Positions 1-60,466 are shown, counted from the stretch's first letter. The stretch is 60,466 nucleotides of DNA from an uncultured Acidimicrobiales bacterium (GCA_938040365.1 CALHXU010000013.1:1-60466), one strand, 5' to 3'. The notes: a model not told the origin generated them from the sequence alone. Made by a program: numbers and translations.

Positions 1-39
1 CGGCGTTGATTTCGCCGCAGTAGTGAGTGCGCAGTGCCA
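1..39 (-). CDS. aspS: aspartate--tRNA ligase, N-terminal fragment (gene runs off the left edge)
   Basis: Reverse-strand ATG at 37-39 translates MALRTHYCGEINA, the conserved RTHYCG N-terminus of AspS. It sits 41 nt downstream of the hisS stop (common hisS-aspS order). Only 13 codons are visible. Confidence 0.5.
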
Positions 40-80
40 TGGTTTCTTTCGGTATGTCGGTTGAGTTGAGTTCGTCGGAC

Positions 81-1352
81 TTAGCGAGACGTCTCGCCGA
101 GCCGTTGAGAGAGTTCGTTGGGAAGGTCATCCCGGCTGATCAGAGTCTGCCCGGTGTCGCCGTGCATGTCGCGGAGCGTCACGGTTCCGTCAGCCTGTTC
201 GGTTTCGCCGATGATGATGGCCCACGGAGCATTCGAACGGTTGGCCACCTTCATCTGTGCTTTCATCGAACGACCATCGAAGCCGCGGTCGGCAGCGATG
301 CCGTGGCTGCGGAGTTGGTCGGCCAGCACCGTTGCTTCGCCACCGCCGACGTCATCGACGATAAACACGTCTGGCACGGCGCCAGCGTGTTCGAACACGC
401 CTTCGGCGTCACAGGCCAACAGGATGCGGTCGACGCCGAGCGCAAACCCGATGCCGGGCGTGGGCTTGCCACCAAGTGACTCGGCGAGCCCGTCGTAGCG
501 ACCACCACCGCCAACGGCGTTCTGCGCGTTCTCAAGTGCGGTCGACGCGAACTCGAAGGTCGTGCGGGTGTAATAGTCGAGGCCACGAACGAGGCGGGGC
601 GAGATCTCATAGGAGATGCCAAGCGAGTCGAGACCTTCACGGACAGCAGCGAAGTGTTCGCCGGTCTCTTCGGTGAGGTAGTCGACCATGATCGGTGCGC
701 CGGCCACGATCTCCTGATCTTGGCCTCGTTTACTGTCGAGCACACGAAGTGGGTTCTTCTCCAGCGTTTCGACCGACTTCTCGGACAGGTTCGCTGCATT
801 GTCTCGCAGGTACTCCTCGAGTGCAGCGAAGTACGCCGGGCGACACGTTTCGTCGCCGAGCGAGTTGAGCAGCAGGGAGACCTGGCTCATGCCGAGGCTT
901 TGGTAGAAGCGCCACCCGAGGGTGATGACTTCGATGTCGACGGCAGGGTCGTCGCTGCCCAACACCTCGATCCCCACCTGACTGAATTGGCGATAACGGC
1001 CGGCCTGCGGCTTCTCGTGGCGGAACTGTGGGCCTTCGTACCAGACCTTCCACGGAAGGCTCGGTGGGTTGTGCTGCACGAAGGCACGTACGACCGATGC
1101 GGTGAGTTCGGGACGCAGCGCAATGCGCTTGCCGTCTTTGTCCTCGAAGTCGTACATCTCCTTGGTGACGACATCGGTCGAGCCGCCGACACGAAGGAAC
1201 ACACCGAGGTCTTCAAAGATGGGCGACATGATGTGGCCATAACCTGCGAGGCGAGCCTGCTCAGCGAAGGCATCGACGAGCGCGCGCTGCCGCTCCGAGT
1301 CCGGAGACATGATGTCGCGCGTGCCTTTGAGGGCTTGGAACTTTGCCACCAC
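81..1352 (-). CDS. hisS: histidine--tRNA ligase
   Basis: 423-aa ORF with class II HisS hallmarks: KGTRD near the N-terminus, RPELTASV, GGGRYDGL motif 3, and a C-terminal anticodon-binding domain. Confidence 0.95.
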   Translation of the reverse strand: MVAKFQALKGTRDIMSPDSERQRALVDAFAEQARLAGYGHIMSPIFEDLGVFLRVGGSTDVVTKEMYDFEDKDGKRIALRPELTASVVRAFVQHNPPSLPWKVWYEGPQFRHEKPQAGRYRQFSQVGIEVLGSDDPAVDIEVITLGWRFYQSLGMSQVSLLLNSLGDETCRPAYFAALEEYLRDNAANLSEKSVETLEKNPLRVLDSKRGQDQEIVAGAPIMVDYLTEETGEHFAAVREGLDSLGISYEISPRLVRGLDYYTRTTFEFASTALENAQNAVGGGGRYDGLAESLGGKPTPGIGFALGVDRILLACDAEGVFEHAGAVPDVFIVDDVGGGEATVLADQLRSHGIAADRGFDGRSMKAQMKVANRSNAPWAIIIGETEQADGTVTLRDMHGDTGQTLISRDDLPNELSQRLGETSR

Positions 1353-1430
1353 GCAAGGCTACTCCCGCGGTTCGCTACGGCAACGGCTTTGACCCAACCT
1401 GAGAAAGCTTCGAGGCCAGAGCCGCAACGA

Positions 1431-2027
1431 AACGTAAGGGTGCCAGGCTCCCATACGAAATCTGTGCGCAAATCTCACGGCGATTAGCTCGATAGGGTCG
1501 CTGGGTGCCAAATCTCCGTCAAGCTGCCCGCGTCGTCGTGCTAAGTCCAGAGAACCGCGTGCTTCTCGTCCACTTCGAATTCGAGACCGGTGCATTCTGG
1601 GCGACCCCAGGTGGCGGGGTCGAAGGCGACGAGACTCGCATCGAAGCTGGCGAACGCGAGCTCCGCGAAGAGACCGGTATCGTCGGCCTCGAACTGGTCG
1701 GCCCAATCTGGGAACGCACGCATCATTTCGGCTTCTATGGCTTCGACGGGCAGCACGAACTGTACTTCTTGGCTCGCACGCCGGATGAGAATTTCGCCCC
1801 ACAGTTCACACCCGACGAGTTGCGAGCCGAAGGCGTCACCGAGTTGCAGTGGTGGCACCCCGACGACATCGTTGCATCCACGGAGCGCTTCGCGCCCCGA
1901 GACCTCGGCCAGCGGGTCCTCGACCTCATGGCAGATGGCCCACCCGTCGAACTCATCACCCTGACTGACGAACACCCACCCGCCACGAACCACAAAACGT
2001 AAGGGTGCCAGGCACACTTACGAAACG
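1431..2027 (+). repeat. two direct copies of a roughly 30-nt element AACGTAAGGGTGCCAGGC-N-TACGAAA flanking the NUDIX gene
   Basis: AACGTAAGGGTGCCAGGCTCCCATACGAAATC at 1431-1462 and AACGTAAGGGTGCCAGGCACACTTACGAAACG at 1996-2027. The second contains the NUDIX TAA stop and can fold CGTAAG...CTTACG. Confidence 0.85.
1505..2002 (+). CDS. NUDIX hydrolase
   Basis: GGGVEGDETRIEAGERELREETGI fits the Nudix box GX5EX7REUXEEXGU. GTG start at 1505. Confidence 0.85.
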   Translation: MPNLRQAARVVVLSPENRVLLVHFEFETGAFWATPGGGVEGDETRIEAGERELREETGIVGLELVGPIWERTHHFGFYGFDGQHELYFLARTPDENFAPQFTPDELRAEGVTELQWWHPDDIVASTERFAPRDLGQRVLDLMADGPPVELITLTDEHPPATNHKT

Positions 2028-2068
2028 TCGCGAGGGGACAGTGACCCATCGGTGCGCGCGATCTTCAC

Positions 2069-2611
2069 TTGACAGTTTGGAAAGTGAAGCGTACGCTTTC
2101 TAACATGGAAAGTGAGGGGCTTTCAGAGGTTGAGCCGAGGGCGCAACTAGAGGCGTACAAGCTTGGCGCCCAAGCTGCTGAACAGCGAGCTCACTTACCG
2201 ATGCCTCTGTGGTTCTGGCCGACGATGGCGCTGATCGGCCCTGCAATCGTTGCGTACTCCCGTCTCGAAGGCGCGCTCCGCATTGCCGTGCTCGCCGCGC
2301 TGCTCGTACCCGTCGCCGTTGTATGTATCCACCTGCACCTCAGAGATCGCGCCAACCCAAGCAAGCCGTTGTCCCCGTTTCGGGGCGGGCGCAAGAACCG
2401 TTGGCAGTTCGCTGCACATTGGTTCGTGAACTTCGGGGTCATTCTCGCTGTCAACTCCGGCTTGGGCTTCTCGAGCACGATTCTCCCCTGGACGAACGGT
2501 CTTGGCGTCGCGGCATTTGTCTATCTCTTCATGGCTATCCCTGCCACGTTCTTGTGGCACAAGGCCGACCAATGGACGATCGCCAAGACTACGGCACCGG
2601 TTAACCCGTGA
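2069..2611 (+). CDS. hypothetical integral membrane protein (about 4 TM segments)
   Basis: 180-aa ORF with several hydrophobic helices. Its stop overlaps the GTG start of the next gene (GTGA at 2608-2611). Confidence 0.6.
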   Translation: MTVWKVKRTLSNMESEGLSEVEPRAQLEAYKLGAQAAEQRAHLPMPLWFWPTMALIGPAIVAYSRLEGALRIAVLAALLVPVAVVCIHLHLRDRANPSKPLSPFRGGRKNRWQFAAHWFVNFGVILAVNSGLGFSSTILPWTNGLGVAAFVYLFMAIPATFLWHKADQWTIAKTTAPVNP

Positions 2612-2913
2612 GCCTGCAACATCTCAACCCCGTACTGTCCTCACCGAAGCGGATCGCTGCCTTGGGCATGCTCACCGCTACCAAGAAGGTCGATTTCGCA
2701 TTCGTTGCTGAGCATCTGCAATTAAGCGATTCGGACCTCTCCAAGCAAATGAAGGCCCTCGCAGACGTTGGCTACGTCAAGACAACAAAGACTGGCAGCG
2801 GGCCGAGACGGCGGACGTGGTTCGCGATTACCGCCGAGGGCACAAAAGCCCTGAACGCCCACGTTGCCGCCCTCAATGCACTCGTCCTCGAAACACTTCC
2901 ACCACCGAACTAG
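2608..2913 (+). CDS. small winged-helix transcriptional regulator (HTH_34-like)
   Basis: 101 aa. LSSPKRIAALGML...LSDSDLSKQMKALADVGYVKTTK...RRRTWFAITAEGTKAL is the pattern of short MarR/ArsR-like wHTH proteins. Translationally coupled to the upstream membrane protein. Confidence 0.7.
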   Translation: MSLQHLNPVLSSPKRIAALGMLTATKKVDFAFVAEHLQLSDSDLSKQMKALADVGYVKTTKTGSGPRRRTWFAITAEGTKALNAHVAALNALVLETLPPPN

Positions 2914-2925
2914 CTGGAAGGCTTC

Positions 2926-5139
2926 TTAGGCGCCGCCGGGCAGGACTCGGTAGGCGTCGAATACGCCCTCGACTTGGCGAACGGCATTGAGCATTGCTTC
3001 GAGGTGGCTCGGGTCGGCGAACTCAAAGCTGAAACGCATGTGGGCAATGCGGTCAGCGCCGGTCGTAGTGTCGACCGTGAGCATGTTGAGCTGATGGCTC
3101 GCCATCACGCCCGAAACATCGGAGAGCAGTCCAGGGCGATCGAGGGCGTCGACTTCGATCGCTGCTTCGAGAAGCCCGTCGTGACTGTCGTCCCAGTCGA
3201 CGTCGATCAACCGGTCGGATTGTTCGACGCCGAGCGATTGGGCGTTCGAGCAATCGGATCGATGTACCGACACACCCTTTCCTCGGGTGATAAAGCCAAC
3301 GATGAGATCGCCGGGCACCGGGGTGCAGCACGTGGCGAGGCGCACGAGGATGTCGTCGAGGCCTTCGACGTGCACACCACCAGAAATCGAGCGGCGATCG
3401 GTGCGGGTGCGTACCCGGTTGAGCGTTTCGGGAAGCTGTTCGGTCGCTTCGCCCGGCGCGTACTCCCGATTGACCCGGTTGACGATCGTGCGAGGCGAGA
3501 TGTGCCCTTCACCGATCGACGCGAGGAACGCGTCGAGGTCGACATAGTTCATCTCTTCGGCGATGTCGGCAATGAGGTCGCTCTTCATCGTTCGCTGCAC
3601 CGGCAGATCGGCCCGGCGAAGCGCAGACATCAACTCGTCGCGACCAGCCTCGATGAACTCGCTGCGACGCTCCCGGCTGAACCAGTTGCGAATCTTGTTC
3701 GCTGCCTTTGGCGTTGCAACGAAGTTCAGCCAATCCTTCGACGGACCAGCGTCGGGGTTCTTGGAGGTGATTACCTCGACCCGATCGCCAGACTTCAGTC
3801 GGGTATCGAGCGGCACGAGCCGGCCATTGACCCTGGCTCCGGTGCAGCGCTCCCCCACTTCGGTGTGGATTTGGAAGGCAAAGTCAACCGGCGTTGCACC
3901 GACGACAAGTTCTACGACCTTGCCTTTGGGCGTGAACACAAAGACCTCGTCCTGATCGAGGTCGGTCTTGAGCTGGGTCATGAACGCTGAAGGATCGTTG
4001 GCCTCCTGCTCATACTCCACGATGCGGTTGAGCCACGCCACCTCTTGTTCGGATGCTTTCTCCTTGTAGCCCCAGTGGGCTGCAATGCCGTTCTCGGCTC
4101 GGCTGTGCATCTCTTTGGTGCGGATCTGCACCTCGACTTCTTTGCCAAGCGGACCGATCACCGTCGTGTGCAACGACTGGTACAAGTTGAACTTGGGCAT
4201 TGCGATGTAGTCCTTGAAACGGCCCTGCACCGGGTTCCACGACGAGTGGATCGAACCGAGGGCGGCGTAACAGTCGTTCACGCTGTCGACCACAACACGC
4301 ACACCGACGAGGTCGTGGATGTTGTCGAACTCGAGGTTCTTCGTGACCATCTTCCCGTAGATCGAGTACAGGTGCTTCTGGCGGCCGCTTACCTCGGCCA
4401 CGACGTCGAGTTCGGCGAGCCGCTCCTCGATGTCGCCGACAAGTTGGGTGATGTAGATATCGCGTTCGGGCGCACGAGAGGCAACCATCGCGTCGAGTTC
4501 GGCGTATGCCTTGGGCGATGACGCAGCAAACGCCAAGTCTTCGAGGCGCTGCTTGAGGTCCTGCATGCCGAGGCGATGAGCCAGCGGCGCGTAGACCTCG
4601 AGGGTCTCCTTCGCCGTGCGCTCTTGTTTCCACGCAGGGAGCGCAGCGATTGTTTCCATGTTGTGCAAGCGATCGGCGAGCTTGATGATCAACACCCGAG
4701 CGTCCTGGGCAATGGCGATCATCATCTTTCGAAGCGAAGCTGCTTGTTGTGCTTCCTTGGTGTCGAAGTGCACCCGATCGAGCTTGGTGACACCGTCGAC
4801 CACGTGGGCCACTGCTTCGCCAAACTCGTCGACGAGCTGATCGAGTGAAACGGCAGTGTCCTCGACGGCGTCGTGGAGAAGTGCCGCAGAAATCGCAACA
4901 TCGTCCAGACCAAATTCGGCGACTACCTTCGCGACGGCGAGCGGGTGAGAGATATAGGACTCGCCAGACTTCCGACGTTGATCGCCGTGAGCTGCAGCGG
5001 CAATCCGGTATGCGCGCTGAATCCGGTCGATCGACACATCGCCTCGATCGCCACGATAGGCATCGACGATCGCCATGAGCTCGCTCTCGACGCGAGTCGA
5101 CTGACGGCGCCATGGGAGTACTCGGGTCACGGCAGGCAT
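2926..5139 (-). CDS. rel: bifunctional (p)ppGpp synthetase/hydrolase (RelA/SpoT family)
   Basis: HD hydrolase domain (SHPLAVA...LLHDAVEDT), synthetase domain (YQSLHTTV), and TGS and ACT-like C-terminal domains. The ORF track extends to 5223. I use the ATG at 5137-5139 (MPAVTRV); the exact start is uncertain. Confidence 0.9.
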   Translation of the reverse strand: MPAVTRVLPWRRQSTRVESELMAIVDAYRGDRGDVSIDRIQRAYRIAAAAHGDQRRKSGESYISHPLAVAKVVAEFGLDDVAISAALLHDAVEDTAVSLDQLVDEFGEAVAHVVDGVTKLDRVHFDTKEAQQAASLRKMMIAIAQDARVLIIKLADRLHNMETIAALPAWKQERTAKETLEVYAPLAHRLGMQDLKQRLEDLAFAASSPKAYAELDAMVASRAPERDIYITQLVGDIEERLAELDVVAEVSGRQKHLYSIYGKMVTKNLEFDNIHDLVGVRVVVDSVNDCYAALGSIHSSWNPVQGRFKDYIAMPKFNLYQSLHTTVIGPLGKEVEVQIRTKEMHSRAENGIAAHWGYKEKASEQEVAWLNRIVEYEQEANDPSAFMTQLKTDLDQDEVFVFTPKGKVVELVVGATPVDFAFQIHTEVGERCTGARVNGRLVPLDTRLKSGDRVEVITSKNPDAGPSKDWLNFVATPKAANKIRNWFSRERRSEFIEAGRDELMSALRRADLPVQRTMKSDLIADIAEEMNYVDLDAFLASIGEGHISPRTIVNRVNREYAPGEATEQLPETLNRVRTRTDRRSISGGVHVEGLDDILVRLATCCTPVPGDLIVGFITRGKGVSVHRSDCSNAQSLGVEQSDRLIDVDWDDSHDGLLEAAIEVDALDRPGLLSDVSGVMASHQLNMLTVDTTTGADRIAHMRFSFEFADPSHLEAMLNAVRQVEGVFDAYRVLPGGA

Positions 5140-5297
5140 CTGTCGGAAATCACCTCGCTTCAGCTCTCCTGAAATACGGTACTGCCCGCCAGCACATTTC
5201 GCCTCAGCGCCCTTCCAGACCAACCCTCAGTGTATTCGTTGAACAGCGCCGAACGAAGTACCACGGGAGATGGCCTCGCACGCTCTAGTTTGGCCAC

Positions 5298-6836
5298 ATG
5301 GACCCAATCGAAAACCTCGCCGCGATCGATATTGGAACCAGTTCGGTTCACCTCGCCATTGCGCGGCCGGTCGAGGGCGGCAACCCCGAGCTGTTACTGC
5401 GAGAGAAGCTGCCCGTCCGCCTCGGTTCGGGTGCCTCTGACATGAAGACCCTCGACCCCGAAGCCGTCGACCGCGCAATCGTTGCGCTGCAGAGCTTCCG
5501 CTCGCTCGCCGATGCACACAACGCAACCATCCACGCAGTTGCGACGAGCGCAGTTCGCGAGGCGAACGACGCGAGCGCCTTCCTCGAACGTGCGAGCAAC
5601 GAGGCCGGAATCGACATTGCGGTAATTGCCGGAGTAGAGGAAGCCCGCCTCATTCACCTCGGCGCTTTGGGTGCGGTACCCATCGCAAACACCGCGCACC
5701 TCGTGATCGACATCGGCGGTGGTTCGACCGAGTTCATCGTTGGCCACGGCATGGAACCAAAGCTGCTCCGCAGCCTCAAGATGGGCCACGTCCGCACGTC
5801 AAACCGCTTCTTTCCAGACGGCGTCGTCGACCTCGACGCGGTTGGCGAGTGCCGCTCGTGGCTCCGCTCGTTCCTCGCCCGCATCGCGGTCGATGCAAAG
5901 GCGGCGGGGTTCGAACAGGTCGTTGGCTGCTCGGGAACGTTCGAAACGGTCGCCGCAATTGCCCGCCAACATCGGACCGGCGATCCCTCCGAAACGACAG
6001 GCGAGATCACGAGAGCCGCAGTCGACGCTGTCATCGCCGAAATTTTGGCCACCCCTAACCCCGAGGATCGCAGAGCGATTGGCGGCCTCGACGATCATCG
6101 TGCTGACACGATCATCGCCGGAGCACTCATCGTCGAAGCGCTGATGGACAGCCTCGACTTCGAGACATTCACGGTCTCCCCGGCCGCACTCCGAGAAGGG
6201 CTGCTCCTCGATCGGCTAGACGAGCAGCATCCCAACACCGACGGGCTTCTGCACCTCAGCTCCATACGGGCGAGCAGCGTCCGCTTTGTGGCCGAGAGGT
6301 ACGGGGAGAACATCACCCACGCCCGCCAAGCGACCGACGTTGCCCTCCAGCTCTTCGACTCGACCGTCGACCATCACGGCTACGGCCGGTTTGAGCGAGA
6401 CGTGTTGGAAGCAGCGTCGATGCTGCACAACATTGGCCGCTTCGTCGGCCACGGTGCACACCACCGCCACTCCTACTACCTGATCCGAAACAGCGAACAC
6501 CTCGCTGGCTTTCACGCACACGAAACCCGCCTCATCGCCCTCGTTGCCCGCTATCACCGAAAGAGCGCCCCAAAGCCCGAACATAGCGAGTTCGCAAAGC
6601 TCAGGGAAGGCGACCAACAACTGGTGCGCGTACTGGCGGGCATGTTGCGCATCGGCATTGCGCTCGACCGCACCTACCGCACTGCGGCTGGAGACGTCTC
6701 GGTCGACGTTCGTGCGAACACGATCGTGCTTTCGGTCCGTGGCGAAGGAATCGAACTCGAGCTGTATGCAGCGAACGAGCGCAAATCGCTACTCGAAAAC
6801 GCCCTGAAGACCCCCATCGTCGTCACCAGCGCCTAG
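5298..6836 (+). CDS. ppx: exopolyphosphatase / guanosine pentaphosphate phosphohydrolase (Ppx/GppA) with C-terminal HD domain
   Basis: ASKHA-fold N-terminus (AAIDIGTSSVHL, VIDIGGGSTE) plus an HD region (HNIGRFVGHGAHHRHSYYLI). Divergent from rel. Confidence 0.85.
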   Translation: MDPIENLAAIDIGTSSVHLAIARPVEGGNPELLLREKLPVRLGSGASDMKTLDPEAVDRAIVALQSFRSLADAHNATIHAVATSAVREANDASAFLERASNEAGIDIAVIAGVEEARLIHLGALGAVPIANTAHLVIDIGGGSTEFIVGHGMEPKLLRSLKMGHVRTSNRFFPDGVVDLDAVGECRSWLRSFLARIAVDAKAAGFEQVVGCSGTFETVAAIARQHRTGDPSETTGEITRAAVDAVIAEILATPNPEDRRAIGGLDDHRADTIIAGALIVEALMDSLDFETFTVSPAALREGLLLDRLDEQHPNTDGLLHLSSIRASSVRFVAERYGENITHARQATDVALQLFDSTVDHHGYGRFERDVLEAASMLHNIGRFVGHGAHHRHSYYLIRNSEHLAGFHAHETRLIALVARYHRKSAPKPEHSEFAKLREGDQQLVRVLAGMLRIGIALDRTYRTAAGDVSVDVRANTIVLSVRGEGIELELYAANERKSLLENALKTPIVVTSA

Positions 6837-6847
6837 GGCCGCTTCAC

Positions 6848-6971
6848 AGGCGCGGAGCGCCTTACGGCTAGCGCCAAGGGCCCGAGCGGCCCGTCGCCGA
6901 AGGCGACAAGAGCGTGAGAACAGGGAAAGCGCAGCCGTAAAATCCGGCGCGGAGCGCCTTACGGCTAGCGC
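6848..6971. repeat. two 26-nt direct repeats GGCGCGGAGCGCCTTACGGCTAGCGC, 98 nt apart
   Basis: Copies at 6848-6873 and 6946-6971. The second contains the secF stop codon (6965-6967). Confidence 0.9.
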
Positions 6972-8191
6972 TTTCGTTTGGTCTTGCGGGGCTTCGGCGG
7001 AACGTTTCCAGACCCGGCGGCAGATGTGCTTCCGGTCTTGTTCGACTTCTTCGGCTTCGGTGGAACCGAACCCGTCGACGTGCTGGTCGTTTCAGACTTC
7101 TCATCGCCCGAGTCGTCTGCTTTGGCGGACTTTGCTCCGCCAGGCTTGCTCTTTGCACCCGAGGATGCGCCAACCTTTGCCTTGCGCTTCGACCCGTCGC
7201 CGCCGGTGACATCGTCGACGTCAACAATTCGGGTCCCACCTTCATCGTCACCGGTCTTCTTGGCGACCTTGTTCGCAATTTGTTCGTACTCGGGCTCGCG
7301 CTCTTTCAGTAGCGCAACGACAAACGAAGCAATGAACAGCGACGAGTAGCCGCCGACGATCAGTCCGACGAGCAACGCAATCGAGAACTCTTGGAGCGTC
7401 GTTGCGCCGAGGATAAGTGAACCGACGATCAGCATGGACAGCACCGGAATGATGGAGGTGATCGTCGTATTGATCGATCGGGCAAGCACCTGATTGAGCG
7501 CGAGGTTCATCATCTCGGTGTAGGTGTAGCGGCCGGTCGCCCCGACCCGAGCGGTGATATCGCGCACCTTGTCATAGACGACAATCGTGTCGTAGAGCGA
7601 GTAACCCATGATCGTCAGGAACGCAATGACAGTCGCAGGCGTTACCTCAAACCGGAAGATCGCATACGCGCCCACACTGATCACAATGTCGTGGGCAACA
7701 GCTGCGAGCGCGCCGATTGCCATCTTCCATTCGAGTCGAATCGAAATGTAGATAGCGATTCCGATAAAGAAGACGATCAGCGCCCGAATCGCTTTCTCGG
7801 TGATGGCAGACCCGAAGGTCGGTCCGACCGATTCGAGCGCCGTGATCTCACCAAGTTCGTTGAGCGAAGCCCGGAGCGTCTCTACCTCGTCGGCATTGTC
7901 GAGGGGCGTGCGGACTCGAACACCTCGCGTGCCGTCCTCGGCTAACACTTCCTGCAGGATCGATTCTGAAGCGACAGCACCGGGGAGGACATTGCTTACC
8001 TCATCGACTGTTGCCTCGGTCCGCACTTCGAATGAAGTGCCGCCCTCAAAGTCGATACCGAGGTTGAGCCCGCCAATGATCAGAGCGATGACGCTCGCGA
8101 GGACGATGACACCGGACAGGATGAGCGTCTTTTGCCAGAGCGCTGGGAAATCGAACGTGCGCCTCGTTGGCGGCAACTTGGTTGCGGTCAT
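6965..8191 (-). CDS. secF: protein translocase subunit SecF with long Lys/Ser/Gly-rich C-terminal tail
   Basis: SecF core (about 300 aa, 6 TM) followed by about 100 low-complexity residues (KKTGDDEGG...KPKKSNKTGS...PRKTKRKR). Overlaps the secD stop. Confidence 0.9.
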   Translation of the reverse strand: MTATKLPPTRRTFDFPALWQKTLILSGVIVLASVIALIIGGLNLGIDFEGGTSFEVRTEATVDEVSNVLPGAVASESILQEVLAEDGTRGVRVRTPLDNADEVETLRASLNELGEITALESVGPTFGSAITEKAIRALIVFFIGIAIYISIRLEWKMAIGALAAVAHDIVISVGAYAIFRFEVTPATVIAFLTIMGYSLYDTIVVYDKVRDITARVGATGRYTYTEMMNLALNQVLARSINTTITSIIPVLSMLIVGSLILGATTLQEFSIALLVGLIVGGYSSLFIASFVVALLKEREPEYEQIANKVAKKTGDDEGGTRIVDVDDVTGGDGSKRKAKVGASSGAKSKPGGAKSAKADDSGDEKSETTSTSTGSVPPKPKKSNKTGSTSAAGSGNVPPKPRKTKRKR

Positions 8192-9645
8192 GCTTCAGCC
8201 CCCGTTCCAACTCGTTCAGGTGTAAGCCCGGGAATTCCCATGAGCGATGCCGAACCAGCGATCGATGGCCGTCTCGAAATCCATCGGACGGCTGGCCCCA
8301 TAAAGAAGTAGGTCGCGATGAGGTCGAGCACGGTGGCGATGCCGAGGTACAGCGCAAAGCCGCGAACGGCGCCAACGGTGAGCGCATAGAGCACTACAGC
8401 TGCGATCAGCGATGCCACATCGGCCTTGACGATGGTCGAGAACGCAACTGGAAACGCCTTGTCGACCGCCGTTCGCAACGTTCGCCCATTGCGCACATCC
8501 TCTTTCAGATGCTCGAAATAGACGATGTTCGAGTCGACAGACACACCGATAGACACGATGATCCCGGTAATTCCGGCAAGCGTAAGCGCGAGGCCAAAGT
8601 TGGCACCGAGATACGAGATGATCGACCACAAAAGCGCTGCCGAGATCACGAGGCTGAGCATCGCGACCAAGCCAAGGATTCGGTAGTAGCTGATGATGAA
8701 GACCGCAACGAGCGCCAACCCAATCAGGCCGGCAATAACACCCGCGTCAAGCGCGTCTTGGCCAATAGTTGCCGACACGATCTGCTGGTTCTCTGGCTCG
8801 AGTTGGATTGGAAGCGCACCAAAGCGCAGCGACAGACCAAGGCCCTGGGCAGTTTCTTGATCGAACGACCCCGAAATCACAAACGACGTTCCAAGGTCGG
8901 GGGCGTTCACCGTCGGCGCACTGATCACGACATTGTCGAGGTCGACCGCAATAGAACCGGGGCCGCCGATTCCCGGAGGACAGTTCGGTGTTCCCGAGAA
9001 ACACTCTGCTGTCAACGCAGCAAAAGCGTTGGCCCCGATGGGACCGGGCTGCAGGTCGACCGTGACCACCCAGTTCAGACCATCGAAGAAACCTTCGGCA
9101 TCGGAGAGCCCCTCGCCGGTCATCCCTGTTGGACCGAGCACATAACGAGCCGGAACGGCGAGGTTCGGATCTGAGTTGACGACGATGATGCCGCTCTCGG
9201 TGATGTCGTCTTCGGGCGTCAGACCAAACTCGTCGAGGGGCAAATCCTCGGGGTAGAGCGCGGGTCGATCGGTGCTACCTGGCGGAAGCCGCTCCAACAC
9301 TGGCCGAAAGCGAAGCACCGCGGTACCGCCGACCAATTCGAGCGCCCGGTCGGTGTCCTCGACTCCGGGCAGCGACACGAGAATGCCATTTCCCTCGGCC
9401 TGAATCTCGGGTTCGGCAACACCGAGGCCATCGACGCGGTTACGAATAACCTCGACCGCTTCTTCGATGCGCGCTTCGAGTTCGAGCGGGTCGTCGAATT
9501 CATCGGTCGTCACGTATCGAACGCTCACACCGCCTTGCAGGTCGAGGCCGAGCAGCGGCTCGTTCCCCCGAGCGAAGGTGAATGCGAGCAACGCAATCGA
9601 TAAGACCGTGATCCCGATCAGGAAGCTGACTTGTCGTCGCTCCAT
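8188..9645 (-). CDS. secD: protein translocase subunit SecD
   Basis: 485 aa with an N-terminal TM, a periplasmic domain (LGLDLQGGV) and a C-terminal 5-TM SecD/SecF domain. Confidence 0.9.
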   Translation of the reverse strand: MERRQVSFLIGITVLSIALLAFTFARGNEPLLGLDLQGGVSVRYVTTDEFDDPLELEARIEEAVEVIRNRVDGLGVAEPEIQAEGNGILVSLPGVEDTDRALELVGGTAVLRFRPVLERLPPGSTDRPALYPEDLPLDEFGLTPEDDITESGIIVVNSDPNLAVPARYVLGPTGMTGEGLSDAEGFFDGLNWVVTVDLQPGPIGANAFAALTAECFSGTPNCPPGIGGPGSIAVDLDNVVISAPTVNAPDLGTSFVISGSFDQETAQGLGLSLRFGALPIQLEPENQQIVSATIGQDALDAGVIAGLIGLALVAVFIISYYRILGLVAMLSLVISAALLWSIISYLGANFGLALTLAGITGIIVSIGVSVDSNIVYFEHLKEDVRNGRTLRTAVDKAFPVAFSTIVKADVASLIAAVVLYALTVGAVRGFALYLGIATVLDLIATYFFMGPAVRWISRRPSIAGSASLMGIPGLTPERVGTGAEA

Positions 9646-9999
9646 TTAGGCGTCGACCTCATCGTCATCTTCTTCGTGATCCAGCTCGTCAAACTCTTCG
9701 TCGTCGTCACCCTCGATGAGTTCGTCTTGGGGGCCTTCTTCAGTCGGGAAACGGTCGAGTGTTTCTTGGATGAATGGCTTTGACACGAGAATCTCGATGC
9801 CGTCGGCAAGTTCGAGAAAAACTGCGTCACCAACAACCTCAGTAATCGTGCCAAAGATGCCCGAGGTCAACATGACCCGGTCGCCAGCTCCGGCCTTCGC
9901 GACCATCGCCTTTTGCTCTTTGATTTGACGCTGCTGCGGGCGGATCAGCACGAAGTAAAAGATGCCGAACAACGCCAGCGGCAGAATTAGTGCTCCCAT
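9646..9999 (-). CDS. yajC: preprotein translocase subunit YajC with acidic C-terminal tail
   Basis: FYFVLIRPQQRQIKE...GDRVMLTSGIFGTI is the YajC signature. The last roughly 30 aa are Asp/Glu-rich. Confidence 0.85.
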   Translation of the reverse strand: MGALILPLALFGIFYFVLIRPQQRQIKEQKAMVAKAGAGDRVMLTSGIFGTITEVVGDAVFLELADGIEILVSKPFIQETLDRFPTEEGPQDELIEGDDDEEFDELDHEEDDDEVDA

Positions 10000-10110
10000 G
10001 TACGTCCCTCACTTGAATGTCCGAGAAGAGACTAGCCGTGACCAGCTCGGTTGATGCTCCGCGGTACGCCGAGTTCTGCTCGGAGCAAACGAAGGTTCGC
10101 CAGTGACCTA

Positions 10111-11211
10111 CTAGGCCCAGCGCTCGTGGACATCGCTTGCGAACGCCTCGAAGCGTTGCTCAGCGATCGCGGTCCGCATGTCATCAACAAATCGAAGCAA
10201 CCACCACAGGTTGTGCATCGTCAGAATTCGTGCTGCCGTTGGCTCCTTCACCTGAAGCAAATGGCGGAGATACCCGCGGCTCCAACGAGACGCTGGACCA
10301 TTTGCCTCGATGGGTTCGTCAGAAGTAGCAAACTCTCGCCGGGTCAGGTTTACCCGCCCCTCGTTGGTGAGCAGCGTGCCGTGACGGGCTAAACGGGTCG
10401 GCAATACACAATCGAACATGTCGATGCCCCGTGCAACCGCATCGACAATTCCGGCCGGGTCACCGAGCCCCATGAAGTACCGAGGCTGATCAGCGGGAAG
10501 GACCTGTGTTGCGGCGAGCAACGGCTCGTGCCATTCGTTGCGGTGCTCGCCCACCGACAGGCCACCGACGGCGTAGCCATCGAAGCCAATCTCGATTGTT
10601 CGCTCTGCACTTTCTGCCCGCATCGAAAGATCGAGCCCACCTTGAACAATGCCGAACTGGCTTTGCTTGCCAACCGCAGCATCGTGGGCCAAGAAATGCT
10701 CCCGGGCGCGTCCCGCCCACAGAATGGTCCGGTCGAGCGCTTCGCGAATGACCGCATCACTGCTGGGCAGCGCCGCACACACATCGAGCACCATCTGGAT
10801 ATCAGCGCCGATAGCGATCTGACTATCGACCGCACCTTCGGGGGTCATCATGAGGCGCTCACCGTCATAAACCGACTTGAAGACCGCTCCCTCATCAGAA
10901 ATCTTCGGCTCGAGCGAAAAGACTTGATAGCCGCCCGAATCGGTGAGCGTATGACCTTCCCAATCGGTCATCTTGTGCAATCCACCGAGCGTCTCGACGA
11001 TGTCGGCCCCGGGCCGCAACATCAGGTGATAATTATTGGCCAAGATCACCTGCGCGCCGAGATCTTCCATATCGGCCGATGAAAGGTGCTTGACCGCTCC
11101 CCTCGTTCCGACCGGCATGAAACACGGCGTCGTAAACGTGCCGCGAGCGGTCGTGACCACACCCGCTCTGGCGAGCCCATCTTGATGATCGAGTGTGAAG
11201 CTGGTGCGCAT
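10111..11211 (-). CDS. tgt: tRNA-guanine transglycosylase (queuine tRNA-ribosyltransferase)
   Basis: FMPVGT, LANNYHL, GGLSVGE and DCVLPTRLARHG motifs. Start taken at the ATG at 11209-11211 (MRTSFTL), because the longer ORF would overlap queA. Confidence 0.9.
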   Translation of the reverse strand: MRTSFTLDHQDGLARAGVVTTARGTFTTPCFMPVGTRGAVKHLSSADMEDLGAQVILANNYHLMLRPGADIVETLGGLHKMTDWEGHTLTDSGGYQVFSLEPKISDEGAVFKSVYDGERLMMTPEGAVDSQIAIGADIQMVLDVCAALPSSDAVIREALDRTILWAGRAREHFLAHDAAVGKQSQFGIVQGGLDLSMRAESAERTIEIGFDGYAVGGLSVGEHRNEWHEPLLAATQVLPADQPRYFMGLGDPAGIVDAVARGIDMFDCVLPTRLARHGTLLTNEGRVNLTRREFATSDEPIEANGPASRWSRGYLRHLLQVKEPTAARILTMHNLWWLLRFVDDMRTAIAEQRFEAFASDVHERWA

Positions 11212-11227
11212 AGGTCTTTCGCGTTCT

Positions 11228-12256
11228 CTATTCCGCGTGACGATCGAGCAGCATTGCATCGCCGAACGACAAGAAGCGGTAGTTCGATTCGAGCGCCTCA
11301 GCATAGAGGTCACGCCACCGAGCACCGATGAACGCATCGATCATGACGAGCAACGTGCTCTTCGGCATATGAAAGTTAGTGAACAGCTTGTCGACGATTC
11401 GAAAGTCGAACGGATCACGAATGAACAGATTTGTCGACCCGACGTTGCCAAACCGCGCCCACGACTCGAGCGCCCGAACCGTCGTCGTCCCGATCGCAAC
11501 GACACGCTGCGCGGCATCCAGCTTTGCAGCAGTGTCGGACGAAACTTGGAACTTCTCTGAATGCATGTGATGGTCGGAAAGGTCATCGACCATCACCGGG
11601 CGGAACGTATCGAGGCCAACGACCAACTCGACGGTCGCCGTCTGCACGCCAATACTCTCGAGCCGGGCGAGCAGCTCGTTCGTCAGGTGTAGCCCAGCGG
11701 TGGGCGCTGCTGCGCTGCCCGGCGGCTCGGCATAGACCGTCTGGTAACGATTGGGGTCATCGAGCGTTTCGGTGATGTAGGGCGGAAGTGGCATCTGCCC
11801 GGCCCGCACGAGAGCCGCTTCGAGATTCGTCGACTCGACCGTGAGCTCGCGACGTCCCTCGCCCAAGTCGTCTCCGACCGTGATCACCAGATCGTCCTCG
11901 CCTGCTATCTCGAGTTCGGTCCCGGGTGGAACCTTCTTGCTTGGCCGAACGAGACCAACCCATTGCGACCGTTCGGTCGAGAGCGCAACCGCCGCTGGCC
12001 CATTCGATTCGAGTAGGAGCACTTCGGTCTTGCCGCCGGTTGGACGCGTGCCCAGCAGTCGGGCTGCGAGCACCTTGGTGTTGTTCATCACCACGAGATC
12101 GCCCGGCGCTAGCAACTCGTCGAGCTGATCGACAACACGATGCTCGGGGCGTAACGACCCGCGGTCGACGAGAAGCTTCGAGGCGGTCCGCTCGGTCAGC
12201 GGCGTCTGGGCAATCCGCTCGGGCGGCAGCACATAGTCGAAGTCGTCGATCAGCAC
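11228..12256 (-). CDS. queA: S-adenosylmethionine:tRNA ribosyltransferase-isomerase
   Basis: 342 aa. DFDYVLPPERIAQ N-terminus, MPLPPYI, AAPTAGLH and VAIGTTTVRALES motifs. Confidence 0.9.
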   Translation of the reverse strand: MLIDDFDYVLPPERIAQTPLTERTASKLLVDRGSLRPEHRVVDQLDELLAPGDLVVMNNTKVLAARLLGTRPTGGKTEVLLLESNGPAAVALSTERSQWVGLVRPSKKVPPGTELEIAGEDDLVITVGDDLGEGRRELTVESTNLEAALVRAGQMPLPPYITETLDDPNRYQTVYAEPPGSAAAPTAGLHLTNELLARLESIGVQTATVELVVGLDTFRPVMVDDLSDHHMHSEKFQVSSDTAAKLDAAQRVVAIGTTTVRALESWARFGNVGSTNLFIRDPFDFRIVDKLFTNFHMPKSTLLVMIDAFIGARWRDLYAEALESNYRFLSFGDAMLLDRHAE

Positions 12257-12328
12257 GCTTGGACGTTACCGGCTGAGCTTGTGGAAGTCAGCGTGTGCAA
12301 AGACAGCTCGGTGTTCGACGACGGCGCG

Positions 12329-13378
12329 CTAGTCGAAGAGCCCCGCGGGCAATCCCGTCTCGGGGCTTTCCGCCGGCGGCGTCTTACCGACGTGCTTCCA
12401 CGCCGCGGCCGTCGCAACACGACCCTTCGGTGTGCGCATGAGCAGCCCCTGCTGGATCAGGTAGGGCTCGTACACGTCTTCGACCGTCTCGACCGGTTCG
12501 CTCACACTGATCGCCAGCGTCTTTAACCCCACAGGCCCGCCATCGAACATGTCGCACAGCGAAATGAGCAACGCCCGCGTTGCCTTGTCGAGGCCACGGT
12601 TGTCGACCCCGAAGAACTCAAGTCCGTCACGGGCAACTACCTCGTTGATCATGCCGTCGCGTTCGACCTCGGCAAAGTCACGCACCTGGCGAAGCAGACG
12701 ATTGCCGATGCGAGGAGTTCCCCTGCTGCGCATCGCAATCTCGAACGCCCCCGCCTCGTCGACCGACACATCGAGAATTCCTGCGGCGCGAATCACGATC
12801 GACTGCAACTCTTCGGGCTCGTAAAAGTCGAGCCGCGCTGGATAGTCGAACCGATCACGGAGGGGGCCGGTGATGAGGCCGGTTCGGGTCGTGGCCCCAA
12901 TGAGCGTGAACTTTGCGACCGGCAAACGCATCGTCCGTGCCGCAGGCCCCTTTCCGAGCACAAGATCGAGCTGGAAGTCTTCCATTGCGGGATACAACAC
13001 TTCCTCGACCGGGCGAGCCAGGCGGTGAATCTCATCGATGAACAACACATCGCCGTCTTCGAGCTTGGTGAGGATCGCCGCCAGATCGCCACCCTTTTCG
13101 AGCGCAGGGCCAGACGTGATGTGGATGTTTGCATCCATCTCATTGGCAATGATCGACGCCAACGTTGTCTTGCCCAACCCTGGCGGCCCGGCGAAGAGCA
13201 AATGTCCCATTGGCTGCTCGCGACCTCGCGCCGCGGTCAACATCACACGAAGATGCGCCTTTAGCTGCTCTTGGCCAACAAAATCATCGAGCGACGTCGG
13301 CCGAAGACCGAGCTCGTCTCGTTGCTCACCCTCGCGTTCGGCAGACGTTCCGACAGCCGACAACAACTCGTCACGCAT
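12329..13378 (-). CDS. ruvB: Holliday junction branch migration helicase RuvB
   Basis: AAA+ Walker A GPPGLGKTT, Walker B LFIDEIHRL, and a RuvB winged-helix C-terminus. ATGA overlap with the ruvA stop. Confidence 0.95.
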   Translation of the reverse strand: MRDELLSAVGTSAEREGEQRDELGLRPTSLDDFVGQEQLKAHLRVMLTAARGREQPMGHLLFAGPPGLGKTTLASIIANEMDANIHITSGPALEKGGDLAAILTKLEDGDVLFIDEIHRLARPVEEVLYPAMEDFQLDLVLGKGPAARTMRLPVAKFTLIGATTRTGLITGPLRDRFDYPARLDFYEPEELQSIVIRAAGILDVSVDEAGAFEIAMRSRGTPRIGNRLLRQVRDFAEVERDGMINEVVARDGLEFFGVDNRGLDKATRALLISLCDMFDGGPVGLKTLAISVSEPVETVEDVYEPYLIQQGLLMRTPKGRVATAAAWKHVGKTPPAESPETGLPAGLFD

Positions 13379-13983
13379 CAGGAACCCTCGGCGATCAGAC
13401 GAAGCGCATCGCGGGTCAGCAACGCCGGGTCGCCCTCGGTCGGCAGTTTGGCCAAAATCGGACGAACATCGTCGCTGCTATAGCCGAGCGACTCGAGCGC
13501 TTGGCGAACCTCGATATGTGCGGGCACCTCGACCTCGGGAGCTGGGCGTTCGATTGCGGTGAGATCGATGTCGGGAAGGTCGAGCTTGGACTTCAACTCG
13601 ATCAACAGACGGGTAGCCGTCTTCTTGCCAACGCCGGGAACCGCGCACAACGCGTCGATATCTTCGGTTGCGAGCACCGCCTTTAACTCAGCCGGACCAT
13701 GCACCGAAAGAATTGCCATACCGAGCGACGGCCCAACACCGTGCGCGCTGATAACCGCCTCGAAGACCCGACGCTCATCGATCGTCGAAAAGCCGTACAG
13801 CAGTTGCGCGTCCTCACGCTGTTGATGATGCACGTGCAAGAAAACCTCGGACCCAACGCTGCCCGCACGCGCAGAAGCCGCTGGAGCGACCGAAACGCGA
13901 TAGCCAACACCGCCGACCTCGAGCAGCAGCTCATCACCGTTTGGGCTGCGGTCGATCAAGATGCCTCGGAGCGAACCAATCAC
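13378..13983 (-). CDS. ruvA: Holliday junction DNA-binding protein RuvA
   Basis: The conserved N-terminus (V)IGSLRGIL begins at the GTG at 13981-13983. HhH motifs are present (GVGPSLGMAILS, PGVGKKTATRL). The 261-aa track ORF is an upstream over-extension. Confidence 0.9.
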   Translation of the reverse strand: MIGSLRGILIDRSPNGDELLLEVGGVGYRVSVAPAASARAGSVGSEVFLHVHHQQREDAQLLYGFSTIDERRVFEAVISAHGVGPSLGMAILSVHGPAELKAVLATEDIDALCAVPGVGKKTATRLLIELKSKLDLPDIDLTAIERPAPEVEVPAHIEVRQALESLGYSSDDVRPILAKLPTEGDPALLTRDALRLIAEGS

Positions 13984-14059
13984 GTTTGTCGGCCTTTCGC
14001 GTGTGCTGACTTCTCTTGTGCCATCTTGTTTGCTGCCATCTCGTTCGTGAAAGTAACCA

Positions 14060-14584
14060 TCAGATTGGGACACTACTCTCTGCGGCATCGGCGGCACCGA
14101 GCTTTGGTGGCACGCCCTCGATTGCGGTGTGACACAACGCGACCGCAATCGCATCGGCCGCATCGACCGGCTTCAGCTCAGCCTCGAGCTTGAGCTGGGC
14201 CCGAACCATCCGCTCGACCTGCTGTTTGTCGGCATTGCCATACCCCGTGACCGCAAGTTTGATCTCGTTCGGGCTGTACTCGAACACCGAACAACCAGCC
14301 ACTGCACCCGCAGCCATAACCACACCCGACGCGTGTCCAACCGCCATTGCCGTACTCACATTCACCTGAAACAACACCCGCTCGATCGCAACGACCGAAG
14401 GCCCAAACTCGTCGATCAGCTCGACCATTTCGACATGGAGCGTCGCCAAACGCTGTGGCAACGGATCGGTGTGCTCGGTGCGGATCACACCAGCCGAAAC
14501 CGCGTGCACCTTGTTTGGGCCGCGCCAATCGACAATGCCATAACCACAGCGAGTGAGACCCGGATCAATTCCAAGAACGAACAT
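14060..14584 (-). CDS. ruvC: crossover junction endodeoxyribonuclease RuvC
   Basis: MFVLGIDPGLTRCGYG N-terminus (ATG at 14582-14584), RNase H-like fold, C-terminal DAADAIAVALCH. Confidence 0.9.
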   Translation of the reverse strand: MFVLGIDPGLTRCGYGIVDWRGPNKVHAVSAGVIRTEHTDPLPQRLATLHVEMVELIDEFGPSVVAIERVLFQVNVSTAMAVGHASGVVMAAGAVAGCSVFEYSPNEIKLAVTGYGNADKQQVERMVRAQLKLEAELKPVDAADAIAVALCHTAIEGVPPKLGAADAAESSVPI

Positions 14585-14662
14585 TCGTACGACCCTACCG
14601 CAGTGGGCTGACAGGCCCGTGCATATTCGCGCGTATAACGAAGGGGTGAATAGTGCCATCGC

Positions 14663-15043
14663 ATGTCTGTTCAAGATCAGCCGTGCGATACCGTAGTTCC
14701 AGTGAGCAGCACGACCATCCCCACAGATACCGGCGAAGACGAAACCGGCGAACCCGAAGCCGAACGAGTTTTCTCAAAATCGGTCGTCATCTCGGGAATC
14801 CGCTGCGTCCTGACCTACGTCATCTTCCCGTTCGTCGCCCCACTCGTCGGCCTCACCGCAAGCACCGGCGCAGTCGTCGGGGTCATCATCGGCACCGTGG
14901 CAATCGTCTTCAACGTCTTGAGTATCCGACGCTTCTTCAAGGCCGACCACCCCTACAAATGGTGGGCGAGCGCCCTCAACGCCGCCGTCATCATCTTGCT
15001 CGTCGTCCTGTTCTTCATCGACAGCCAAACCCTGCTCGGATAG
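14663..15043 (+). CDS. small hypothetical membrane protein (3 TM)
   Basis: 126-aa ORF with an acidic N-terminus followed by three hydrophobic helices. Divergent from ruvC. No recognizable motif. Confidence 0.5.
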   Translation: MSVQDQPCDTVVPVSSTTIPTDTGEDETGEPEAERVFSKSVVISGIRCVLTYVIFPFVAPLVGLTASTGAVVGVIIGTVAIVFNVLSIRRFFKADHPYKWWASALNAAVIILLVVLFFIDSQTLLG

Positions 15044-15046
15044 CGA

Positions 15047-15946
15047 GTGCGCTTCGCCGACGCGACTGCTCTCGCCGAGACTGCCGCTCGGAACCCCACG
15101 CGGTATTCCGCCGACACTTCCGCTCGGAACCCCAGCCAGGCTGCGGATTCCGCCCAGGCGGCTGGCGACGCCGAGATTCGGGCCACCGTGTACACGGGCG
15201 AGATTCATCCGGGGTGGGACATCATGGGCAACGCGAATGGTGGGTACACGATGTCGATGTTTGCCCGGGCCGCGCTCATCGACTCGGGGCGCAACGACGT
15301 CATCTCAGTCTCGGCCCACTTCCTCTCACCTGGAAAACCAGGCCCGGTCCAGGCATCGGTCGAACAAATCAAGAACGGCAAGAAGTTCGCGACCTCACGA
15401 GTCGAGCTCAGATCTAACCAAGAGTCAGAAGTTGCCAAAACCGTGCTCTCGGGAACCGTCATCACCGGTAACCTCGACGACAGCGACGGGCCCGAACTCA
15501 TCGCCGAGAACGCGCCCGATATCCCCGACCCAGAATCATGCGTTCGGGTGATCGGCACCGACTCGTTCCCGCCACCATTTTCTAACCGCATCGATCAGCG
15601 AATCGACCCAGCGACCGCCATGGGATCGAATGCGGGACCGGTCGTACGCGGCTGGATGCGCCTCCTCGACGATGAACCAATGGACACCATTGCGCTCATC
15701 CTGGCATCTGATTCCCTGCCACCGACCGTGTTCAATACCGACCTCGAACCGTGGTGGGTTCCGACGGTCCAAATGACCATTCATGTCCGCCGCCGCCCGC
15801 AGACCAATTGGCTGCTCCTCAACAGCGAGACCCGCTTTGTTACCGGCGGCATGTTCGAGGTGGACAACACGATCTATGACGAAGATGGCGATGTACTCGC
15901 CCACTCTCGCCAGCTACAACTACTTGGCCTAGCCCACTCGGGCTAG
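15047..15946 (+). CDS. acyl-CoA thioesterase, double hot-dog (TesB-like) family
   Basis: HPGWDIMGNANGGYTMSMFARAAL and C-terminal GGMFEVDNTIYDEDGDVLAHSRQL are typical of thioesterase-like (4HBT_3) proteins. The N-terminal roughly 45 aa are low complexity with an imperfect 36-nt duplication. GTG start; exact start uncertain. Confidence 0.7.
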   Translation: MRFADATALAETAARNPTRYSADTSARNPSQAADSAQAAGDAEIRATVYTGEIHPGWDIMGNANGGYTMSMFARAALIDSGRNDVISVSAHFLSPGKPGPVQASVEQIKNGKKFATSRVELRSNQESEVAKTVLSGTVITGNLDDSDGPELIAENAPDIPDPESCVRVIGTDSFPPPFSNRIDQRIDPATAMGSNAGPVVRGWMRLLDDEPMDTIALILASDSLPPTVFNTDLEPWWVPTVQMTIHVRRRPQTNWLLLNSETRFVTGGMFEVDNTIYDEDGDVLAHSRQLQLLGLAHSG

Positions 15947-15973
15947 CGCAACAGAGCCCACTCGGGCTAGCGC
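15929..15973. repeat. 24-nt tandem duplication carrying hairpin AGCCC-ACTC-GGGCT and the palindrome GCTAGC
   Basis: AGCCCACTCGGGCTAGCGC at 15931-15949 and 15955-15973. Copy 1 supplies the TAG stop of the + gene (15944-15946) and copy 2 supplies the TAG stop of the - gene (15967-15969). Confidence 0.9.
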
Positions 15974-16677
15974 GCGGATAGCCGCTCGGCGAGCTGGGCA
16001 TACAGATCGACACCGAGTATCGCTTCGAGTTCTTCACGCAGCGATTCGATCACCGGAACCTCGCCGACGAACGCGTCTGCGAGGGGCGACTCACGTTCGG
16101 TGCAGCAGTAGGCCATGTCGTTACCCTCGGGCCCCCAATCACGGCGCAACCACCCTCGAAGCCGCGAGGTCGATGCGTCGTCGATGTTGTGCTCGACCTT
16201 CAGAGGCAGCTGCCAACAGATCGACGGCTTCACATCGATGTGTGGCTCGCCGGTGGCGATCGCCTCGAGATGCAGGGCACAGCCCTCGCCGCCTGGAAAG
16301 CCCGGACGATTGAGAAAGATGCATGCCCCGTCGACCACCCGCGTCGCCCAGCTCGCTCGATCAGATTCCGACGCAACGAGCACGCCGCCATCTGCGATTG
16401 CCGAAGCGAATTGTGTGCGTTCTGGATCGAGCGCAGCGCCGACCGCCGAAATTCGCATCGCTTCTTCATCGTCGAGCATCTCGGCCCCCACAGAGCAGCA
16501 TCCGAGTTGGCCAGCAACGTCACCAATGGCGCCGATTCCCGCACACCCCTGGTTCCAGATACAGGTCCACTCCGACGTGAGAAACTCGGTGTCGAACTCC
16601 CACGTCGTGTCGTCTTGTTCGATGCGAATCCAGCGGTCCACGACGCTCCTCCTCGATGCCTCAAGCCTCGGCGCCAT
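15967..16677 (-). CDS. conserved Cys-rich hypothetical protein (possible metal/Fe-S cluster protein)
   Basis: Cys clusters CIWNQGCAGI, GCCSVG, GACIFLNRPGFPGGEGCALH and YCCTE resemble YkgJ-type cysteine-cluster proteins. Start set at the ATG at 16675-16677, because the longer ORF would overlap cspA. Confidence 0.5.
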   Translation of the reverse strand: MAPRLEASRRSVVDRWIRIEQDDTTWEFDTEFLTSEWTCIWNQGCAGIGAIGDVAGQLGCCSVGAEMLDDEEAMRISAVGAALDPERTQFASAIADGGVLVASESDRASWATRVVDGACIFLNRPGFPGGEGCALHLEAIATGEPHIDVKPSICWQLPLKVEHNIDDASTSRLRGWLRRDWGPEGNDMAYCCTERESPLADAFVGEVPVIESLREELEAILGVDLYAQLAERLSAR

Positions 16678-16868
16678 GCCTTCGACAGTGCTGTCTATGA
16701 AAGCTTTGTGTCGAGAAGATGAACAAAGCCAACTCGATCCGACCCGATTTTGTGTGCTCGTTATCCTTGCCCATAGTGCGCACTGCCTGCGGGATTGTTG
16801 CGCAATACCCGCAGCAAGCTGCGGCTTGAGCCCCGGGCTCGAAATTTGGCAAGCGAGAAAAGGCAGCA

Positions 16869-17069
16869 ATGGCAACTGGAACAGTCAAGTTCTTCAACAA
16901 CGAGAAGGGCTACGGCTTCATCTCACAGGAAAACGGCGAAGACATCTTCGTGCACTACAGCAACATTGCGGGCGACGGATATAAGTCGCTCGACGAAGGG
17001 CAGGCCGTCGAATTCGAAGTTGGCCCCGGACGTAAGGGTGATGAAGCCCTGAACGTGGTCCCACTTTAG
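16869..17069 (+). CDS. cspA: cold-shock protein (CspA family)
   Basis: 66 aa. [15 protein letters not shown] (RNP1) and DIFVHYS (RNP2). Confidence 0.95.
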
Positions 17070-17082
17070 GCATACTCAGTCC

Positions 17083-18048
17083 GTGCGAGCGGACGAACAA
17101 CACGCTGAGACCAACGCTATTGCACTCGGGGACCGAGTGTCTGTTAGTGGTGTGTCTTGGCACGGTGGAGTTCCAACGGTTCGGGCCCGCCGAAATGGCG
17201 CAGCGTCGATTTTTGTCCCGCTGTTGGGGTTGACGTTGCAATACGCCGCCGACAGCGCCCGTCGGACCTGCATTGGCCACAAGCCATTTCGCGACTCTTC
17301 GGCGTCATGGGTCGACTGTGACAACGCCCCGCTTCGCCAGGGCCACAAGTGCGATCGCTGCACTGCGAACGACGCAACGTTCGCATCCCAACTCCATCAC
17401 GCCCACACCCGTGGCGCAGGCGAACTCGATGCGTCGGTACAGGCCCACCTCAAACAGGAAAACCATCTCTACCTCGCCGGGTTTCGCGACGGTTCGATCA
17501 AGGTCGGAACGTCCACATCGACACGCCTCAACACCCGCTTAGCCGAACAAGGCGCGTGGCAAGCAGAGGTCGTAGCCACGACAACAAATGGCATCACGGT
17601 CCGCGAGATCGAATCGCTCGTGACCTCCGACCTTGGGATCTCCCAATCGGTGTCGGCCCGCCGCAAACTTGCCGGCCTCGTCGCACCGGTCGACGACGAA
17701 CGCGTCGGAGGCGAGCTTTCGCGATGGGCAGACGCGGTGCATCAGCTAATCGAGCGGTTCGACTCGAACCAGATCAGCACCCCCTCGTTAGTCAGCACCG
17801 TGTCGCAGCGTTGGGAGAATCCAGCGGCACACGACGAGCTGTGGGCGAACGTGATCGAATACCCACTCGATCTGACCTCCGGATGCCACAACCTCGAAGT
17901 ACGCGGCGCAATCGGTCGGCATTTTGGCTTCACACGGCCCGGCGCGAACGATGTCTTCGTCGCCGACCTTCGTCACCTGTATGGCTTTGAGATCGAGATG
18001 GCCAGCGTCGACGCCGACGAGCTCACCGTCCAGGACAGCCTCTTCTGA
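17083..18048 (+). CDS. hypothetical protein, DUF2797-like (Cys4 zinc-ribbon region)
   Basis: CIGH...C...CDRC cysteine cluster followed by HLYLAGFRDGSIKVGTS. This resembles my recollection of DUF2797 proteins. The GTG start is uncertain. Confidence 0.45.
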   Translation: MRADEQHAETNAIALGDRVSVSGVSWHGGVPTVRARRNGAASIFVPLLGLTLQYAADSARRTCIGHKPFRDSSASWVDCDNAPLRQGHKCDRCTANDATFASQLHHAHTRGAGELDASVQAHLKQENHLYLAGFRDGSIKVGTSTSTRLNTRLAEQGAWQAEVVATTTNGITVREIESLVTSDLGISQSVSARRKLAGLVAPVDDERVGGELSRWADAVHQLIERFDSNQISTPSLVSTVSQRWENPAAHDELWANVIEYPLDLTSGCHNLEVRGAIGRHFGFTRPGANDVFVADLRHLYGFEIEMASVDADELTVQDSLF

Positions 18049-19505
18049 TGATGAATTCGAGTCCATCGCCGTACCCATTTGGTCCAGCGACAGTCGCAGA
18101 CATATTGCTCGACGGCGTTAACGAACACCCCGAACGAGTCGCGCTGGTCGATGGTGATGAGTCATGGACGTGGCGCGAACTCGATGATGCCGTGGCGAAC
18201 CTCTCGCTCCACATTCGTGAGCGGCAAGCACTTTGCTGGGACGTAGCGAACTCGGCCACAGCGGTGATCGGCGCCCTCGCAACGTTTCGTGCGGGGGGCA
18301 TCTGGGTTGGCCATAGTTCGCACGAGGATCGGGAGCGGCTCGAACCGCTGCTGGGCCCCATCGACGTCGTCTCCTCGATCGATGCCGTCTGCGATGGACC
18401 GTCCTTTCCTCCGGTCGCGATCGATCCACACGGGTTAGCCGCCGTGACCTTCACGTCGGGCACGAGTGGCCGCCCGAAGGCGGTAGCGCACAGCCAACAT
18501 GGGCTGCTCTGCCCTGCTCTGGTCAGCATCGACGTCGAACCACCCGAGGCAAACGAGCGAATCGGCACGCCGCTCAACCTCGGCATCCTCAATATGTTGG
18601 TCCTCGGCCCCCTCTCATCACTCGTTCGGGGCAGTACGTACGTGTGCATGTCGAACACCCACGCCGACGGCTTTGCGACAGACGTTGCGCGCCACGGTGT
18701 CACAAGAACCTTCGTAGTGCCGACCATGCTCCACGACCTCGTCGACGCTCATGACGCCATACCCACCAAGCTCGCATCGTTGCGTCGCATCATCGTGGGT
18801 GGCTCATCGGCGACTGCCACATTGCTTTCGACCTTCACCGAGAGCTACGGGGTTCGCCCCACGCTCAGTTATGGGCTGAGCGAAGCGCCGACCGGCGTCG
18901 TTCGTGAATCGCTCGATGACCCAATTGGATCCGGGCGAGGGTACCCACTGCCCCACGTTTCGGTTGACGTCATCGATAAAGACGATGCCGGGATTGGCGA
19001 GATCGTGCTGTCGCCAGCGAGCGAAGGGCCGTGGGCGAATTGCTGGACGGGAACGCTTGGCTACCTCGGCGAACCCGATCGCACCGAAGCGCTCTTCCGC
19101 GGCGGCCGAATCCACACCGGCGACCTTGGCCGCATCGATGCTGACGGCGCACTCTCGGTCACCGGCCGGCGATCGAGCCTGATCATTCGCGGCGGTAAGA
19201 ACGTCGACCCGATCGAGATAGAAACGCGGCTCAGGAACGCCCCGTGGATTTCCGAGGCACTCGCCGTGGGCGTCGCCGACGAACGGCTCGGCATGCGCGT
19301 CGGGGTGCTCGTCGTACCGTTGCCTACCAGGCCCAACCTCACCGCCGAACCTGGTGGCGAACTCGCTCGTGAGCTCACCTCGCTCGCCGGTGTACCGATC
19401 GACGAAGTCGCAATCGTCGACGAACTACCAAGAAATGAACTCGGAAAACCGATTCGACAAGTTCCACCGTCAACGTGGCGTCGGGACGGTACTCTCGATT
19501 CGTGA
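18048..19505 (+). CDS. AMP-dependent synthetase/ligase (acyl-CoA synthetase family)
   Basis: AMP-binding motifs [18 protein letters not shown] and [18 protein letters not shown], plus the C-terminal lysine region LPRNELGKP. Confidence 0.85.
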
Positions 19506-21133
19506 CGAACATCGACTACACCGAACTCCTCCCGCTCGGCGAAGACACGACCGAGTACCGAAAGCTCACCAGCGATGGTGTTTCGACCTTTGAAGCGCAA
19601 GGTCAGAAATTTCTGAAGGTCGAACCTGAGGCGATCCGCACCCTGACCGCCACGGCAATGCACGACATTGCTCACTTCCTACGACCGAGCCACCTCCAGC
19701 AGCTCCGAAACATCCTTGACGACGCCGAAGCATCGCCGAACGATCATTTCGTCGCCGAAGAGCTACTCCAGAACGCAAACATTTCCTCTGGCGGGATCTT
19801 GCCGATGTGCCAAGACACCGGCACCGCAATCGTGATGGGCAAGAAAGGCCAGAACGTCTTTACCGGCTTCGACGATGAACACACGATCAGCCAAGGCGTC
19901 CACGACACGTACCTCACCTCGAACCTTCGGTACAGCCAGCTCGCGCCGATCAGCCTGTTCGAGGAGAAGAACACAGGCAACAACCTGCCCGCCCAAATCG
20001 AGCTCTACGCGACCCAAGGTGACGCGTACAAGTTTCTGTTCATGGCCAAGGGCGGTGGCTCAGCGAACAAGACCTTCCTGTTCCAAGAGACCAAAGCGCT
20101 GCTCAACCCCGACAGCCTGATGAAGTTCCTCGACATCAACCTCCAAAAGCTCGGCACTTCGGCGTGCCCGCCCTATCACCTCGCGGTGGTCATCGGTGGA
20201 ACCTCGGCCGAGTTCAACCTCAAGACTGCGAAGTACGCGTCGGCCCGGTACCTCGACTCGCTTCCAACCGAAGGCTCGCCTTCGGGTCATGGTTTCCGCG
20301 ACCTCGAATGGGAACAACGCATTCTCGAACTCACCCGTGAGATGGGAATCGGCGCGCAGTTCGGTGGCAAGTACTTCTGCCACGACGTTCGCGTAATTCG
20401 CCTTCCGCGTCACGGCGCCTCGAACCCGGTCGGCATTGCCGTTTCGTGCTCGGCCGATCGACAGGCGTTGGGCAAGATCACCGAAGACGGCGTGTTCGTC
20501 GAGAAGCTTGAGACCGACCCGGCCCAGTACCTGCCCGAGGTCACCAACGAGGACCTCGGTACGACGACGGTCAAGATCGATCTGAACCAGCCCATGGCCG
20601 ACATTCGTAACGAGCTGACCAAACATCCGGTCAAGACTCGCCTGTCGCTCAGCGGCACGTTGGTCGTGGGCCGCGACATCGTCCACGCAAAGATCAAGGA
20701 GCGGCTCGACGCTGGCGAAGAGATGCCCGAGTACCTCAAGAACCATCCGATCTATTACGCCGGTCCGGCAAAGACGCCCGAGGGCTTCGCGTCGGGATCG
20801 TTCGGACCGACCACTGCTGGACGAATGGATAGTTACGTCGACCAGTTCCAGGCCGCTGGCGGCTCGATGGTCATGCTCGCTAAAGGCAATCGGTCAAAGC
20901 AGGTGCTCGATGCGTGCAATACCCACGGTGGCTTCTACCTCGGTTCCATCGGCGGACCAGCAGCACGCCTCGCCCAGGACGCGATCAAGAAGGTCGAGGT
21001 TCTCGAATACGAAGAACTCGGCATGGAAGCCGTCTGGCGCATCGAAGTCGAAGACTTCCCCGCGTTCATCATCATCGACGACAAGGGCAACGACTTCTTC
21101 TCCGAAGTAAGCACCCCCGTCCACCTACGTTAA
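19502..21133 (+). CDS. class I (Fe-S dependent) fumarate hydratase, single-polypeptide type
   Basis: About 540 aa. [11 protein letters not shown] in the N-terminal domain and a C-terminal beta-type domain ([15 protein letters not shown]). The GTG at 19502 overlaps the upstream stop (GTGA). The track start at 19475 is also possible. Confidence 0.85.
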
Positions 21134-21139
21134 TTTTCG

Positions 21140-21153
21140 TCCCCTTTCGGGGA
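21140..21153. terminator. short bidirectional hairpin between convergent fumarase and ClC genes
   Basis: TCCCC-TTTC-GGGGA, preceded by TAATTTTCG. Only 30 nt separate the two stop codons. Confidence 0.4.
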
Positions 21154-21163
21154 GAGCGTTCGG

Positions 21164-22792
21164 TCAGTCGATCGAGGAATCTAGGTCGACTGAAGTGAGG
21201 CCTGCGAGTGAGGTTGTGCTGATGACGCCCATGGGGCAGTCGAATTCATCGACCACACAAATCGCTGCCGTATCGTGTTGATTCATAAGGCGCGCTGCCT
21301 CGACGGCGGGAGCCTCACACGAGATGGCCGGGAGCTGCCGCATTGCCTGGCGCACATCAGCGTCGGGACCGTGTTCGAGCATTGCCGCGGCGAGATCGTG
21401 CAGGACGATGAGCCCTTCGTACTTTGGTCCACCGACCGGAATGGCGAACGATTGCGAACGATCGCCGTAGCCGTCGATGACATCGAGGAGTGTTGCGTCG
21501 GGCGAAATGACCCCGAGGTCATCGATCATCACGGTCGAGGCCGGCTCGTTCAATCGGCGTTCCAGCTGTCCTTGGCGTTCGCTGCGTTGGTTCTGCGAGA
21601 CCGAATCGTCGCCCATGACCGCTTGGGCGATTGCGGTGGCGATCAGCGCGGGAATGACGAACTCGGCTCGGCCCGTTGTCTCGGCGACAAACATGACCGC
21701 CGCGAGCGGCGTTCGATACCCAGCCCCGAGTACTGCAGCGAGGCCGATGACCGGATAGAGCCCGGTCGATGGAGCGCCGACCACCAGCTCGACCGCCCGG
21801 CCGAGGAACATACCTTGGACGACGAGCGGGATGAACACGCCACCGACGCCGCCGAGGCTGAGCGCTGCGCCGGTCACAAAAAATCGGAGCACGAAGAGCA
21901 CGATGATCGCCGTGAGGGTGACCTCATTGTCGACGACCAACGATGCGGCGATCTCTGAGCCGATACCGATGGTGACCGGTTCGTCGACGAGCGCGTTGGC
22001 GATCAGGAGCGCTCCACCCATCGTGACCGCGGCGATTGGTAGGCGAACCACAAACTCGTATTGGGTGCTGAGCGATTTCGCATAGTTGAAGCCGCGAGCA
22101 AGGGCCTTTGCGACGACGCCGGCGAGGACGCCGATGAGAACTGCTGCGACTAGTTCGTCTTGGATTTCGAGTTCGGTCGGGTTGAACGCGAGGAGCGGTT
22201 CCGCGCCGAGAAAGGAGATGAAGGTGAGATAGCTCGCCGCGGCCGAGATAAGCGCTGGGATCAGGCCATGCTTCGAAACGTCGCGTCGATACGGTGCTTC
22301 GATCGCCCAAAGCACACCAGTCGCTGGGGCGCGGAAGATCGCGGCAACTCCAGCGGCTGCACCTGCGACGAGGAGCACCAGGCGCGGCTTTTCGCCGAGC
22401 ACTCGTGGCAGCCTGTCGCCGAGGGTCTGACCAATCGTTGCTCCGGCAAGGATCGACGGGCCTTCGAGGCCGACCGCGCCGCCGCTACCGATCGTGCCGA
22501 AACTCGCAACGAGTTTGGGCAGCAACGCCTTACCTTCGGCGCCGGACCCGCTGTGGAACGATTCGATGTAGGCATCAGATGAGGTCGATGAGGCGCCTGC
22601 GGTACGCGAGATGATCGCATACACGATGATGAGGCCGATGGGCGGCAAGATCAGCTGCACCCAGATCGGAGACCGAAGTACGGCGTCGAGTGTGATGTCG
22701 AGCGTGATGAACTCGAGCAATGCAACGAACGCGCCGATGACAATGCCGAGACCGGCATAGATCAAGAAGCGGATTGCGCCGTTGGTGAACAC
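21164..22792 (-). CDS. voltage-gated chloride channel (ClC) family protein with C-terminal CBS pair
   Basis: ClC selectivity motifs GSGGAVGLEGP and GVFIPLV, followed by a CBS-domain region of about 130 aa. Confidence 0.85.
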   Translation of the reverse strand: MFTNGAIRFLIYAGLGIVIGAFVALLEFITLDITLDAVLRSPIWVQLILPPIGLIIVYAIISRTAGASSTSSDAYIESFHSGSGAEGKALLPKLVASFGTIGSGGAVGLEGPSILAGATIGQTLGDRLPRVLGEKPRLVLLVAGAAAGVAAIFRAPATGVLWAIEAPYRRDVSKHGLIPALISAAASYLTFISFLGAEPLLAFNPTELEIQDELVAAVLIGVLAGVVAKALARGFNYAKSLSTQYEFVVRLPIAAVTMGGALLIANALVDEPVTIGIGSEIAASLVVDNEVTLTAIIVLFVLRFFVTGAALSLGGVGGVFIPLVVQGMFLGRAVELVVGAPSTGLYPVIGLAAVLGAGYRTPLAAVMFVAETTGRAEFVIPALIATAIAQAVMGDDSVSQNQRSERQGQLERRLNEPASTVMIDDLGVISPDATLLDVIDGYGDRSQSFAIPVGGPKYEGLIVLHDLAAAMLEHGPDADVRQAMRQLPAISCEAPAVEAARLMNQHDTAAICVVDEFDCPMGVISTTSLAGLTSVDLDSSID

Positions 22793-22878
22793 CTACGCAC
22801 TCTAGGGAACCGCGGCTGGCGTGAGGACCCAATCGGCCAATCAACGCGTGAAAATTTCCGCGTGCATACTTCGGGACG

Positions 22879-24399
22879 CTACCGGGCCACGATCGGGCCG
22901 AGCGCGCAATAGCTCACCCAGGTCTGCTCGTGTGTATTTGGCGAGCCCGCATCAGTAGACGCGCCAGAATCTGGTGTCACTGCGCCAGCGACTGGCACCG
23001 CCGCCGCAGCGAGCGGTGTTGTCGCGAGCGATACAGCGGCCGCACTTCCAGACACGACGACGAACAGCGCAATGACGAGCGGAGCAATACCGATGCTCCG
23101 ACCACCACCGGGACCAGAACCAGGGTGGCGAAGTTGAGGCGCTGGGCCTTCCTTCAACAGCAGGTGCATGACCATCGCAAAGATGCCAAGTGCTACTGCG
23201 AGCCACCACATGAGGGCGTAGCTGCCGGTGATGTCGACGACCTCGCCGCCCATCCATGCACCGATGAATGACCCCATTTGATGCGAGAGAAACACGATCC
23301 CAAAGAGCGCACCCGAATTTGCCGGGCCGAACATCTCGGTGACCATCGCTGAGGTCGGCGGCACGGTCGAGAGCCAGAGAACCCCCATCGCCATCGCAAA
23401 GATGATCGTGGTCGTTGGTGTAACCGGCATGAGGACAAAGACTGCGATCGTGACCGCACGGAGGCCATAGATCGCTGCGAGCAGTTTCGTATAAGAAAAT
23501 CGCTGACCTAGAGCGCCGACGAGCAACGAACCAAACACGTTGAATAGGCCAATGAGCGCGAGCCCGGTCGACGCGGTCGACGCCGACAATCCTTCAAGAT
23601 TGACGAACCCAGCGAGGTGCACGCCAATGAAGGTGACGTGGAACCCACATACGAAGAACGCCGCGTTGAGCAGGAGGTATGGTCTGCTCCTTTGGGCTCG
23701 AGCGAGATCGTCCTTCAGCGGAGTACGTTCCGATGGTGCTGGCGATGAGGCGGTCGCCGCGTCTTGAAGCTCACTCACCTTTGAGCGCTCTATCACTTTC
23801 GAACGCTCTATCACTTTCGAACGCATGGCAGGTGCGACGAGAACGATCGGGATCAAGAAGAGCGCCATGATAAACGACGTCGATTGCCAGTCGCCTCGGT
23901 CGAGCAAGATTCGGGCGATCGGAATGAGAGCGAACTGACCGAGCGAGCCAATCGCGCTCACGATGCCGAGCATCAACGATCGTTTCTCGGGGGGAGCCAT
24001 CCGTCCAACCGCGGACAGCACAACTGCAAAGCTCGCCGCGCCAATGGCAATCCCGGCAATGAAACCGCCGGACAGGATGATCATCCCAGTGCTCTGTGCG
24101 GTCGACATGAGCGCCATCGCCAGCGCGTAGAGCAGGCCGCCGCCGGCGAGCGTCGAGGCTGCCCCAAATCGATCCGAGAGCGCTCCGGCGAGCGGTTGAC
24201 TAAACCCCCACATCAGGTTCTGGATGGCAACGGCGAGCGAGATCGACCCGAGATCGGCCCCGAGGCCATCGGAAATCGGGCCTACGAGAAGCCCGAAGGT
24301 CGAGCGCACGCCCAAACTCAACGAGGTGATAACCCCACCAGCCACTACGACAGCCCAAAGTGGAAGCCTCGGACGGTGGGTGGCTTGGACGGAGGTCAC
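22879..24399 (-). CDS. MFS transporter
   Basis: 506 aa, about 12 TM, central loop containing RSKVIERSKVIERSKVSE (in-frame DNA tandem repeat), and an Ala/Pro/Gly-rich C-terminal tail. Confidence 0.8.
   Translation of the reverse strand: MTSVQATHRPRLPLWAVVVAGGVITSLSLGVRSTFGLLVGPISDGLGADLGSISLAVAIQNLMWGFSQPLAGALSDRFGAASTLAGGGLLYALAMALMSTAQSTGMIILSGGFIAGIAIGAASFAVVLSAVGRMAPPEKRSLMLGIVSAIGSLGQFALIPIARILLDRGDWQSTSFIMALFLIPIVLVAPAMRSKVIERSKVIERSKVSELQDAATASSPAPSERTPLKDDLARAQRSRPYLLLNAAFFVCGFHVTFIGVHLAGFVNLEGLSASTASTGLALIGLFNVFGSLLVGALGQRFSYTKLLAAIYGLRAVTIAVFVLMPVTPTTTIIFAMAMGVLWLSTVPPTSAMVTEMFGPANSGALFGIVFLSHQMGSFIGAWMGGEVVDITGSYALMWWLAVALGIFAMVMHLLLKEGPAPQLRHPGSGPGGGRSIGIAPLVIALFVVVSGSAAAVSLATTPLAAAAVPVAGAVTPDSGASTDAGSPNTHEQTWVSYCALGPIVAR
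23786..23821 (+). repeat. perfect 18-nt x 2 in-frame tandem duplication inside the MFS gene
   Basis: CGCTCTATCACTTTCGAA at 23786-23803 and 23804-23821, with a degenerate third unit upstream. Encodes RSKVIE-RSKVIE-RSKVSE. Confidence 0.9.
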
Positions 24400-24463
24400 G
24401 GAGAAACGTTAGCTCCACGCTTGAGGTGGCGACCTCACGCGAGGAAACGTTTACCGCAGAGCG

Positions 24464-25033
24464 CTAACCGAGCAGGATTTCTTCGGCGAGCACCAGGCCG
24501 CCCTCGAGCGCGTCACGGTCCTCGAATCGAGCCCAGTCGAGCCACAGTCCGTTGGTGAGCGCGATTGCTTTGCTACACCGACCATGCAACTCGGTCGGGT
24601 CGAGATGTGGGCGGGCGATGAGCACGATCTCTTGAAGTGCTTCTTCGTAGCGACGGCCGTAATCGGCATCGACCTTTGCCAACTCAGCATCGGTGAGCGC
24701 AACGGCCCACAACGACACACGCAATTGCAGATAGTCGTGGGTAAGGAATTCGTCGCTGAACGAGCTCCGCAGGAACGCCCGCACCTTGTCGTTGGGGTCA
24801 TCGACCTCACTCGCTGCCTTCCGACTCGCTTCGCGAATCTCGGCGGTCGCCCGCTCGAACGTGGCAACGATCAGCCGGTCCTTATCGTCGAAGTGATAAC
24901 TGATCAGCCCAAGACTTACGTCCGCTTCGTCAGCGATCTGACGCATGCTCGTTCCCTGCACGCCGTCGCGCACGATGATCGACTGCACCGCATCGAGGAT
25001 GGTGTTGGGTGTGTCGGTTCCGCTCATGTCCAT
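24464..25033 (-). CDS. TetR family transcriptional regulator
   Basis: N-terminal HTH ILDAVQSIIVRDGVQGTSMRQIADEADVSLGLISYHF. Start at the ATG at 25031-25033. Lies immediately upstream of the MFS gene on the same strand. Confidence 0.85.
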   Translation of the reverse strand: MDMSGTDTPNTILDAVQSIIVRDGVQGTSMRQIADEADVSLGLISYHFDDKDRLIVATFERATAEIREASRKAASEVDDPNDKVRAFLRSSFSDEFLTHDYLQLRVSLWAVALTDAELAKVDADYGRRYEEALQEIVLIARPHLDPTELHGRCSKAIALTNGLWLDWARFEDRDALEGGLVLAEEILLG

Positions 25034-25092
25034 TCCGACCGTAGCAGTAACACCCGGGCATCTCCGGCTCGTGACAGCGCTATCCTCGGGCC

Positions 25093-25554
25093 GTGTCTGC
25101 AAACGTTCGCCCAAACAGTGACCGACCAAGCACTGAAATTGCCGACGCCGATACCTGCCCGTGTCGGGCCGCCGGATCATCAGACCGCCGCTCGTATTCG
25201 AATTGCTGTAAGCCGTGGCACGACGCTGGATTCGCAGGACTTGGCGCAACTCCCGAGATCACGATGCGCTCGCGCTATAGCGCGTACGTAACCCACGACG
25301 AGGCGTACCTTCTCAGCACATGGCACGATTCGACGCGCCCGAGCGGGATTGCGTTTCCTACAAACATCGAATGGCACGGACTTTCGATCCACGAGACGTC
25401 GGGTTCGAGTCTCGATGCAACTGGTTCGGTCGAGTTCAGTGCTCGGTTTCGACGAGACGATGCGCACCTCGAACTTCGAGAACACAGCACGTTCGCGCAA
25501 GAAAACGGTCGCTGGTTTTATGTCGAGGGACTCGACCCCGACGCCCGGGGTTGA
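25093..25554 (+). CDS. YchJ family (UPF0225) protein with SEC-C type metal-binding motif
   Basis: CPC...YSNCC Cys motif followed by MRSRYSAYV and an NTF2-like C-terminal half, typical of YchJ. Confidence 0.7.
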   Translation: MSANVRPNSDRPSTEIADADTCPCRAAGSSDRRSYSNCCKPWHDAGFAGLGATPEITMRSRYSAYVTHDEAYLLSTWHDSTRPSGIAFPTNIEWHGLSIHETSGSSLDATGSVEFSARFRRDDAHLELREHSTFAQENGRWFYVEGLDPDARG

Positions 25555-25637
25555 CCGGGCAATTCACAAAGATTCGTGAGGATTCGCGAGATGACGAATC
25601 GTATGACCTCAATAGCACTACCGTAGATGAAGTTCTC

Positions 25638-26594
25638 ATGACGTCGACGAGTCCTCCTACCCCACGTATCCCACCCCCACGGGTATCGGTTCCGGGCCGC
25701 TCTCCCCTGCCCGAGAACGAGCAGGAAACGAACGGCGCGTCGACTCTCGATCTCACCGGCCTCAACGGCGATGGCGTTGATCGTGGCGATCACGGCGACG
25801 ATCGGTCCGAAGCGAACGCGAAGTCGCCAACTCGCGGCCGCGTACTCACCGCCCTTTTGTGGCTTTCGGCAATTGGGCTCGGCGCTCTGCTCGCCTTCTT
25901 CATCTTTGGCCGCGACGAGACCCTCGCCCCCGACGAGGTCGACACTGCAATCGACGCCGCCCTGAGCGAGGCGTTCGAAAACACGACGGTGCCTCCTGAC
26001 CGTGGTCCGGCGATCTATGGCACGATCTTTCCTTCGCTCGTGCTGATCCAGGTCGGCGAAGGTGACGACGGTGGTCTCGGCAGCGGTGTGATCATCAACG
26101 CCGATGGGTCGATTATGACCTCTGAGCACGTGGTGGCTGGCGCCGATGAGATCACGGTGACCTTCACCGATGGAACAACGGCGATTGGCCAGGTCACCGA
26201 GTCGGTGCCCGAGATGGACATCGCGGTAATCCAGACCAACGCGCTTCCCGATGTTGTTGTGCCGGCCACGCTCGGCGGAACTCCAGCGATTGGGTCTCGG
26301 GTGTACGCGGTTGGGAACCCGCTGGGGCTGTCGGCGTCGATCTCGACCGGCGTGATCTCGGCGACTGGGCGAACCATCAATCGCGATGACGGTGCACCGC
26401 TCGAAGATCTCATCCAGTTCGATGCAGCGGTCAATCCTGGGAGCTCAGGTGGTCCGCTGCTCGATGAAAACGCACAGCTGATCGGCATCGTCACGGCATT
26501 GGTCAACCCGACCGGAGAGGACTTCTTCTCGGGCATTGGCTTTGCCGTACCTATCCAAAACGCAGCTGGAGAAACGGGAGGCCTCGAACAGTGA
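25638..26594 (+). CDS. membrane-anchored trypsin-like serine protease (S1C/HtrA-like, no PDZ)
   Basis: Pro-rich N-terminus, one TM (VLTALLWLSAIGLGALLAFFIF), then a catalytic triad context of SEHVV, DIAVIQ and NPGSSGGPL. ATG at 25638. The longer track ORF overlaps ychJ. The stop overlaps the MoxR GTG. Confidence 0.8.
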   Translation: MTSTSPPTPRIPPPRVSVPGRSPLPENEQETNGASTLDLTGLNGDGVDRGDHGDDRSEANAKSPTRGRVLTALLWLSAIGLGALLAFFIFGRDETLAPDEVDTAIDAALSEAFENTTVPPDRGPAIYGTIFPSLVLIQVGEGDDGGLGSGVIINADGSIMTSEHVVAGADEITVTFTDGTTAIGQVTESVPEMDIAVIQTNALPDVVVPATLGGTPAIGSRVYAVGNPLGLSASISTGVISATGRTINRDDGAPLEDLIQFDAAVNPGSSGGPLLDENAQLIGIVTALVNPTGEDFFSGIGFAVPIQNAAGETGGLEQ

Positions 26595-28057
26595 GCAAGT
26601 TTTTCAAGAAGTCCGATAAGTCTGAGGACGCACCGACCGGTGAGCCGTTAATCGAATCGGCGACCGAACAGTTCACCGACTTCACGTCCGAGACCGAAAC
26701 GATCAACATCTCGCCAGATGCTGCGATTCCAGAGCCTGGTCTCCCCGAGAACGGCAGTGGGGTGACGGCTCCTGAAAGCACGTTTGATTCAGCGCCACCA
26801 CCACCGCCACCGGGGTCACCAATTCCTACCGTTGGTCCACCTCCAACACTCCCACCGAGTGGACTACCTGGGGATGCACTGCCAGGAAGCGCACTGCCAG
26901 GAAGTGCACTGCCAGCGAGCATCGATGGCTCGACAGCACCATCCGCTGCGTCAACGCCCACCGCGGCGCCGCCAACCATCTCAGCCTCGCCAGCGAGTGC
27001 GCCTCCTACCGTCTCGATCCGAAGCGAAGAGCCTGCTCACGAAACGTTCCCGGCCGAGCGCCGCTCTGAACATGTTGCACTCGAACAGGTGCTCTACGAG
27101 GTAAAGAAGGTCATCGTTGGCCAGGACCTCCTCCTCGAACAACTCATCGTTGCCTTGCTCGCGCGTGGTCATGTGCTCGTCGAGGGTGTCCCCGGCCTTG
27201 CAAAGACCCTTGCAATCAAGACATTGGCCGACACGATCGGTGGCGAGTTCCAGCGAATCCAGTTCACGCCCGACCTCGTTCCAGCGGACCTCACCGGCAC
27301 CCGGATTTACAACCAAAAGACGGGCGAGTTCCAAACGTCGCTTGGCCCGGTCTTTACCAACCTGCTCCTCGCCGACGAGATCAACCGTGCACCTGCGAAG
27401 GTGCAGTCGGCACTCCTCGAAGTGATGCAAGAGCGTCAGGTCACGATCGGACGCGAGACCCATAAGGTCCCGGAACCGTTCTTGGTGCTCGCAACGCAGA
27501 ACCCGATCGAATCAGAGGGCACCTATCCGCTTCCCGAAGCCCAGCTCGACCGATTCATGATGAAGGTGCTCGTCGACTACCCAAGCCCCACCGAAGAGTT
27601 CGTCATTGTCGAAAGGGTTACCTCGGCGTTCGAGGAGATTAGTCAGGTCATCACGACCGACCAATTGCTCGCGCTGCAAGAGGCCGCCGACGAGGTCTAT
27701 GTCGATCCAGCACTGATCGACTATGCGGTGCAGCTCGTGAACGGCACGAGGAACCCAGCGGGGCTCGGCATGGCCAACCTGGCGCCGTACATCACCCACG
27801 GGGCGAGCCCTCGAGCGTCGATCAACATGATCCTCACCGCAAAGGCGCTCGCGTTTGTTCGCGGTCGTAACTACTGCCTTGCCCACGATGTCCGAGATCT
27901 TGCGCTCGACGTGTTACGCCATCGCCTCGTACTTTCCTATGAGGCGCTCGCCGACGACGTCCGCCCCGATGATCTTCTCGCGCAAATCCTGTCCGCAGTT
28001 CCACTGCCTGAAGTGACGCTGAATGAGCGCACGAACACCATCCTTAGCCAAGCCTGA
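26591..28057 (+). CDS. MoxR-family AAA+ ATPase with about 160-aa Pro/Ser/Ala-rich N-terminal extension
   Basis: Core VLVEGVPGLAKT (Walker A), LLADEINRAPAKVQSALLEVMQERQVT and ATQNPIE. The N-terminal region is low complexity with LPGDALPGSALPGSALPAS. Confidence 0.85.
   Translation: MSKFFKKSDKSEDAPTGEPLIESATEQFTDFTSETETINISPDAAIPEPGLPENGSGVTAPESTFDSAPPPPPPGSPIPTVGPPPTLPPSGLPGDALPGSALPGSALPASIDGSTAPSAASTPTAAPPTISASPASAPPTVSIRSEEPAHETFPAERRSEHVALEQVLYEVKKVIVGQDLLLEQLIVALLARGHVLVEGVPGLAKTLAIKTLADTIGGEFQRIQFTPDLVPADLTGTRIYNQKTGEFQTSLGPVFTNLLLADEINRAPAKVQSALLEVMQERQVTIGRETHKVPEPFLVLATQNPIESEGTYPLPEAQLDRFMMKVLVDYPSPTEEFVIVERVTSAFEEISQVITTDQLLALQEAADEVYVDPALIDYAVQLVNGTRNPAGLGMANLAPYITHGASPRASINMILTAKALAFVRGRNYCLAHDVRDLALDVLRHRLVLSYEALADDVRPDDLLAQILSAVPLPEVTLNERTNTILSQA
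26876..26920 (+). repeat. 15-nt x 3 in-frame tandem repeat in the MoxR N-terminal extension
   Basis: GCACTGCCAGGAAGC / GCACTGCCAGGAAGT / GCACTGCCAGCGAGC, encoding ALPGS-ALPGS-ALPAS. Confidence 0.9.
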
Positions 28058-28952
28058 TCTGCCGGCTCCCGAGGCGCTGCTCGCGCGTCTGGACTGGCAG
28101 ATCCTGCGTCGGCTCGAAGGGCAGCTCCAGGGCGACTACGCCACGGTGTTCCTCGGCGAGGGCCTCGACGTGTCGGACCTGCGCGAGTATCAACCCGACG
28201 ACGATGTCCGTCGAATCGATTGGAACGTCACTGCCCGCATGCGGACGCCCTACGTTCGCCAGTACGAAGAGGACCGAGACGTTACCGCGTGGTTTCTTGT
28301 CGATCGGTCGCTGTCGATGCAGTTCGGCCGGGGCGAGCGAACAAAGGAGTCGGTGACCGCCGAACTCACGGTCGCGCTCTCCAGATTGCTCAGCAACCGG
28401 GGAAATCGGGTCGGCGGGTTGCTCTGGAGCAACGGGCTCGACGCATTGTTGCAACCGAGAACCGGCAAGCCCCAGGTGCTCCGTCTCGCAAAGAAGTTGC
28501 TCGCTCCCTCGCCTGCGGTGCCAACCGCTGAGGTCCGCGACACAACCCTGACCGACCTGTTGGGTGCAGCGAACAGTATTGCTCGACGGCGCGCACTCGT
28601 CTTCATCATCTCCGACTTTGTGAGCGCCCCAGGATGGGACGTCGAGCTCCGCCGCCTCGGCGTGCTCCACGAGGTCATCGCTATCCGAGTCACAGATCCT
28701 CAAGAGCATCAGATTCCCAACGCCGGGCTCGTCGTGGTGCAAGACGCTGAGACCGGCGAGCAGATGACGGTCGATACCGGCGACGCAAAGTTCCGTCAAC
28801 GCTTCGAAGCCGCAGCGATCGCTCGCGAAACCGCCATTGCCGAAGAGTCGGTTCGCTCCGGAGTGGATCTCTTTACGATCTCGACCGAGGACGACCTCGC
28901 ACGCAAACTGCTCGAGATGGTCGCTCACCGAAAGGCTCGGCGCGGCCGATGA
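28023..28952 (+). CDS. DUF58 domain protein (MoxR-associated, VWA-like fold)
   Basis: LREYQPDDDVRRIDWNVTARMRTPYVRQYEEDR is the DUF58 signature. It follows moxR as in Bat/MoxR operons. The start is uncertain (35-nt overlap with moxR if the ATG at 28023 is used). Confidence 0.8.
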   Translation: MSARTPSLAKPDLPAPEALLARLDWQILRRLEGQLQGDYATVFLGEGLDVSDLREYQPDDDVRRIDWNVTARMRTPYVRQYEEDRDVTAWFLVDRSLSMQFGRGERTKESVTAELTVALSRLLSNRGNRVGGLLWSNGLDALLQPRTGKPQVLRLAKKLLAPSPAVPTAEVRDTTLTDLLGAANSIARRRALVFIISDFVSAPGWDVELRRLGVLHEVIAIRVTDPQEHQIPNAGLVVVQDAETGEQMTVDTGDAKFRQRFEAAAIARETAIAEESVRSGVDLFTISTEDDLARKLLEMVAHRKARRGR

Positions 28953-29932
28953 TCTTCCTCTGGCCACTCGCGCTATTGAGCCTGCTCATCGTGCCCCTTC
29001 TGATCTTTGGGTACGTGCGCTTGAACACGACGAATCGTGCAGCATCGACCTCCACGCTCGGCAGCGGGTACGAACACGTGGGCACTCGCTCATGGACTCG
29101 GCATCTGTCGCCGTTCTTTGCGTTTCTTGCACTCACGTCGATGCTCGTCGGATTCGCACGTCCCCAGGCAACGATCGATGTACCACGCTTTCGAAGCACC
29201 GTGATCTTGGCGTTCGATACCTCCGAATCGATGGCGGCGACCGACCTCGAACCCTCGCGCCTCGAAGCGGCGAAAACTGCAGCACTCGACTTCGTCGATG
29301 CCCAGCCCGATTCGGTCGATATCGGCATCGTCTCGTTCGGTTCGCTGGGCGCCATCACCTTGCGGCCAACCGAAGAACGCGACGAAATCGCCGCAGCGAT
29401 TACCCGACTCGCGCCAGCAGGCGAAACGAATCTCTCCGAAGGGGTCTTCGCTGCGCTGAGCGCAATCGCAGAAGACCCGATCATCTATCAGCCCGACGAG
29501 CAAGGCAATGTCGAGATTCCCCCGGTTGACTTTGGATCGTTCGGATCCGCGCTGATCGTGTTGTACTCCGATGGCGAGGACACGACCGAAACCGACCCGC
29601 TTCCACTCGCCGAACTCGGCGGCCAGGCCGGGATTCGCATCTATTCGATCGGGGTCGGAACCGTCGAGGGCGCCACGCTCGACATCAACGGGTTTAGCGT
29701 CTCGACGGCGCTGAACGAGGAATCACTTCAGGCGCTTTCAGAGCAATCGAACGGTACCTATTTCTTGGCTGACGAAGTATCTGATCTTTCCAACGCAGCC
29801 GAATCGATCGAACGCGATCTCGTGATCGAAGAAGAGAACCTCGAAGTCTCGGGGCTCTTTGCGATTGGGAGCATCATCTTGCTGGCCTTCGCTGGTGTGT
29901 CTTCGATCGTGACGCAGAGGAGGTTGCCATGA
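28949..29932 (+). CDS. VWA domain membrane protein (BatA-like)
   Basis: N-terminal TM, MIDAS DTSESM, SDGEDT, and a C-terminal TM. ATGA overlap with the DUF58 gene. Confidence 0.8.
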   Translation: MIFLWPLALLSLLIVPLLIFGYVRLNTTNRAASTSTLGSGYEHVGTRSWTRHLSPFFAFLALTSMLVGFARPQATIDVPRFRSTVILAFDTSESMAATDLEPSRLEAAKTAALDFVDAQPDSVDIGIVSFGSLGAITLRPTEERDEIAAAITRLAPAGETNLSEGVFAALSAIAEDPIIYQPDEQGNVEIPPVDFGSFGSALIVLYSDGEDTTETDPLPLAELGGQAGIRIYSIGVGTVEGATLDINGFSVSTALNEESLQALSEQSNGTYFLADEVSDLSNAAESIERDLVIEEENLEVSGLFAIGSIILLAFAGVSSIVTQRRLP

Positions 29933-31008
29933 GCTTTGCATGGCCGCTTCTCCTCGCGTTGTTGATCGTCCCGGCGCTGCTTCTCGTCGCGTATCTGGTG
30001 ATGCTCAAGAAGCGGAAGAAGGAGGCGATCACCTACACGAGCCTCTCGCTCATTCGTGAAGCCGCTCCGACCCGGTCGGCGTGGAAGCAGCACCTGCCCG
30101 CCGCGCTGTTGTTGGCATCGCTGGTTTCGCTCGCGCTTGGCGCGGCTCGCCCGATCATCTCTACCGAGGTTCCGCTTAGTCGCACGTCGATCATCCTCAC
30201 CCTCGACGTGTCGCTCTCGATGTGTTCGACCGATGTCGAACCGAATCGCTTGGCCGTCGCACAAGACGCGGCTCGACAGTTCGTCGAGAACCGAGACGAC
30301 GGCACCCAGATCGGCATCGTCGCATTTGGTGGAACAGCCGAGCTGATCGTGCCACCGACAAACGACACGAGCGAGCTCGTCGAGGCCGTCGATGGGTTCA
30401 CCACAACGCTCGGGACCGGCATCGGAAATGCGACGATCACCGCGCTCGACGCCATTGCCGAAGTGAATCCCGACGTTGAGCGGGCGACCGTCGACCTAAG
30501 CGGCGTTGTCGATCGCGACGCAATCGCAGCGTCTGGCGAGTTCGTACCCGACATCGTTGTCTTGCTCACCGATGGCGCAAATAGTCAGGGCGTCGACCCA
30601 TTGCTCGCTGCCCAGCAGGCATTTGACCGTCAGGTTCGCGTCTTCACGATTGGATTCGGTGGCGACGAAATCGCCGAGATGGTGTGCGCCCCCGATCAGA
30701 TTGGCCCCGGCTCGTTCGCACCCGGGTTTGGGTTCGACAACGGCGTTCCCGACCTTGGCGATACGACCCTCGATGACCTTCGCCCCTTCTTAGTAATCGA
30801 TGAACCAACACTGATGGCCGTCGCAGACACCACGGGTGGCGAATACTTCCGAGCCGAAGACTCGGCCCAGCTGATCGATGTGTTCAATCAGCTTCCGAGC
30901 CAGATCGTGCTGCAGGAACAAGACGTCGAGATAACCGTTGCCTTCCTCATCGCGAGCGCCATGTTGCTGGTCGCCGCGTATGCCATGAGCTTGCGGCTTC
31001 GGCGATAG
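29929..31008 (+). CDS. VWA domain membrane protein (BatB-like)
   Basis: N-terminal TMs, MIDAS LDVSLSM, LTDGANS, and a C-terminal TM. ATGA overlap with the preceding VWA gene. Confidence 0.8.
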   Translation: MSFAWPLLLALLIVPALLLVAYLVMLKKRKKEAITYTSLSLIREAAPTRSAWKQHLPAALLLASLVSLALGAARPIISTEVPLSRTSIILTLDVSLSMCSTDVEPNRLAVAQDAARQFVENRDDGTQIGIVAFGGTAELIVPPTNDTSELVEAVDGFTTTLGTGIGNATITALDAIAEVNPDVERATVDLSGVVDRDAIAASGEFVPDIVVLLTDGANSQGVDPLLAAQQAFDRQVRVFTIGFGGDEIAEMVCAPDQIGPGSFAPGFGFDNGVPDLGDTTLDDLRPFLVIDEPTLMAVADTTGGEYFRAEDSAQLIDVFNQLPSQIVLQEQDVEITVAFLIASAMLLVAAYAMSLRLRR

Positions 31009-31039
31009 CGCCGGCAACGCGGCAGGATAGTCTTGCCCG

Positions 31040-32083
31040 GTGACTTCGATTCGTCTCCCCCAGCCCGATGATTGGCATGTGCATCTTCGCGATGGTGACA
31101 TGCTCGATGCCGTCGTTGGATATACCGCCCGACGCTTCCGCTATGCAATGGTGATGCCCAACCTCATGCCACCGGTCGTGAGCACAGACGGCGCTGCCGA
31201 GTACCGCGATCGGATTCTCGCTGCCGCCCCGGCTGACAGCCTCGATTTTCGCCCAGTGATGGCCATCTACTGTTCTCCGCTCGTCGATCCTGTCGACCTG
31301 AAGGCGGGCATTGACGACGGCGTTATCGGCGCCATGAAGTACTACCCCGCTGGAGCGACGACGAACTCTGCAGCTGGCGGCACATCGCTCGCCGATTTCG
31401 CAGCGCTCTTCGAAATTCTCATCGAGACAGATACCAGGCTCTTGGTCCACGCCGAATCGACAGATCCGAACATCGACATCTTCGATCGCGAAGCGGCTTT
31501 TCTCGAAGACCAGCTCGCTCCGCTCTGTGCAGCGATGCCCGACCTCTTGGTCACCGTCGAACACGTGTCGACTCGAGCCGGGGTCGACTTTGTCGCCGAG
31601 CACGAGAATACTGCTGCGACGATCACCCCGCACCACCTCGCTCGGGAGCGCTCCGACTTGCTCGCCTCCGGGATGAAGCCCGATCTGTACTGCAAGCCAG
31701 TGATTAACTCGGCCGACGATCGCGACGCACTTATCGCCGCCGCAACGAGCGGGAACCCGGCATTTATGTTGGGAACTGACTCGGCGCCGCACCCAACGAC
31801 CGCGAAGTACGGCCCGAGCGCCAAGGCGGGCGTGTTCAACGCCGCCTACGGTCTCGAGGTCGTCGCCGACGTATTCGACAAACGAGACGCACTTTCGAAC
31901 CTCGCAGCGTTCGTATCGAGCAACGGGTGTGCGATCTACGGCGTGGAACCGCCGGACAATGAGATCACACTGACCGCCGAGACGGTCGACGTTGCGGTTG
32001 CCGAATCGCTTTCGACGGCGAACGGCGACGAAGTTGTCCTGTTCGGCACCGAAGAAGCCACCCGCTGGACGGTGGGTGCGTAG
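31040..32083 (+). CDS. pyrC: dihydroorotase (homodimeric, E. coli-like type II)
   Basis: PDDWHVHLRDG metal-binding motif, KYYPAGATTNS and DSAPH. About 347 aa. Confidence 0.85.
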   Translation: MTSIRLPQPDDWHVHLRDGDMLDAVVGYTARRFRYAMVMPNLMPPVVSTDGAAEYRDRILAAAPADSLDFRPVMAIYCSPLVDPVDLKAGIDDGVIGAMKYYPAGATTNSAAGGTSLADFAALFEILIETDTRLLVHAESTDPNIDIFDREAAFLEDQLAPLCAAMPDLLVTVEHVSTRAGVDFVAEHENTAATITPHHLARERSDLLASGMKPDLYCKPVINSADDRDALIAAATSGNPAFMLGTDSAPHPTTAKYGPSAKAGVFNAAYGLEVVADVFDKRDALSNLAAFVSSNGCAIYGVEPPDNEITLTAETVDVAVAESLSTANGDEVVLFGTEEATRWTVGA

Positions 32084-32104
32084 GGCTGAATAGATAGCCG
32101 CTTT

Positions 32105-32878
32105 TTAGGCTTTGCCCGGCCAGCCGCATCGGACGCTCACTCCGGGCGAGTAGTGCACGAGCGGGTCGGTCAACGGTTCGGAAAGGCCGGCGGCAGTGAC
32201 CAACTGGTCGTCGTAGCTGTCGACGGTGGCGTAATGCAGCGGCCACGGGTCGTGATACATCTTTGCGAAGCTCCGCCATTTCCACAGGTCACCGTAGAGC
32301 GCCCATCGGGCCGTCAGAAACCGGTCGAGCGGGCCTTGTTGACCGGACCCGAAGGCCTCGCCGACAGTGACCGAGACTACCGAGGTTGCCGGGGTTGGGT
32401 CTGGCCATTTGCGTGCCGACGCGTACGTGATCTTGTCGCCTTCGAGCGGCGTACGGTCGATGGGGCTTCCCATAAAGTCTGTTCGTTCGATCGTCATGTC
32501 GGCCCAAAAGTACGGCACCTGATAGGAGGTTCGGGCGGCCACAACTGCCGGAAGCGACGATGCTTCGAGCGACCAGAAGTACACGCCGGGTTCTCCCGAC
32601 TTTCCCGTTACATACGTGCGGACGTTCGTCTCGGGAAAGTGCAAAATGCGTTTCATCGCTGGTGCGAATGGGATGTCGACCTTCATCTGAAAGGGAACGA
32701 GCCCAACCCACGCCGATCCGTCGAAGGTCTCGACGGTAAGACCTTCGGGGAGCAGTGACTGGACTTCGTCGGGTTCGTAACGCCAGTGCAACATGGTGAG
32801 GTCCTCCCAGCGCATTCGCATTGGAGTGATCCGAATCGTGTGCGGACACACTTCGGGATACCTGTCGACGGAAACCAC
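32105..32878 (-). CDS. DUF2071 (YqjF-like) family protein
   Basis: MRWEDLTMLHWRYEPDEVQSLLPEGL...GSAWVGLVPFQM matches the DUF2071 pattern. The true start may be the internal ATG near 32821. Confidence 0.65.
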   Translation of the reverse strand: MVSVDRYPEVCPHTIRITPMRMRWEDLTMLHWRYEPDEVQSLLPEGLTVETFDGSAWVGLVPFQMKVDIPFAPAMKRILHFPETNVRTYVTGKSGEPGVYFWSLEASSLPAVVAARTSYQVPYFWADMTIERTDFMGSPIDRTPLEGDKITYASARKWPDPTPATSVVSVTVGEAFGSGQQGPLDRFLTARWALYGDLWKWRSFAKMYHDPWPLHYATVDSYDDQLVTAAGLSEPLTDPLVHYSPGVSVRCGWPGKA

Positions 32879-32970
32879 GTCGGCATTCTAGAAGACTGCC
32901 GCTGCTCGCGTAGGCCGGACGCTAACGTACCCGAGCTGGCACTTGTCATTTGCAGGACTACGCTTTTGTG

Positions 32971-33774
32971 ATGGCTGATTTATCGCTTCCACCGATCGTT
33001 CCCATCGACGCTGCGGCAGACGCCGACGGTGTTTCGACCGTCATTTGTGATGCCCGCGCCTACCTCGACGGACGTCAGGGCAGCGATGCGTACGCTCAGG
33101 GTCATATCCCAGGTGCCCGCCACCTCGACCTCGAAACCGACTTTTCTGGTCTCGCCGGGCCAGGTGTTGGGCGTCATCCACTCCCCGAAGCTGAGGTGTT
33201 CTCGGCCGCGCTCGCTGGAGCTGGCATCGGCGCCGACACGAATGTCCTTGCCTATGACGACGCGGGAGGAATGATCGCTGGCCGACTGGTGTGGATGCTT
33301 CGAACGTTAGGCCAAAACGCCGCGCTCATCGATGGTGGCCTCGACGCGTGGACGGGCGAGTTGGAGACTGCGACACCCTCCTTTGACCCGGTCCCCTGTC
33401 CCGTTCGGCACTTTCCGGCTACGGCGACGGTCGACGCAGACGAGGTCGAAGCGTTTTGTGCTGCTGGTGGTGTCGTGGTCGACGTTCGAGACCCCGACCG
33501 CTTTGCTGGCACGACCGAGCCGCTCGACCCTGAAGCTGGCCACATCGAAGGCGCGATCAACGTCCCGTTCACAGACAACTTGGACGCAGGCAAGTACCGT
33601 CCACTCGACGAACTCGCCGCAATCTACTCGGCGCACAATTTCGGCAACGACACGATCTACTACTGCGGCTCCGGCGTCAGCGCCTGCCACACGATGCTCG
33701 CAGCCGAAGCCGCCGGCCTAGGCCTCGGCCGCCTCTACGTAGGCTCCTGGTCCGGCTACTGCACCCGCCCATAA
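32971..33774 (+). CDS. tandem-rhodanese sulfurtransferase, 3-mercaptopyruvate type (SseA-like)
   Basis: Two rhodanese domains. The active-site loop YCGSGVSACH is the CGSGVT(A/S)-type loop of MST enzymes. ATG at 32971 is preferred over the TTG at 32950. Confidence 0.8.
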   Translation: MADLSLPPIVPIDAAADADGVSTVICDARAYLDGRQGSDAYAQGHIPGARHLDLETDFSGLAGPGVGRHPLPEAEVFSAALAGAGIGADTNVLAYDDAGGMIAGRLVWMLRTLGQNAALIDGGLDAWTGELETATPSFDPVPCPVRHFPATATVDADEVEAFCAAGGVVVDVRDPDRFAGTTEPLDPEAGHIEGAINVPFTDNLDAGKYRPLDELAAIYSAHNFGNDTIYYCGSGVSACHTMLAAEAAGLGLGRLYVGSWSGYCTRP

Positions 33775-33829
33775 CGGGGTCAGGTCTCACTTTCACCCGC
33801 TCCCCAACGGGGTCAGGTCTCACTTTCAC
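33773..33829 (+). repeat. two direct copies (33-nt period) of AACGGGGTCAGGTCTCACTTTCAC, left flank of the Y1 transposase gene
   Basis: Perfect 24-mers at 33773-33796 and 33806-33829. The first starts inside the rhodanese TAA stop and the second abuts the transposase stop codon. Confidence 0.95.
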
Positions 33830-34759
33830 TCACCTACATCGCGGATCGACTGCGCTGCCTTCCAAACCCTTGCGTACCTTTTCGACGGCGAGAGCCCATT
33901 CTTCCTCAACGGATCGCTTGCGAAAGCGGTCCGCAGCGCTACCAGCGCTTTGGGGCGTTGAATATCCGAAGCGCTGTGCGAGCTCACGAAGAGACAGTCC
34001 ACCAAGCTCTTGGCATAGCCCGAGGCTCACGAGGCGTTGGTCACCAGAATCCCCAAAGACCCGACGCACCTCCTTACAGATTTCCTCAGGCGTCGGGCGG
34101 GCAACACCTGCTCGCAGGTGCCCAATGGTCTGATCGTCAACAGTGGACCGAGCGAGCACAGCATTCACGAACGGACGGTCACCGATCACCTGCGGAAACA
34201 TCGATGGATCGAACGGGGTCAACGACTCCGACAACGTCCATCTCCGAAGTTGCTCAACGGTCTCGACGCCTGCCATCGCAAGTGCTCCCGAGTACAGCCA
34301 CGAGGGCTGTGATTCCGCAGCCAAATGAAAGTCGAAATAGCTCGACCACTCATATTTGTGCAGGTTTTGAGGTTCGACCAGCGCCAATGGATTGCGATGG
34401 ACATATCGAACGACCGTGTCGAGGTACGCGTCCGAGTCCACCAATTTCGCTCTGAAACGACCTCGAAACAGCGGTCCATCCACGCCGTGCCTTCGGTTGA
34501 ATCGCTGAGCGAAGACTCCATCGACGTACTGGATAGCCTTGCTCAGCTCACCCGTCGGAGACCGAACTACTAGGTGATAGTGGGTGCCCATAAGTGCATA
34601 GGCGTGGACTTCCAGACCGTACCGTGCGTGCGCCACTCCAAGTAGCCGCAAGAAGTCCCAGCGATCTTCCGCGTCACGGAAGATTGTCTCCTTCCGCCGC
34701 CCACGGTTCATTACGTGGTGCCACGCACCCGGATAGTCGATTCGAAGCTGACGAGCCAT
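33830..34759 (-). CDS. IS200/RayT-like Y1 (HUH) transposase with C-terminal HTH extension
   Basis: HUH motif in HAYALMGTHYHLVV, catalytic Tyr region VVRYVHRNPL, and N-terminal AWHHVMNRG. There is an extra C-terminal region of about 130 aa (LSLRELAQRFGYSTPQSAGSA, HTH-like). No tnpB partner. Confidence 0.8.
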   Translation of the reverse strand: MARQLRIDYPGAWHHVMNRGRRKETIFRDAEDRWDFLRLLGVAHARYGLEVHAYALMGTHYHLVVRSPTGELSKAIQYVDGVFAQRFNRRHGVDGPLFRGRFRAKLVDSDAYLDTVVRYVHRNPLALVEPQNLHKYEWSSYFDFHLAAESQPSWLYSGALAMAGVETVEQLRRWTLSESLTPFDPSMFPQVIGDRPFVNAVLARSTVDDQTIGHLRAGVARPTPEEICKEVRRVFGDSGDQRLVSLGLCQELGGLSLRELAQRFGYSTPQSAGSAADRFRKRSVEEEWALAVEKVRKGLEGSAVDPRCR

Positions 34760-34830
34760 TGGATTTCCCTGTTTCAGAAGACGCAGGGGGAAGCAAGAGT
34801 CAATCTACTGATGGCGTGTGACAACCGAGA

Positions 34831-34884
34831 GTGAAAGTGAGACCTGACCCCATCCAGACACGAGTGAAAGTGAGACCTGACCCC
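34831..34884 (+). repeat. two copies (33-nt period) of GTGAAAGTGAGACCTGACCCC, right flank, inverted relative to the left flank
   Basis: Perfect 21-mers at 34831-34851 and 34864-34884, the reverse complement of the left-flank core. Confidence 0.95.
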
Positions 34885-34896
34885 ATTGGGAGGCGA

Positions 34897-36342
34897 CTAC
34901 GCCCAGTCGGAGATGGACTTGACTTCGAGGAATTCCTCGAGGCCCCACTCGCCGCCTTCGCGGCCGTTGCCGGACTGTCCGTAGCCACCAAATGGTGAGC
35001 CCGCACCGCGGGGCTTGCCGTTCATCTCGACCATGCCCGAACGAAGCTGGCGTGCAACCCGGCGCGCCTTGTCTTTGTCGGTGGTCTGGATGAAGTTGGT
35101 CAGGCCATAGGGCGTGTCATTTGCCATCGCGATCGCTTCTTCTTCAGTGTCGAAGGGCATGATCGAAAGTACTGGCCCGAAGATCTCCTCGGTCGCGATC
35201 GTCATCTTTGGATCGACATCGGCAAAGACCGTCGGCTTCACGAAGTAGCCCTTGTCGAATCCGTCTGGGCGGCCAGGGCCTCCAGCGACGAGCCGGGCGC
35301 CTTCTTCGATGCCCTTCTCGATGAGTCCTTGAATCTTGTTCCATTGGGCTTCGCTCACGACCGGGCCAATGTGCTTTCCGTCCTTTGTCGGGACGTCGAC
35401 CGCAGTTGCCTCGGCAGCGGCTTGTGCTCGCGCGACCGCTTCGTCGTAGATCGACCGCTCGACGAGCATGCGCGTTGGTGCGTTGCACGACTGACCGGTG
35501 TTGTTCATGCATCGAGCGACGCTCCACTCGATTGCGGTCTCGCCCGCATCGGCAAACACGATGTTCGCGCCCTTGCCGCCGAGTTCGAGCGCAACTCGCT
35601 TGATCGAGTCGGCAGCGTTCTTCGAGATTGCCACGCCGGCGCGTGTGCTTCCAGTGAACGACACCATGTCGATATCGGGGTGTCCAGAGAGCTGGGTGCC
35701 AACACCCAAACCATCACCTTGCACCATGTTGAACACGCCTGGAGGGAATCCGGCTTCGTGCATCATGTCGGCGAACAGCGCGCCGCTGAGTGGTGCGACT
35801 TCGCTTGGCTTGAGCACCATGGTGCAGCCGACACCGATCGCCGGGACGACCTTGAGCGTCACCTGGTTCATTGGCCAGTTCCACGGCGTAATCAGCGCAC
35901 AAACTCCGACTGGTTCGTACAAGATCATGTCGCCGGGGGCGTGGTCGCCGAGCGGGCGTTCGAACTCGAATGCTTTCAGGGCACGAACGAGGCTTTTGAG
36001 GTGCCCAATACCGGCGCCCACCTGCTGCTGGCCCGACATGGTCTGGGGTGCGCCCATCTCGGTCGAGATTGCTTCGGCCATCTCGTCGGCCCGTGCCTTG
36101 TAGATATCGGTGAGCTTTTCGAGCAGAGCGACTCGTTCGGCGACCGGCGTTGCGGCCCACGATGGGAACGCCGCCTTTGCAGCTGCGACGGCGGCATTTG
36201 TGTCGGCCTCGCTCCCGAGCGAGATAACTGCGCACACCTCTTCGGTAGATGGATCGATCACGTCGAAGTCGTTGGCTTCGACCGGGTCGACCCACGACCC
36301 GTTGATGTAGAACTGGCGGCGGTCGATCAGCGTGTCTGACAT
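34897..36342 (-). CDS. NAD(P)-dependent aldehyde dehydrogenase
   Basis: 481 aa. FTGSTRAG, ELGGKG (catalytic Glu), NTGQSCNAPTR (catalytic Cys) and EEIFGPV. Confidence 0.9.
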   Translation of the reverse strand: MSDTLIDRRQFYINGSWVDPVEANDFDVIDPSTEEVCAVISLGSEADTNAAVAAAKAAFPSWAATPVAERVALLEKLTDIYKARADEMAEAISTEMGAPQTMSGQQQVGAGIGHLKSLVRALKAFEFERPLGDHAPGDMILYEPVGVCALITPWNWPMNQVTLKVVPAIGVGCTMVLKPSEVAPLSGALFADMMHEAGFPPGVFNMVQGDGLGVGTQLSGHPDIDMVSFTGSTRAGVAISKNAADSIKRVALELGGKGANIVFADAGETAIEWSVARCMNNTGQSCNAPTRMLVERSIYDEAVARAQAAAEATAVDVPTKDGKHIGPVVSEAQWNKIQGLIEKGIEEGARLVAGGPGRPDGFDKGYFVKPTVFADVDPKMTIATEEIFGPVLSIMPFDTEEEAIAMANDTPYGLTNFIQTTDKDKARRVARQLRSGMVEMNGKPRGAGSPFGGYGQSGNGREGGEWGLEEFLEVKSISDWA

Positions 36343-36466
36343 ATTCGATTCCTTACTGGTACGAGCGTTCTGCGCGGATGGGCAACTCTAGACAAGTCCA
36401 GTACAGATATCCGACACCAGCGGCGATTGCACGCTACGCTGATCACACAACTTCATCTGCCATCAG

Positions 36467-36658
36467 CCGGATCGAGAGAGCGCTCACCGTCTCACAAAGA
36501 GACGACCGGGCCGCCGAAGGTGCAAGGGTTGCGGTTTGCCAAAGCCGTGATTCGAAACTCTCAGGCAAACGGATCGACCCGGTGGCATTCTCTGGAGAGC
36601 CGGTTCAGTTCGCTGAACCGCACCGACGGGGCACCAATCTCTCAGGTCCAGGACAGAG
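36467..36658 (+). promoter_or_regulatory. tandem glycine riboswitch (two aptamers)
   Basis: Aptamer 1 spans about 36467-36576: CGGAUCGAGAGAG...CCGCCGAAGGUGCAA...CUCUCAGGCAAACGGAUCG. Aptamer 2 spans about 36590-36658: CUCUGGAGAG...GCACCGACGGGGCACC...CUCUCAGGUCCAGGACAGAG. It lies directly upstream of gcvT. Confidence 0.85.
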
Positions 36659-36662
36659 TTCA

Positions 36663-36696
36663 CGCAAGGCGCCTTCGCCTTGCGTTTTTGGTTTTT
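36663..36696 (+). terminator. intrinsic terminator / expression platform of the glycine riboswitch
   Basis: CGCAAGGCG-CCUUC-GCCUUGCG stem-loop followed by UUUUUGGUUUUU, 24 nt before the gcvT ATG. Confidence 0.75.
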
Positions 36697-36719
36697 CAAC
36701 CACGGAACTTGGACATTAG

Positions 36720-37847
36720 ATGAGCAACCTTAAACGAACTGCCCTCTTCGATTGGCACGTCGCCAACGGTGGCCGCATGGTCGACTTTGCTGGCTGGGAG
36801 CTTCCGGTCTTCTACGAGACCGGCGCCATCGAGGAACACCACGCCACGCGTAATTCGGTCGGCCTGTTCGACATCGACCATATGGGCCAGCTCGACGTCA
36901 CCGGCCCTGAGGCTACGGCCTTGGTCGACCGGCTCGTCACTTCAGACATCGAAACCACGCCGATCGGTGGCGCGAAATACGGCTTGCTGTGCCACGACGA
37001 TGGCACAGTCATTGACGACGTCATTACGTACCGGCTCGCCGAGGACCATCTGATGGTCGTCGTCAATGCGTCGAACCGGGAGACAGACGCTGCGTGGTTC
37101 GCCCAACACAGCGCCGATTTCGAGGCCACAGTCACCGACCGATCGGACGAACTGGCGATGATCGCCGTCCAGGGCCCAAACGCTGTCGCGCTGATCGATG
37201 CCGTAACCACGATCGATGTGAGCGCCGTTGACCGTTTCGGTTCAGCCAGGATCGAACTCTTTGGCACCACTGCATTGCTGGGCCGCACCGGCTACACCGG
37301 CGAGGACGGTGTCGAGCTGTATATAGAAACATCGACCACCGGCATAGGTGTGGTCGAGGCGTGGAATGGACTTTTCGATCGTGCCGACGAGCTCGGGATC
37401 GCTGCACACGCCATTGGGCTCGGGGCGCGCGACAGCCTGCGCTTCGAACCCGGCTACCCGCTCTATGGCCATGAGTTGAGCCGCGAGATCAACCCCTTCG
37501 AGGCTCGCCTCAGTTGGGCGGTCGACCTCACCAATGAGGCTGGTGAAGATCGAGATTTCATCGGAGCGATCGCGCTGCGTCGGGTGAAAGACGTCGGCGT
37601 GACCCGCCGACTCGAAACGCTCACGATGATCGATAAGGGCGTGCCCCGCGAGGGGTCGACCGTCGTCGACGCCGACGGCAACGAGCTTGGCCCGGTGGTC
37701 AGTGGAATGTTTGCTCCGACCGCCGACGTTTTCGCCTGCAATGCCTTCCTGCCAGTCGGTACTGAAGTCGGTACCGAACTCGCCGTCGCTATCCGCGGCA
37801 AACACAAAGCCGCCGCCGTCACCAAACGCCCCCTCCACCGCCCGTAA
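36720..37847 (+). CDS. gcvT: glycine cleavage system aminomethyltransferase (T protein)
   Basis: 375 aa. [27 protein letters not shown] and [13 protein letters not shown] are classic GcvT. Confidence 0.95.
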
Positions 37848-37856
37848 GCCCTCAAC

Positions 37857-37960
37857 CCGCACACATCACCACCACCGGCCCGGACAAACCGAGCGGCGTG
37901 GAAAACACAGAAACCGCACACATCACCACCACCGGCCCGGACAAACCGAGCGGCGTGGAA
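37857..37960 (+). repeat. two perfect 47-nt direct repeats (57-nt period) in the gcvT-gcvP spacer
   Basis: CCGCACACATCACCACCACCGGCCCGGACAAACCGAGCGGCGTGGAA at 37857-37903 and 37914-37960. Confidence 0.95.
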
Positions 37961-37974
37961 GAAAGAGCCCTAAA

Positions 37975-40809
37975 GTGAATTTTCAAGATCGCCACATTGG
38001 GCCAGATGCCCAGTCCATCGACAAGATGCTCGTCGCCGTCGAAGTCGACTCGCTCGACCAACTTATCTCTGAGACCGTGCCTGAGACCATTGCCTTTGAT
38101 GGCTTGCTCGAGTTACCTGCGGCTCGTACCGAAGTCGAGGCGCTCGCTGAGCTTCGTGAGCTCGCCGATCAGAACACGGTGTTGCGTTCGATGATCGGCC
38201 AGGGCTACTACGACACCCACACCCCAACGGTGATCTTGCGCAACGTGCTTGAGGATCCGGGTTGGTACACGGCTTATACCCCGTATCAGGCCGAGATTGC
38301 CCAGGGCCGGCTCGAAGCGTTGTTGAACTTCCAGACGATGGTCGCCGATCTCACCGGCATGGAGATCAGTAATGCGTCGCTTCTCGACGAGGCGACCGCA
38401 GCCGCTGAGGCAATGACGATGGCGCGCCGTTTGCAGGGTCGGAAGTCGACGGCGTCGACGTTCATCGTGTCGGATCGTTGCCATCCTCAGACGATCGAGG
38501 TCGTGCTGACCCGTGCTGAGCCTCTCGGCATTCGCGCCGTCGTGACAGACCTTGACGAGGCGAGCTTCGACGAGGATGTCTTTGGTGTTCTCGTCCAGTA
38601 CCCCGATACTCGTGGTCGCGTCGATGACTTTACCGACCTTGCTTCTCGTGCCCACGAAGTTGGTGCCTTTGTCATTGCGGCGACCGATCTGTTGGCGTGT
38701 GCGGCGCTTGTACCTCCGGGTGAATGGGGCGCAGACATTGCGATTGGCTCGTCTCAGCGCTTTGGCGTTCCGCTCGGCGCCGGTGGCCCGCACGCAGCGT
38801 TCCTCGCTACCGCCGAGGCCCACGCTCGGAACCTTCCCGGTCGCCTCATCTCGATGTCGATCGATAGCCACGGCAACCCGGCGCTTCGCATGGCGTTGCA
38901 GACTCGCGAGCAACACATCCGCCGCGACTCGGCGACGTCGAATATTTGCACCGCACAGGTACTGCTCGCGGTGATGGCGTCGATGTATGGCGTCTACCAC
39001 GGTCCGAACGGCATTTCGGCAATCGCTGGTGACGTACACACACGAACCTCCAAGTTCGCTGCTGCGGCCCAAGAGGCAATGTACAAGCTCGACTCGACCC
39101 AATTCTTCGACACGGTTGTGCTGGCAGACGGGCCCGACCTTTCGAACCTCATCGCACGAGGCCGCGATGCGGGGTTCAACCTTCGTTCCTTTGCTGATGG
39201 TTCGGTTGGCGTGTCGTTTGACGAAACGATCACCGATGCCGACTTGACCACCCTCACGACAGCCTTGTTCGACAAGACACCACCAGATGCCTGTGGCGCG
39301 CCGATTCCGATCGAGCTTGTGCGCGAGTCAAGCTTCATGACCCACCCAACGTTCAACAGCCATCATTCCGAAACCGAGATGTTGCGCTACATCACAAAGC
39401 TGCGCAACAAGGACCTGTCCCTCGCCCACTCGATGATTCCGCTCGGTTCGTGCACAATGAAGCTCAACGCGACGACCGAGATGATTCCGATTACTTGGGA
39501 GGGCTTTGCACGCATTCACCCCTTCGCCCCGCTCGACCAGCAAGAGGGTTACGCCGAACTCGTCGCCCGACTCGAAGTGTGGCTCGCCGAGATCACCGGA
39601 TTCGCAGCGACGTCGCTGCAGCCCAACGCAGGGTCGCAGGGCGAATACGCGGGACTTTTGACGATTCGGTCTTTTCATAAGGCAAACGGGGACGATCATC
39701 GAACGGTGTGCCTGATCCCCGAGTCGGCCCACGGCACCAACCCAGCATCTGCGGTGATGGCCGGCATGACCGTCGTTGCAGTCGGCACCGACGAGGACGG
39801 CAACATCGATGTAGCCGACCTCGAAGCAAAGGCGGCCGAACACGCTGACGCCCTTGGTGCGCTTATGGTGACCTACCCGTCGACCCATGGCGTGTTCGAG
39901 GAGTCGATCGAGCGTGTTTGTCAGATCGTCCACGACAACGGCGGCCAGGTCTACCTCGACGGAGCGAACATGAACGCTCAGGTCGGGCTGAGCCGACCTG
40001 GAGATTTCGGCGCCGATGTCTGCCACCTGAACTTGCACAAGACATTCTGCATTCCTCACGGCGGCGGCGGCCCTGGCGTTGGCCCAATTTGTGTTGGCCC
40101 CCACCTCGCCGACCATCTACCGACGAAGCACTCGGCATTTACCGGTGCCGCCGGTGACGGTGGTTCGGCCGACACCGACTACATCGTGAGCGCAGCTCCG
40201 TGGGGAAGTGCAGCGATCCTTCCCATCAGCTATGCCTACATTGCGATGATGGGTCCCGATGGACTCGCCGATGCGAGCCGATTGGCAATCCTCAACGCCA
40301 ACTACATGGCAGCCCGCCTCGACCCGCACTTCCCCATCCTGTACCGCGGCGCCCGCGGACATGTTGCCCACGAGTGCATCATCGACATCCGTGCGTTCAA
40401 AGACATTGCGACCGCCGAAGATATTGCGAAGCGGTTAATCGACTACGGCTTCCACGCTCCGACGATGTCGTGGCCGGTGTCGGGAACCTTGATGATCGAG
40501 CCGACCGAAAGTGAATCGCTTGAGGAGATCGACCGCTTCTGCGACGCCCTCATCTCGATTCGTGACGAGATTCGGGCGATCGAGAACGGCGATGCCGACG
40601 CCGAAGACAACGCACTCGTCAACGCTCCACACACCGTTGCGGCCGTGACGAGCGACGAGTGGACCCACCCGTATTCGCGCCAGCACGCGGCATATCCAGC
40701 ACCATGGTTGAATGCGTCGAAGTTCTGGCCGGCGGTCGGACGAGTCGATAACGGCTTCGGTGATCGAAACCTGCAATGCTCCTGTCCACCCATGAGTGCC
40801 TACGAATAA
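37975..40809 (+). CDS. gcvP: glycine dehydrogenase (decarboxylating), single-chain P protein
   Basis: About 944 aa. The N-terminus (V)[10 protein letters not shown] starts at the GTG at 37975, with GAAAGAG upstream. PLP-lysine context [16 protein letters not shown]. The 1040-aa track ORF is an in-frame upstream over-extension into gcvT. Confidence 0.93.
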
Positions 40810-40888
40810 GGACCGGTACCGGCAGGCGTTCCGCGCCTGATCGGCACAGTTCCCAAAACGAACCAACCGAGAAAGCTAGCTTTTTATT

Positions 40889-41272
40889 ATGAACAACCCA
40901 GAAGACCTGAAGTACAGCAACGACCACGAGTGGGTCCGCGTCGACGGCAACGTCGCCACGATCGGTATCACCGACTACGCACAGGATTCGCTTGGCGATG
41001 TTGTGTACGTCGAACTGCCCGACGTTGGTGCGACCACCAGCGTTGGCGAAGCAATCTCAGAGGTCGAATCGACCAAGTCGGTCTCTGACATCGTCGCTCC
41101 GGTAAGCGGCGCCGTGACCGAGGTCAACAGTGCCCTCGACGACGACCCCGGAGCCCTCAACAGCGACCCTTACGGCGATGGCTGGATCTACAAGGTCGAG
41201 ATGTCAAACGCCGGCGACCTCGATGCGCTCATGGACGCCGAAGCCTACGGAGCCTTTACCGCGGACGCGTAG
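40889..41272 (+). CDS. gcvH: glycine cleavage system H protein
   Basis: 127 aa with lipoyl-lysine motif EVESTKSVSD. Confidence 0.95.
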   Translation: MNNPEDLKYSNDHEWVRVDGNVATIGITDYAQDSLGDVVYVELPDVGATTSVGEAISEVESTKSVSDIVAPVSGAVTEVNSALDDDPGALNSDPYGDGWIYKVEMSNAGDLDALMDAEAYGAFTADA

Positions 41273-41276
41273 TGAG

Positions 41277-42104
41277 GTGGCGCTTCAGCCATCACACACC
41301 CGCCTGATCGTCACGGCCAGCCATAAGGCGCGCCCCGAGACGATCGACCGCGCTACGAACTTCGCAACGGAAAACGGCTACCGGTACGTTCCGCGGAGCG
41401 ACGAATCGCTCGACGAGCTTCTCACGTCGGTCGACGCGGCCTTCGTCATGACCAATGGCGCCATGACCTTGGCCACCCAGCACGGAACGTTAAAAGCGCA
41501 CCTCGGCACGGCGTTCATCCGGCTCAAATCGATCGATCGAGGCGAGGGCGACCCACTCATACGGGCTGGCGACATTCGCACTGGCGACCGCATCGTCGAC
41601 ACCACCTTTGGACTCGGCCGCGATGCACTCGTCGCCGCGTGTGCTGCAGGAGCCACCGGCTCGCTCACCGCGATCGAATCGAGCGACGCGCTCTACCACC
41701 TCGGACATCACGGACTTACCAAAGGACCGCTCTCCCCCGCTGCAGTTGCGTCGGTTGGGAACAACCTCGACCCGGCCCCTGTCGAACTCGTCCACGACGA
41801 CGCCGTTTCGTGGTTGGCGGACCAAACGGCGAACACGGCAGATGTCGTGCTGATCGACCCCATGTTCACGTCTCCTAAGACCTCCGACAGCGGGTTTACA
41901 CTCTTGCGATCGGTCGCTGACACTAACCCGCTCACAAAGGACTGGATCGAACAAGCACAGCGGGTCGCCCGACGGGCAGTAGTGGTCAAGACCGGCGCAC
42001 CGCCCGAGTGGTTCGACGACATCGACATTTCACACGTGCACAGCCACAGCAACGCCAACTGGTGGCGGGTGAACGCATCCGAAACATGTTCGAACCAGCC
42101 GTAG
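41277..42104 (+). CDS. class I SAM-dependent methyltransferase, RsmJ (YhiQ)-like
   Basis: IVDTTFGLGRDALV ... VVLIDPMFTSPKTS ... RRAVVVKTGAPPEW parallels E. coli RsmJ motifs (DATAGLGRDAF, VYLDPMF, VVVKRP). The GTG at 41277 is 5 nt after the gcvH stop. Confidence 0.65.
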   Translation: MALQPSHTRLIVTASHKARPETIDRATNFATENGYRYVPRSDESLDELLTSVDAAFVMTNGAMTLATQHGTLKAHLGTAFIRLKSIDRGEGDPLIRAGDIRTGDRIVDTTFGLGRDALVAACAAGATGSLTAIESSDALYHLGHHGLTKGPLSPAAVASVGNNLDPAPVELVHDDAVSWLADQTANTADVVLIDPMFTSPKTSDSGFTLLRSVADTNPLTKDWIEQAQRVARRAVVVKTGAPPEWFDDIDISHVHSHSNANWWRVNASETCSNQP

Positions 42105-42145
42105 ACGTCCAAATGGCCTACGGCCGACTTGGTACCGTTTAAGCC

Positions 42146-42610
42146 ATGAGCATCTCACGACGTTTGCTTACCTCACTGGCCTGTGCGTTCGCGTTCCTCG
42201 CAGGGGCGTGTGGCGCTTCGGCCGAAGTCGACGCGGCCGACCATTTCGGTGGCGCTGAAGCAAATCAAGCCGAAATCGACGCAGCCCTCGCTGAACTCAC
42301 CGAGATCAGCACCGAAACCGCAGCTGAAAGCACCGAAACCGCAGCTGAAAGCACCGAGAGCGCAGCTGAAAGCACCGAGAGCGCTACCAATAATGGCGAC
42401 CCCGGCCAGCACTCACTCCTCATCAGCTTTCACTCCGACGGCCTACCGGTCTATGGCCCACTCGACGTCGACGGCCAGCCCCCAACAGATCTCGACGAAT
42501 GTTCTGGCCATGTCGGGCCAACACCAGACGCCGATCGAGACACCTACCACTATCACGTCCTCGACGGCCAAGACCCCGCCTCGATCGAAGCAGAAGGCTG
42601 CGGGCGGTAA
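42146..42610 (+). CDS. small lipoprotein with acidic 7-aa repeats and a C-terminal YHYH-domain fragment
   Basis: Signal peptide with lipobox LAGAC, then (ETAAEST/ESAAEST) repeats, then DECSGHVGPT...TYHYHVLDG...EGCG, which resembles the YHYH domain. Confidence 0.6.
   Translation: MSISRRLLTSLACAFAFLAGACGASAEVDAADHFGGAEANQAEIDAALAELTEISTETAAESTETAAESTESAAESTESATNNGDPGQHSLLISFHSDGLPVYGPLDVDGQPPTDLDECSGHVGPTPDADRDTYHYHVLDGQDPASIEAEGCGR
42311..42385 (+). repeat. 21-nt in-frame tandem repeat, about 3.5 copies (ACCGAAACCGCAGCTGAAAGC)
   Basis: Units at 42311, 42332 and 42353, plus a partial unit at 42374. The first two are identical, and the third differs at 3 positions. Confidence 0.9.
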
Positions 42611-42708
42611 CACCTCGACGCCTACGTCGAGCGAACGTCCCGTCGCTGCGTCGAGCGCAGTAACACCTCGACCTTTGGCCGAGGGAACACCTCGACGCCT
42701 ACGTCGAG
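42608..42708 (+). repeat. three AACACC-headed hairpin elements between convergent genes
   Basis: TAACACCTCGACGCCTACGTCGAG (42608-42631), TAACACCTCGACCTTTGGCCGAGG (42661-42684) and GAACACCTCGACGCCTACGTCGAG (42685-42708). Each forms a stem of about 7 bp. Confidence 0.9.
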
Positions 42709-42713
42709 TGTGG

Positions 42714-43013
42714 TCAGCCTGCGTGCACGACGTGCAGTGTGATGGTTGCGGTGTCGCCGATATCGACGTTCTCCGCTGCGCGCACCGCCTTCTTGATCGG
42801 CAGCACGTAGGCCTCTTCCTGTTTGCTCGGAAACAACGACGTCGACCAGTTCGTACTTCCAATCGTCACGTCGACCTTCACACTCCCAAAGCCCCCGGTG
42901 AGCGACGTCGCATCATCGATCGCATCGGAAATATCAGCGGGAACGGTAACGAACACCCAACTCGCGCCAGCCTCCCACGGGTACAGCTCGGCGTCGAATG
43001 TCACGTCCATCAC
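42714..43013 (-). CDS. DUF1905 domain protein
   Basis: 99 aa. FDAELYPWEAGASWVFVTVPADIS...GFGSVKVDVTIGSTNWSTSLFP matches the DUF1905 pattern. Confidence 0.7.
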   Translation of the reverse strand: MMDVTFDAELYPWEAGASWVFVTVPADISDAIDDATSLTGGFGSVKVDVTIGSTNWSTSLFPSKQEEAYVLPIKKAVRAAENVDIGDTATITLHVVHAG

Positions 43014-43053
43014 GCCACCATATGCGGTGGCAGCGCCTCGCGGGCGATTCGCT

Positions 43054-44148
43054 CTAGCTGGGGTTAACGAACACTTCCGTTGCCTTCACCGAGGCCCATA
43101 CCTTCTGACCAGCGGTGAGCCCCATCGCCGAAACCGCACCTGGCGTAATGTCGACATTGACCTTCAGCGGCCCATCGAGCGTCACGCGGACAATGTCGCC
43201 GGTCCCTTCGATCGACACGACCGTTGCCTGCCAACTATTGCGGGGCGAACCGTGCGGTTGGCTCCCGTGCAGTGCGATCGCGTTCGGGTTGATCGTCACC
43301 AATACCGAACCGTTCGTCTGGGTGTCGGCGGTCGAGAGCGTCATCGTGGATTCATCGAGCGAGATCACCCCGGCCGCGTTTGTGCCCATCAACAAGTTGA
43401 TACCAGCGAGCGCAGCTGCATAGGGAGTCAATGGCCGTTTCGCTACCTCGGTGGTCCGCCCTTCTTGGGTGACTCGACCATTTTCGAGAACGACGACCCG
43501 GTCGGCGAGAAGGAACGCGTCTGCCGGATCGTGCGTGATGACGAGACGGGGGCCGGCAAAGTCGCCGAGTCGGCGTTGTAACAGGCGGCGAAGCGTCCCT
43601 CGAGTCTCGATATCGAGCGCGGCGAGCGGTTCGTCGAGTAGCAACATCTTTGGATCCGACGCGAGCGCACGCGCCACCGCAACTCGCTGCGCTTGGCCGC
43701 CCGACAACTGCGACGGTCTCCGTGTCTCTAGGCCGCCGAGGTCGAGACGCTCGACCCACGTCGCAGCTGATGCTCTGGCTTCGCGCTTCGCTACGCCACG
43801 AACCGCCGCGGCGAAACCGATGTTGTCGAGCACGTCGAGGTGCTCGAAGAGCAAATAACGTTGGAAGACGACGCCGGCGCGTCGGTCCTCTGGCCCTACG
43901 AACACGCCACGAGCAGGGTCATCGAGCGTGACTTCACCAAGCGAAATCGACCCGCTCTCGATCGGCACAAGGCCGGCCAGGGCACTCAGCAACGTCGACT
44001 TACCAGCGCCGTTTGGTCCAACGAGCGCGGTCGTGCTTCCTGCGGTGAACGTCAGGTCGACATCGAGCACAAAATCGTCGTCACGGCGGACCGTCATCGT
44101 CGCCGTTATATCGCTACCCACAAACGGTGCGTCCCCTCCGTTAGCCAT
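43054..44148 (-). CDS. modC: molybdate ABC transporter ATP-binding protein with C-terminal TOBE/Mop domain
   Basis: Walker A GPNGAGKST, signature LSGGQAQRVAVARAL, Walker B LLLDEPLAALD, and a C-terminal TOBE-like region. Follows modA and modB. Confidence 0.85.
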   Translation of the reverse strand: MANGGDAPFVGSDITATMTVRRDDDFVLDVDLTFTAGSTTALVGPNGAGKSTLLSALAGLVPIESGSISLGEVTLDDPARGVFVGPEDRRAGVVFQRYLLFEHLDVLDNIGFAAAVRGVAKREARASAATWVERLDLGGLETRRPSQLSGGQAQRVAVARALASDPKMLLLDEPLAALDIETRGTLRRLLQRRLGDFAGPRLVITHDPADAFLLADRVVVLENGRVTQEGRTTEVAKRPLTPYAAALAGINLLMGTNAAGVISLDESTMTLSTADTQTNGSVLVTINPNAIALHGSQPHGSPRNSWQATVVSIEGTGDIVRVTLDGPLKVNVDITPGAVSAMGLTAGQKVWASVKATEVFVNPS

Positions 44149-44941
44149 TGCGAACGCCCCACCATCTATTCCTCATGGCGAGCAGCACCGCAAGCGAAAT
44201 CACGACGAGGACGAGGCTGATCGCAACCGCCGCGTCGCGGTCGGATTCGAGCGCGACGAAGACTGCGAGCGGAAGTGTCTGCGTACGGCCTTGGAGGTTC
44301 CCCGCAAAGGTGACGGTCGCTCCGAACTCACCGAGCGCCCTCGCCCATGCCAAGACGATTCCAGCGCGCAGAGACGGCGCAATCGTTGGGATCGTCACAC
44401 GTCGAAACACGTGGAATGGCGACGCACCGAGGGTTGACGCAGCCCTTTCGTAGTCGCGATCGAGGCTTCGTAACGCGCCTTCAACCGTGACCACAAGAAA
44501 CGGCATTGCCACAAAGACGTTGGCGAGTATCACGCCCCACAACGAGAACGGGAGGAGAAGGCCGGTGGCTTCATTCAGTGGTTCACCTACGAGACCTCGG
44601 CGCCCGAGCGCAAAGAGCAGCGCGGCGCCACCAACCACGGGCGGAAGCACCATTGGCAGCGTCACAACGGCCCGCAGCACCCCAAGGCCTGGCAGGTCGA
44701 GGCGAGCGAGCATCCAGGCGAGCGGAACCCCCAAGATGACAGAGATCGCCGCTGCGGCGAGCGAGGTGATCAACGAAACTCGAAGCGCGTCAACGACCGT
44801 ATCGTTACTCACCAATTCGAGGAGGTTCGTCCACGGCGTATTGGCGAAGAGACCGACGAGCGGAAGGACAAAGACGGCGGCGCCAACCAGTCCGAGGATC
44901 ACCAGAACAGCGGGCGGACGCTCGCGTATCCGACGCGTCAT
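44141..44941 (-). CDS. modB: molybdate ABC transporter permease
   Basis: 266 aa, about 5-6 TM, EAA-loop region (ERAASTLGASPFHVFRRVTIP), sulfate/molybdate permease type. Confidence 0.85.
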   Translation of the reverse strand: MTRRIRERPPAVLVILGLVGAAVFVLPLVGLFANTPWTNLLELVSNDTVVDALRVSLITSLAAAAISVILGVPLAWMLARLDLPGLGVLRAVVTLPMVLPPVVGGAALLFALGRRGLVGEPLNEATGLLLPFSLWGVILANVFVAMPFLVVTVEGALRSLDRDYERAASTLGASPFHVFRRVTIPTIAPSLRAGIVLAWARALGEFGATVTFAGNLQGRTQTLPLAVFVALESDRDAAVAISLVLVVISLAVLLAMRNRWWGVRNG

Positions 44942-45720
44942 CGTCCCGGTCCAAAACCAAAGCCGGAAAGCACTTCAGCGGCGTCGTTCGACAAGACGAA
45001 GTCGACAAACGCCTGGGCACCCGCCGAATTCGGTGCATCGGTGAGCGTCGCAACTGGGTAGCTCGCAACCGCTCGGTCGACGTCATCGCTAGAGCCGTCG
45101 GCAGTGACGAGGGTGATCGAGCGAACGGCATCGTTCGCAGCCAACACATCGGTCGCGTACACGACACCAGCATCGATCTCGCCCAACTCGATCTTTGTGA
45201 GCAACGCCCGCACGTCGGGTTCGTTCGTATCGATGCTCGGCTCGACCCCGAGGTTGGCCAACGCCTCGCGCGCCAGCCCCCCACACGGCACACTTGCTGC
45301 GCACAAACCAACGATCAGGTCGGGGCGTTCGAGGTCGACCGGCGCCGTGACCGAACCCGGATTGTCCGCAGGAACCGCAATGGTGAGGGCATTCGTCGCA
45401 AAGATCGATGCTGGACCGGTAGCGAGTCCTTCGTCGATCAGGCTCTGCACGATCTCTTCGTTGGCCGTCGCAATCACATCTGCCGGCGCACCTTGCCTGA
45501 CCTGCTCTCGCAGCGACGAGCTTCCACCGAGGTTCAATTCGAGATCGAACTCGGGGTGGAGTGCTTCGAAGTCGGCCTCGAGTTCGGCGAAGGCATCGGT
45601 GAGCGATGCAGCGGCAAACACCGACACGGTCTCCTCAGCATCGTTTCCACCCGCACAGCTGGCCAGCCCAGCGCCGAGCATCACAACGCCCACGAGTTTC
45701 CATGGGCGAGAAACGATCAT
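44938..45720 (-). CDS. modA: molybdate ABC transporter substrate-binding lipoprotein
   Basis: Lipobox GLASCAG, VFAAASLTDAF and GGSSSL motifs of ModA. Confidence 0.85.
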   Translation of the reverse strand: MIVSRPWKLVGVVMLGAGLASCAGGNDAEETVSVFAAASLTDAFAELEADFEALHPEFDLELNLGGSSSLREQVRQGAPADVIATANEEIVQSLIDEGLATGPASIFATNALTIAVPADNPGSVTAPVDLERPDLIVGLCAASVPCGGLAREALANLGVEPSIDTNEPDVRALLTKIELGEIDAGVVYATDVLAANDAVRSITLVTADGSSDDVDRAVASYPVATLTDAPNSAGAQAFVDFVLSNDAAEVLSGFGFGPGR

Positions 45721-45800
45721 TACCCGACTATACGTCTGGGAGCGGTTTCGATCGACTCAGTGCTGGTTCAGTACTGAGTCTCAGCCGCCGCACTAGGTCT

Positions 45801-46772
45801 TCAGTGGTGTGCGGCGGCGCCCTCTTTTTGAGGAAGCGCCGACTTGATGGCATAGATAATCGCACCGAGGATGAAGCCGATAATCGCCGACGCGAGGGTG
45901 TTCCCAACCCATCCGAGCAACCCGCCGAGGATCGGTGAACCTGCGAGCCATCCTTCGAAATCGGTGATTGGGCCGTAGATGCCATCCCAGTTGATCGGGG
46001 ACTCGTGCGTTCCAACGAGGATGATGTGCCCACCAACCCACAACATCGCCGCAGTGCCAATGATCGTGAGCCACTTGAGCAAGATCGGCATAAACGCCAC
46101 CAGCGCGGCGCCGGTCTTCTTCGACGCCGCATCATCGCGCTGGGTCATGGCGAGGCCGACGTCGTCCATCTTGACGATTAATGCGACAGCGCCGTACACG
46201 ACGACGGTGATCAGGACCGCAATCGCCGCCAGGGTGAATCCCTGCTGCACGATTCCGGTGTCGGCGGCACCCTCTTCTTCCAACAGCGCCTTCGACGCAA
46301 TGACCATGATCTCAGCCGACAGAATGAAATCGGTCCGGATCGCCCCCTTGATCGTCTTCTCTTCAGCTTCAGGCCCCTGCAGCGCCACCGGTGCGCCGTG
46401 ATCTTTGTCCTCGTGTCCCTGGATCGCATGAATGATCTTGTGCGCGCCTTCGTAACAGAGGAAGGCACCGCCGAACATCAAGATGATGTTGATCGCGTCG
46501 GGCAAGAACTCGCTCAAGATAAGCACGACCGGGAGAATGAACAGCAGCTTGCTCTTGAGCGAGCCGGTTGCGATCCGCTTGATGATCGGCAGCTCACGGT
46601 CGGCTGCGAGGCCTTGCACATAGGCCGGCGTCACCGCAGCATCATCGATCACGACCCCGGCGGCCTTCGCGCTCGCCTTCGCCGCCGCGACACCAACGTC
46701 ATCGACCGACGCCGCCGCGAGCTTCGCCAAGGCAGCTACGTCATCTAGAAGTCCAACTAGGCCACCGGCCAT
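45801..46772 (-). CDS. DUF808 (YedI-like) inner membrane protein
   Basis: LLDDVAALAKLAAASVDDV...VVIDDAAVTP...ELPIIKRIATGSLKSK is the DUF808 N-terminal pattern, followed by several TM segments. Confidence 0.75.
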   Translation of the reverse strand: MAGGLVGLLDDVAALAKLAAASVDDVGVAAAKASAKAAGVVIDDAAVTPAYVQGLAADRELPIIKRIATGSLKSKLLFILPVVLILSEFLPDAINIILMFGGAFLCYEGAHKIIHAIQGHEDKDHGAPVALQGPEAEEKTIKGAIRTDFILSAEIMVIASKALLEEEGAADTGIVQQGFTLAAIAVLITVVVYGAVALIVKMDDVGLAMTQRDDAASKKTGAALVAFMPILLKWLTIIGTAAMLWVGGHIILVGTHESPINWDGIYGPITDFEGWLAGSPILGGLLGWVGNTLASAIIGFILGAIIYAIKSALPQKEGAAAHH

Positions 46773-46832
46773 CTCTAACTCTTTCGTTCGTCTCGTAGCG
46801 AGCCTAACCAGCCAACGGCTGCTACATCATCA

Positions 46833-49406
46833 CTACAGGGCACTTCGTCCAGACGACGAGCTCTGCCAGACCGATGGGTCTGCATCTTGCACGAGGCGCG
46901 CCGGGTCGAGTTCTTCCATCGTCTGTTCGAGTACCCGACACCGAGAGCGAGCGTCGACGTATTTCCGGTACGCCTGGTGTGCCTTTGCATCGGTCGATTC
47001 GTAGAACGCTTCGAGGCTGGCCGTGTCTGCGCTTGGGTCGGCCTTTTTGAGTTCTTCGATCTCTTGGCGAGCGCTCTCGGCCTTGACCATAAGCACCGCC
47101 GACTCGTTGTCGAGCTCGTTCGCCCACTTGCGGGCCGCTTCGACCTTCTCGACCGCCTTTGCATAGTCGGCATAACCGCCGTCGTCAGCTTGGGCATCGA
47201 TCTCGACCTGTTCGGTCGCCAGTGCCATGACCGCGAGCGGAAGACTTTCGAGCACCATCCCGAGTGGCGACTCGAACGGCCCGATAGCTCGGCCGCGATG
47301 AATACGAAGCGGCGCCATTGCCATGGTGGCGCCCGACATTGCCTCTGCGAACGAGGCTGCGGTGCCATCGACTTCGCGGACCTCAGCGTCGATGCGTCCG
47401 GCTTCCAGCACGCTGCGAACGTGCTCGGGATCGTCTTCTTCGGTGCTCGGCGGCACGTAGACGATGATTTGTGCGTCTTTCCATTCGTCGTGTCGCTGAC
47501 ACAGCCAACCGAGCAACGTGATGAACTGGCCGACCTTGTCGTTCGACCACCACAGGGCAATCGTGCGTTCCTTGCGAGGGGTGTCCTCGAAACGCTCCCA
47601 TTTCTCTTTGCTCGCATGGAGTACCGCCACGTTGGTGCCGAAGCGAACACACCCCTGGAGCATTCGCCCGTACCGTTCCTGCTCATCGTCACCGCCGCGC
47701 AGGTCACGAACGCCAAACACGGCGGTGTTTGGTTGCACGGTTCCGAGGCCGTGGGATTGGATGAGCGTCTGCACGCCGAGCTCGGCGTTTTCGACCATGA
47801 CGGTGCGGGCAAAGCCACCCGGAGCAATTTCGGCGACCTCGTGGGTGAGGTCGGCTTCGATCTCATCTGCGCGCTTGCGTAGCTGCGGGCCGCGACCCTC
47901 GATGAGACGAACCGCGGTGAGGAAGCCAGAGTCCCCCTCGATCCATGATGCCATCTGGATTATGCGCTTTCGCCGGTACGGGTCGCGGGGAACGAACGCC
48001 AAGATACTCGGGCGCCAATCCCGGTTGCTCGAGGGCTCCTCGCCAATGGCTTGAATGTGATGGCGGGCCTTGGTGAAGTGATGCGAACCCGAACTGTCGG
48101 CCCAACGGTCGGGGGTGTCGCGGTTGCGAAGGTAGTTGTACAAACCCACGAGCACGAGAGCGGCGAGCAGACCTGTCACGGGGTTGATCATCACAATCGC
48201 TACGACACACATGACCAAGCCCGCCAAGCTCAAGCGCGAATCGAACCACTTAAAGCTCGGGCGGAACGAGGTGGAGCCGGCACGGATCTCGAAGAACGTG
48301 GCGTAGTTGATCAATCCGTAGCTGGCCAGGAAGAACATCGAGATGATCGGCGCAATAGCGTTGAGATCGCCCGCGGCGATCGTGAGGAAGGCAATTCCGG
48401 TCGACAGCGCGAGGGCTCGGCGAGGGTTGTTGAGGGGGCCTGCTCCGACCTCGAAGAACTCGAGCCTCGGAAGCACGCGATCTTCGCCAAGCCGCTGCAA
48501 CACCCGAGGGCCACCGAGAGCCGACGCCAGTGTGGAGGAGAGTGTGGCAGCGAGAACGCCGATCAGCAGGGTGCCTGAGACCAGCGATATATCGCCCATG
48601 ATCGTCGTGGATTCCGCGACGAGGGTCGCGGCGGGGGCAGAGCCAGCGAGCACGACGATCACAGCGATGTAGATCACGGTCGACACGCCGACGGCGAGGA
48701 ACGTTCCGCTCGTAATCGAACGACTCGGTTCTTTCAGCTCGCCCGACATCGCCACGCCCTGGCTAAACCCGGTCACTGCCGGGAAGAACAGTGCGAAGGC
48801 CTGCCAAAACCCGATCTCGCCAGTCCCGCCAGCAGCGTTCTCGGCGAAGAGTCCAGCATCGAAGTCGAGAATGCCTCCAGCGAAGAACGATGCCAGCGCA
48901 ATGACGAGCAAGATCATCACCACGTATTGGAGACGTGTTGCAAGGTCTGACCCAATTGCAGCCACGGCCACGAGCAACAAGACCAGAATCGCAGCAATAC
49001 CTCTGACGGCAAACGCGGACTCCCACCCAATTGCCGCGGCCAAGCCCTCCGCAAAGCCGATCGCATAGAACGCGATGGACACCGAGATGGCGAGGTACAG
49101 CACGACGCCCACCGCGCCGCCGAACTCGATACCGAGCGTGCGCGAGATCAGGAAGTACTCGCCGCCGCCGCGCACCTTCATGTTCGTGGCGACAACGGCC
49201 AGCGAGATGCTGGTAAGCACCGACACCGAGGTCGAGATCCCCAAAATGAGCAACGCTTGGACGAGACCAACCGCTCCCACCACCGACGGGACAAGCAGGA
49301 AGAGCACAAGGCCGAGGATCGTGAGGATGCTCGGAGTAAATACGCCACCGAAGGTCCCGAGGACGCCACCTGATTCGGGTACCGCCGCCTTCGTTTTTTG
49401 TGTCAT
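46833..49406 (-). CDS. APC-superfamily transporter, cation-chloride cotransporter (SLC12)-like, with large cytoplasmic C-terminal domain
   Basis: 857 aa with about 12 TM in the N-terminal 480 aa (amino-acid-permease fold). The C-terminal domain of about 370 aa resembles bacterial CCC homologs and ends in a coiled-coil-like segment. Confidence 0.7.
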   Translation of the reverse strand: MTQKTKAAVPESGGVLGTFGGVFTPSILTILGLVLFLLVPSVVGAVGLVQALLILGISTSVSVLTSISLAVVATNMKVRGGGEYFLISRTLGIEFGGAVGVVLYLAISVSIAFYAIGFAEGLAAAIGWESAFAVRGIAAILVLLLVAVAAIGSDLATRLQYVVMILLVIALASFFAGGILDFDAGLFAENAAGGTGEIGFWQAFALFFPAVTGFSQGVAMSGELKEPSRSITSGTFLAVGVSTVIYIAVIVVLAGSAPAATLVAESTTIMGDISLVSGTLLIGVLAATLSSTLASALGGPRVLQRLGEDRVLPRLEFFEVGAGPLNNPRRALALSTGIAFLTIAAGDLNAIAPIISMFFLASYGLINYATFFEIRAGSTSFRPSFKWFDSRLSLAGLVMCVVAIVMINPVTGLLAALVLVGLYNYLRNRDTPDRWADSSGSHHFTKARHHIQAIGEEPSSNRDWRPSILAFVPRDPYRRKRIIQMASWIEGDSGFLTAVRLIEGRGPQLRKRADEIEADLTHEVAEIAPGGFARTVMVENAELGVQTLIQSHGLGTVQPNTAVFGVRDLRGGDDEQERYGRMLQGCVRFGTNVAVLHASKEKWERFEDTPRKERTIALWWSNDKVGQFITLLGWLCQRHDEWKDAQIIVYVPPSTEEDDPEHVRSVLEAGRIDAEVREVDGTAASFAEAMSGATMAMAPLRIHRGRAIGPFESPLGMVLESLPLAVMALATEQVEIDAQADDGGYADYAKAVEKVEAARKWANELDNESAVLMVKAESARQEIEELKKADPSADTASLEAFYESTDAKAHQAYRKYVDARSRCRVLEQTMEELDPARLVQDADPSVWQSSSSGRSAL

Positions 49407-49429
49407 AAATTCGTGCGGGTCATGTGGGG

Positions 49430-50764
49430 TCAGTCAGCCGATGGGCTGATGATCTGTACTTGGGTGATCTTGCGTCCATCGACGCCAGCGACGGAGAGTT
49501 GATAACCGTCGTGTTCGACCCTAGTCGCTGTATCTGGAACTTCGCCCGTGTAGTCGAGGATGAGCCCGGCGATGGTCACGACCTCTGCGTGGCCGCGAAA
49601 CGTGTCACCGAAGTGTTCTTGAAGCTCGGCGACGGCGGTCTCACCGTCGACGATGAGAACACCGTTCTCGTCGGAGATGATCCATTCGGGGTCCTCCTCC
49701 ATGATTTCGTCGATCACGTCATCGAGTGACACAAAGCCAACGGTCGCGCCGTGTTCGTCGACCACGAGCGCTGCATGTCCGGCACCCCGCTTGAAATCTT
49801 CGAGCAAGTCTTCAGCCGAGGTCCGTGCCGCAACGACCGGCAAGGGCCGCACAATATCGACCAGCGAGGTGAAGGTCCCGAGCTGGCTGGAGCGAATGAA
49901 GTCCTTGATGTGCAACATTCCGACCACGTGATCGAGATCGCCATCGATGACCGGGTACCGGCTACGCGGTGAGTCGGCAATCGCTGCGGAAATCTCCTTC
50001 GCTCCGGCATCTTTGGGTATCGCAGCGATATTGGCCCGCGTAATCATGATCTCTTCGGCCGGACGCTCGTCGAGTTCGAAGATGTTGCGGATGAGGTCGC
50101 GCTGGAGCGTTCCGAGTTGGCCGCTGTCGGCCGACTCGTCGGTCACGATGCTCAACTCGTCACTCGTGAACAGAAACTGCTGTTTGTCCGGCTCGGGGAT
50201 GCGGAGCATTCGCATGAGTCCAAACGCAATCGAGTTGAGGACGAAGACCAATGGCTTGAACAAGGTACTGAAAAAGCGCATGACCGGGTTGAGCTTCACG
50301 CTGACCGATTCGGGAGCCTGCAGTGCCAACGCCTTTGGAATCATCTCGCCGAGCACGACGTGCAGGTAGGTGATCAACGCGAGCGCAATGCTGAAGCCAA
50401 TGAACAGGACCGCGCCTTCCGAGAGGCCACCCCAGTCGAGTAGCGGCTTTTCGATGACGAGCGCAATTGCGGGCTCACCGTACATGCCGAGGCCGATCGA
50501 GGCGATCGTGATGCCGAGCTGGGCGACTGCGATGTAGCTGTCCTTGCCCGCATGACGCTCGAAGAGATCGACGAGCCATTGGGCGGCGCCGCTCCCCCGG
50601 TCCGCAAGCGCTTCGAGACGGCCGACCTTTGCGCCGACGAGAGCGAACTCGGCAGCGACGAACAGTCCGTTCAATATGACGAGGACCATGATGACGACGA
50701 TCGGCAAGATGACGCCGCCGATCAGCGTGATCTCGATCTCTCCTGCTTCTGCAGCGAAGATCAT
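49430..50764 (-). CDS. CNNM/CorC-HlyC family protein (DUF21 + CBS pair + CorC_HlyC)
   Basis: N-terminal 4-TM DUF21 (NGLFVAAEFALV), a CBS pair, and a C-terminal transporter-associated domain. Confidence 0.85.
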   Translation of the reverse strand: MIFAAEAGEIEITLIGGVILPIVVIMVLVILNGLFVAAEFALVGAKVGRLEALADRGSGAAQWLVDLFERHAGKDSYIAVAQLGITIASIGLGMYGEPAIALVIEKPLLDWGGLSEGAVLFIGFSIALALITYLHVVLGEMIPKALALQAPESVSVKLNPVMRFFSTLFKPLVFVLNSIAFGLMRMLRIPEPDKQQFLFTSDELSIVTDESADSGQLGTLQRDLIRNIFELDERPAEEIMITRANIAAIPKDAGAKEISAAIADSPRSRYPVIDGDLDHVVGMLHIKDFIRSSQLGTFTSLVDIVRPLPVVAARTSAEDLLEDFKRGAGHAALVVDEHGATVGFVSLDDVIDEIMEEDPEWIISDENGVLIVDGETAVAELQEHFGDTFRGHAEVVTIAGLILDYTGEVPDTATRVEHDGYQLSVAGVDGRKITQVQIISPSAD

Positions 50765-52083
50765 TTGCTCGCCCCCTCGCTCTCGTCAGCGGCGGGCTTT
50801 TCGGCTGACGGAACGAAACTGATTCGGTCGATTGCGTTGCCGTCGATGGAGTCGACCCGGAACGCAACGTCGGCGCCGGACAGCAACACCTCTTCGCCCA
50901 CCTTGGGAATTCGTGAGAGTTCGTGCCAGATCAGGCCACCGATCGTGTCGACGTCCTCGTCGGTGAGTTCGAGCTCGAAACGTTGGTTCACTTCTTCGAT
51001 CAGGACCTCGCCCGACATCGACACTCGGTCGCCTTGCACCACGATTGGATCTGGGTCGATATCGAACTCGTCACGCACCTCGCCAAAGACCTCTTCGAGG
51101 GCATCTTCGAGGGTGACCAAGCCAGCCACGTCGCCGTACTCGTTGATCACGAGCGCGCAGTGCTGGTCGGCCTCGTCGAGCCGTTTCCACAACATTGGCA
51201 CCGTGAGCGTCTCTGCCACCTCGAGCACCGGTCGAGTGATCGACTCGACTGCAGCGTCGGGATTGGACTGCGAACCAAGGTAGAGCCCGCGTAGATGCAC
51301 AATGCCGGTCACGTCATCGGGATTTGGCCCCCACACCGGGAAGCGGCTGTGCGGCGTCTCAACCACACGGGCGAGCGCATTACCGACCGCATCGCCCGAA
51401 CTCACGCCGACCAAGCGACGCCGTGGCGTCATGATCTCGCGAACGAGCCGGTCTTCGACGTTGAGCACTCCCGAGACCATGTCTCGTTCGGCCTTGTCGA
51501 TGAGGCCGCCCGCTGCACTCTCGTTGAACAGCGCGCGAAGCTCTTCTGATGAGTGGACGTGGCCATGGCCGTGATCGGCTTGCAGACGAAACAGACCCAT
51601 GATCCGAAACGCCGAACCGTTGAAGAACGCAACGAGCGGCCGAAGCAACGTTTGGCTGAGAAGCATTGGGCGTAGCGTCGCGAGCGCGAGGCGTTCGGGA
51701 TAGCGGAGCGCCGCAGTCTTTGGCAACAACTCACCCAAGACGACCTGTAGCGACGTCACTATGGCCAAGGTGACGATGATCGCGACGATGCGTCCTGCCG
51801 ACCCGAACCACGGTTCGAAGATCGGGGTGAGGCGGGCCTGGCCGACAATACCGGCGACCAAACTGCTGAGGGTGATGCCGACCTGACACGTCGCAACATA
51901 GTTGTCGAGCGCCTTTGGGTCCGAGACGATCGCAGACAGGGTTTTCGCAGGCTTTGAGCCGGCATCGGCTTCGGCCTGAATACGTGATTTACGAGCGCCG
52001 ACGGTTGCAAACTCGGCTGCAACATACAGTGCGTTGAGGGCGAGCATCACGATGATGATCGGGATGGTTAGCTCTAAGCCCAA
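50761..52083 (-). CDS. CNNM/CorC-HlyC family protein (paralog of the downstream gene)
   Basis: Same DUF21-CBS-CorC architecture (NALYVAAEFATV...). The stop overlaps the next gene's start (4-nt overlap). Confidence 0.85.
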   Translation of the reverse strand: MGLELTIPIIIVMLALNALYVAAEFATVGARKSRIQAEADAGSKPAKTLSAIVSDPKALDNYVATCQVGITLSSLVAGIVGQARLTPIFEPWFGSAGRIVAIIVTLAIVTSLQVVLGELLPKTAALRYPERLALATLRPMLLSQTLLRPLVAFFNGSAFRIMGLFRLQADHGHGHVHSSEELRALFNESAAGGLIDKAERDMVSGVLNVEDRLVREIMTPRRRLVGVSSGDAVGNALARVVETPHSRFPVWGPNPDDVTGIVHLRGLYLGSQSNPDAAVESITRPVLEVAETLTVPMLWKRLDEADQHCALVINEYGDVAGLVTLEDALEEVFGEVRDEFDIDPDPIVVQGDRVSMSGEVLIEEVNQRFELELTDEDVDTIGGLIWHELSRIPKVGEEVLLSGADVAFRVDSIDGNAIDRISFVPSAEKPAADESEGASK

Positions 52084-52183
52084 CTCGGCCTCGCGTAAGA
52101 TTTCGATTGCATCCCCAGATCATAGGTCTGCACAGCTCGTCTTGGCGTTCATTTCTCGCTTAGAGCCGGTCGAGGTCACGTAA

Positions 52184-52744
52184 CTAGAGCAGGTGGGCAA
52201 CTCGGTCGAGGAGGTGACGGCCGACGATTGCTAACCAGATCAGATACGGAAGCCCCACCGTGAGCACTGCGTATTTGAGCGGAATGAAGCGGCTGTACTG
52301 GACCGAGAACGTAAGCAACGTCGGGAACCAAAGACTGAACGCGAACACCGCAAACACCAAACCTGGACCGGTGATTTGGAGCAGCCCGGTAAAGAAATAC
52401 AGTACGGCGCCGAGCATCAGCACCGGCCGATGCGCAAGACCCACCGAAGTCAGGGTAGTGACGAGGTTTGGCTGATCGGCATTGGATCCAACACGTTTTG
52501 TGACCACTCCCCCGATGAACCAAATCGACGCGCCGAGGCCGAGCCAACCCCAGACGACAAAGAGCGCCAACTGCGCGAACTCTTGGGGAGAATGGATGAC
52601 GAGACCACCAAAGCGATTGAACGCGAGCACGATCGAGGTGCCAAACACCGTGAACGCCCCAACGAAGAACATCTCGGCACTGATCGACCGCCACCGACCC
52701 GGATGCAACGCAAAGAGGGTCTTCAGAGCCGTCATGGTTGCCAT
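52184..52744 (-). CDS. hypothetical 5-TM membrane protein (Yip1-like topology)
   Basis: 186-aa hydrophobic ORF with no diagnostic motif. Its first 14 nt are part of a duplicated 42-nt element. Confidence 0.5.
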   Translation of the reverse strand: MATMTALKTLFALHPGRWRSISAEMFFVGAFTVFGTSIVLAFNRFGGLVIHSPQEFAQLALFVVWGWLGLGASIWFIGGVVTKRVGSNADQPNLVTTLTSVGLAHRPVLMLGAVLYFFTGLLQITGPGLVFAVFAFSLWFPTLLTFSVQYSRFIPLKYAVLTVGLPYLIWLAIVGRHLLDRVAHLL

Positions 52745-52828
52745 ACAGTCAAACGTGGCGCTTGCGCCACACTCTCGGTCATGGCCGTCATGGTTGCCAT
52801 ACAGTCACTTGTGGCGCTAGCGCCACAC
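52731..52828 (+). repeat. two copies (56-nt period) of a roughly 42-nt element that includes the start codon region of the 52184-52744 gene
   Basis: GTCATGGTTGCCATACAGTCA-N4-TGGCGCTTGCGCCACAC at 52731-52772, and the same with one substitution (TGGCGCTAGCGCCACAC) at 52787-52828. Each carries the palindrome GTGGCGC-N-GCGCCAC. Confidence 0.9.
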
Positions 52829-52836
52829 GCCTTCCC

Positions 52837-53871
52837 TTAGTTCTCAATTGTCCAGACCTCCGCGTTTGGCCAGAAGGTGGCGACGTCGTCGGGGAACGAG
52901 GTGAGGGCCGGGAGGATGTCCATGATCTCGGTTATCGGACCACCGAGCGGCAACCCTCGCGCTGGATCAAACGTGGTGCCGGTAACGGTGTCGACCAACA
53001 CATCGCCCTCCACTGCCAGCTCGACAAGGTTGTCACCAACCCGTCGCGAGAACACGTTCCAACTCTGCGGGCTCGTTGGATCACTTACGACGGCGATCTC
53101 GACACCGGCGACGACATCGTTGACCACGTTTACTCGCCGTAGATCGGCAACCGGATAGGACCGAGCCTCGGCGCCGAAGTCGACCACGATATGAAAGTCG
53201 CCAAGATCAAACCCGGAGTTACCGCCGGGCGCGTCGAGTGCGAGCGAATCTGGATGGTCGGCAAGCCACGCGGACCACGTCGTGAACTGCGATGGCAACA
53301 ACTCGACCGTGTCGCCCTTGCGAGGCCCAGCGATTGCCTCACCAGTTGGCTGGCTCCAGATGCTTCCAGTGTCGTGATCCCACCAGGTCATGGCGTTTCC
53401 CCACAGGGCTCCGTGGACGCCAAAGACCAGCGTGTCGTCTCCCAACGTGCGGCGATGAACCATCGCCGTTGCGCACAACGGTCACCAACTGACGAGTATC
53501 GGTTCGCCGCCGACATCATCGACGACTAACTCTCTGCCTCCGAGGAAGCTGACCGGATAGGCCTTTGCCTCACCGTTGATCTCGACACCGATCACCTCGG
53601 TGCCGGCAGGCCACGGGCTCTCGAAGGCCCGCACGAACGTCGGCTCATAGATCGGCGAGATGCCATCTCGCGGAAGCAGCTGGCGAAATCCCTCGGGTAG
53701 GTCCTCACCCGCAACGACCGGGTCATAAACATCTGCGGGGTTCGCCCGCACCCCCGACGGCAATGCGGTTTGCGAGGAACTTGCAGAGAACGCCCAGCCG
53801 GTGAGCGCAATGAGCGCGACGAACATCGCGCCGAGCACAACCGGTGATGGACCTTCGACCTTCCGCGGCAC
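52837..53871 (-). CDS. exported DUF3179 domain protein interrupted by one in-frame TGA (candidate selenocysteine codon, or pseudogene)
   Basis: Track ORFs 53482-53871 and 52837-53478 are in the same frame, separated only by a TGA (53482-53484) and one Pro codon. Together they form one DUF3179 domain (GVEINGEAKAYP ... FGVHGALWGNAMTWWDHDTGSIWSQ) behind a signal/TM segment. GTG start at 53869-53871. Confidence 0.6.
53442..53481 (-). other. SECIS-like stem-loop immediately 3' of the in-frame UGA
   Basis: mRNA: UGA-CCGUUGUGC-GCAAC-GGCGAUG-GUU-CAUCGCC-GCACGUUGG. The upper stem is 7 perfect bp with a GUU loop. The lower stem has 9 positions (6 WC, 2 GU, 1 UU) with a 5-nt 5' bulge between the stems. 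Confidence 0.45.
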
Positions 53872-53874
53872 TTC

Positions 53875-54831
53875 TCAGACCTTTGGTGGCGTTCCGTTAC
53901 CGAACGGACGGCCGCCGAGCGCTTCGCGCCCGTGTGGCGTGTTCAATCCCGAAGTGTCAGGGCCCTTTGGGGTGACGCCGGTCGGGTTGATACCGGTGTG
54001 CACTTCGTAATAGTGCGCCTTGATGTTGTCGAAGTCGATCGTGTCACCAAAGCCGGGCGTTTGGTAGAGGTCGCGCAGGTAGCCGTAGAGCGCTGGCATC
54101 TCCGAGAGCTTGTTGCGATTGCATTTGAAATGGTTGTGATACACCGCGTCGAAACGGATCAACGTCGTCCAGAGCCGGATATCGACTTGGGTGATGGTGT
54201 CGCCAACCAAGAAGCGCTGGTTCGTGAGTCGGTCCTCGAGCCAATCGAGACGGGCAAAGAGTGCGTCGTAGGCCTCCTCGTGTGCCGATTGGCTCGACGC
54301 AAACCCGCTCTTGTACACGCCGTTGTTGACGTCGTGAAAGATAAGGTCGCTCACCTCGTCTATTTCAGCACGATGTTCGTCGGGCCACAGGTCGGGTGCG
54401 CCTTCCCGGTGGAACGCCGACCATTCTTTCGAGAGGTCTTCCTCAATCGATGGGAAGTCGTTGGTGACCACCGAGGTGGTGGGAAGGTCGACGATTGCGG
54501 GAACGGTGATTCCTCGGGGGTAGTCGGGAATTCGATTGAAGAATGCTTCTTGGAGCTTGTGGATGCCCATGACCGGGTCGAGACCGTCGGGGTCGAGGTG
54601 AAAGTTCCAGCTCGACGCGTCGTGGAGCGGTCCGGCGAGCCCGACCGAAATCGCCGACTCCAGCCCCAACAGCCGATGGGTGATGAGTGAGCGGTTGGCC
54701 CACGGGCACGCGTGCGCGACAACCAACCGATACCGGCCCGCTTCGACCGGCCATCCGTCGCTGCCATCGACGGTGATGCGGTCGGGGATGTAGTTCATAT
54801 CCCGGTCAAACTTGCCTTCGGTCTTTGCCAT
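53875..54831 (-). CDS. glutathionyl-hydroquinone reductase (Xi-class GST, YqjG/ECM4-like)
   Basis: GRYRLVVAHACPWANRSLITHRL carries the CPWA active-site motif of GS-HQRs. 318 aa. The stop is 3 nt before the DUF3179 start. Confidence 0.85.
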   Translation of the reverse strand: MAKTEGKFDRDMNYIPDRITVDGSDGWPVEAGRYRLVVAHACPWANRSLITHRLLGLESAISVGLAGPLHDASSWNFHLDPDGLDPVMGIHKLQEAFFNRIPDYPRGITVPAIVDLPTTSVVTNDFPSIEEDLSKEWSAFHREGAPDLWPDEHRAEIDEVSDLIFHDVNNGVYKSGFASSQSAHEEAYDALFARLDWLEDRLTNQRFLVGDTITQVDIRLWTTLIRFDAVYHNHFKCNRNKLSEMPALYGYLRDLYQTPGFGDTIDFDNIKAHYYEVHTGINPTGVTPKGPDTSGLNTPHGREALGGRPFGNGTPPKV

Positions 54832-54906
54832 CTCGCCACTCTCTTCGTTCAGCTGGAGTGGTCAACCCGGTATGTGCCGGATCCATGCCCGATGTGAAGC
54901 ATTAAA

Positions 54907-54978
54907 TTCATGCTTTCAGCATGCGAGTAATTCATGCTTTCAGCATGCGAGCACTTCATGCCTTCAGCATGCGAGCAC
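54907..54978 (+). repeat. 3 x 24-nt tandem repeat, each unit with palindrome CATGC-N5-GCATG
   Basis: TTCATGCTTTCAGCATGCGAG+3 nt at 54907 and 54931, and 54955 (one substitution). Located between the decarboxylase stop and the GST start. Confidence 0.9.
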
Positions 54979-54990
54979 TTCCCAGCTCAG

Positions 54991-56520
54991 CTACAGCGCT
55001 GCTCCCCCGGCTCGAATGGCATCGAGGAGCGCATCGACGTCGGCGGTCTGCAGCGTTGGGCTCATGGCGATCATGCGGAAGGTATTCAGTCCATGGATCG
55101 GCTGGTAGCCAATCATGCCCGAACCGTCTCGTTGCATACCTGCTTTGATCTTCGGCGGAATCGCGTGCAGTCGTTCGCGATCGGCATCGCTCAGCGCAGC
55201 AACATCGAGCTCCCCCGCGTCGGTGCGAGGAAGATCGCGTAAATCGCTCGGCAACCATGCAAAAACGCAGCTCGTGAATTCCCCGGTCACGACCGGGACC
55301 AACTCGCCGTTACTCTCGGCGATCCGTTTGCGGGTGTGCTCGATCATGTTGAACGCGTGATCGATACGAGCCTCGAAGCCTTCGTCGCCGCGGAACTTCC
55401 ACGACAGCCACAACTTCAATACGTCGATCCGTCGGGCGCACTGAAAGGTGCGGTCGCCCGAGTCGAACTCGCCGAAGAGCTTGTCGGACTGAAAGAGGTA
55501 GTCGGCCTTCGCTGCGAAACACGGCGCGAGTTGGGTCGGGTCTTTGACGAGCAGTGCAGTGCACTGCTGGGTCATGCCCATCATCTTGTGCAGGTTCCAC
55601 ACAAATGAGTCCGACCGCTCGACACCGGCCATGAGGTGCTCGTGCGTTTTTGAGAACAGCGCCGAACCGCCGTAACAGCCATCGACGTGGAGCCACAGTT
55701 GGTGGGCCTCACAGATATCAGCGAGTGCATTGAGGTCATCAAAGGCGGTCGTCACGGTGGTACCCGATGTGGCGATCACACAGAACGGCGTCTGGCCGCC
55801 AGCTTTTGCGTCTTCGATAGCCGCCGTGAGAGCGGCCGGGATCATTCGGCCCGACGCATCGGCGTCGACTTTGATCACCGCATCGCTACCTATTCCGAGG
55901 ATCGCTGCGGACTTTGCTGCTGCATAGTGACCGCTTGCCGAAACGAACAGCACGAGCCGATCACCATTCGCGCCCGCAGTAGAAATGTCGGGCTGGTGAC
56001 GGTGACGAGCGAGTTGCAGACCGAGCAAGGTCCCCATCGAACCACCAGCCGCAAAGATGCCAGGTGGCAAAGCCGGGATGTCGCCTTCGACGGGAACCTC
56101 ATCTGCATCGACGTATCCCGCTATGCGACCGAGCTTAGAGAGCACCGCTGCCTCCATCAGCGTGAACACCGGAGCTACCTCATAGGTTGCGCCGGTCGTG
56201 TTGAGCACTGCACCGAGGTAATCGCCGACCACCGAGATCGGGTCGGGGCCCGCAAAGTTCTGATTCACAAAGCGCGGGTGGCTCGTGTGCATCGAGTACT
56301 CGATGATCTGTTCGACGGCGTGGAGCAGATCATCTGGCTCCGCTGGCTCAGATGTCGAGCTGAACGGCAGGCCGACCGAGCCGGCAAACTCGGCCAGTAA
56401 CTCGGTGGGCGACGCCAGCGAGATCACCGGATCGGAATCGCTCGGCGGGTCGAGCAAATAGTCCGATGCCCGCTGGAGCGCTCCCTCGAGAAATGCTGTT
56501 TCACTCGGGTGCAGTGTCAT
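54991..56520 (-). CDS. group II PLP-dependent decarboxylase (GAD/CSAD-like)
   Basis: HPRFVNQNFAGPD, the PLP-lysine motif NLHKMMGMTQQCTALLV and DSGDRTFQCARR resemble glutamate/cysteine-sulfinate decarboxylase-like enzymes. ATG at 56518-56520. The 690-aa track ORF over-extends into the next gene. Confidence 0.8.
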   Translation of the reverse strand: MTLHPSETAFLEGALQRASDYLLDPPSDSDPVISLASPTELLAEFAGSVGLPFSSTSEPAEPDDLLHAVEQIIEYSMHTSHPRFVNQNFAGPDPISVVGDYLGAVLNTTGATYEVAPVFTLMEAAVLSKLGRIAGYVDADEVPVEGDIPALPPGIFAAGGSMGTLLGLQLARHRHQPDISTAGANGDRLVLFVSASGHYAAAKSAAILGIGSDAVIKVDADASGRMIPAALTAAIEDAKAGGQTPFCVIATSGTTVTTAFDDLNALADICEAHQLWLHVDGCYGGSALFSKTHEHLMAGVERSDSFVWNLHKMMGMTQQCTALLVKDPTQLAPCFAAKADYLFQSDKLFGEFDSGDRTFQCARRIDVLKLWLSWKFRGDEGFEARIDHAFNMIEHTRKRIAESNGELVPVVTGEFTSCVFAWLPSDLRDLPRTDAGELDVAALSDADRERLHAIPPKIKAGMQRDGSGMIGYQPIHGLNTFRMIAMSPTLQTADVDALLDAIRAGGAAL

Positions 56521-56560
56521 CTCCCGAGTCTTGCATCGTTTCGTTCCGACGCCGTACACC

Positions 56561-56604
56561 AAAACAGAACGAACGCCCGCCCCTGGGCTAGGGAGCGGGC
56601 GTTC
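56561..56604 (-). terminator. intrinsic terminator after the M50 protease gene
   Basis: On the minus strand, a GAACGCCCGC / GCGGGCGTTC 10-bp stem (56571-56580 with 56595-56604) is followed by GUUCUGUUUUGG. Confidence 0.6.
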
Positions 56605-56624
56605 GCCTCTGGAGAGCTTCTGAG

Positions 56625-57725
56625 CTAGTGGGCGGCGCTCAAGAAGCCGTTGAGGGCGACGTAGCCAACTTGTTGGCCAATCTCGTCGTAGACCAACACG
56701 TGGTCTTTTCCAGAGTTCCGGGCACGTTCGAGGATGGTCTCCATCTGTTCGCCGACTCGGGCGCTCGTGAACTGATCCCAAGGAACGATGAGTTCGGCGA
56801 TGAACACGTGCGGGCGCTCTTCGGGTCGGGTCGTGTGAACCGAGATCGAGCTGACGATACCGCTCGGCCCGTTCGGGCCAGCGATTGGGAACGCCACCGG
56901 CTTGTCGTAGGCCCCGCTTAGCGCTTCGAGACCCGAGACCGTGATGCCACGGTTGATCGGAGCGACCAGTGGTTGCATCGAGGCTCGCAGATCGGCGGTC
57001 GTGACCCGCTCTTGTCGCTCGGCTCGTTGGCGTTCGTGCCGGGCGCCGTTGCGAATGAACCATCCGAGGAAGATCGTGATGAACCCGTTGCCACCGATGA
57101 AGAACAGCAGGAGACCAAGGCCCATGAAGCCAGTACCGACGACCTCACCGGCCTTTGCTGCGTTTGCTCGTGCGGTGTTCTTGTTCCCCGACCTCCACCA
57201 GAGTGCGGCGGCGAGTACCCGTCCGCCATCGAGTGGTGCTGCGGGCAACATGTTGAAGATGGCGAGGCCGATGTTGACGATCGACAGGTACCCCAAGATG
57301 AAGGTGAAGAGTGTTCCACCGACCATTGGTGAAGCGACGAGCCAGAGGCCACCGAACAGCGCACCGAGGGCGACGCTCACGGCCGGACCGGCAATGGCGA
57401 TGCGGAATTCAGCACCGGGGTTGTCGGCCTCTTTGTCGAGGAGAGCAACACCTCCGAGGAACCAGAGCGTGATCGCGTTGACCTTGATCCCGTTCCGCTG
57501 GGCGACGAGTGCGTGGCCGAGCTCATGGGCGAGAATCGAACCGAAGAAAAGGAAGATTCCGATAGATGCTGCGATCCAATAGCTCGATGTAGAAGCGCCG
57601 GGAACCGCTGCTGGCAAGATGCCGGCTGCAAGGTTGAAAATATAGAAGGCGGCGATGAGCAAGAGCCCCCAGTTGAGTCCAACAGGGATTCCGGCGATCG
57701 AACCTAGACGAATCGATTGCCTCAT
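56625..57725 (-). CDS. site-2 protease family (M50) metalloprotease with C-terminal CBS pair
   Basis: HELGHALVAQRNG zinc motif, multiple TMs, NMLPAAPLDGGRV, and a C-terminal CBS-like region. ATG at 57723-57725. Confidence 0.85.
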   Translation of the reverse strand: MRQSIRLGSIAGIPVGLNWGLLLIAAFYIFNLAAGILPAAVPGASTSSYWIAASIGIFLFFGSILAHELGHALVAQRNGIKVNAITLWFLGGVALLDKEADNPGAEFRIAIAGPAVSVALGALFGGLWLVASPMVGGTLFTFILGYLSIVNIGLAIFNMLPAAPLDGGRVLAAALWWRSGNKNTARANAAKAGEVVGTGFMGLGLLLFFIGGNGFITIFLGWFIRNGARHERQRAERQERVTTADLRASMQPLVAPINRGITVSGLEALSGAYDKPVAFPIAGPNGPSGIVSSISVHTTRPEERPHVFIAELIVPWDQFTSARVGEQMETILERARNSGKDHVLVYDEIGQQVGYVALNGFLSAAH

Positions 57726-57874
57726 GATCGGGTCACATCTCTTTCTTGTGTAGGAGCCCATTTCGGGCCGTGTATCGGGTGTGATCTTTTGGGTATTGCG
57801 TCTGTACTAGAAGAAACAATCCGAGATGCTCAAACGTTCCAACGCCCGGAGAACGACTTGAAAACTCGACTAAA

Positions 57875-59146
57875 GTGGCCGCTATGGCCGGAAACCAACC
57901 GCCTCGAGTTGTGATCGTCGGCGCCGGTTTTGGCGGGCTTGCCGCAGCGAAGAAGCTGGCCGACCAACCGGTGGAAGTCACCCTCATCGATCGCAACAAT
58001 CACCACCTGTTTCAGCCGCTCCTCTACCAGGTCGCAACCGCCGGGCTGAACCCGTCCGATATCGCTGCGCCGATCCGCAGCATCCTCGCCAAGCAAGAGA
58101 ACTGTCGGGCGCTTCTCGCTGAGGTCACCGGCATCGACAAGGAGTCACAACAAGTCCTGACCTCGGTCGGACCATTCGACTACGACTACCTCATCCTCGC
58201 GACCGGAGCCACCCATGCGTACTTCGGCAACGACCACTGGGAGGAGCACGCTCCTGGACTGAAGTCGATAGAAGATGCGCTCGACATTCGTCGCCGGATC
58301 TTGCTCGCATTCGAAAAGGCCGAACTCGCCGAGTCCGAAGAAGAACGAGAGCGGCTGATGACCTTCGTGGTCGTCGGCGCCGGTCCGACCGGAGTCGAAA
58401 TGGCCGGGGCAATCCGCGAGATCGCGACCCGCACCCTGAAGAAAGACTTCCACCGGATCGACACGACCACCCAAAGCCAGGTCATCCTCATCGAAGCTGG
58501 CCCGTCGGTACTGCCGCCGTTTCCGCCGAAGCTCCAGCGGTCGGCGACCGAACAGCTCTTCCACATGGCGGTCGACATCCGAACCGACACGAGGGTCACC
58601 GACATTACCGATGCTGGTGTTACGACAACGATGGGATTCATCCCCGCCGAGACCGTTGTGTGGGCTGCGGGCGTCGCCGCTTCGCCGCTCGGACGCGAAC
58701 TCGCCGATGACTGCGATCGATCCGGGCGCTGCCCAGTGACCGCCGACCTCAGCATCGATGGCCACCCGAACGTGTTTGCGATCGGCGATGTGGCCTCGGT
58801 CGTCGATGCCGAGAGCAAAGCCGTTCCCGGCGTGGCCCCAGCCGCCGAACAAGGCGGCGAACATGTCGTTGCCTGCATCGCAGCCGACCTCGAAGGTCTG
58901 CAGCGTCCCACCTTCATCTATAAGGACAAGGGCTCGATGGCGACGATCGGTCGGTCGAAGGCTGTCGCGATGATCGGTAACAAGATCCAATTCGGCGGCA
59001 CGGCCGCGTGGGCACTCTGGGGCCTCGTCCACGTCGCATCGCTCATCAGCTTCCGCTCAAAGGTACGAACCATGTCGAGTTGGATATGGCAATACCTCAC
59101 CGACCAACGCAACGCCCGCCTCATCACCGGCAACGACGAGCTGTAA
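57875..59146 (+). CDS. ndh: type II NADH dehydrogenase (NDH-2)
   Basis: VVIVGAGFGGL and VVVGAGPTGVE dinucleotide-binding motifs, FAIGDVAS, and a C-terminal membrane-association helix. Confidence 0.85.
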   Translation: MAAMAGNQPPRVVIVGAGFGGLAAAKKLADQPVEVTLIDRNNHHLFQPLLYQVATAGLNPSDIAAPIRSILAKQENCRALLAEVTGIDKESQQVLTSVGPFDYDYLILATGATHAYFGNDHWEEHAPGLKSIEDALDIRRRILLAFEKAELAESEEERERLMTFVVVGAGPTGVEMAGAIREIATRTLKKDFHRIDTTTQSQVILIEAGPSVLPPFPPKLQRSATEQLFHMAVDIRTDTRVTDITDAGVTTTMGFIPAETVVWAAGVAASPLGRELADDCDRSGRCPVTADLSIDGHPNVFAIGDVASVVDAESKAVPGVAPAAEQGGEHVVACIAADLEGLQRPTFIYKDKGSMATIGRSKAVAMIGNKIQFGGTAAWALWGLVHVASLISFRSKVRTMSSWIWQYLTDQRNARLITGNDEL

Positions 59147-59198
59147 CACCAGCGCCTTCGGCGCTGCGCGAGCAGCAACACCAGTGGCTTTGCCACTG
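59144..59198 (+). repeat. two AACACC-headed 7-bp hairpins after ndh
   Basis: TAACACCAGCGCCTTCGGCGCTG (59144-59166, includes the ndh TAA) and CAACACCAGTGGCTTTGCCACTG (59176-59198). No U-tract follows either one. Confidence 0.9.
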
Positions 59199-59429
59199 CG
59201 CAATCACGCAGCTTTGCCGAAACTCCAGTGGCTTCGCGATAACACCAGCCACTTTGCTTCTTGTGAAAGTTCGTGATCAAGGGCCTCCCGATGGTTGCGA
59301 GACATCGGACACATTGCTACCGTTGTGCCTGTTCCGCATCGTGGGCGTGTTCCACAATGCGGAACAGGTGAATCTGTCGCAACGATGCTGCAGACCACTT
59401 AAAACTCAGCAGAAAACAAGGGGCCCCTA

Positions 59430-60466
59430 TGAGCTTTCCATCCGACCTTGAAATCGCCCAAGGCGCCGAACTTCGGCCCCTCTCCGAAATTGCCGATAAC
59501 GCCGGAATTCCTTCGGAGAATCTCGAGCCCTACGGCGTCGGTGCCGCAAAGGTCCAGCTCGAAGCAATCCCAAAGATGGCCGACCGCCCCGACGCAAAGT
59601 ACGTCGTCGTTTCGGCAATCACCCCAACGCCACTCGGCGAAGGCAAGACCACGACCACGGTCGGTCTCGGCCAAGCGTTCCAGCACATTGGCAAGTCGGC
59701 AACTATCGCCATCCGTCAGCCATCGATGGGCCCAACCTTTGGCATCAAAGGTGGAGCTGCTGGTGGCGGGTACAGCCAGGTCGTTCCGATGGAACTGTTC
59801 AACCTGCACCTGACCGGCGACATGCACGCCGTCACCGCAGCACACAACCTCTGCTCGGCAATGCTCGACGCCCACCTCTACCACGGCAACGAAACCGGCA
59901 TCGACACCAACAACATCACCTGGCGACGGGTACTCGACGTCAACGACCGTTCCCTTCGAAACGCCGTCATTGGCCTCGGTGGACGACTCGATGGTGTGCC
60001 CCGCGAGACCGGCTTCGACATCACCGCAGCCTCTGAAGTTATGGCAGCACTCGCCTTGTGCACCAGCCTCCAAGATCTCCGCGTTCGCATGGGCCGCATC
60101 GTGCTTGGCTACACCAAGGACGGCACGCCGGTTACCGCTGAAGAGATCGGCGCTGCCGGCTCGATGACGGTGATCCTGAAGGAAGCCATCAAGCCAAACT
60201 TGATGCAAACCCTCGAAGGCACCGCAGCCCTCGTGCACACCGGCCCGTTCGGAAACATCGCAACCGGCAACTCATCGATCGTCGCCGACCAAATCGGCAT
60301 CAAGACCGCCGACTACCTCTTGACCGAAGCCGGATTCGGCGCCGACATGGGCGCCGAGCGGTTCTTCAACATCAAGTGCCGCTACTCGGGCATCGCCCCA
60401 GACGCTGCCGTGCTTGTCGCAACGGTCCGCGGGCTCAAGGCACACAGCGGCAATCACAAGATCGTC
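59430..60466 (+). CDS. fhs: formate--tetrahydrofolate ligase (partial, runs off the right edge)
   Basis: Not in the ORF track because it is open-ended. The ATG at 59430 gives MSFPSDLEIAQGAELRPLSEIA...ITPTPLGEGKTTTTVGL...RQPSMGPTFGIKGGAAGGGYSQV, which is classic Fhs. Confidence 0.9.

Follow-up and report, generated by a model that had tools for sequence, protein, structure and literature searches.

On the minus strand of a 60,466-nucleotide stretch of DNA from an uncultured Acidimicrobiales bacterium (Actinomycetota), hereafter the window, two adjoining open reading frames are very probably a single gene, a selenocysteine (Sec)-containing member of the DUF3179 family in which an internal UGA is the predicted Sec codon. 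From the comparative sequence evidence given below we put the probability of this reading at about 0.93. A preliminary description of the same DNA had proposed its core, namely that in an exported DUF3179 protein a UGA for Sec takes the place of the first Cys of CxxC, with a SECIS hairpin after it, and comparison with relatives now lends this proposal strong support. The description had also called the selenoprotein undescribed, which was wrong, as two reviews and the naming used by NCBI already have DUF3179 as a predicted selenoprotein family.

DUF3179 (PF11376, UxxC/T) is tabulated as a selenoprotein family in PMC9312934 (2022) and is listed under 'Predicted with high confidence' in PMC13188914 (2026), and both reviews credit Zhang & Gladyshev 2007 (NAR 35:4952) for the family. 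Its status in the reviews is that of a prediction and not of an experimentally verified selenoprotein. The passages of the 2007 text drawn on here use older family names (OS_HP1-3 and others) and do not contain 'DUF3179', so the link between that work and DUF3179 rests on the tables of the reviews. NCBI names relatives from Acidimicrobiia and Ilumatobacteraceae 'DUF3179 domain-containing (seleno)protein'. Compared by description, the listed family has the same Pfam domain and the same UxxC Sec position as the window gene, Cys homologs exist and a stem-loop lies past the UGA, as they do here, and nothing essential differs. The DUF3179 selenoprotein family is therefore already described, and its detection in the window is correct and not novel. 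The gain in biology is small given that the family was already catalogued as a predicted selenoprotein. Modest additions are that a great many Acidimicrobiia relatives have the Sec form, that its SECIS, a hairpin of 19 nt, hardly varies, that Cys forms with fossil hairpins point to repeated conversion of Sec to Cys, and that a Yip1-like gene is a conserved neighbour. The family passages of PMC9312934, PMC13188914 and the 2007 paper mention neither how prevalent the Sec form is in Acidimicrobiia nor the Yip1-like partner.

Read on the minus strand from 53871 to 52837, the frame runs for 344 codons with a single internal stop, a TGA at plus-strand positions 53482-53484, which translation places in the context ...GGEPILVSW*PLCATAMVHRR.... 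The ORF listing gives two ORFs in this same frame, 53482..53871 and 52837..53478, with the TGA and one Pro codon as the gap between them. The features of the gene are as follows.

52837..53871, minus strand: predicted DUF3179 selenoprotein read-through gene, 344 codons including Sec, assigned by Pfam on the fused protein
53871, minus strand: putative GTG start of the DUF3179 gene, the longest option, 3 nt past the stop of an upstream GST-like gene
53788..53844, minus strand: N-terminal hydrophobic segment (PVVLGAMFVALIALTGWAF), a putative signal peptide or membrane anchor
53482..53484, minus strand: UGA predicted to be read as Sec, first position of U-P-L-C (UxxC), in the Cys column of homologs
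53473..53475, minus strand: TGC (Cys), second residue of the UxxC pair, unchanged across 77/77 Sec forms and every Cys form
53450..53468, minus strand: predicted core bacterial SECIS hairpin CGGCGAUG-GUU-CAUCGCCG, 8 bp, 19 nt, -11.7 kcal/mol
52837-52839, minus strand: TAA stop codon of the DUF3179 gene

When the two halves are fused and U is replaced by C, the protein is matched by PF11376 (DUF3179) with E=1.8e-49 and 169.2 bits against a cut-off of 27, while no family-specific NCBIfam model matches it. Homologs that are 48-85% identical span both halves of the fused protein, and the hallmarks of DUF3179 are present, made up of the C/U-P-L-C motif and downstream invariant residues (H, R and W-D-H-x-T-G-S-x-W-S-Q). 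Translation, the ORF listing and the Pfam match reproduce what had been described earlier, two minus-strand ORFs in one frame separated by a TGA and a Pro codon whose read-through yields one DUF3179 domain of about 344 codons. Relatives carry an equivalent hydrophobic segment with basic residues before it, and this N-terminal segment would place the DUF3179 domain outside the cytoplasm, either exported or anchored.

The TGA falls on the column of a conserved Cys. Searching for homologs at E<=1e-10 gave 1139 proteins, and 41 of the best 120 were full-length; the motif was located in 40 of these 41, and each of the 40 has W-C-P-L(V)-C at the TGA column, in agreement with the earlier assignment of the TGA to the conserved first Cys. 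The other 79 of the best 120 protein clusters are fragments of about 206 residues that begin at a Met 7 codons past the TGA, which indicates that gene callers split the same TGA-bearing gene in many genomes, Acidimicrobiia assemblies among them. Since standard gene callers split the gene, the two window ORFs should be merged and annotated as one selenoprotein. At the DNA level, the 80 closest relatives were compared, taken from species-representative genomes nearly all labelled Acidimicrobiales or Acidimicrobiia and 55-85% identical in protein. The codon at the TGA column was TGA in 76 and TGC in 2, with 1 mis-registered locus and 1 contig end; as the relatives were picked for their resemblance to a Sec form, 76/80 is not to be read as an unbiased frequency. 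Together with the window, the TGA-carrying set amounts to 77 distinct sequences.

The half of the gene downstream of the TGA is, judging from the sequences compared, clearly not decaying. Its frame stays open for 212-240 codons in 76/77 TGA-carrying sequences. Selection downstream of the TGA, which the preliminary description had suggested as a test, is purifying: by the Nei-Gojobori method with the hairpin codons excluded, dN/dS between the window and its five closest relatives (L001-L005) is 0.08-0.15 downstream of the TGA and 0.09-0.20 upstream. The median for 289 unsaturated pairs is 0.35 on the downstream side and 0.27 on the upstream side, and these ratios are approximate as synonymous sites are near saturation in many pairs. 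The sole TGA-carrying relative with a shortened downstream frame (L007) remains open for about 68 codons past the TGA; its locus has a masked run of N upstream, and an assembly or masking artefact is possible, rather than decay. As a separate observation, Sec-DUF3179 genes 55-71% identical to the Acidimicrobiales ones occur on nine contigs (L011, L034, L036, L041, L050, L052, L076, L079 and L080) in metagenome-assembled genomes labelled Gammaproteobacteria, Verrucomicrobiales, Kiloniellales, Acidobacteria, Gemmatimonadales, Boseongicola or Saprospiraceae. Such contigs in genomes outside Acidimicrobiia are likely to be mis-binned or the result of horizontal transfer.

Past the UGA lies a hairpin encoded inside the codons for T-A-M-V-H-R-R. 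RNAfold of the window sequence gives an upper stem GGCGAUG/CAUCGCC of 7-8 bp closed by a GUU loop at 53458-53460, the loop beginning 21 nt past the UGA, together with a lower stem. The published constraints on bacterial SECIS elements, as PMC13188914 states them, are a loop of 3-9 nt, a stem of 4-16 bp, a spacing of 16-37 nt, a minimum free energy (MFE) of <= -7.5 kcal/mol and a G within the first two loop positions. The window hairpin satisfies all of them, with 8 bp, the loop GUU, 21 nt and -11.7 kcal/mol, as do 75/77 sequences of the TGA-carrying set. Against the bSECISearch consensus (Zhang & Gladyshev 2005, as drawn in Fig. 2 of PMC13188914), the loop, stem, G-then-U, spacing and MFE of the window element are all in range, and the loop may be counted as 3 nt or as a 5-nt G-GUY-C that fits N1-G-[G|U]-N-N2; the element differs from the consensus model in that it has no conserved lower stem.

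The stability of the single sequence is not unusual, so the support for the hairpin is comparative. The window fold is no better than chance when set against shuffled sequences (z=-0.54), and at random positions in the window, which is 61% GC, 44% yield a hairpin that complies with the bacterial SECIS constraints, and at 13% the stability of the gene's own hairpin is equalled or exceeded. Across the 77 sequences, CGGCGAUG-GUY-CAUCGCCG is nearly invariant. The hairpin codons are ACG in 77/77, GCG in 76/76, CAT in 77/77, GTY in 76/77, and CGC in 70 with CGT in 6, the CGT sequences retaining a G.U pair. Synonymous entropy at the hairpin codons is 0-0.65 bits, whereas residues elsewhere that vary just as little have 1.1-2.0 bits; one His, 14 codons further on, is encoded by CAC in 34 sequences and CAT in 9. 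In the upper helix 99.3% of cells are paired and the sole recurrent change is C to U, which keeps a G.U pair; compensatory double changes in this helix were absent among the 77 sequences, so the evidence is one of invariance. The preliminary description was right about the upper stem and the loop 21 nt past the UGA. The nine-position lower stem that it added is found in the window fold and is not conserved in relatives, where 64% of cells are paired, no better than in shuffled controls, and it was rejected as part of the SECIS. On these comparisons the predicted functional element is the 8-bp upper hairpin. A scan of the region against Rfam at a permissive threshold found no SECIS family, the best matches being unrelated with E>0.3, which is expected given how poorly bacterial SECIS elements are represented in Rfam.

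The SECIS of E. coli fdhF is a hairpin in the coding region immediately 3' of the UGA with G-U in its apical loop, and the spacing from the UGA to its stem is about 11 nt. The window element resembles it in lying directly 3' of the UGA, within the coding region, and in having G-U in the apical loop. It differs in sequence, in showing no evident bulged U and in a stem spacing of 13 nt.

The peptide encoded by the hairpin goes largely with the Sec form, and the hairpin is linked to the TGA. TAMVHRR is kept in 72/76 Sec forms and in 6/41 Cys forms, the latter showing 17 variants at this position. The nearest relative in the set of the six TAMVHRR Cys forms is a Sec form for five, and for the sixth a Sec and a Cys form tie. 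DNA for Cys forms was sought in metagenomes with an exact-peptide pattern, which gave 2 loci, and with added look-ups six distinct genes were obtained. The hairpin is kept in three of these (L081, L084 and a second copy in L083) and lost in the others (L082, L019 and L048); as half of the six retain it, the contrast in the hairpin itself is not absolute, and the contrast at the peptide level was used instead. Among the loci, L081 and L084-L086 keep the hairpin, while L082, L019 and L048 lost it through synonymous or near-synonymous changes and still encode the TAMVHRR peptide. On one metagenome contig (L083), a Sec-form DUF3179 gene (TGA, 297) lies directly upstream of a Cys-form paralog (TGT, 1424), and the Cys copy still bears a SECIS-like hairpin. 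We interpret the hairpins retained in Cys forms as fossil SECIS elements that recent conversions of Sec to Cys would have left behind, and their distribution suggests that such conversion happened repeatedly within the DUF3179 family.

Elsewhere in the window TGA serves as a normal stop. It ends 16/42 Pfam-supported ORFs, and in relatives it also ends the DUF3179 gene itself, in an ATGA overlap with the next gene, so that TGA is not reassigned in this genome. Domains of SelA, SelB and SelD were absent from the approximately 52 ORFs scanned in the 60-kb window, as would be expected if these genes are unlinked. The window has no tRNAs of any kind, and no tRNA-Sec turned up in the 10 kb on either side of the first 60 related loci. 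In Actinomarinales, another order of the class Acidimicrobiia, a 2026 preprint reports selA, selB, selC and selD in all 84 complete genomes. A search for other TGA-interrupted genes in the window gave 3 candidates, all antisense to long ORFs, and no independent selenoprotein was found there.

Several other readings of the TGA have to be weighed against Sec insertion. As the preliminary description had itself considered, the TGA might be a recent nonsense mutation that marks a pseudogene, or a TGC or TGT rendered wrongly in sequencing or assembly, as either codon is one step from TGA, the contig is known from one assembly and its exact C-terminal fragment is on record nowhere else. Against this, the identical TGA recurs in 76/80 of the closest relatives, in independent assemblies and at 55-85% protein identity, the frames downstream are intact in 76/77 with dN/dS of 0.08-0.15 past the TGA, and the RNA hairpin linked to the TGA is conserved at synonymous sites, all of which leave mutation or error effectively excluded. 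It is only slightly easier to suppose that a conserved UGA does terminate translation, giving an N-terminal polypeptide of 128 residues and a C-terminal one of about 208 through re-initiation at the AUG 7 codons on, with the hairpin aiding termination and re-initiation. That AUG is nearly invariant (75/77 sequences) and is the start that gene callers chose in 79 clusters; yet it belongs to the hairpin stem, and single-chain Cys forms have either Met or Leu in its column. A split at this point would also break up the CxxC motif, together with a fold that is predicted to be single and compact (AlphaFold2, pLDDT 93), in which the model of a single-chain Cys homolog has a strand leading straight into the motif. 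The stretch P-L-C-A/G-T-A between the UGA and the AUG is strongly constrained, with P, C and T invariant, and this would be unexplained if it were untranslated, while the C-terminal fragment would have no export signal. Two separate polypeptides are, on balance, very improbable.

Reassignment of UGA occurs in some bacterial lineages, and given this precedent, and with no Sec machinery seen in the 60-kb window, the UGA could be supposed to stand for a standard amino acid (Trp, Cys or Gly), the codon having been reassigned or being read through independently of a SECIS. The use of TGA to close 16/42 Pfam-supported window genes and the DUF3179 gene of relatives (ATGA) speaks against reassignment, the scan of the window gave no further interrupted gene, and a UGA placed exactly on the Cys of CxxC and followed by a conserved hairpin of the bacterial SECIS type is the signature of Sec. 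Decoding as a standard amino acid is thus extremely improbable, and insertion of Sec at the UGA is the reading that we retain. By the established bacterial mechanism, the SECIS hairpin would bind SelB-GTP-Sec-tRNA(Sec) and deliver Sec-tRNA to the UGA, where Sec would be inserted in place of termination. The predicted product is a protein of about 340 residues with a U-x-x-C site, which the N-terminal hydrophobic segment would export or anchor outside the cytoplasm. The UxxC may then form a selenol/thiol redox centre or a metal-binding centre, and this centre could act together with a co-transcribed Yip1-like membrane protein.

The genes on either side of the DUF3179 gene are as follows.

52184..52744, minus strand: polytopic membrane protein of 186 aa, putative divergent member of the Yip1-domain family, downstream of the DUF3179 gene
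53875-54831, minus strand: GST-like protein of 318 aa (GST_C_2, weak GST_N_2), ending 3 nt before the GTG of the DUF3179 gene

The Yip1-like gene is the only conserved neighbour: 46/81 loci have it next to the DUF3179 gene, on its downstream side and in the same orientation. In the closest relatives the two genes overlap in an ATGA that holds both the ATG of the Yip1-like gene and the stop of the DUF3179 gene. PF04893 (Yip1) matches 5/12 homologs of the downstream protein, with a best E=3.8e-10. The window copy has no Pfam match even at E<=10, and its membership in the Yip1 family would rest on its homology to the members that PF04893 does match. No conserved Cys was found in this protein family, whose members are about 190 aa in length. 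The Yip1-like protein is likely to be a functional partner of the DUF3179 protein. The GST-like gene is found at the same position in three close relatives only (L001, L002 and L005).

To approach the fold of the protein, an AlphaFold2 model was made of a Cys homolog (P0004) that is 64% identical to the window protein, with 40 sequences in the alignment. The model is confident (pLDDT 93.3, pTM 0.90) and mostly beta, and it appears to be made of two similar halves. Foldseek against the PDB gave no strong match, the top ones being consistently Rieske [2Fe-2S] domains at E of about 1e-2, with a TM of 0.5-0.58 by the target, a ferredoxin of approximately 100 residues, and 0.2 by the query. From a reading of the sequences, the first cluster-binding loop of Rieske domains (e.g., BphF, PDB 1FQT) follows a beta-hairpin, and so would the U/CxxC loop of DUF3179. 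The Rieske ligand set CxH...CxxH is absent from DUF3179, which has CxxC only. A relationship at the sequence level was rejected, as hhalign against BphF gave a probability of 0.2% and no Rieske Pfam model matched at E<=10. A profile search against the PDB gave no match, and a marginal sequence match in the PDB to a gluconolactonase (E=0.016) was disregarded. DUF3179 is not a member of the Rieske family and would bear at most a distant resemblance to it in fold.

A bolder and rather doubtful proposal draws these strands together. The protein might be an extracytoplasmic, two-domain, Rieske-like beta-sandwich in which the U/CxxC loop, perhaps with the invariant His at +9 and the D-H of W-W-D-H-x-T-G, forms a selenium-containing metal or redox centre that works with the translationally coupled Yip1-like protein, the Sec form being the default in Acidimicrobiia. 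If this were true, it would describe an uncharacterised extracytoplasmic selenoenzyme system, though the selenoprotein family itself is already listed.

Some minor observations concern the DNA around the gene. At 52723-52828, in the interval from the DUF3179 stop to where the Yip1-like gene starts, the window contains two tandem 50-nt copies that are 88% identical and spaced by 56 nt, each containing a GC-rich 17-nt palindrome, GTGTGGCGC(T/A)AGCGCCAC, followed by TGTATGGCAACCATGACGGC. The latter resembles a remnant of the ancestral junction between the two genes as relatives have it, in which T-W-Q-P-stop overlaps the ATG; this junction was apparently duplicated about an inserted palindrome. 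No further copy of the palindrome exists in the window, and none of the related loci has it at this position. The only mobile-element-like gene seen in the window is an ORF at 33830-34759 on the minus strand with an IS200-like Y1 transposase domain (E=5.5e-9). On the plus strand, a tandem glycine riboswitch at 36463-36658, whose two aptamers score 53 and 38 bits, precedes gcvT (36720-37847) and gcvP (to 40809) in the standard arrangement.
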